From: Pseudogymnoascus verrucosus
Lineage: Eukaryota
DNA length: 20,000 nt
Direction: 5' to 3' (one strand)
NCBI GenBank assembly: GCA_001662655.1
Contig: KV460231.1
A model generated the notes under the pieces. The model was not told the origin of the DNA. It made no database searches and worked only from the letters and a program-made list of their open reading frames with translations. The translations under genes and the position numbers were made by a program. Shown here piece by piece: positions 1 to 20,000 of the stretch (the first letter of the stretch is position 1; each line of letters opens with the position of its first letter).

Positions 1-1618
1 CATACGCGGCCATCAGTTCCTCGTAGCCTTCCATTCTCATTGAGCCGCCGACGATCTCTCCGACGCCGGGCATGAGGACGTCGACGCTCTCGGTGACACG
101 CGGGTCGTTAGGGTCACGCTTCATGTAGAAAGCCTTGATAGCGGTAGGGAAGTGCGTGAGGAGGATAGGCAAGTTAATGATATCCGTCATCCTTCTTTCC
201 GCAGCCTCCGCAATATCGTCGCCGAAGACGTGGGGGTTGCCCTCCTCGTTGAGAATAGGGGGATCTTGGGCGTTGAGCCAGTCAATGGCGTCAGAGTAGC
301 GCATGCGCTTGAACGGGTGCGCGGGCGCCTTGAAGTCAGGGTTGAGCTCCTTGATGTATCCCGCGATCTCGGGGTCGGCGAGGATGGTCTCGATGACGGT
401 GCCGATCATCAGCTCGATGTGATCGAGGAGGTCGTCGAACTCGATGAAGTCCAGCTCGGCCTCGACGTGGGCGTACTCGGCCAAGTGGCGACGGGTGAGG
501 GATTTCTCGGCGCGGAAACTCTTCTCGATGCAGTAGACGTTGCCGAGGCTCTGGATGGCGGTCTCGAGGTAGAGTTGGGAGGACTGGGTGAGGTAGGCTT
601 TCTCGTCGTAGTAGGGGAGCTCGAAGAGGGTGGAGCCGCCTTCGACTTGGGTCTGGACGAGGGCTGGGGGGCTGACTTTGGTGAATTTAAGGTCCTTGTA
701 GGCTTTTGCGAAGGCCCATTCGACGGCGGAGCGGACTTTCATGACGGAGGAGGCGTTGTCGCCGCGGAGGACGAGGTGTCTGTTATCCAGCATCTGGGCG
801 TCCCACATGTTCTTCTCTGAGGAAACCTTGTTGGTGATGGCATCGTCGCCGCTGGGCGCGGAGCCAATAACCTTGTAGTAGTCGACCTGGAGCTCACGGC
901 CATCTGGAGCAGTGGCTCCGTCTGGAAGCTTGCGCATCTCACCGAACAGGGCAATCGAGGTGCCTTGGGCGAAGGTCAGAGCATCGTAGGTCTTGGTCAG
1001 GTCGCCGGTAAGGACACACTGCAGGTGACCGTAACCGTCGATCAGGGTTATAAATGTAGCCTGCTTCTGCTGTCTCAATCTGTGAATGCGTCCACAAATC
1101 TTGACACGTGCTCCCTTGACATCCCCCTCTCCCAGCTTGATATTCTTATCGCCGGTTGTAGTTCTCACAGCCTTTGGCAGCGACGCATCTTCCGTGAGGA
1201 CGATCTTCTTCGCGTCCTCAAGGTTGTTGAGGCGTTGCTGCTCCTTCTCAGCCTCGGCAGCGGCGATCTGCTGCTGCTTAACCAACTTCTTCTTGTGCTG
1301 GTCGAGCGCATTCTGGGCCTTCTTCACGGCGCTCTTCGCCGGCTCCTTCCACGCCAATCGCTCAGATGGGTCACCATCCGCGCTCACGGCGCCCGTAACA
1401 GACGCGCGCTGGAGATATGACTTGTTCTCCGCGCCGCCGTGCTGGATGAATGCATAACCCAAAGATTTGTACGGCTTTGCCTCGGAGCCATCTGCGCCCT
1501 CCTCGTCCTTGCCAGCGTCCAAGTCAATGTAGATCGCGTTGGTAGAATCGGTCTGTGCGCTTCTGGTCGGCAGAATCTCCTCGATCTTGGCCTTGACGGC
1601 GTCGAGAGTCGAAGCCAT
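1..1618 (-). CDS. DED81: Cytoplasmic asparaginyl-tRNA synthetase (class IIb), 3' end beyond the window edge
   Basis: Absent from the ORF track because no stop lies inside the window. ATG at 1618 reads MASTLDAVKAKIEEILP...IYIDLDAGKDEEGADGSEAKPYKSL. Further on are OB-fold IDGYGHLQCVL, TQVEGGSTLF, AYLTQSSQLYLE, motif 2 FRAEKSLTRRHLAEYAHVEAE and VDVLMPGVGEIVGGSMR. The start frame matches the frame at the window edge, so no intron is needed (~539 codons visible). Confidence 0.96.
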   Translation of the reverse strand, partial: MASTLDAVKAKIEEILPTRSAQTDSTNAIYIDLDAGKDEEGADGSEAKPYKSLGYAFIQHGGAENKSYLQRASVTGAVSADGDPSERLAWKEPAKSAVKKAQNALDQHKKKLVKQQQIAAAEAEKEQQRLNNLEDAKKIVLTEDASLPKAVRTTTGDKNIKLGEGDVKGARVKICGRIHRLRQQKQATFITLIDGYGHLQCVLTGDLTKTYDALTFAQGTSIALFGEMRKLPDGATAPDGRELQVDYYKVIGSAPSGDDAITNKVSSEKNMWDAQMLDNRHLVLRGDNASSVMKVRSAVEWAFAKAYKDLKFTKVSPPALVQTQVEGGSTLFELPYYDEKAYLTQSSQLYLETAIQSLGNVYCIEKSFRAEKSLTRRHLAEYAHVEAELDFIEFDDLLDHIELMIGTVIETILADPEIAGYIKELNPDFKAPAHPFKRMRYSDAIDWLNAQDPPILNEEGNPHVFGDDIAEAAERRMTDIINLPILLTHFPTAIKAFYMKRDPNDPRVTESVDVLMPGVGEIVGGSMRMEGYEELMAAY

Positions 1619-1723
1619 CGTAGTCGCGGTGGGGGGGAAGTTGTGTTTATTTTTATTTCTTGTAACTCTCTTTCATCCCACAATGCCAGCGAGCCCTTTG
1701 GTGGGGGTTGTCCTCACCGCCTC

Positions 1724-1730
1724 TGAGTCA
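1724..1730. promoter_or_regulatory. Gcn4/CPC-1 (CpcA) response element TGAGTCA (=TGACTCA)
   Basis: Perfect 7-mer about 106 bp upstream of the AsnRS ATG. Aminoacyl-tRNA synthetases are established cross-pathway-control targets in fungi. Confidence 0.6.
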
Positions 1731-1776
1731 CTAAGGGAGTCTGCCGTAAACGGATTAGCGCCTAATTAACACGGAC

Positions 1777-1849
1777 GACGCGCTTTCCGTGCCGGCGGCC
1801 CAAGTCGCGACTTATGGAATTCTAGGCAGGCAGGCGGTCGGTCGCGAGG
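1777..1849. promoter_or_regulatory. Cluster of CGCG-core (MCB-like) elements upstream of DNA ligase I
   Basis: GACGCGC (1777-1783), the 12-bp palindrome AAGTCGCGACTT (1802-1813) and GTCGCGAG (1841-1848). CDC9-type genes are classic MBF G1/S targets. None is the perfect ACGCGT. Confidence 0.4.
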
Positions 1850-1893
1850 GAAGGTTTTAGAAGAGGGAATTCGAGTGCCTCTTTTTTTTTTCA

Positions 1894-4800
1894 ATGAACA
1901 AAGCAATTGTTGTGTCTCCAAGACGACTTTTAATCTCTGCTGTCAACCTATCTAGTCGGCTTTTGGTTCTTAGGTCTTCCAGCACAATGCCTCCGAAACA
2001 GGCAACGCTTGGGTATGTAAAGCCTTCGCAGACTACGTTGGGGTGCGTGGAGAGCTATGAGCTGTCCAACTCCCCGGTTTTGGATATTGTTTCTGACGCT
2101 GCGGTTATACAGGAGGTTTTTTGGGGGTTCCAGTAGTGCGAATCCAGCTCCTCCGAAACAAACAACTCTCTCGTTTTCCTCGAAATCCACGAATGAATCC
2201 AAGGTCAAGACACCAGTGAAGAAAGAGGAGCTTGAGGATGAGGATACACCAAATGAGAACCGAACCCCTAAAAGTGATGAAGATGCTGTGAACGAGCAGC
2301 TGGCCTCGGAGTTGAAGGCTAGCCCTTCACCCAATGGCAAAGGTGCGTTTCCCCAACTCGGCTTGGCCATTATGGAGTGCAGGACCCCAATTAATTCAAT
2401 TCAGACTCCAAGAAACGGATTAGAGACGAGGCTCTGGAAGATTTCAAGAGTGAAGCTGCAGCATCCGACGAATCAAAAAAGCTAAAGGAGGAACAAGAGG
2501 AGGAAGAGGATGAGGAACCCGTCTTGAAACGATCGCGTCGAAGCGGCCAGGAATCTACGGTGTCGAAGAACGCATCCGAAACCAAGCCAAATAAGAAAGA
2601 TACTGCAGCAGCGAATAAGAAAGGCACGGGAAAGGCAGCTACTAAGGGTATCAAGAAGGAGATAGTCGAGATTGAAGACGATAAACCTCTCGCCAAGCCA
2701 GAGAGGAAAGCATCAGCCACCCCCGAAGCCAGCTCAGAAGTAGAGGAGGAGATTGAAGAAGATGAGGAGGATGAGAAGCCAGAATTGGCTGCGAAAACCC
2801 GAGAGAAGATACAAACAACCCTGAAGTCGAATAGCAAGGACCCATATCCAGACTGGAAACCGGGAGAGCCAGTACCATACGCAGCACTCTGCACGACCTT
2901 TTCGCTCATTGAGATGACGACGAAACGTTTAATCATTGCTGCGCATTGCTCTCTCTTCTTGCGTCAAGTCCTCCGCCTCACACCCGACGATCTCTTACCG
3001 ACTGTTCTCCTCATGATCAACAAACTGGCGGCAGACTATGCTGGCATTGAGTTGGGTATTGGCGAGTCGCTCATAATGAAAGCTATCGGCGAAGCCACCG
3101 GCCGAAGTCTGGCAGTCATCAAGCAGGATCAAAAGGAGATCGGCGATTTAGGCCTGGTGGCTGTCAAGAGCAGGTCTAACCAGCCGACCATGTACAAACC
3201 CAAGCCGCTGACGGTCAGGGGTATTCACAAGTCTCTGTTGAATATTGCAGTGATGCAGGGCAATGGAGCACAGACCCGCAAAGTGGACGGTATCAAGAAA
3301 CTGCTCTCTGCTGCTGATAGCGGAGGCGGTAAGGTCGATCTTGCAAAGGACAAGGGAGGCCCAAGTGAAGCCAAGTTCATCGTCAGGTTTCTGGAGGGTA
3401 AACTAAGACTCGGCCTGGCTGAGAAGACGGTCTTGGTATCGCTGGCTCAGGCCATGGTCTGCCACGAGACCGAGAGTAAAGGAAGAGATAAGGTGCCTTC
3501 TACGGATCAGTTGGCTAAGGGGGAGCAAGTCCTGAAAGCCGTGTACAGGTAAGTCAATTCTTCCCACGTGTAAGATCCAGACTCTAATCTATCAAATAGT
3601 GAACTCCCCAGTTACGATGTAATTATCCCAGCTATGCTCCAGCATGGCATCTTCAACCTCCGAGACAACTGCAAGCTCCAGCCAGGAGTACCTCTCAAAC
3701 CCATGTTGGCAAAGCCAACCAAGGCCATTACAGAAGTCCTTGATCGATTCGAAGGCCAGACATTCACTTGCGAGTACAAATACGATGGCGAAAGAGCCCA
3801 GATTCATTACGTATCCAAAGACTCCGAGACAAAATACCAAAGCAGCGTTCCCGCAGCAGCCAAGGGAACAGCAGGTGGACTCGCAGCCATCTTCTCGCGC
3901 AACTCGGAGGACCTATCCAAGAAATACCCCGATATCTTAGAGAAGCTCGGCACGTGGGTCAAGCCGGAGACCAAGAGCTTCGTCCTCGACTGCGAAACCG
4001 TAGCCTGGGACACGGTAGAGAAGAAAGTGCTCCCCTTCCAGCAACTCATGACGCGCAAGAAGAAGGACGTCAAAACCGAAGACGTCAAAGTCAAAGTCTG
4101 CGTCTTCGCCTTCGACCTCCTCTTCCTCAACGGCGAAGCCGTCGTCGAAAAGCCCCTCCGGGAGCGCCGCTCCCTCCTGCACACCGCCTTCACCCCCGTC
4201 GAGGGCGAATTCGCCTTCGCCACCTCCATGAACGGCCAGGAAATCGACGACATCCAAACCTTCCTCGACGAGTCCGTCAAGGCCTCCTGCGAGGGCCTCA
4301 TGGTCAAGATGCTCGACGGCGTCGAGTCCGGCTACGAGCCCAGCAAGCGCTCCCGCAACTGGCTCAAGATCAAGAAGGACTACCTCGCCGGCATCGGGGA
4401 CTCGCTCGACCTCGTCGTCCTCGGCGCTTACCACGGAAAGGGGAAGCGAACCAGCGTGTATGGCGCGTTCTTGCTAGCCTGTTATAATCCCTCCACCGAG
4501 CGCTACGAAACAGTCTGCAACATCGGCACGGGCTTCAGCGAAGAGGTCCTCGAGACCCTGCACGCCCAACTCTCCGACACCGTCATCGATCGCCCCAAAC
4601 CCTTCTACGAGCACAGCAAGGTCAACGCGCACCAACCCGACGTGTGGTTCGAGCCGCGCTATGTGTGGGAGGTGCGCACGGCGGACTTGACGCTCAGCCC
4701 GAAGTATCGCGCTGGGTATAAGGAGGGCATCGCCGGGGATGCGGAGAAGGGGGTTAGTTTGAGGTTTCCGAGGTTTATTAAGATTAGGGATGATAAGAAG

Positions 4801-4899
4801 GTTGATGAGGCGACGAGTAGTAGACAGATTGCGGAGATGTATAGGAGGCAGGAGAGTGTTAGTAAGGGGCCCGCGGCGGATGATGATTTTGAGTATTAG
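1894..4899 (+). CDS. CDC9: DNA ligase I (Cdc9/Cdc17); exons 1894 or 1987-2042 (alt. donor after 2012), 2113-2342, 2405-3548, 3600-4899; ~909 aa from ATG 1987
   Basis: Adenylation motif EYKYDGERAQIH, plus FVLDCE, VFAFDLLFLNG, CEGLMVK, WLKIKKDY and SLRFPRFIKIRDDK. DNA-binding domain GEPVPYAAL...LEGKLRLG. Introns 2043-2112 (GTGCGT..CTGAC..CAG), 2343-2404 (GTGCGT..CAG) and 3549-3599 (GTAAGT..CTAAT..TAG) all preserve frame; the last gives VY-S-ELPSYD. Confidence 0.97.
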
Positions 4900-5247
4900 A
4901 TACTCTTATACTGGGTTTGCGGTTCGTGGGTGGGCGAGCGTTGGAGTTTATGGGATGGGCGGGCGCGCTTTGCTTTGATTTGAAGGGGAAGGGGTGTGTA
5001 TACATATGAGCGTGGCTTAACTAGGAAATATTTGCTTGTTTTAAATTCAAACGATATTTTCCACAAAAATCAAACCAAAAACGTGAAATCGCAGAATTAT
5101 TGACACCAACCATATTATCAAGTCTAACTTTGTGTGTGTGAGTGAATGCAGATTATCGAATTATCAAATTATAATTACTAATTCCCTATTTCCCTATTTC
5201 CTTCCTTATCACCGAACGTTTTTACCAGCCAATGTATGCATATCCAC

Positions 5248-7018
5248 TCATTGACCAATACACCCCCCCCTCTCCTTCCTCTCCTTCACCTCCTTCCCCC
5301 CCTTCAATCCCATCCCCTCTTTCTCCCTCACCCCATTCCCCTCCTTCTCCCCCTCCCCCTCCTCCTCCCCCCCTTGTCTACCCAACCAACACCCCTCCCG
5401 CCCACCACCCTCCGCTCCTTTCGTCCCCTGATACCAACCCCCCCCCAACACCCCCTCCACCCTCCCCCACTCCCCCACCTTCCCAAGACTCTTAACATCC
5501 AAATCCCCCAACCTGGCCCTCAGCACCCCTTCCCCATCAGGTACAACAAGAAAGACTGTGACGTCGCGGAGTGTCATGGCGATTTGTAGGCCTTTGAGAG
5601 AGGTGGATGAGGAGGGGGAGGAGGGGGAGGAGAGGAGGTGTGAGACGCCGTATGGGTCGCAGGTTGTTTGGATGTGGCGGAGGTGGCGGAGGAGGGGGGA
5701 TGTTAGGGCCCAGGAGGTTAGGCGGCTGAGGGTGTGTAATTGTTCCGAGGTCGCGGCGGTGGGCGGTGTGTCGTTGTGGTTGGCATTGGGTACAACGTTT
5801 TGGGCAGCAGGTTTAGTACTCCCGTCCTCGACAACGCTACTGCCATTTTGGGTAATAGAGAGACTGGTGCTGTCAGTAGGAGCAGAAGCAGGTAACCCAA
5901 GCAACAACCCCGCAGCGCGTCGCACATCAGCAGGAGAGGAGGAAATCAGGTCCAGTGGACAGAAAGAGGGTTTTGAGATGCCTCGCTTGGCGTGGAGGGC
6001 GCAGGTGCGGCAGCGTTTTGAGCCGGGGGGGGCGGAGGGGGAGGGGGCGAGCCATTTGGGTTTGAATTGGATTAGGGTTGATGATGTTGCTGGGGGGGGT
6101 TGTTAGTTTTGTCTTTCGCTGTGTATATTAGACTGGGAGGGGGGAAGAGGGAGGAGAAAGGGGAGAGGGAGGAGAAAGGGGAGAGGGAGGAGAAAGGGGA
6201 GAGGGAGGAGAAAGGGGAGAGGGAGGAGAAAGGGGAGAGGGAGGAGAAAGGGGAGAGGGTGGGAGGGGGAGAAGGAGGAAGGGGCAAGGGAGAAGGGAGA
6301 AGGGGGAACTGGAGAAGGGGGAAGTGGAGAAAGGGAGAAGGAAAAGCAGACATACGAGGCGACATATCCGTAATAAGAAGCGCATGCGGATCATCCGCCA
6401 AATAAACCCCATGCCTCTGCCTCGGCCGCGGCGAATCTGCGGATGCCTCCTCGGCGGCTCGCAGAGCAGCGTTGAGAGTCTGGATTAGGTGCGATGAACC
6501 GAGGGAGACGAGACGGATGTCGATTAGGTCTTCAGCGGGGAAGAGCGGCGCGATGGAGGTGCGGAAGGCGATGTGGGCGTCGAGTGTGGGCGTGGTGGTG
6601 GGGAGGTCTTTGCGGAAGCGGAGGAGTTTGCCTGGTGGGGGGTGGTGTTAGGTTGTTGTTTGATTTGTGGGGGGAGGGGAAATTTGGGGGAGGTGAGGGG
6701 GGTAGTGGTGAGAGATGGGGGGTAATGGCTTCATTGTGTGAGCTCTGCCCAGGGGTGTAGGAAAGCTCCAGGACAAGGGCGTGGGATGCTCAAAAAGGGG
6801 AATCACGTGATAGTTCGACTGAATCTGAGAAAGAACATACCGTGCCAGGGATTAGTTGCTGTGTCCTCTCCTTTCTCCTGTATATCGCCATGTTGGGGCG
6901 TGTTACTCTGCGGAGGGACGTTTATAGAGTAAACCACGTTTGCAGCGCCCTCGCTCAGGTAGGTGGCCGAGATGTTGCTGGGTAGCTCCAGGATCGTGTC
7001 TGGTGGGAAGTCCATCAT
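5248..7018 (-). CDS. IPK1: Inositol-pentakisphosphate 2-kinase; exons 7018-6841, 6631-6356, 6089-5248; ~431 aa
   Basis: Family motifs YLSEGAANVVY, GKLLRFRK, QFKPKWLAPSPSAP..RCRTCA, FCPLDL, AMTLRDVTVF and GDLDVK. Introns 6840-6632 and 6355-6090 start GTATGT, have CTAAC branch points, end in CAG, and are both phase 1 with the frame restored. Confidence 0.9.
6146..6259. repeat. 18-bp pure-purine minisatellite (AGAGGGAGGAGAAAGGGG) x6.3 in IPK1 intron 2
   Basis: Six identical tandem copies plus a partial seventh. Shows up as (REEKGE)6 in the spurious ORF 6100-6405. Confidence 0.95.
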
Positions 7019-8333
7019 TCTGGGGTATGTGATATTAGAGATTAGAGATTTCTAGGTAGCAGAGGTGTATGCAGGTGGATGGGATGGGCTGCTGCGGCGA
7101 TTAGGGATTGTTATATGCGTATATGGGGTGCTCCTTCCTCGCGGGCATGGGCGAGGTGGAGGAGTGTGGTGGCGGGATCGAGAGAAGGTGCAACGGTGAC
7201 AAATCCATATATAGGGTAGGTATATAGAAGATATATATTTTGAAAGGGTAGTAGATAAGTGCGTTCAGTCGATGATTGCACAGTATATGTTGTACTTGGA
7301 TAGGAATATAGAATGGAAGAAAGGTGTTATGTCTGGGGGAAGGAGCCGCTGACACGGAAGCCGCAGGGCATATGCATATAAAAATCGGTCCAGACCAATG
7401 TGAAAAAGGTATATATAGTGGCACTAACAAACCAGCGGCTATGACGGTCCTGCCGTTATTCTAGGTCTTGGAACGTCAAATAAATAGGAAATAATAGAAA
7501 TAATATTTACTGTGGGTGTATATAAAATATATGTAAGTGTGTAAATATTAAATATTGACAATAGAGGTCTGTAGGTATTTTATTTTATTTTTAATTCCTT
7601 TTTGTCGTTATTTATGCAGGTCAAGCATTTAAACGCCTGACATTTCCTCTTAGTCAAATGCAGTGACACCAGTGGCGACCATTCCCGATTCTCGACCATC
7701 AGATGTTTTTGGTTGTTTGTTTGTTGTTTGTTGACATGTGTGGCTTACCTAATGCGGCCAATGACGATGGGAGCTCCAAGCTATTTTTTTTTGCTGCTGT
7801 TTTTTGCCCCATTTGCCGTATTTCTTATACCCGAATTTCTTCCTTCTTCCCTGTCTGCCCGCACAGCTGTGCACGGAACAGCCGAAACCTGGAGATCGCT
7901 GCACTATTCCCTTTCCCACATACACAATCTCCCTCCTTCCTCCTATCTCCATTTCTCCCTATCTCCACCTTTCCTCATCCTTCATCTTCATCTTTATAAT
8001 CACTCTTCTTCCTCTTGTTGTACTTTACGACCTCAACTGTCGCTTCGAATTGTCGCTGTACTCTTACTGTACTTACCCGGGTGTGTTTTCGTCAAGGAGA
8101 TTAAATTTAATTCCGACCGCGCATCAATCACGTTCACAATCACAATCACGCGACCCTTGTCCAACCAACAACCCAAGCCCGAGGAATCAAAGACGAAAGG
8201 TCCCGATATCGAAGAAGTCTTTTGCGATAAAGCTCTTCATCCTCTTCTGTCGCATATACGAAACAAACAAACAGAAATCGCCTCATCGCCACTACGACGG
8301 TGCTCATCCATCGTCTAATGTCTGCACCTCACC

Positions 8334-10233
8334 ATGGCCTTCAACTTCAACTGGTCGCCGCTGACGGCAGACGCCGAGTTCTACCTGCGCGCGCAGGAGA
8401 TGCTCACCACCGCGCTCAATAAGAACCCGAAGCCTCCCATCATCGTCGATGACATCCTCGTCAGCGAGCTGAATCTGGGCTCCGTCCCGCCGGATCTGGA
8501 GATACTGGAGATAGGGGATCTTGCCGAGGACCGGTTTCGCGGTATCTTCAAGATGTGCTACTCCGGCGACGCCTTCTTGACCCTCAAAACACGGGTCCAG
8601 GTACGCTGCCTTCTGCTTGCTTCCTGCTTTCCTGCTCGCTTTTTCTCGGGATATTACATTCATGCGCATTTCGCGATTTTACTTCGCGATGACTCTTGAT
8701 GTGGATCCCGAGGATGCGCGCTCATTTCATTGTTTCATGCACCCCGCGCAGCAAACTATAACGTGAGGCTAATATATCAACAAACAGGCAAACCCGATGA
8801 ATACGTACCTATTTTCAAAACCATCGTTTACTTCGCCGCAACCTCTAGCTGCATCGTCCGGATTAACGATCCCCTTGAAAATCACCTTATCGGATATCAA
8901 ACTATCGGCCTTCATCATCCTCGTCTTCTCCCGCCAAAAAGGACTGACGTTGGTGTTCCGCAATGACCCGTTAGAATCCATCAAGGTTTCATCGACATTC
9001 GATTCCATACCGTTCGTGTGCGAGTATCTCCAGAAAGAGATCGAAATACAGCTGCGGACGTTAATGATGGAGGAACTACCCGCCATCATCCACCGATTGT
9101 CGCTACGACTGTGGTGCCCGGAATATGCTGCGAAGGAAGAGGAAGAACGTCTCGCGGAGGAGAAGCTGAAGGAGGGCGAGGTTGCGACCGACCCTCTCGC
9201 AAGCCCACCACAAGATGCCGTCGACTCGCACGGAAATGTGTTCGACTCTCGTGAGATATCATCGCTATCCCTCGAGGACGGCGTCGAAAGCCACTCGCTA
9301 TTCTCGCAAAAGAACCTCCTTCGACTGGGCGTGCTGAGCGACTCGCAACGCACCTTCTCCCTCTTCACACCCGCCATCCGCGACGCAGTCTTCCGAGCAT
9401 GGGCCGGCCCAGGCGACCGCGGCGATGGCTTCGCAATCACTCCCCCCACCCTGACACGGACCCACTCAGCCGTCTCCAACGGTGCCACAACCTACACCTT
9501 CTCCGACCACGACAACGAAGGCAGCCTCCCCCCTTCGCGCCCCTCTCTCAGCCACCTCCCCTCCGCAACAACTGGCCTCAGTCTCGGCGCCGGCCGCCAC
9601 CGCACCCATGGCCGCAAGAAGCGCCACCGCGTCGTCAACCTACGCAAGAAGGTCTTGAGCGACACCCTCAGCGAAGGCGGCGACTCCGAAACCACCACCG
9701 ACACCGACTCCTCTGTCATGGGCGGCTCCGAGCCCATCATGTCCACGCGCATCCCCGAGACACCAGACGAGGAACCCATCACCCCCCCGCACTCCCCACA
9801 AGTCCGCTTCCGCCCCCGCCTGGACAGCATCGACCTCGGCGAGACCCCGCGCCAAGTCCCAACCCGCGTCGCCGCACCCGTCCCAACCAGCACCACCCAA
9901 ACCGCCCTCACCAACGCGATGGACACCCCCCTCCCCTCCATCGAGCCCGCATCCCCCCTCTTCCCGCAACAACGCACAGCTCTCCAGCGCGCCTTCCCGC
10001 GCGAGAAGTCGCCTAGCGACTATATGCGCCGCGGCTCGCAGATGGGCAGCCTCAACAACTACTCCCCTTACCCATATGAGGGCGCCGCACAAGGCGGCAT
10101 CATCGAGCAGGCGTGGATGATGAGTATGGCAGCTGAGCTGGCGCGGCGCGCGCACCTGCGCAAGCAGGCTGATGGGAGTGAGTGGGGTAGCGAGAGGCGC
10201 GACGAGACGCCTCCGCCGGCTTATGGGGTATGA
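8334..10233 (+). CDS. MDM34: Mitochondrial distribution and morphology protein 34 (ERMES subunit, SMP domain); exons 8334-8600, 8788-10233; ~570 aa
   Basis: Diagnostic N-terminus MAFNFNW...[39 protein letters not shown]...TRVQ|ANP, followed by [18 protein letters not shown] and a C-terminal PPAY motif. Intron 8601-8787 GTACGC..GCTAAT..CAG, phase 0. Confidence 0.96.
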
Positions 10234-11017
10234 GGTGTTGACCGGCGGATGGGTTGTGTTTTGAGATTGTGAGGACTTTCTTATAGCGTTGAGCGAGTTA
10301 GCTTTGACTTTGCTCCCCATCACCACTCTTGGGTCATCGGCGTTTTTTTGTGTGTTTTAGCTAGCGATTTTTCTTTGCTAGCATTTTCAGTTTCTGTTTT
10401 TTAAGGGGCGTTTTTGGGGAATCTTGGGATAGGTCCGGGAATTGACCGGACTTCGGACTGGTATGTCTGTCTGTCTTTACAAAATTATGGGAGACCACCG
10501 GCGTGTGGCTTCTGAGGAGGAGAGGATGATGGATTGGGGTGGTGTATTTTGTGTGATATATGGGTTAGGGATTGGTGGGGTGTACAAAAGGGGAAAATTA
10601 TTGGTTATTGGTTGGTGGAGGGGACTTGGTGTATATTTTTATGGAGGATGGGATGGTAGATCAGGTGTGCTCGAAGATAGAGAAGCGGCTGGAGAGAGTG
10701 GGGAGTGATACTCTGAATGAAGACGTTGTACACTGTATTCCACGTTTGTCTCAGTATATGTGATTCCTATGCCAGTAACAAGTTCACACAAGGTCCAATA
10801 AGTACAAGTAAATCACAGCATATCCGAAGCAGAAAGTATTCCAGATGTGGTATTTCATTGTGCCTACACAACCCATACAATACACCCCACCCACCCAACG
10901 CCCATATATCTAAATATATTCAACGCCAAAGCTCCCATCCTCACTTTTCCCCCATTCCCTCCCCACTTCCCCTCCCCCTTTTCCCTTTCGCTTTTCCTTT
11001 CCCCTATCTCCCCCCCT

Positions 11018-11673
11018 CTACTGCGTCGAAAACAACGTATCCTCATCCCTCAAAAACTCCCCACAATCCGCCTGCCTAAACGCCGCAATCCCCGTCGGAT
11101 CCAACCGTCTCGCCTCCTGCGTACTCCTCGCCGTCACCCCAAAGCCCAGCGGCGTATCGTTCATGCTGTACACCACGATACCCTGGTGCTCTGGGCAGTC
11201 CTCGGACCACCGACCTACGTGCGCTTTGAGGATGTGGCCGCCGTAGAGGAAGGGCATCTCGCCGTTGGGCTTGATCCAGAGCTTGTGGCGGGCGTGGGCG
11301 GCGAGGATGGGGAGGGCGGTGATGTGGAGGCGGAATTTGAGGGTTTTGGTGAATTTGCCTGGGGGGGGGTTAGCTGGTAGCTGGGAGGTTTCTTTGCTTT
11401 CTGCGAATCTTTCTTTTTGGGGAGAGGTGGGCTGGGGTGATGCATACCGAGACAGGTGCCCAGCGACAAGAGCTGGTCGCGCGCGATGGAGGTGGCCAGG
11501 TTGGCGATGGAGAGGAGGACGTAGTAACACCGCGACTGGTGGAGGCGGAAGACGTAGCGGTCGCCGTTGGGGGAGTTGTCGAGGGGTGCGATGAGGTTCT
11601 TGAGCGAGGTGCCGGTGTAGTTTGCCAGCTTGGCGAAGAGGACCTTGGTCTCTTCTTCTGTGAGGGCGCGCAT
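11018..11673 (-). CDS. NIP7: 60S ribosome biogenesis factor Nip7 (PUA domain); exons 11673-11448, 11358-11018; 188 aa
   Basis: MRALTEEETKVLFAKLANYTG...YVFRLH...SLGTCL|GKFTKTLKFRLHITAL...KPNGEMPFLYGGHILKAHVGR...FRQADCGEFLRDEDTLF. Intron 11447-11359 GTATGC..GCTAAC..CAG. Confidence 0.97.
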
Positions 11674-12005
11674 CTTTTTGCGGCGTGTGGGGTGCGCGGC
11701 TGGGAGGTGGTGTGTATATGGACGTCGATTGAGTGCGCAAAGTATGCGTATTAATTTTCTCTGTGGTGTTGGGGAGGGTGGTGTGAAGTTTTGGAGCTCG
11801 GGTTTTGCAGATTAGAGTTTATCGCTGGGGGGATCTCTCGCGAACTTTTTTTATGCGGGGAAAGTTTTCTGCGAGGGCCGCATTATTTTCCGGGCGGAAC
11901 TGGCGACCGCAAAACACCGCCCTAGAGAAATTTCGAAATTTCGAAATCTCGAAATATCTCGACGCCCATAACCAGCAATTATTTCTCGATACCTGAGAAA
12001 TAGAG
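11674..12005. promoter_or_regulatory. Putative bidirectional promoter shared by NIP7 and NOC3, with tandem GAAATTTC palindromes at 11927-11962
   Basis: Only 332 bp separate two head-to-head ATGs of 60S-biogenesis genes. Contains the array GAAATTTC GAAATTTC GAAATCTC GAAATATCTC GA. Confidence 0.7.
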
Positions 12006-14054
12006 ATGTCGCGAGCACCGGCCGTTAAGAGGCGCAAGCTGTCGCCGCAGCCTGGCGAGAGCGAAAGTAGGGCCGAGAGAGCGGAGTTGAAGAAGAAGTC
12101 GACGAAGGCTTTCTACGACCAGGCCTCGAGCTGGGATTTGGAGCAGGATTATGAGACGAGGCCGAGGAAGGGGGGGAAGAAGGATAAGGAGAATACGAGG
12201 TTACCTATTAAAACCGCTGATGGCATGGTTCAGGAGCTTGAGGTTGCGGAGGAAGATGAGGATAGCGACCTTGCTTGGTTGAGCGAGGGCGAGTCGGAGC
12301 CAGAGGAGAAGCCGGAGAAGGAGAAGAAGCCAGAGAAGCCAATGCGACAACAGATCATGGAGGCGAAGGAGGAGCTTGCGAAGATTGCGCTGCTGCTGAA
12401 TGAGGATCCGGAGGAGAATGCTGCGGCTTTCAAGACCTTGGCTGCGATCGGGCAGTCTAAGACTACAACCATAAAAAAGCTGGCGCTTGCGACGCAGTTG
12501 GCTATTTATAAGGATATTATCCCTGGGTACAGGATACGACCGCTCAATGAGGATGATATGGAGACGAAGGTGTCGAAGGAGGTGCGGAAACTACGAGCCT
12601 ACGAGCAGGCGCTTGTGGGAGGGTATCAGGCATACATTAAAGAGCTGGCCAAGCTCGCACAGTCTGGAAAGGGAGGATGGTCTAGAGATGGCGGGCCGAG
12701 CTTGGGAAGTGTTGCTATTGCCTGCGCGTGTACGTTACTTACATCGGTGCCGCATTTCAATTTCAGAGGCGAGCTGTTGAAAATCTTGGTTGGGAAGCTG
12801 AGCACACGAAAGATTGATGCGGACTTTGTCAAGTGTCGCGAGACGATTGAGACTCTCTTCCGCGACGACGAAGATGGAACTCCTTCTCTAGATGCCACAG
12901 CCCTTCTCACAAAGATGATGAAGGCGCGTGGATACCGTGTCGACGAATCCGTCCTCAACACCTTCCTCCACCTCCGCCTCCTCACCGAGTTCTCGTGGAA
13001 AGCGAGCACGAACCACATCGACCGGCCATCCAAGGCCGAGGGCGGTTTCGATGCCGCCAATCATCTCAAGGCCAAGCGTGTCTTCCGCACCAAGAAACAG
13101 CGCAAGATCATGAAGGAGCAGAAGGTCATCGAGAAGGAAATGGTCCAGGCAGACGCCACCGTCTCGCACGAGGAGCGCGACAGGATGCAAGCCGAGACCC
13201 TCAAGCTCGTCTTCGTGACCTACTTCCGCATCCTGAAGATCCGCTCCCCGAACCTCATGGGCGCCGTGCTCGAGGGGCTGGCCAGCTACGCCCATCTCAT
13301 TAACCAGGACTTCTTCGGCGACCTCCTGGAGGCACTCAAGGACCTCGTCGGCCACGCTGAGACAGGCGATGACCTCGACATGACAAACGATGATGACACC
13401 CCAGCTGACGAGTACGACGAGGAGACAACCCGCAACCTCACCCGCGAAGCCCTCCTCTGCATCATCACCGCCTTCGCCCTCCTCGAGGGCCAAGACGCCG
13501 CCAAGGCAAAGACAACCCTCTCCCTCGACCTCTCCTTCTTCATCACCCACCTCTACCGCACCCTGCACGCCCTCTCCCTGAACCCCGACATCGAGCTCAG
13601 CTCCAAGTCGCTGCGCCTTCCCGACCCCAACGCCCCACAGCAGAGCACCAAAGACAACAAAGTCAACGTGCACACCACCACCGTGCTGCTGCTGAAGTCC
13701 CTGTCGTCGGTGCTCGTACCCAAGCTGGGCGCGCGCGCGGTGCCGCCCCTTCGCGTGGCGGCGTACACGAAGACGCTGTTCACGAGCACGCTGCACTTGC
13801 CGGAGAAATCGGCGGTGGCGATGATGGGGTTGCTGGGGAAGGTGAGCAAGACGCACGCGACGAAGGTGAGGTCGCTGTGGAATACGGAGGAGAGGAGGGG
13901 GGATGGAGTGTTTGAGGCGCTTGCCGGGGAGGTGGAGGGGAGTAATCCGTTTGCGGCTACGGTGTGGGAGGGGGAGTTGTTGAGGAAGCACTTTTGTCCG
14001 GGGGTTAGAGAGGGGGTGAAGGCCGTGGAGAAGGAGGTTGTGGGGAGTAAGTGA
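12006..14054 (+). CDS. NOC3: Nucleolar complex protein 3 (Noc3p + CBF/Mak21 domain), intronless, 682 aa
   Basis: Motifs RLPIKT, EDPEEN, YKDIIPGYRIRPL, HFNFR, LKLVFVTYFRILK, VLEGLASYAHLINQDFFGDLLEALK, PPLRVAAYTK and WEGELLRKHFCP. N-terminal NLS-like KRRKL. Confidence 0.95.
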   Translation: MSRAPAVKRRKLSPQPGESESRAERAELKKKSTKAFYDQASSWDLEQDYETRPRKGGKKDKENTRLPIKTADGMVQELEVAEEDEDSDLAWLSEGESEPEEKPEKEKKPEKPMRQQIMEAKEELAKIALLLNEDPEENAAAFKTLAAIGQSKTTTIKKLALATQLAIYKDIIPGYRIRPLNEDDMETKVSKEVRKLRAYEQALVGGYQAYIKELAKLAQSGKGGWSRDGGPSLGSVAIACACTLLTSVPHFNFRGELLKILVGKLSTRKIDADFVKCRETIETLFRDDEDGTPSLDATALLTKMMKARGYRVDESVLNTFLHLRLLTEFSWKASTNHIDRPSKAEGGFDAANHLKAKRVFRTKKQRKIMKEQKVIEKEMVQADATVSHEERDRMQAETLKLVFVTYFRILKIRSPNLMGAVLEGLASYAHLINQDFFGDLLEALKDLVGHAETGDDLDMTNDDDTPADEYDEETTRNLTREALLCIITAFALLEGQDAAKAKTTLSLDLSFFITHLYRTLHALSLNPDIELSSKSLRLPDPNAPQQSTKDNKVNVHTTTVLLLKSLSSVLVPKLGARAVPPLRVAAYTKTLFTSTLHLPEKSAVAMMGLLGKVSKTHATKVRSLWNTEERRGDGVFEALAGEVEGSNPFAATVWEGELLRKHFCPGVREGVKAVEKEVVGSK

Positions 14055-14874
14055 TGGGTTGGGGTTGTGGTGAGGAGTGGGGGGATGGGTTAGTAAAAAT
14101 ATGATATCTAGTTGGGAAAACCAACGCAACTTGCCCTATATTTCAGCTTCAAATGTGTGAGACGCCAGGTCTATTTGCGAGATCTTGTCAAGAGGAGCAG
14201 CGAAAGCAGTGATACGAGGTTGTGACTTTGAGGGGCTCGGGAGTGCGCGTATGATCTTGGCCGGTTCTAGGCCTTCCTCGGCGGGCATTCCTGGGAGCGG
14301 CCCCTTTTCGGGGGATTACGCACTCACGAGTGAATATTAAGAGAGAATAACACGTGAGTAGAGTAACTGAAGGCCTTCTCTGTACATAACGATATATATA
14401 TTCTGCTGTGGCTATATAGACCGGGAATGCTGAACCTGCAGGTTCGGGGAAGGGCAATGAAAGCTTTGAGTGAATCAAATAGATGAAAAACAAAAATGGT
14501 GACTAGGGAGTCGTGACGTACAGTATTTTCATCTCCCCGCAAGCCATATCTTCAGGAGTTGGGTGGTAGATTAATATACTCTGAAAAGACTATTTCACAT
14601 ACTATTCCCCTCCCCTTCTATTGGATATTTTAAAAGGGTCCACCGTGGTGAATATCTCGAACAAAGAGTTTGCTGGGGGGTTGGCAGTTTTCACCCTGCT
14701 GCAGGTGTTGGTACAGTCTTCCTCGCTAAAGCCTTCTCAGCGTTGGAGCTCCTGGTGTCGCACCCCCTTCTTCCACGCCGCCAACCCCAACGCGTTCTAC
14801 CTCCCCGACCACGCATCTGTACGATTACTGGACTGGCTGTGAATAGTTCTAAGTATTAACCCATCCACCCAGCC

Positions 14875-17800
14875 ATGCTGCCCTCGACTAACACCCGTGC
14901 AGACGTTGCGAAAACACGGCGGCGAGCCAAGCCAGGGGCGACAAGCGATGCGACGATGAGTACGAATCCCCGACACACGCGAACGGCCGCGACCAACGGA
15001 CCCGACGGCGACCGCACCACGCGGGCAACCTCAACAGAGAAATCGCGCGCGGGGAAAACGTTCCTCGATAACTGGGTCGAGCCATCGCTGCCACCGCCCG
15101 CGCCCAGCTTCACGGATCACCCGCACCTGAGCATCGAGCGCTACGGCGTGCTGGAGAACATGGCGCCCCTGGGCACGATGCCTACGGCGAAGGCGAAGAA
15201 GATAGGCAAGGACACGCCGCGGAGGGGTGTCAAGGCGGATGAGTCGGAGGTGGAGGCGTCTACGTCGCGCGAGCTGGTGACGCCAGAGCCCCAGATCAAT
15301 ATCATCAGGAAGCGATCGCAGTCCGGGAAGGCGGACGATGAGGAATGGAACCCGCGTACGCCCAGCGCGCAGGCTAGGAAGAGCGCGACAAAGACCAAGC
15401 AGAGTGCTGAGGCAGGAGCGGCGATGTCGCAGTCGCCGCATCGCAGCAAGGAAGAGAGGGATATGTTCATTACAGACAGGGCTGTGCAGTTTGCGGTCGA
15501 GGATGCCATATTGGACTACAGGTGGCCTACAGCATACGCATTACGGACTATGTACAATGATCACAGGATCAACCCGCGCATCCGCCGACTGTTTATGCTT
15601 ATCTTCACCGACCAGGCTACAGAGGAGGAGAAGACCGAGTTCCAGTGTCTGATGACCTACAAGAAGAAAGAAGGCGCGAAGGACAACAAGGCCCAGCGCT
15701 ACTTTGACGAGCACGACAATCTTTATTCGCCAGTGAACCTGTTCCAGAAGTCCTGGAGTTTCAGTGGTGCCTCAAAGAGGGCTTCTACAGAAGTGGCAAA
15801 TCGTGCATCAGCGTCCCCCCACAAAGATACGTCTCACGTAAGTAAAAAGGCAAAAGTCGCCCACGCCCAGCAGACCGCCAGCCACACCATGCCTCACATT
15901 CATCTTAATTTGAGCGGCATCAGCAGTGCCAGTGGCAAGCCGGCCGAAACGAATGGAACATCCAAGGGCAAGCCGACAAGGCAAGCCCAAAATGGTGCCA
16001 CTACAGTTTCTGTTGCGACACGGAGCAGGTCAGTGTCGAGCAGCTCATCGCTATCATCACTTGATGAAGCCGTGCTCGAAAGTGAAATGGCCGATATTTC
16101 GGATGAGGCGGCCCAAGGCGAGGAAATTAGTGAGACGAGCCACGGCACCAAAACGCTGAGGGCGCGGGAGGAACCCGGTCGTTCTGCCGAAAAGACGGCG
16201 CGCAATCAAAAGGCCAAGCAACCAATTACACGACATTCAGCGCACGCCCCAAGGCCAAACCCGCACACCTTCACTGCTGTCAACACTAAACCTCCTGCTG
16301 CATCAACACCATCATCACCTCCTGCTCTCTTCCCTAATTTATTGACCAACGCCAACACTCGCAACGGCACTGGCGACAACGTGATGCGCCCGTACCTCGA
16401 CGAGAACTACGCTCTACCCCAATCTCTCTCGCTACCACCGCAAAATCTCGTGCGCTCTCACAAGAAGGGCGCCGCTGCTGCGCTCCGCCGCGTCACGACA
16501 CCTCGTGACGAGGAAATTATTCGTCGCAAAAAGGAAGCCAAGGGCAGGACTGACGGCGCCATTTCCACGCGCCAGAGCTTCGTGCGGACGCCGGTGCAGG
16601 GGCCTGATTTGGGGTCAGGCAGCGAGGCTGGTGATGGGGGCGCGGCGGGGGTGTCGCAGCCTACCACGCGGCAGGTGTTACGTTTTAGGCGGCGGAATCG
16701 CGACGATGAGTCCGATAACCACAGCTCGCCGACGAGACTGTCGTTTCAACCTGACCTGGCGCCAGGATCTACGAGGAATTCAAGGGCGAATACGCCTATT
16801 GCGGGTGCAAGACCTACGCGGAAAGCAAAGAGTTCAGGAGCACGGATGAAGTCATCGTAAGTCACCAGGTTTACTTGTCTCATCAACCTTCCATTCCTCC
16901 ATCGCATTATCATCCCCTTTACGCTATGTTGCTATGCATTTGGTATATTGGGAGCTGTGGGAGGGTTTTTTCCCTTATTTTAGCCGGGTTTTCTTACCTG
17001 TTGGGCGGAGTTTGCTTGGGTACTGCTGTTCCGCTAGGCGGCTTCCCAATGTCGTCGTCGCCCCAACAGCAGTACCCGCCGGTCATGGGCGACATTGCCG
17101 CTCATTGGCCGGTCAAGACTCGGCGGTCCTTCGCGGAACTGCATAGGTCGTTTACCTTTTGAAATGCTTCGCCCACGCGTTTCTTAATTCCCCTTACTCC
17201 CTTCTCTCTCTTTCTGGTGATCAAAGGCTACGCACAAAGGAGAATTATTCCATCATTGCATTGCACAGAATACTACACATACATTGATTGCATCTCTCTT
17301 TCTTCTATACAGGCTTACAACTTGTTCTCCTTTTGCTGCAAGCTTTCAACATTCACAATGCCGGCCAAGAAGAAGCAGAAACTAACCAAACCTAGACCAA
17401 AAAAGAACCCCCAAGGAACTTCCGCTGGTATCCCAAGAGCCAGTGGGCAAAGAGACAGTCCTGTATCAGGCGGACCAGGAGTCAACTTTGTAAGTTTAAG
17501 AGCTATGATACCCTCCCTTGCTGTGTCGATCATGTCACTCGCTCCGTGTGATGCCAGTGTCTTCCTGCAGGCTTGGTTTCACCTTGCTGCACACCTGCAC
17601 ATACTCCAAGCCCTTATCTTCCCACACCAAAGGCCACCAATATAGATAAAAGAATCCCAAGCTAACATCAACCAGGATGAAAACGATGAATACTGCTCAG
17701 CATGCGGAGGCAACGGCGACCTCGTCTGCTGCGATGGCTGCACCAGAGCATTCCATCTAATCTGCGTCGACCCTCCGATGGAGAGTGTAAGCCAGTTACC

Positions 17801-19051
17801 ACCAGACTGGTACTGCGTCACCTGCGGTTCCCTCCGCACCGGCCCAGGCGCCACCCACCGTCGCCGCGGCTTATTCGGTGAACTCACCATGCTTGTCGAG
17901 AAGCGCAACCCCTCCGCCTTCCACCTCCCCTTCTCAATCAGAGACTGGTTCGAAGGTGTCCGCACCGGACCAGAGGGCGAGTATGAAGAGGGTAATCCTC
18001 CTAAGAAGTGAGTCTTACCCCCCTTCCTCCCTTCCCCTCCGATCTGACCCGAACTAAACTGACCCCCCCCACAGAAAGCAAGAAGAAGCCATCGACTTCC
18101 TCCGCCTCAAAGACGCAAAGGGTAACCCCGTAATCTGCAACTCCTGCTCCCGCGGCTCCGGCGGCACCCTCCCCATCATCCCCTGCAGCTTCTGCGGTCT
18201 GCACTGGCACCTCGACTGCCTTGACCCCCCCCTCGCCAACCCGCCCACCATCACCTCAACCCGTCCCTGGAAGTGCCCTTGCCACATCGACGACCTCCTC
18301 GATATCGTGCCTGGTGCTCTTGGCCCCGCTCACCGCTTCCGTCGCGTGAAGGGCAGATCGGCGATCAAACCCGCGCTGAAGAGGGGGATTAGGAATGATG
18401 GACATGTCGAGGTTGAGGTGGCGGAGAGTGATGATGAGGAGAGGGAGTTTTTTGAGGATAAGGAGTATGGGAGGGTGTATATGTTGCCGGAGAAGGGGAT
18501 TATTCTCGATTTCATCTCTCGGTATGTCTTTTATTTCCTTTCCTTTTCCGCTGCTGTTTTTTCCCCCTAAGAACTACAAACTAACACACCCAAGCGTCCA
18601 CACAAAACGCCGCACCGAAACCGCACTCACAGACCCCTACGCCGTTCCACCCCCCCCACCCACCACCACCACCGCACCACCACCCCTGACACCCCGCAAC
18701 ATAGCCGACCAACAAGCAGCGCTCAACCTTGCCCAACTAGCCACGCAATCAGGCCACCCACCTTCCGATAGCACGAACCAGCTCATCACGGCGCTGCTGG
18801 CCGAAGCGGCGCCGGCGGTTATTGATCTGGTCGCGAGGGGGGATACGACGGATGTTACGGGGAGGGTGTTGGCGAAGATGGATGTGCAGGCGTTGAGGGC
18901 GGTGAGGGGGTTGATTGATGGGGTGTTAGCTGGGAGGGAGGAAGGGGGGAAGAGGAAAAGGGAGGATGAGGGGGGGGATGGTGGGAAAGTAGAGGAAGGG
19001 GAGGGGAAAGTAGAGGAGGGGGAGAAGATGTCGGTTGAGGTTGAGAAGTGA
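14875..19051 (+). CDS. Double PHD-finger chromatin protein, Rco1/Cph1-Cph2/PHF12-like (probable Rpd3S subunit); exons 14875-16856, 17396-17489, 17676-18007, 18075-18521, 18595-19051; ~1103 aa
   Basis: PHD1: ENDEYCSACGGNGDLVCCDGCTRAFHLICVDPP..WYCVTC, then NPSAFHLP..IRDWFEGVRTG..GEY. PHD2: CNSC...IIPCSFCGLHWHLDCLDPP...WKCPCH, then YMLPEKGIILDFI. All four introns have GTRNGT donors, CTAAC/CTGAC branch points and frame-preserving phases (2,0,2,2); the last uses a rarer AAG acceptor. The long N-terminal exon is low-complexity and its start is less certain. Confidence 0.85.
18983..19024 (+). repeat. 21-bp tandem duplication in the PHD gene's last exon (GKVEEGE x2)
   Basis: GGGAAAGTAGAGGAAGGGGAG / GGGAAAGTAGAGGAGGGGGAG, 1 mismatch. 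Confidence 0.85.
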
Positions 19052-19739
19052 GGGGAGATAAGGGGGGTTGTATCATATTTTGTATTCGTTTGGGGGAACT
19101 TTCGAGACGGAACGGGGCTGGGAGGGGAGTGGATATTTGGGGGGGGGGATAAGATAAAGATAAGATAGGGATGACTGGGCCTGGGTTGAGCGATAGATCG
19201 TTAAGATGGGGGGGACTGGAGGTGTGTATCGGGGAAGAATCGCGAAGTGGGAGAGGGAGGAGGTAGAGAAAGTAGTAGGAAGGATAGGCAATTCCAAGCT
19301 TGAGAAACGTGTTTTTGAGACTTTCTGCATGATTCTATGTATCTATGTAACTGTGACTGTGATGGCGAGCGTGCTGTATTGGCGTGCGTCTGGACTACTG
19401 CTACCGGTTGTTTTTTTGAGTGCCGTGTGTGCTGCGAGGTCTTAAGCTATGCAAGGGGAGGCAGGGGAACGAAGGGGGGGAAGGGGGGAGTATCACCATT
19501 TGACGACCACCATGATACGAACAAGGAAGGAGAAGAATGTGAAAAATAGTCTTTATACACCCCATGAACTGCCTATAAAACTCCCTCTCTCCCTCCCCTT
19601 TTATATCCCCTTCTTCTCTTATCCTTCTTTAGGTACGAATCCCACGAATCCCATCCCTAACAAACAGCAAAAACCATCCATAAAATATCACCAATCCGTC
19701 AAAAACGCTTCTTTCTTAACAAGGAAGAAGAAAAGGAAA

Positions 19740-20000
<261 letters not shown>

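Follow-up and report, generated by a model that had tools for sequence, protein, structure and literature searches.

The DNA ligase I of Saccharomyces cerevisiae, Cdc9, carries an N-terminal PIP box of the form KQATLxxFF and is made from two starts, one for the mitochondrial and one for the nuclear form. The residues ahead of its glutamine lie on the PCNA C-terminus and, in the sequence KPKQATLARFF, Lys37 to Ala39 pair with it (PMC1865074, accessible text). The gene analysed here belongs to the same enzyme family and has the same kind of N-terminal box, with yeast-like residues ahead of the glutamine in the short form and, probably, two starts. However, the accessible text of the Cdc9 paper describes a single PIP box and alternative initiation only, whereas in the present gene the box is split by an intron that has two donors.

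Four other systems resemble this intron in part. The SKI7/HBS1 gene shows an ancient and conserved choice between two sites of one intron that yields two proteins; there, the alternative sites are 3' sites and their use adds a large region with separate functions, whereas in LIG1 the alternative site is a 5' site, half of an 8-residue motif is swapped and 10 residues are added (PMC3597508, accessible text). The same text calls conserved, proteome-diversifying alternative splicing rare in fungi. It also discusses S. cerevisiae SRC1, in which two nearby donors likewise belong to one fungal intron; only one SRC1 isoform is shown there to be functional, whereas in LIG1 frame and motif survive in both products and coding selection acts on the stretch between the donors. 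Stwintrons are also unusual Pezizomycotina introns with extra splice signals (PMC6616335, accessible text). A stwintron was considered for LIG1 and rejected: both donors are intact, none of the splice elements is interrupted by an internal intron, and no donor or acceptor is restored when the 70-nt intron is excised. Finally, ultraconserved pseudo-5' splice sites are conserved donor-like motifs within introns that, according to the accessible text of PMC13100119, are never spliced, whereas the second LIG1 donor is in frame, has a coding-constrained flank and is used in at least one contig-derived protein. A literature search by titles and abstract starts, outside subscription papers and supplements, returned no earlier description of the LIG1 double donor. 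Enzyme, PIP box and dual start have all been described in yeast; the conserved alternative 5' splice event of LIG1 is real and seems to be undescribed.

Two donors of LIG1 intron 1 complete a PIP box

The window, that is the whole stretch of 20,000 nucleotides of Pseudogymnoascus verrucosus DNA that was analysed (contig KV460231.1), contains a LIG1/CDC9 gene whose product carries the DNA ligase I domains PF04675 (6e-46), PF01068 (3e-65) and PF04679 (4e-25; Pfam). Its nearest proteins are Pseudogymnoascus ligases (97% identity), and the P. verrucosus protein P0121 is identical to it in the three coding pieces compared. Intron 1 falls within the PIP box, the QxxL half being encoded in exon 1 and the RFF half in exon 2. 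Two donors, at 2013 and 2043, share the acceptor at 2112; both are in frame and in phase 2, they define introns of 100 and 70 nt, and each joins its own QxxL half to the one RFF half of exon 2. With the slash marking the exon-intron border, module 1 reads CAG GCA ACG CTT GG/GTATGT (GT at 2013) and module 2 reads CAG ACT ACG TTG GG/GTGCGT (GT at 2043). From the two window junctions, the short product starts with MPPKQATLG-RFF and the long product with MPPKQATLGYVKPSQTTLG-RFF; the corresponding boxes, QATLGRFF and QATLGYVKPSQTTLGRFF, both conform to the PIP consensus Q-x-x-(L/I/M/V)-x-x-F-F. The intron therefore has two donors, one acceptor and a preserved frame, as an alternative 5' splice site does. 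Gene models exist in Pseudogymnoascus for both products (P0121 short, P0009 long). The first-pass annotation had proposed that each donor completes a PIP box, and this is confirmed in the window, where both junctions give QxxL/I/VxxFF. The features are listed in Table 1.

Table 1. Features of the LIG1 gene and its first intron, in window coordinates.
Feature	Position	Strand	Evidence
Upstream in-frame ATG and 31-codon Arg/Ser/Leu-rich extension	1894..1986	+	Without stop; equals the P0121 N-terminus; T at -3, weak context
Second ATG, with A at -3, opening the exon 1 core MPPKQATLG; PIP first half, module 1	1987..2012	+	Sequence; resembles yeast Cdc9 KPKQATLARFF
Donor 1 GTATGT, the strong and major site; translated as G-Tyr-Val in the long form	2013..2018	+	Used in 4/4 RNA-type runs of a close relative; GTAYGT in 58/58 lineages
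(G)YVKPSQTTLG, alternative segment of 30 nt, intronic in the short and exonic in the long form; module 2 QTTLG at 2029-2042	2013..2042	+	Coding-type conservation; kept in spliced P0480
Donor 2 GTGCGT, weak, minor	2043..2048	+	At +30 or +27 in 101/101 loci (98 GT, 3 GC)
Branch-point-like CTGAC (2093-2097) and common acceptor CAG ending at 2112 (AG 2111-2112)	2093..2112	+	Sequence
Exon 2 start G/AGG TTT TTT, PIP second half RFF, common to both forms	2113..2122	+	Junction of the relative continues AGG TTT TTT
Third Q-x-x-L-x-F module, QTTLSF, in exon 2 of both isoforms	2159..2176	+	Pattern in 55/58 lineages; function putative
Intron 2, 62 nt, donor GTGCGT	2343..2404	+	Spliced out in 4/4 runs of the relative
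Intron 3, 51 nt, donor GTAAGT	3549..3599	+	Spliced out in 4/4 runs of the relative; sequence
Remaining LIG1: DNA-binding, adenylation and OB domains	2405..4899	+	PF04675, PF01068, PF04679

The explanation that best covers the observations, and that we consider highly probable, is that intron 1 of LIG1 has a conserved and functional alternative 5' splice site. With the intron splitting the PIP box, the FF pair of exon 2 would serve whichever half-motif precedes it. Use of the strong donor 1 would give the major protein, with a yeast-like N-terminal box xPKQATLG[K/R]FF, and use of the weak donor 2 would keep 30 (or 27) further bases and give a minor or condition-dependent protein. In the latter, a half-motif that is typically [K/R]x[S/G/A]-QxT[L/I]x would complete the PIP box, and module 1 would turn into QATLGYV(K/R). 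This last sequence has Tyr at position 6, Val at 7 and Lys/Arg at 8 and, as aromatic residues are absent at positions 7 and 8, it is a non-canonical PIP box. The design is unusual in that two half-motifs vie for the single FF half on the far side of the intron, and the box is kept whichever of them is joined to it. The unspliced reading frame of the window ends in a stop at 2134-2136; intron retention was rejected as a functional form, the lengths of the long intron being spread 17/19/22 over the three frames.

The two 20-nt modules share 14 of their 20 bases (binomial p 3e-5, uncorrected for the coding and splice constraints common to both). This identity makes the suggested tandem duplication of half-motif and donor plausible, but the event is too old to trace. 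That the splice arrangement is more than coincidence is indicated mainly by conservation, the second donor being in frame in all 101 genomic loci (window counted).

The second donor is conserved in frame and weaker than the first

Metagenome sequences were scanned with a pattern that covered exon 1 only, from the ATG to the GG of the glycine codon, and specified nothing 3' of it; the GG ahead of donor 1 belonged to the pattern and TAYGT did not. The scan yielded 108 loci, 100 of them genomic, 4 spliced and 4 unrelated. The last four were removed as non-LIG1, being without a donor or FF exon and without a ligase match (two had little downstream DNA). Of the genomic loci, 39 were too short for the ligase domain and were accepted from the layout of exon 1, intron and xFF. 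Dereplication on the intron sequence reduced the 101 genomic loci, window counted, to 58 lineages. The pattern picks up only lineages whose exon 1 is not divergent, and Eurotiomycetes and early-branching Pezizomycotina lie outside the survey.

A second in-frame donor behind a Q-x-x-(L/I/V) run was present in 101 of 101 genomic loci (window counted), at a spacing of +30 in 91 and +27 in 10, with the dinucleotide GT in 98 and GC in 3. For both junctions, exon 2 provided xFF in 57 of the 58 lineages and xFL in the remaining one. A tree of ligase domains (40 loci and 22 stored proteins) placed the loci in the company of Leotiomycetes, Sordariomycetes, Pleosporales, Hortaea and Icmadophila; the loci group with the Leotio-, Sordario-, Dothideo- and Lecanoromycetes. 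The 27-nt spacing appeared in two distinct clades of the tree, and the spacing changes only by 3 nt. The double-donor arrangement is old and under selection. The GC donors (GCATGT, GCGGGT) occur in L036, L050 and L080 at +31, with position and frame kept. In the Logan protein P0016, which groups with Leotiomycetes, the double module is missing and the N-terminus has one box of another sequence, QMLLGSFF, possibly as a result of loss or replacement.

Donor 1 was exclusively GTATGT or GTACGT in the 58 lineages. GTAAGT and GTGAGT, which are common fungal donors, would read as stops in the long frame at this position; at intron 3, taken as a small control, GTAYGT occurred in 2 of 9 donors. The expectation that the donors, their in-frame spacing and the G-TAY-GT codons would be conserved was therefore borne out, GG/GTAYGT being found in 58/58 lineages. 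Donor 2 was weaker than donor 1 in every lineage, with a mean of 4.3 versus 6.0 matches to AG/GTAAGT. It is mostly GTGCG, with A at -3 in 31/58 lineages versus 6/58 at donor 1. The GTGCGT of the window is the same hexamer as the donor of intron 2 at 2343, and the homologous position is spliced in the relative described below. Donor 2 looks like a splice site that is retained yet weak.

Transcript-type sequences contain both junctions, in different species

A close relative, 90-95% alike, was the source of four runs, classed as RNA by automated guess only; every run yielded a single spliced contig, and the donor 1 junction was present in 4/4. The spliced metagenome contigs also had the short form in 4/4, and three of these equal genomic loci exactly over 60 exon bases. 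Among 39 full-length Logan/JGI/ENA proteins, 13 carried the module, 12 of them short and one long. The long junction was accordingly absent from 4/4 runs of the relative, 4/4 spliced metagenome contigs and 12/13 Logan/JGI proteins with the module, and it was found in 0 of the 12 matches among short contig-derived proteins. As contigs retain the dominant path only, this absence means that the long junction is minor, not that it is missing.

The sole long protein, P0480 (Blumeria, Logan-only, 915 aa, two contigs of at most 3486 nt), is the long form carrying the presequence. It is near-identical to the Blumeria NCBI model P0251 and departs from it at the intron 2 boundary. We take P0480 as a transcript spliced at donor 2, read from the protein rather than from contig DNA. 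P0477, a short model from the same species, requires a real genomic intron. On this reading donor 2 is used in Blumeria, and in this powdery mildew the long form was abundant enough to be the assembled path. Each donor is therefore used in transcripts, as the first-pass annotation had supposed, though in different species: donor 1 in the relative and the metagenome, donor 2 in P0480. The choices are unequal: donor 2 is the weaker site in 58/58 lineages, and donor 1 dominates the RNA-type data. As to the four isoforms that two starts and two donors would allow, the long form with presequence in P0480 makes them plausible, but the full set is unproven in one organism. Taken together, these data indicate that the short form is the major one and that a genuine long form exists in one lineage or more. 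For P. verrucosus itself, we infer the use of donor 2 from its conservation.

Of 247 full-length proteins, 72 were long and 129 short, and 71 of the 72 long ones were gene models. Models alternate between the two forms within species, as in Botrytis cinerea, Seiridium and Metarhizium, and in two NCBI genomes, those of Diaporthe vaccinii and Monilinia laxa, both isoforms are annotated under one locus tag. RNA support for the D. vaccinii isoforms is not stated in the accessible text of PMC12060661, a paper that is not tied to that locus tag, and the annotation method for M. laxa was not found in the accessible texts of PMC8959702 and PMC6795239. In a profile search, 122 of 150 matches were genomic read-through, two were spliced long and a third, P0284, was recognised by eye, all three being NCBI models. 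In the supplement of a Magnaporthe splicing paper, the gene identifier looked up appeared only in a row on gene mapping, with no splice event. The double donor accounts for the 10-residue disagreement of fungal LIG1 models between and within species. In the public models P0006, P0227, P0257 and P0441, intron 1 is either translated through or spliced at the wrong places, and the published annotation of the LIG1 N-terminus is unreliable.

The segment between the donors evolves as protein code

The 30-nt segment evolves as protein code. It contained a stop in 0/58 lineages, versus 12/58 and 19/58 in the two 10-codon windows behind donor 2 (0 versus 19, Fisher p 7e-7; lineages non-independent), and its own two other frames contained stops in 21/58 and 10/58 lineages. 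The information per codon position was 1.07/1.41/0.44 bits in the segment versus 0.09/0.07/0.10 in the intron behind it. Pooled pN/pS was 0.35 for the segment, 0.93 for the intron behind and 0.28 where exon 2 begins (pairs non-independent), and the pS of the segment was 0.78, near saturation, as in the intron. Among the 54 lineages with 30-nt spacing, the Gln of module 2 is encoded by CAG in 41 and CAA in 13, its hydrophobic position is L/I/V in all 54, via nine codons, and a basic residue (K/R/H) follows YV in all 54, via 8 different codons. Across the 58 lineages, the alternative segment is thus under protein-level selection.

These data bear on two other readings of donor 2. The first, a neutral relic of an old duplication combined with noisy splicing and gene-predictor ambiguity, would fit the flipping of models within species and the 72 long and 129 short forms among the 247 full-length proteins. 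However, amino acids and donor persist although synonymous sites are near saturation (pS 0.78), and a relic would have decayed like the adjoining intron; the relic reading is therefore largely refuted and we regard it as most improbable. The second takes donor 2 for a conserved pseudo-5' splice site or other RNA element which, itself always unused, would serve only to regulate splicing, as the animal ultraconserved sites do. The weakness of donor 2 in 58/58 lineages, the dominance of the short junction and the precedent of PMC13100119 (accessible text) speak for it, but it leaves unexplained why third codon positions vary freely while the amino acids stay fixed, why stops are lacking and why indels are of 3 nt only. 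P0480, moreover, uses donor 2, and RNA structure over the window intron was no better than in shuffles (z -0.29). We consider this second reading very improbable. A second isoform that is real and selected is, in our estimation, very likely.

The long form may change how the ligase engages PCNA

The splice choice affects a core replication enzyme at the one short motif that recruits LIG1 to PCNA, in an N-terminal region that looks disordered. The long form may well alter the engagement of the ligase with PCNA. We favour such a change because P-P-K gives way to K-P-S directly ahead of the Gln, at the residues with which yeast Cdc9 zips onto the C-terminus of PCNA. By this analogy, tuning of PCNA engagement is our preferred purpose for the long form, at somewhat better than even chances. 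A related proposal, in which the long form would make up for a lacking beta-zipper, was abandoned, since yeast-like zipper residues are already present in the short form. Tuning of presequence cleavage, which the first-pass annotation had raised, was rejected as a purpose: we found no evidence for it, and the segment begins 9 residues after the second Met.

The same splicing might serve another purpose, with QATLGYV(K/R) as an extra site for a second PCNA pocket or for a partner (RFC, 9-1-1) and module 2 merely preserving the PIP box. The basic residue after YV, kept via 8 codons in 54/54 lineages, is more than the donor needs, and QATLGYV(K/R) has the Q-x-x-L-x-aromatic spacing of the conserved exon 2 module (QSKLSF/QTTLSF), a QxxLx[F/L] sequence present in 55/58 lineages. 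In P0019 the Tyr is replaced by Phe, and module 2 shows PIP-compatible drift (QTNITKFF, QSTVRKFF). On the other hand, Y-V is mostly set by the strongest donor that avoids a stop, the two modules are 10 residues apart, probably too near for docking on two PCNA subunits simultaneously, and no partner is known for QATLGYV. Such an extra site is possible, if doubtful.

Less plausible is a checkpoint-kinase switch of PCNA docking through an S/T-Q site bordering the PIP box, in place of the K-Q of the short form. S/T-Q is the ATR/ATM-type consensus, and S or T precedes the Gln in 44/58 lineages; however, G, A or P is found there in 14/58, and a small residue may be a structural preference. We judge this switch improbable.

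Returning to the tuning of PCNA engagement, we tentatively propose a regulated splice switch in the clamp-binding motif of the replicative ligase, across much of Pezizomycotina. The ratio between the donors, with donor 2 deliberately weak, would set the proportion of one- and two-module N-termini that differ in PCNA affinity or partners, and this ratio could shift with the cell cycle, damage or lifestyle. Two peptides and two point mutants would make a small testable system for the way in which PIP flanks tune clamp engagement.

Upstream start and neighbourhood of LIG1

The reading frame upstream of the second ATG is open for at least 25 codons in 51 of 53 loci, versus 27 and 28 in the other frames, and it contains an in-frame upstream ATG in 30/53. 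RNA-type contigs of the relative start 5' of the position of ATG 1894. A purine is present at -3 of the second ATG in 58/58 lineages, and T at -3 of the upstream ATG of the window. The two ATGs, via leaky scanning, would probably combine with the splice choice. The 1894..1986 extension is likely a mitochondrial presequence, with targeting assumed by analogy to yeast CDC9 (PMC1865074, accessible text). In 23 of 53 lineages the upstream frame is open, for up to about 120 codons, without an in-frame ATG (e.g. L004, L005, L034 and L050), hinting at non-AUG starts for the mitochondrial form there. The nuclear form begins with M-P-P-K (1987-1998 in the window) or M-A-P-K in nearly all lineages, and with MSSS in Blumeria; an M-P-P-K or M-A-P-K start is a consensus for N-terminal methylation.

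The divergent gene upstream (44-1618, minus strand) encodes an asparaginyl-tRNA synthetase (PF20917, PF01336) and starts about 280 nt from the first LIG1 ATG; 7 of the 57 other lineages, most of them Leotiomycete-like, have this neighbour too. The promoter common to both genes (1621-1990) contains four CGCG-core sites (TCGCGG, ACGCGC and two TCGCGA), counted without a control, which we take to resemble MCB cell-cycle boxes. In or near the gene 3' of LIG1, a tandem repeat of about 18 nt extends over 6132-6390 and is GERGEG-like in one frame.
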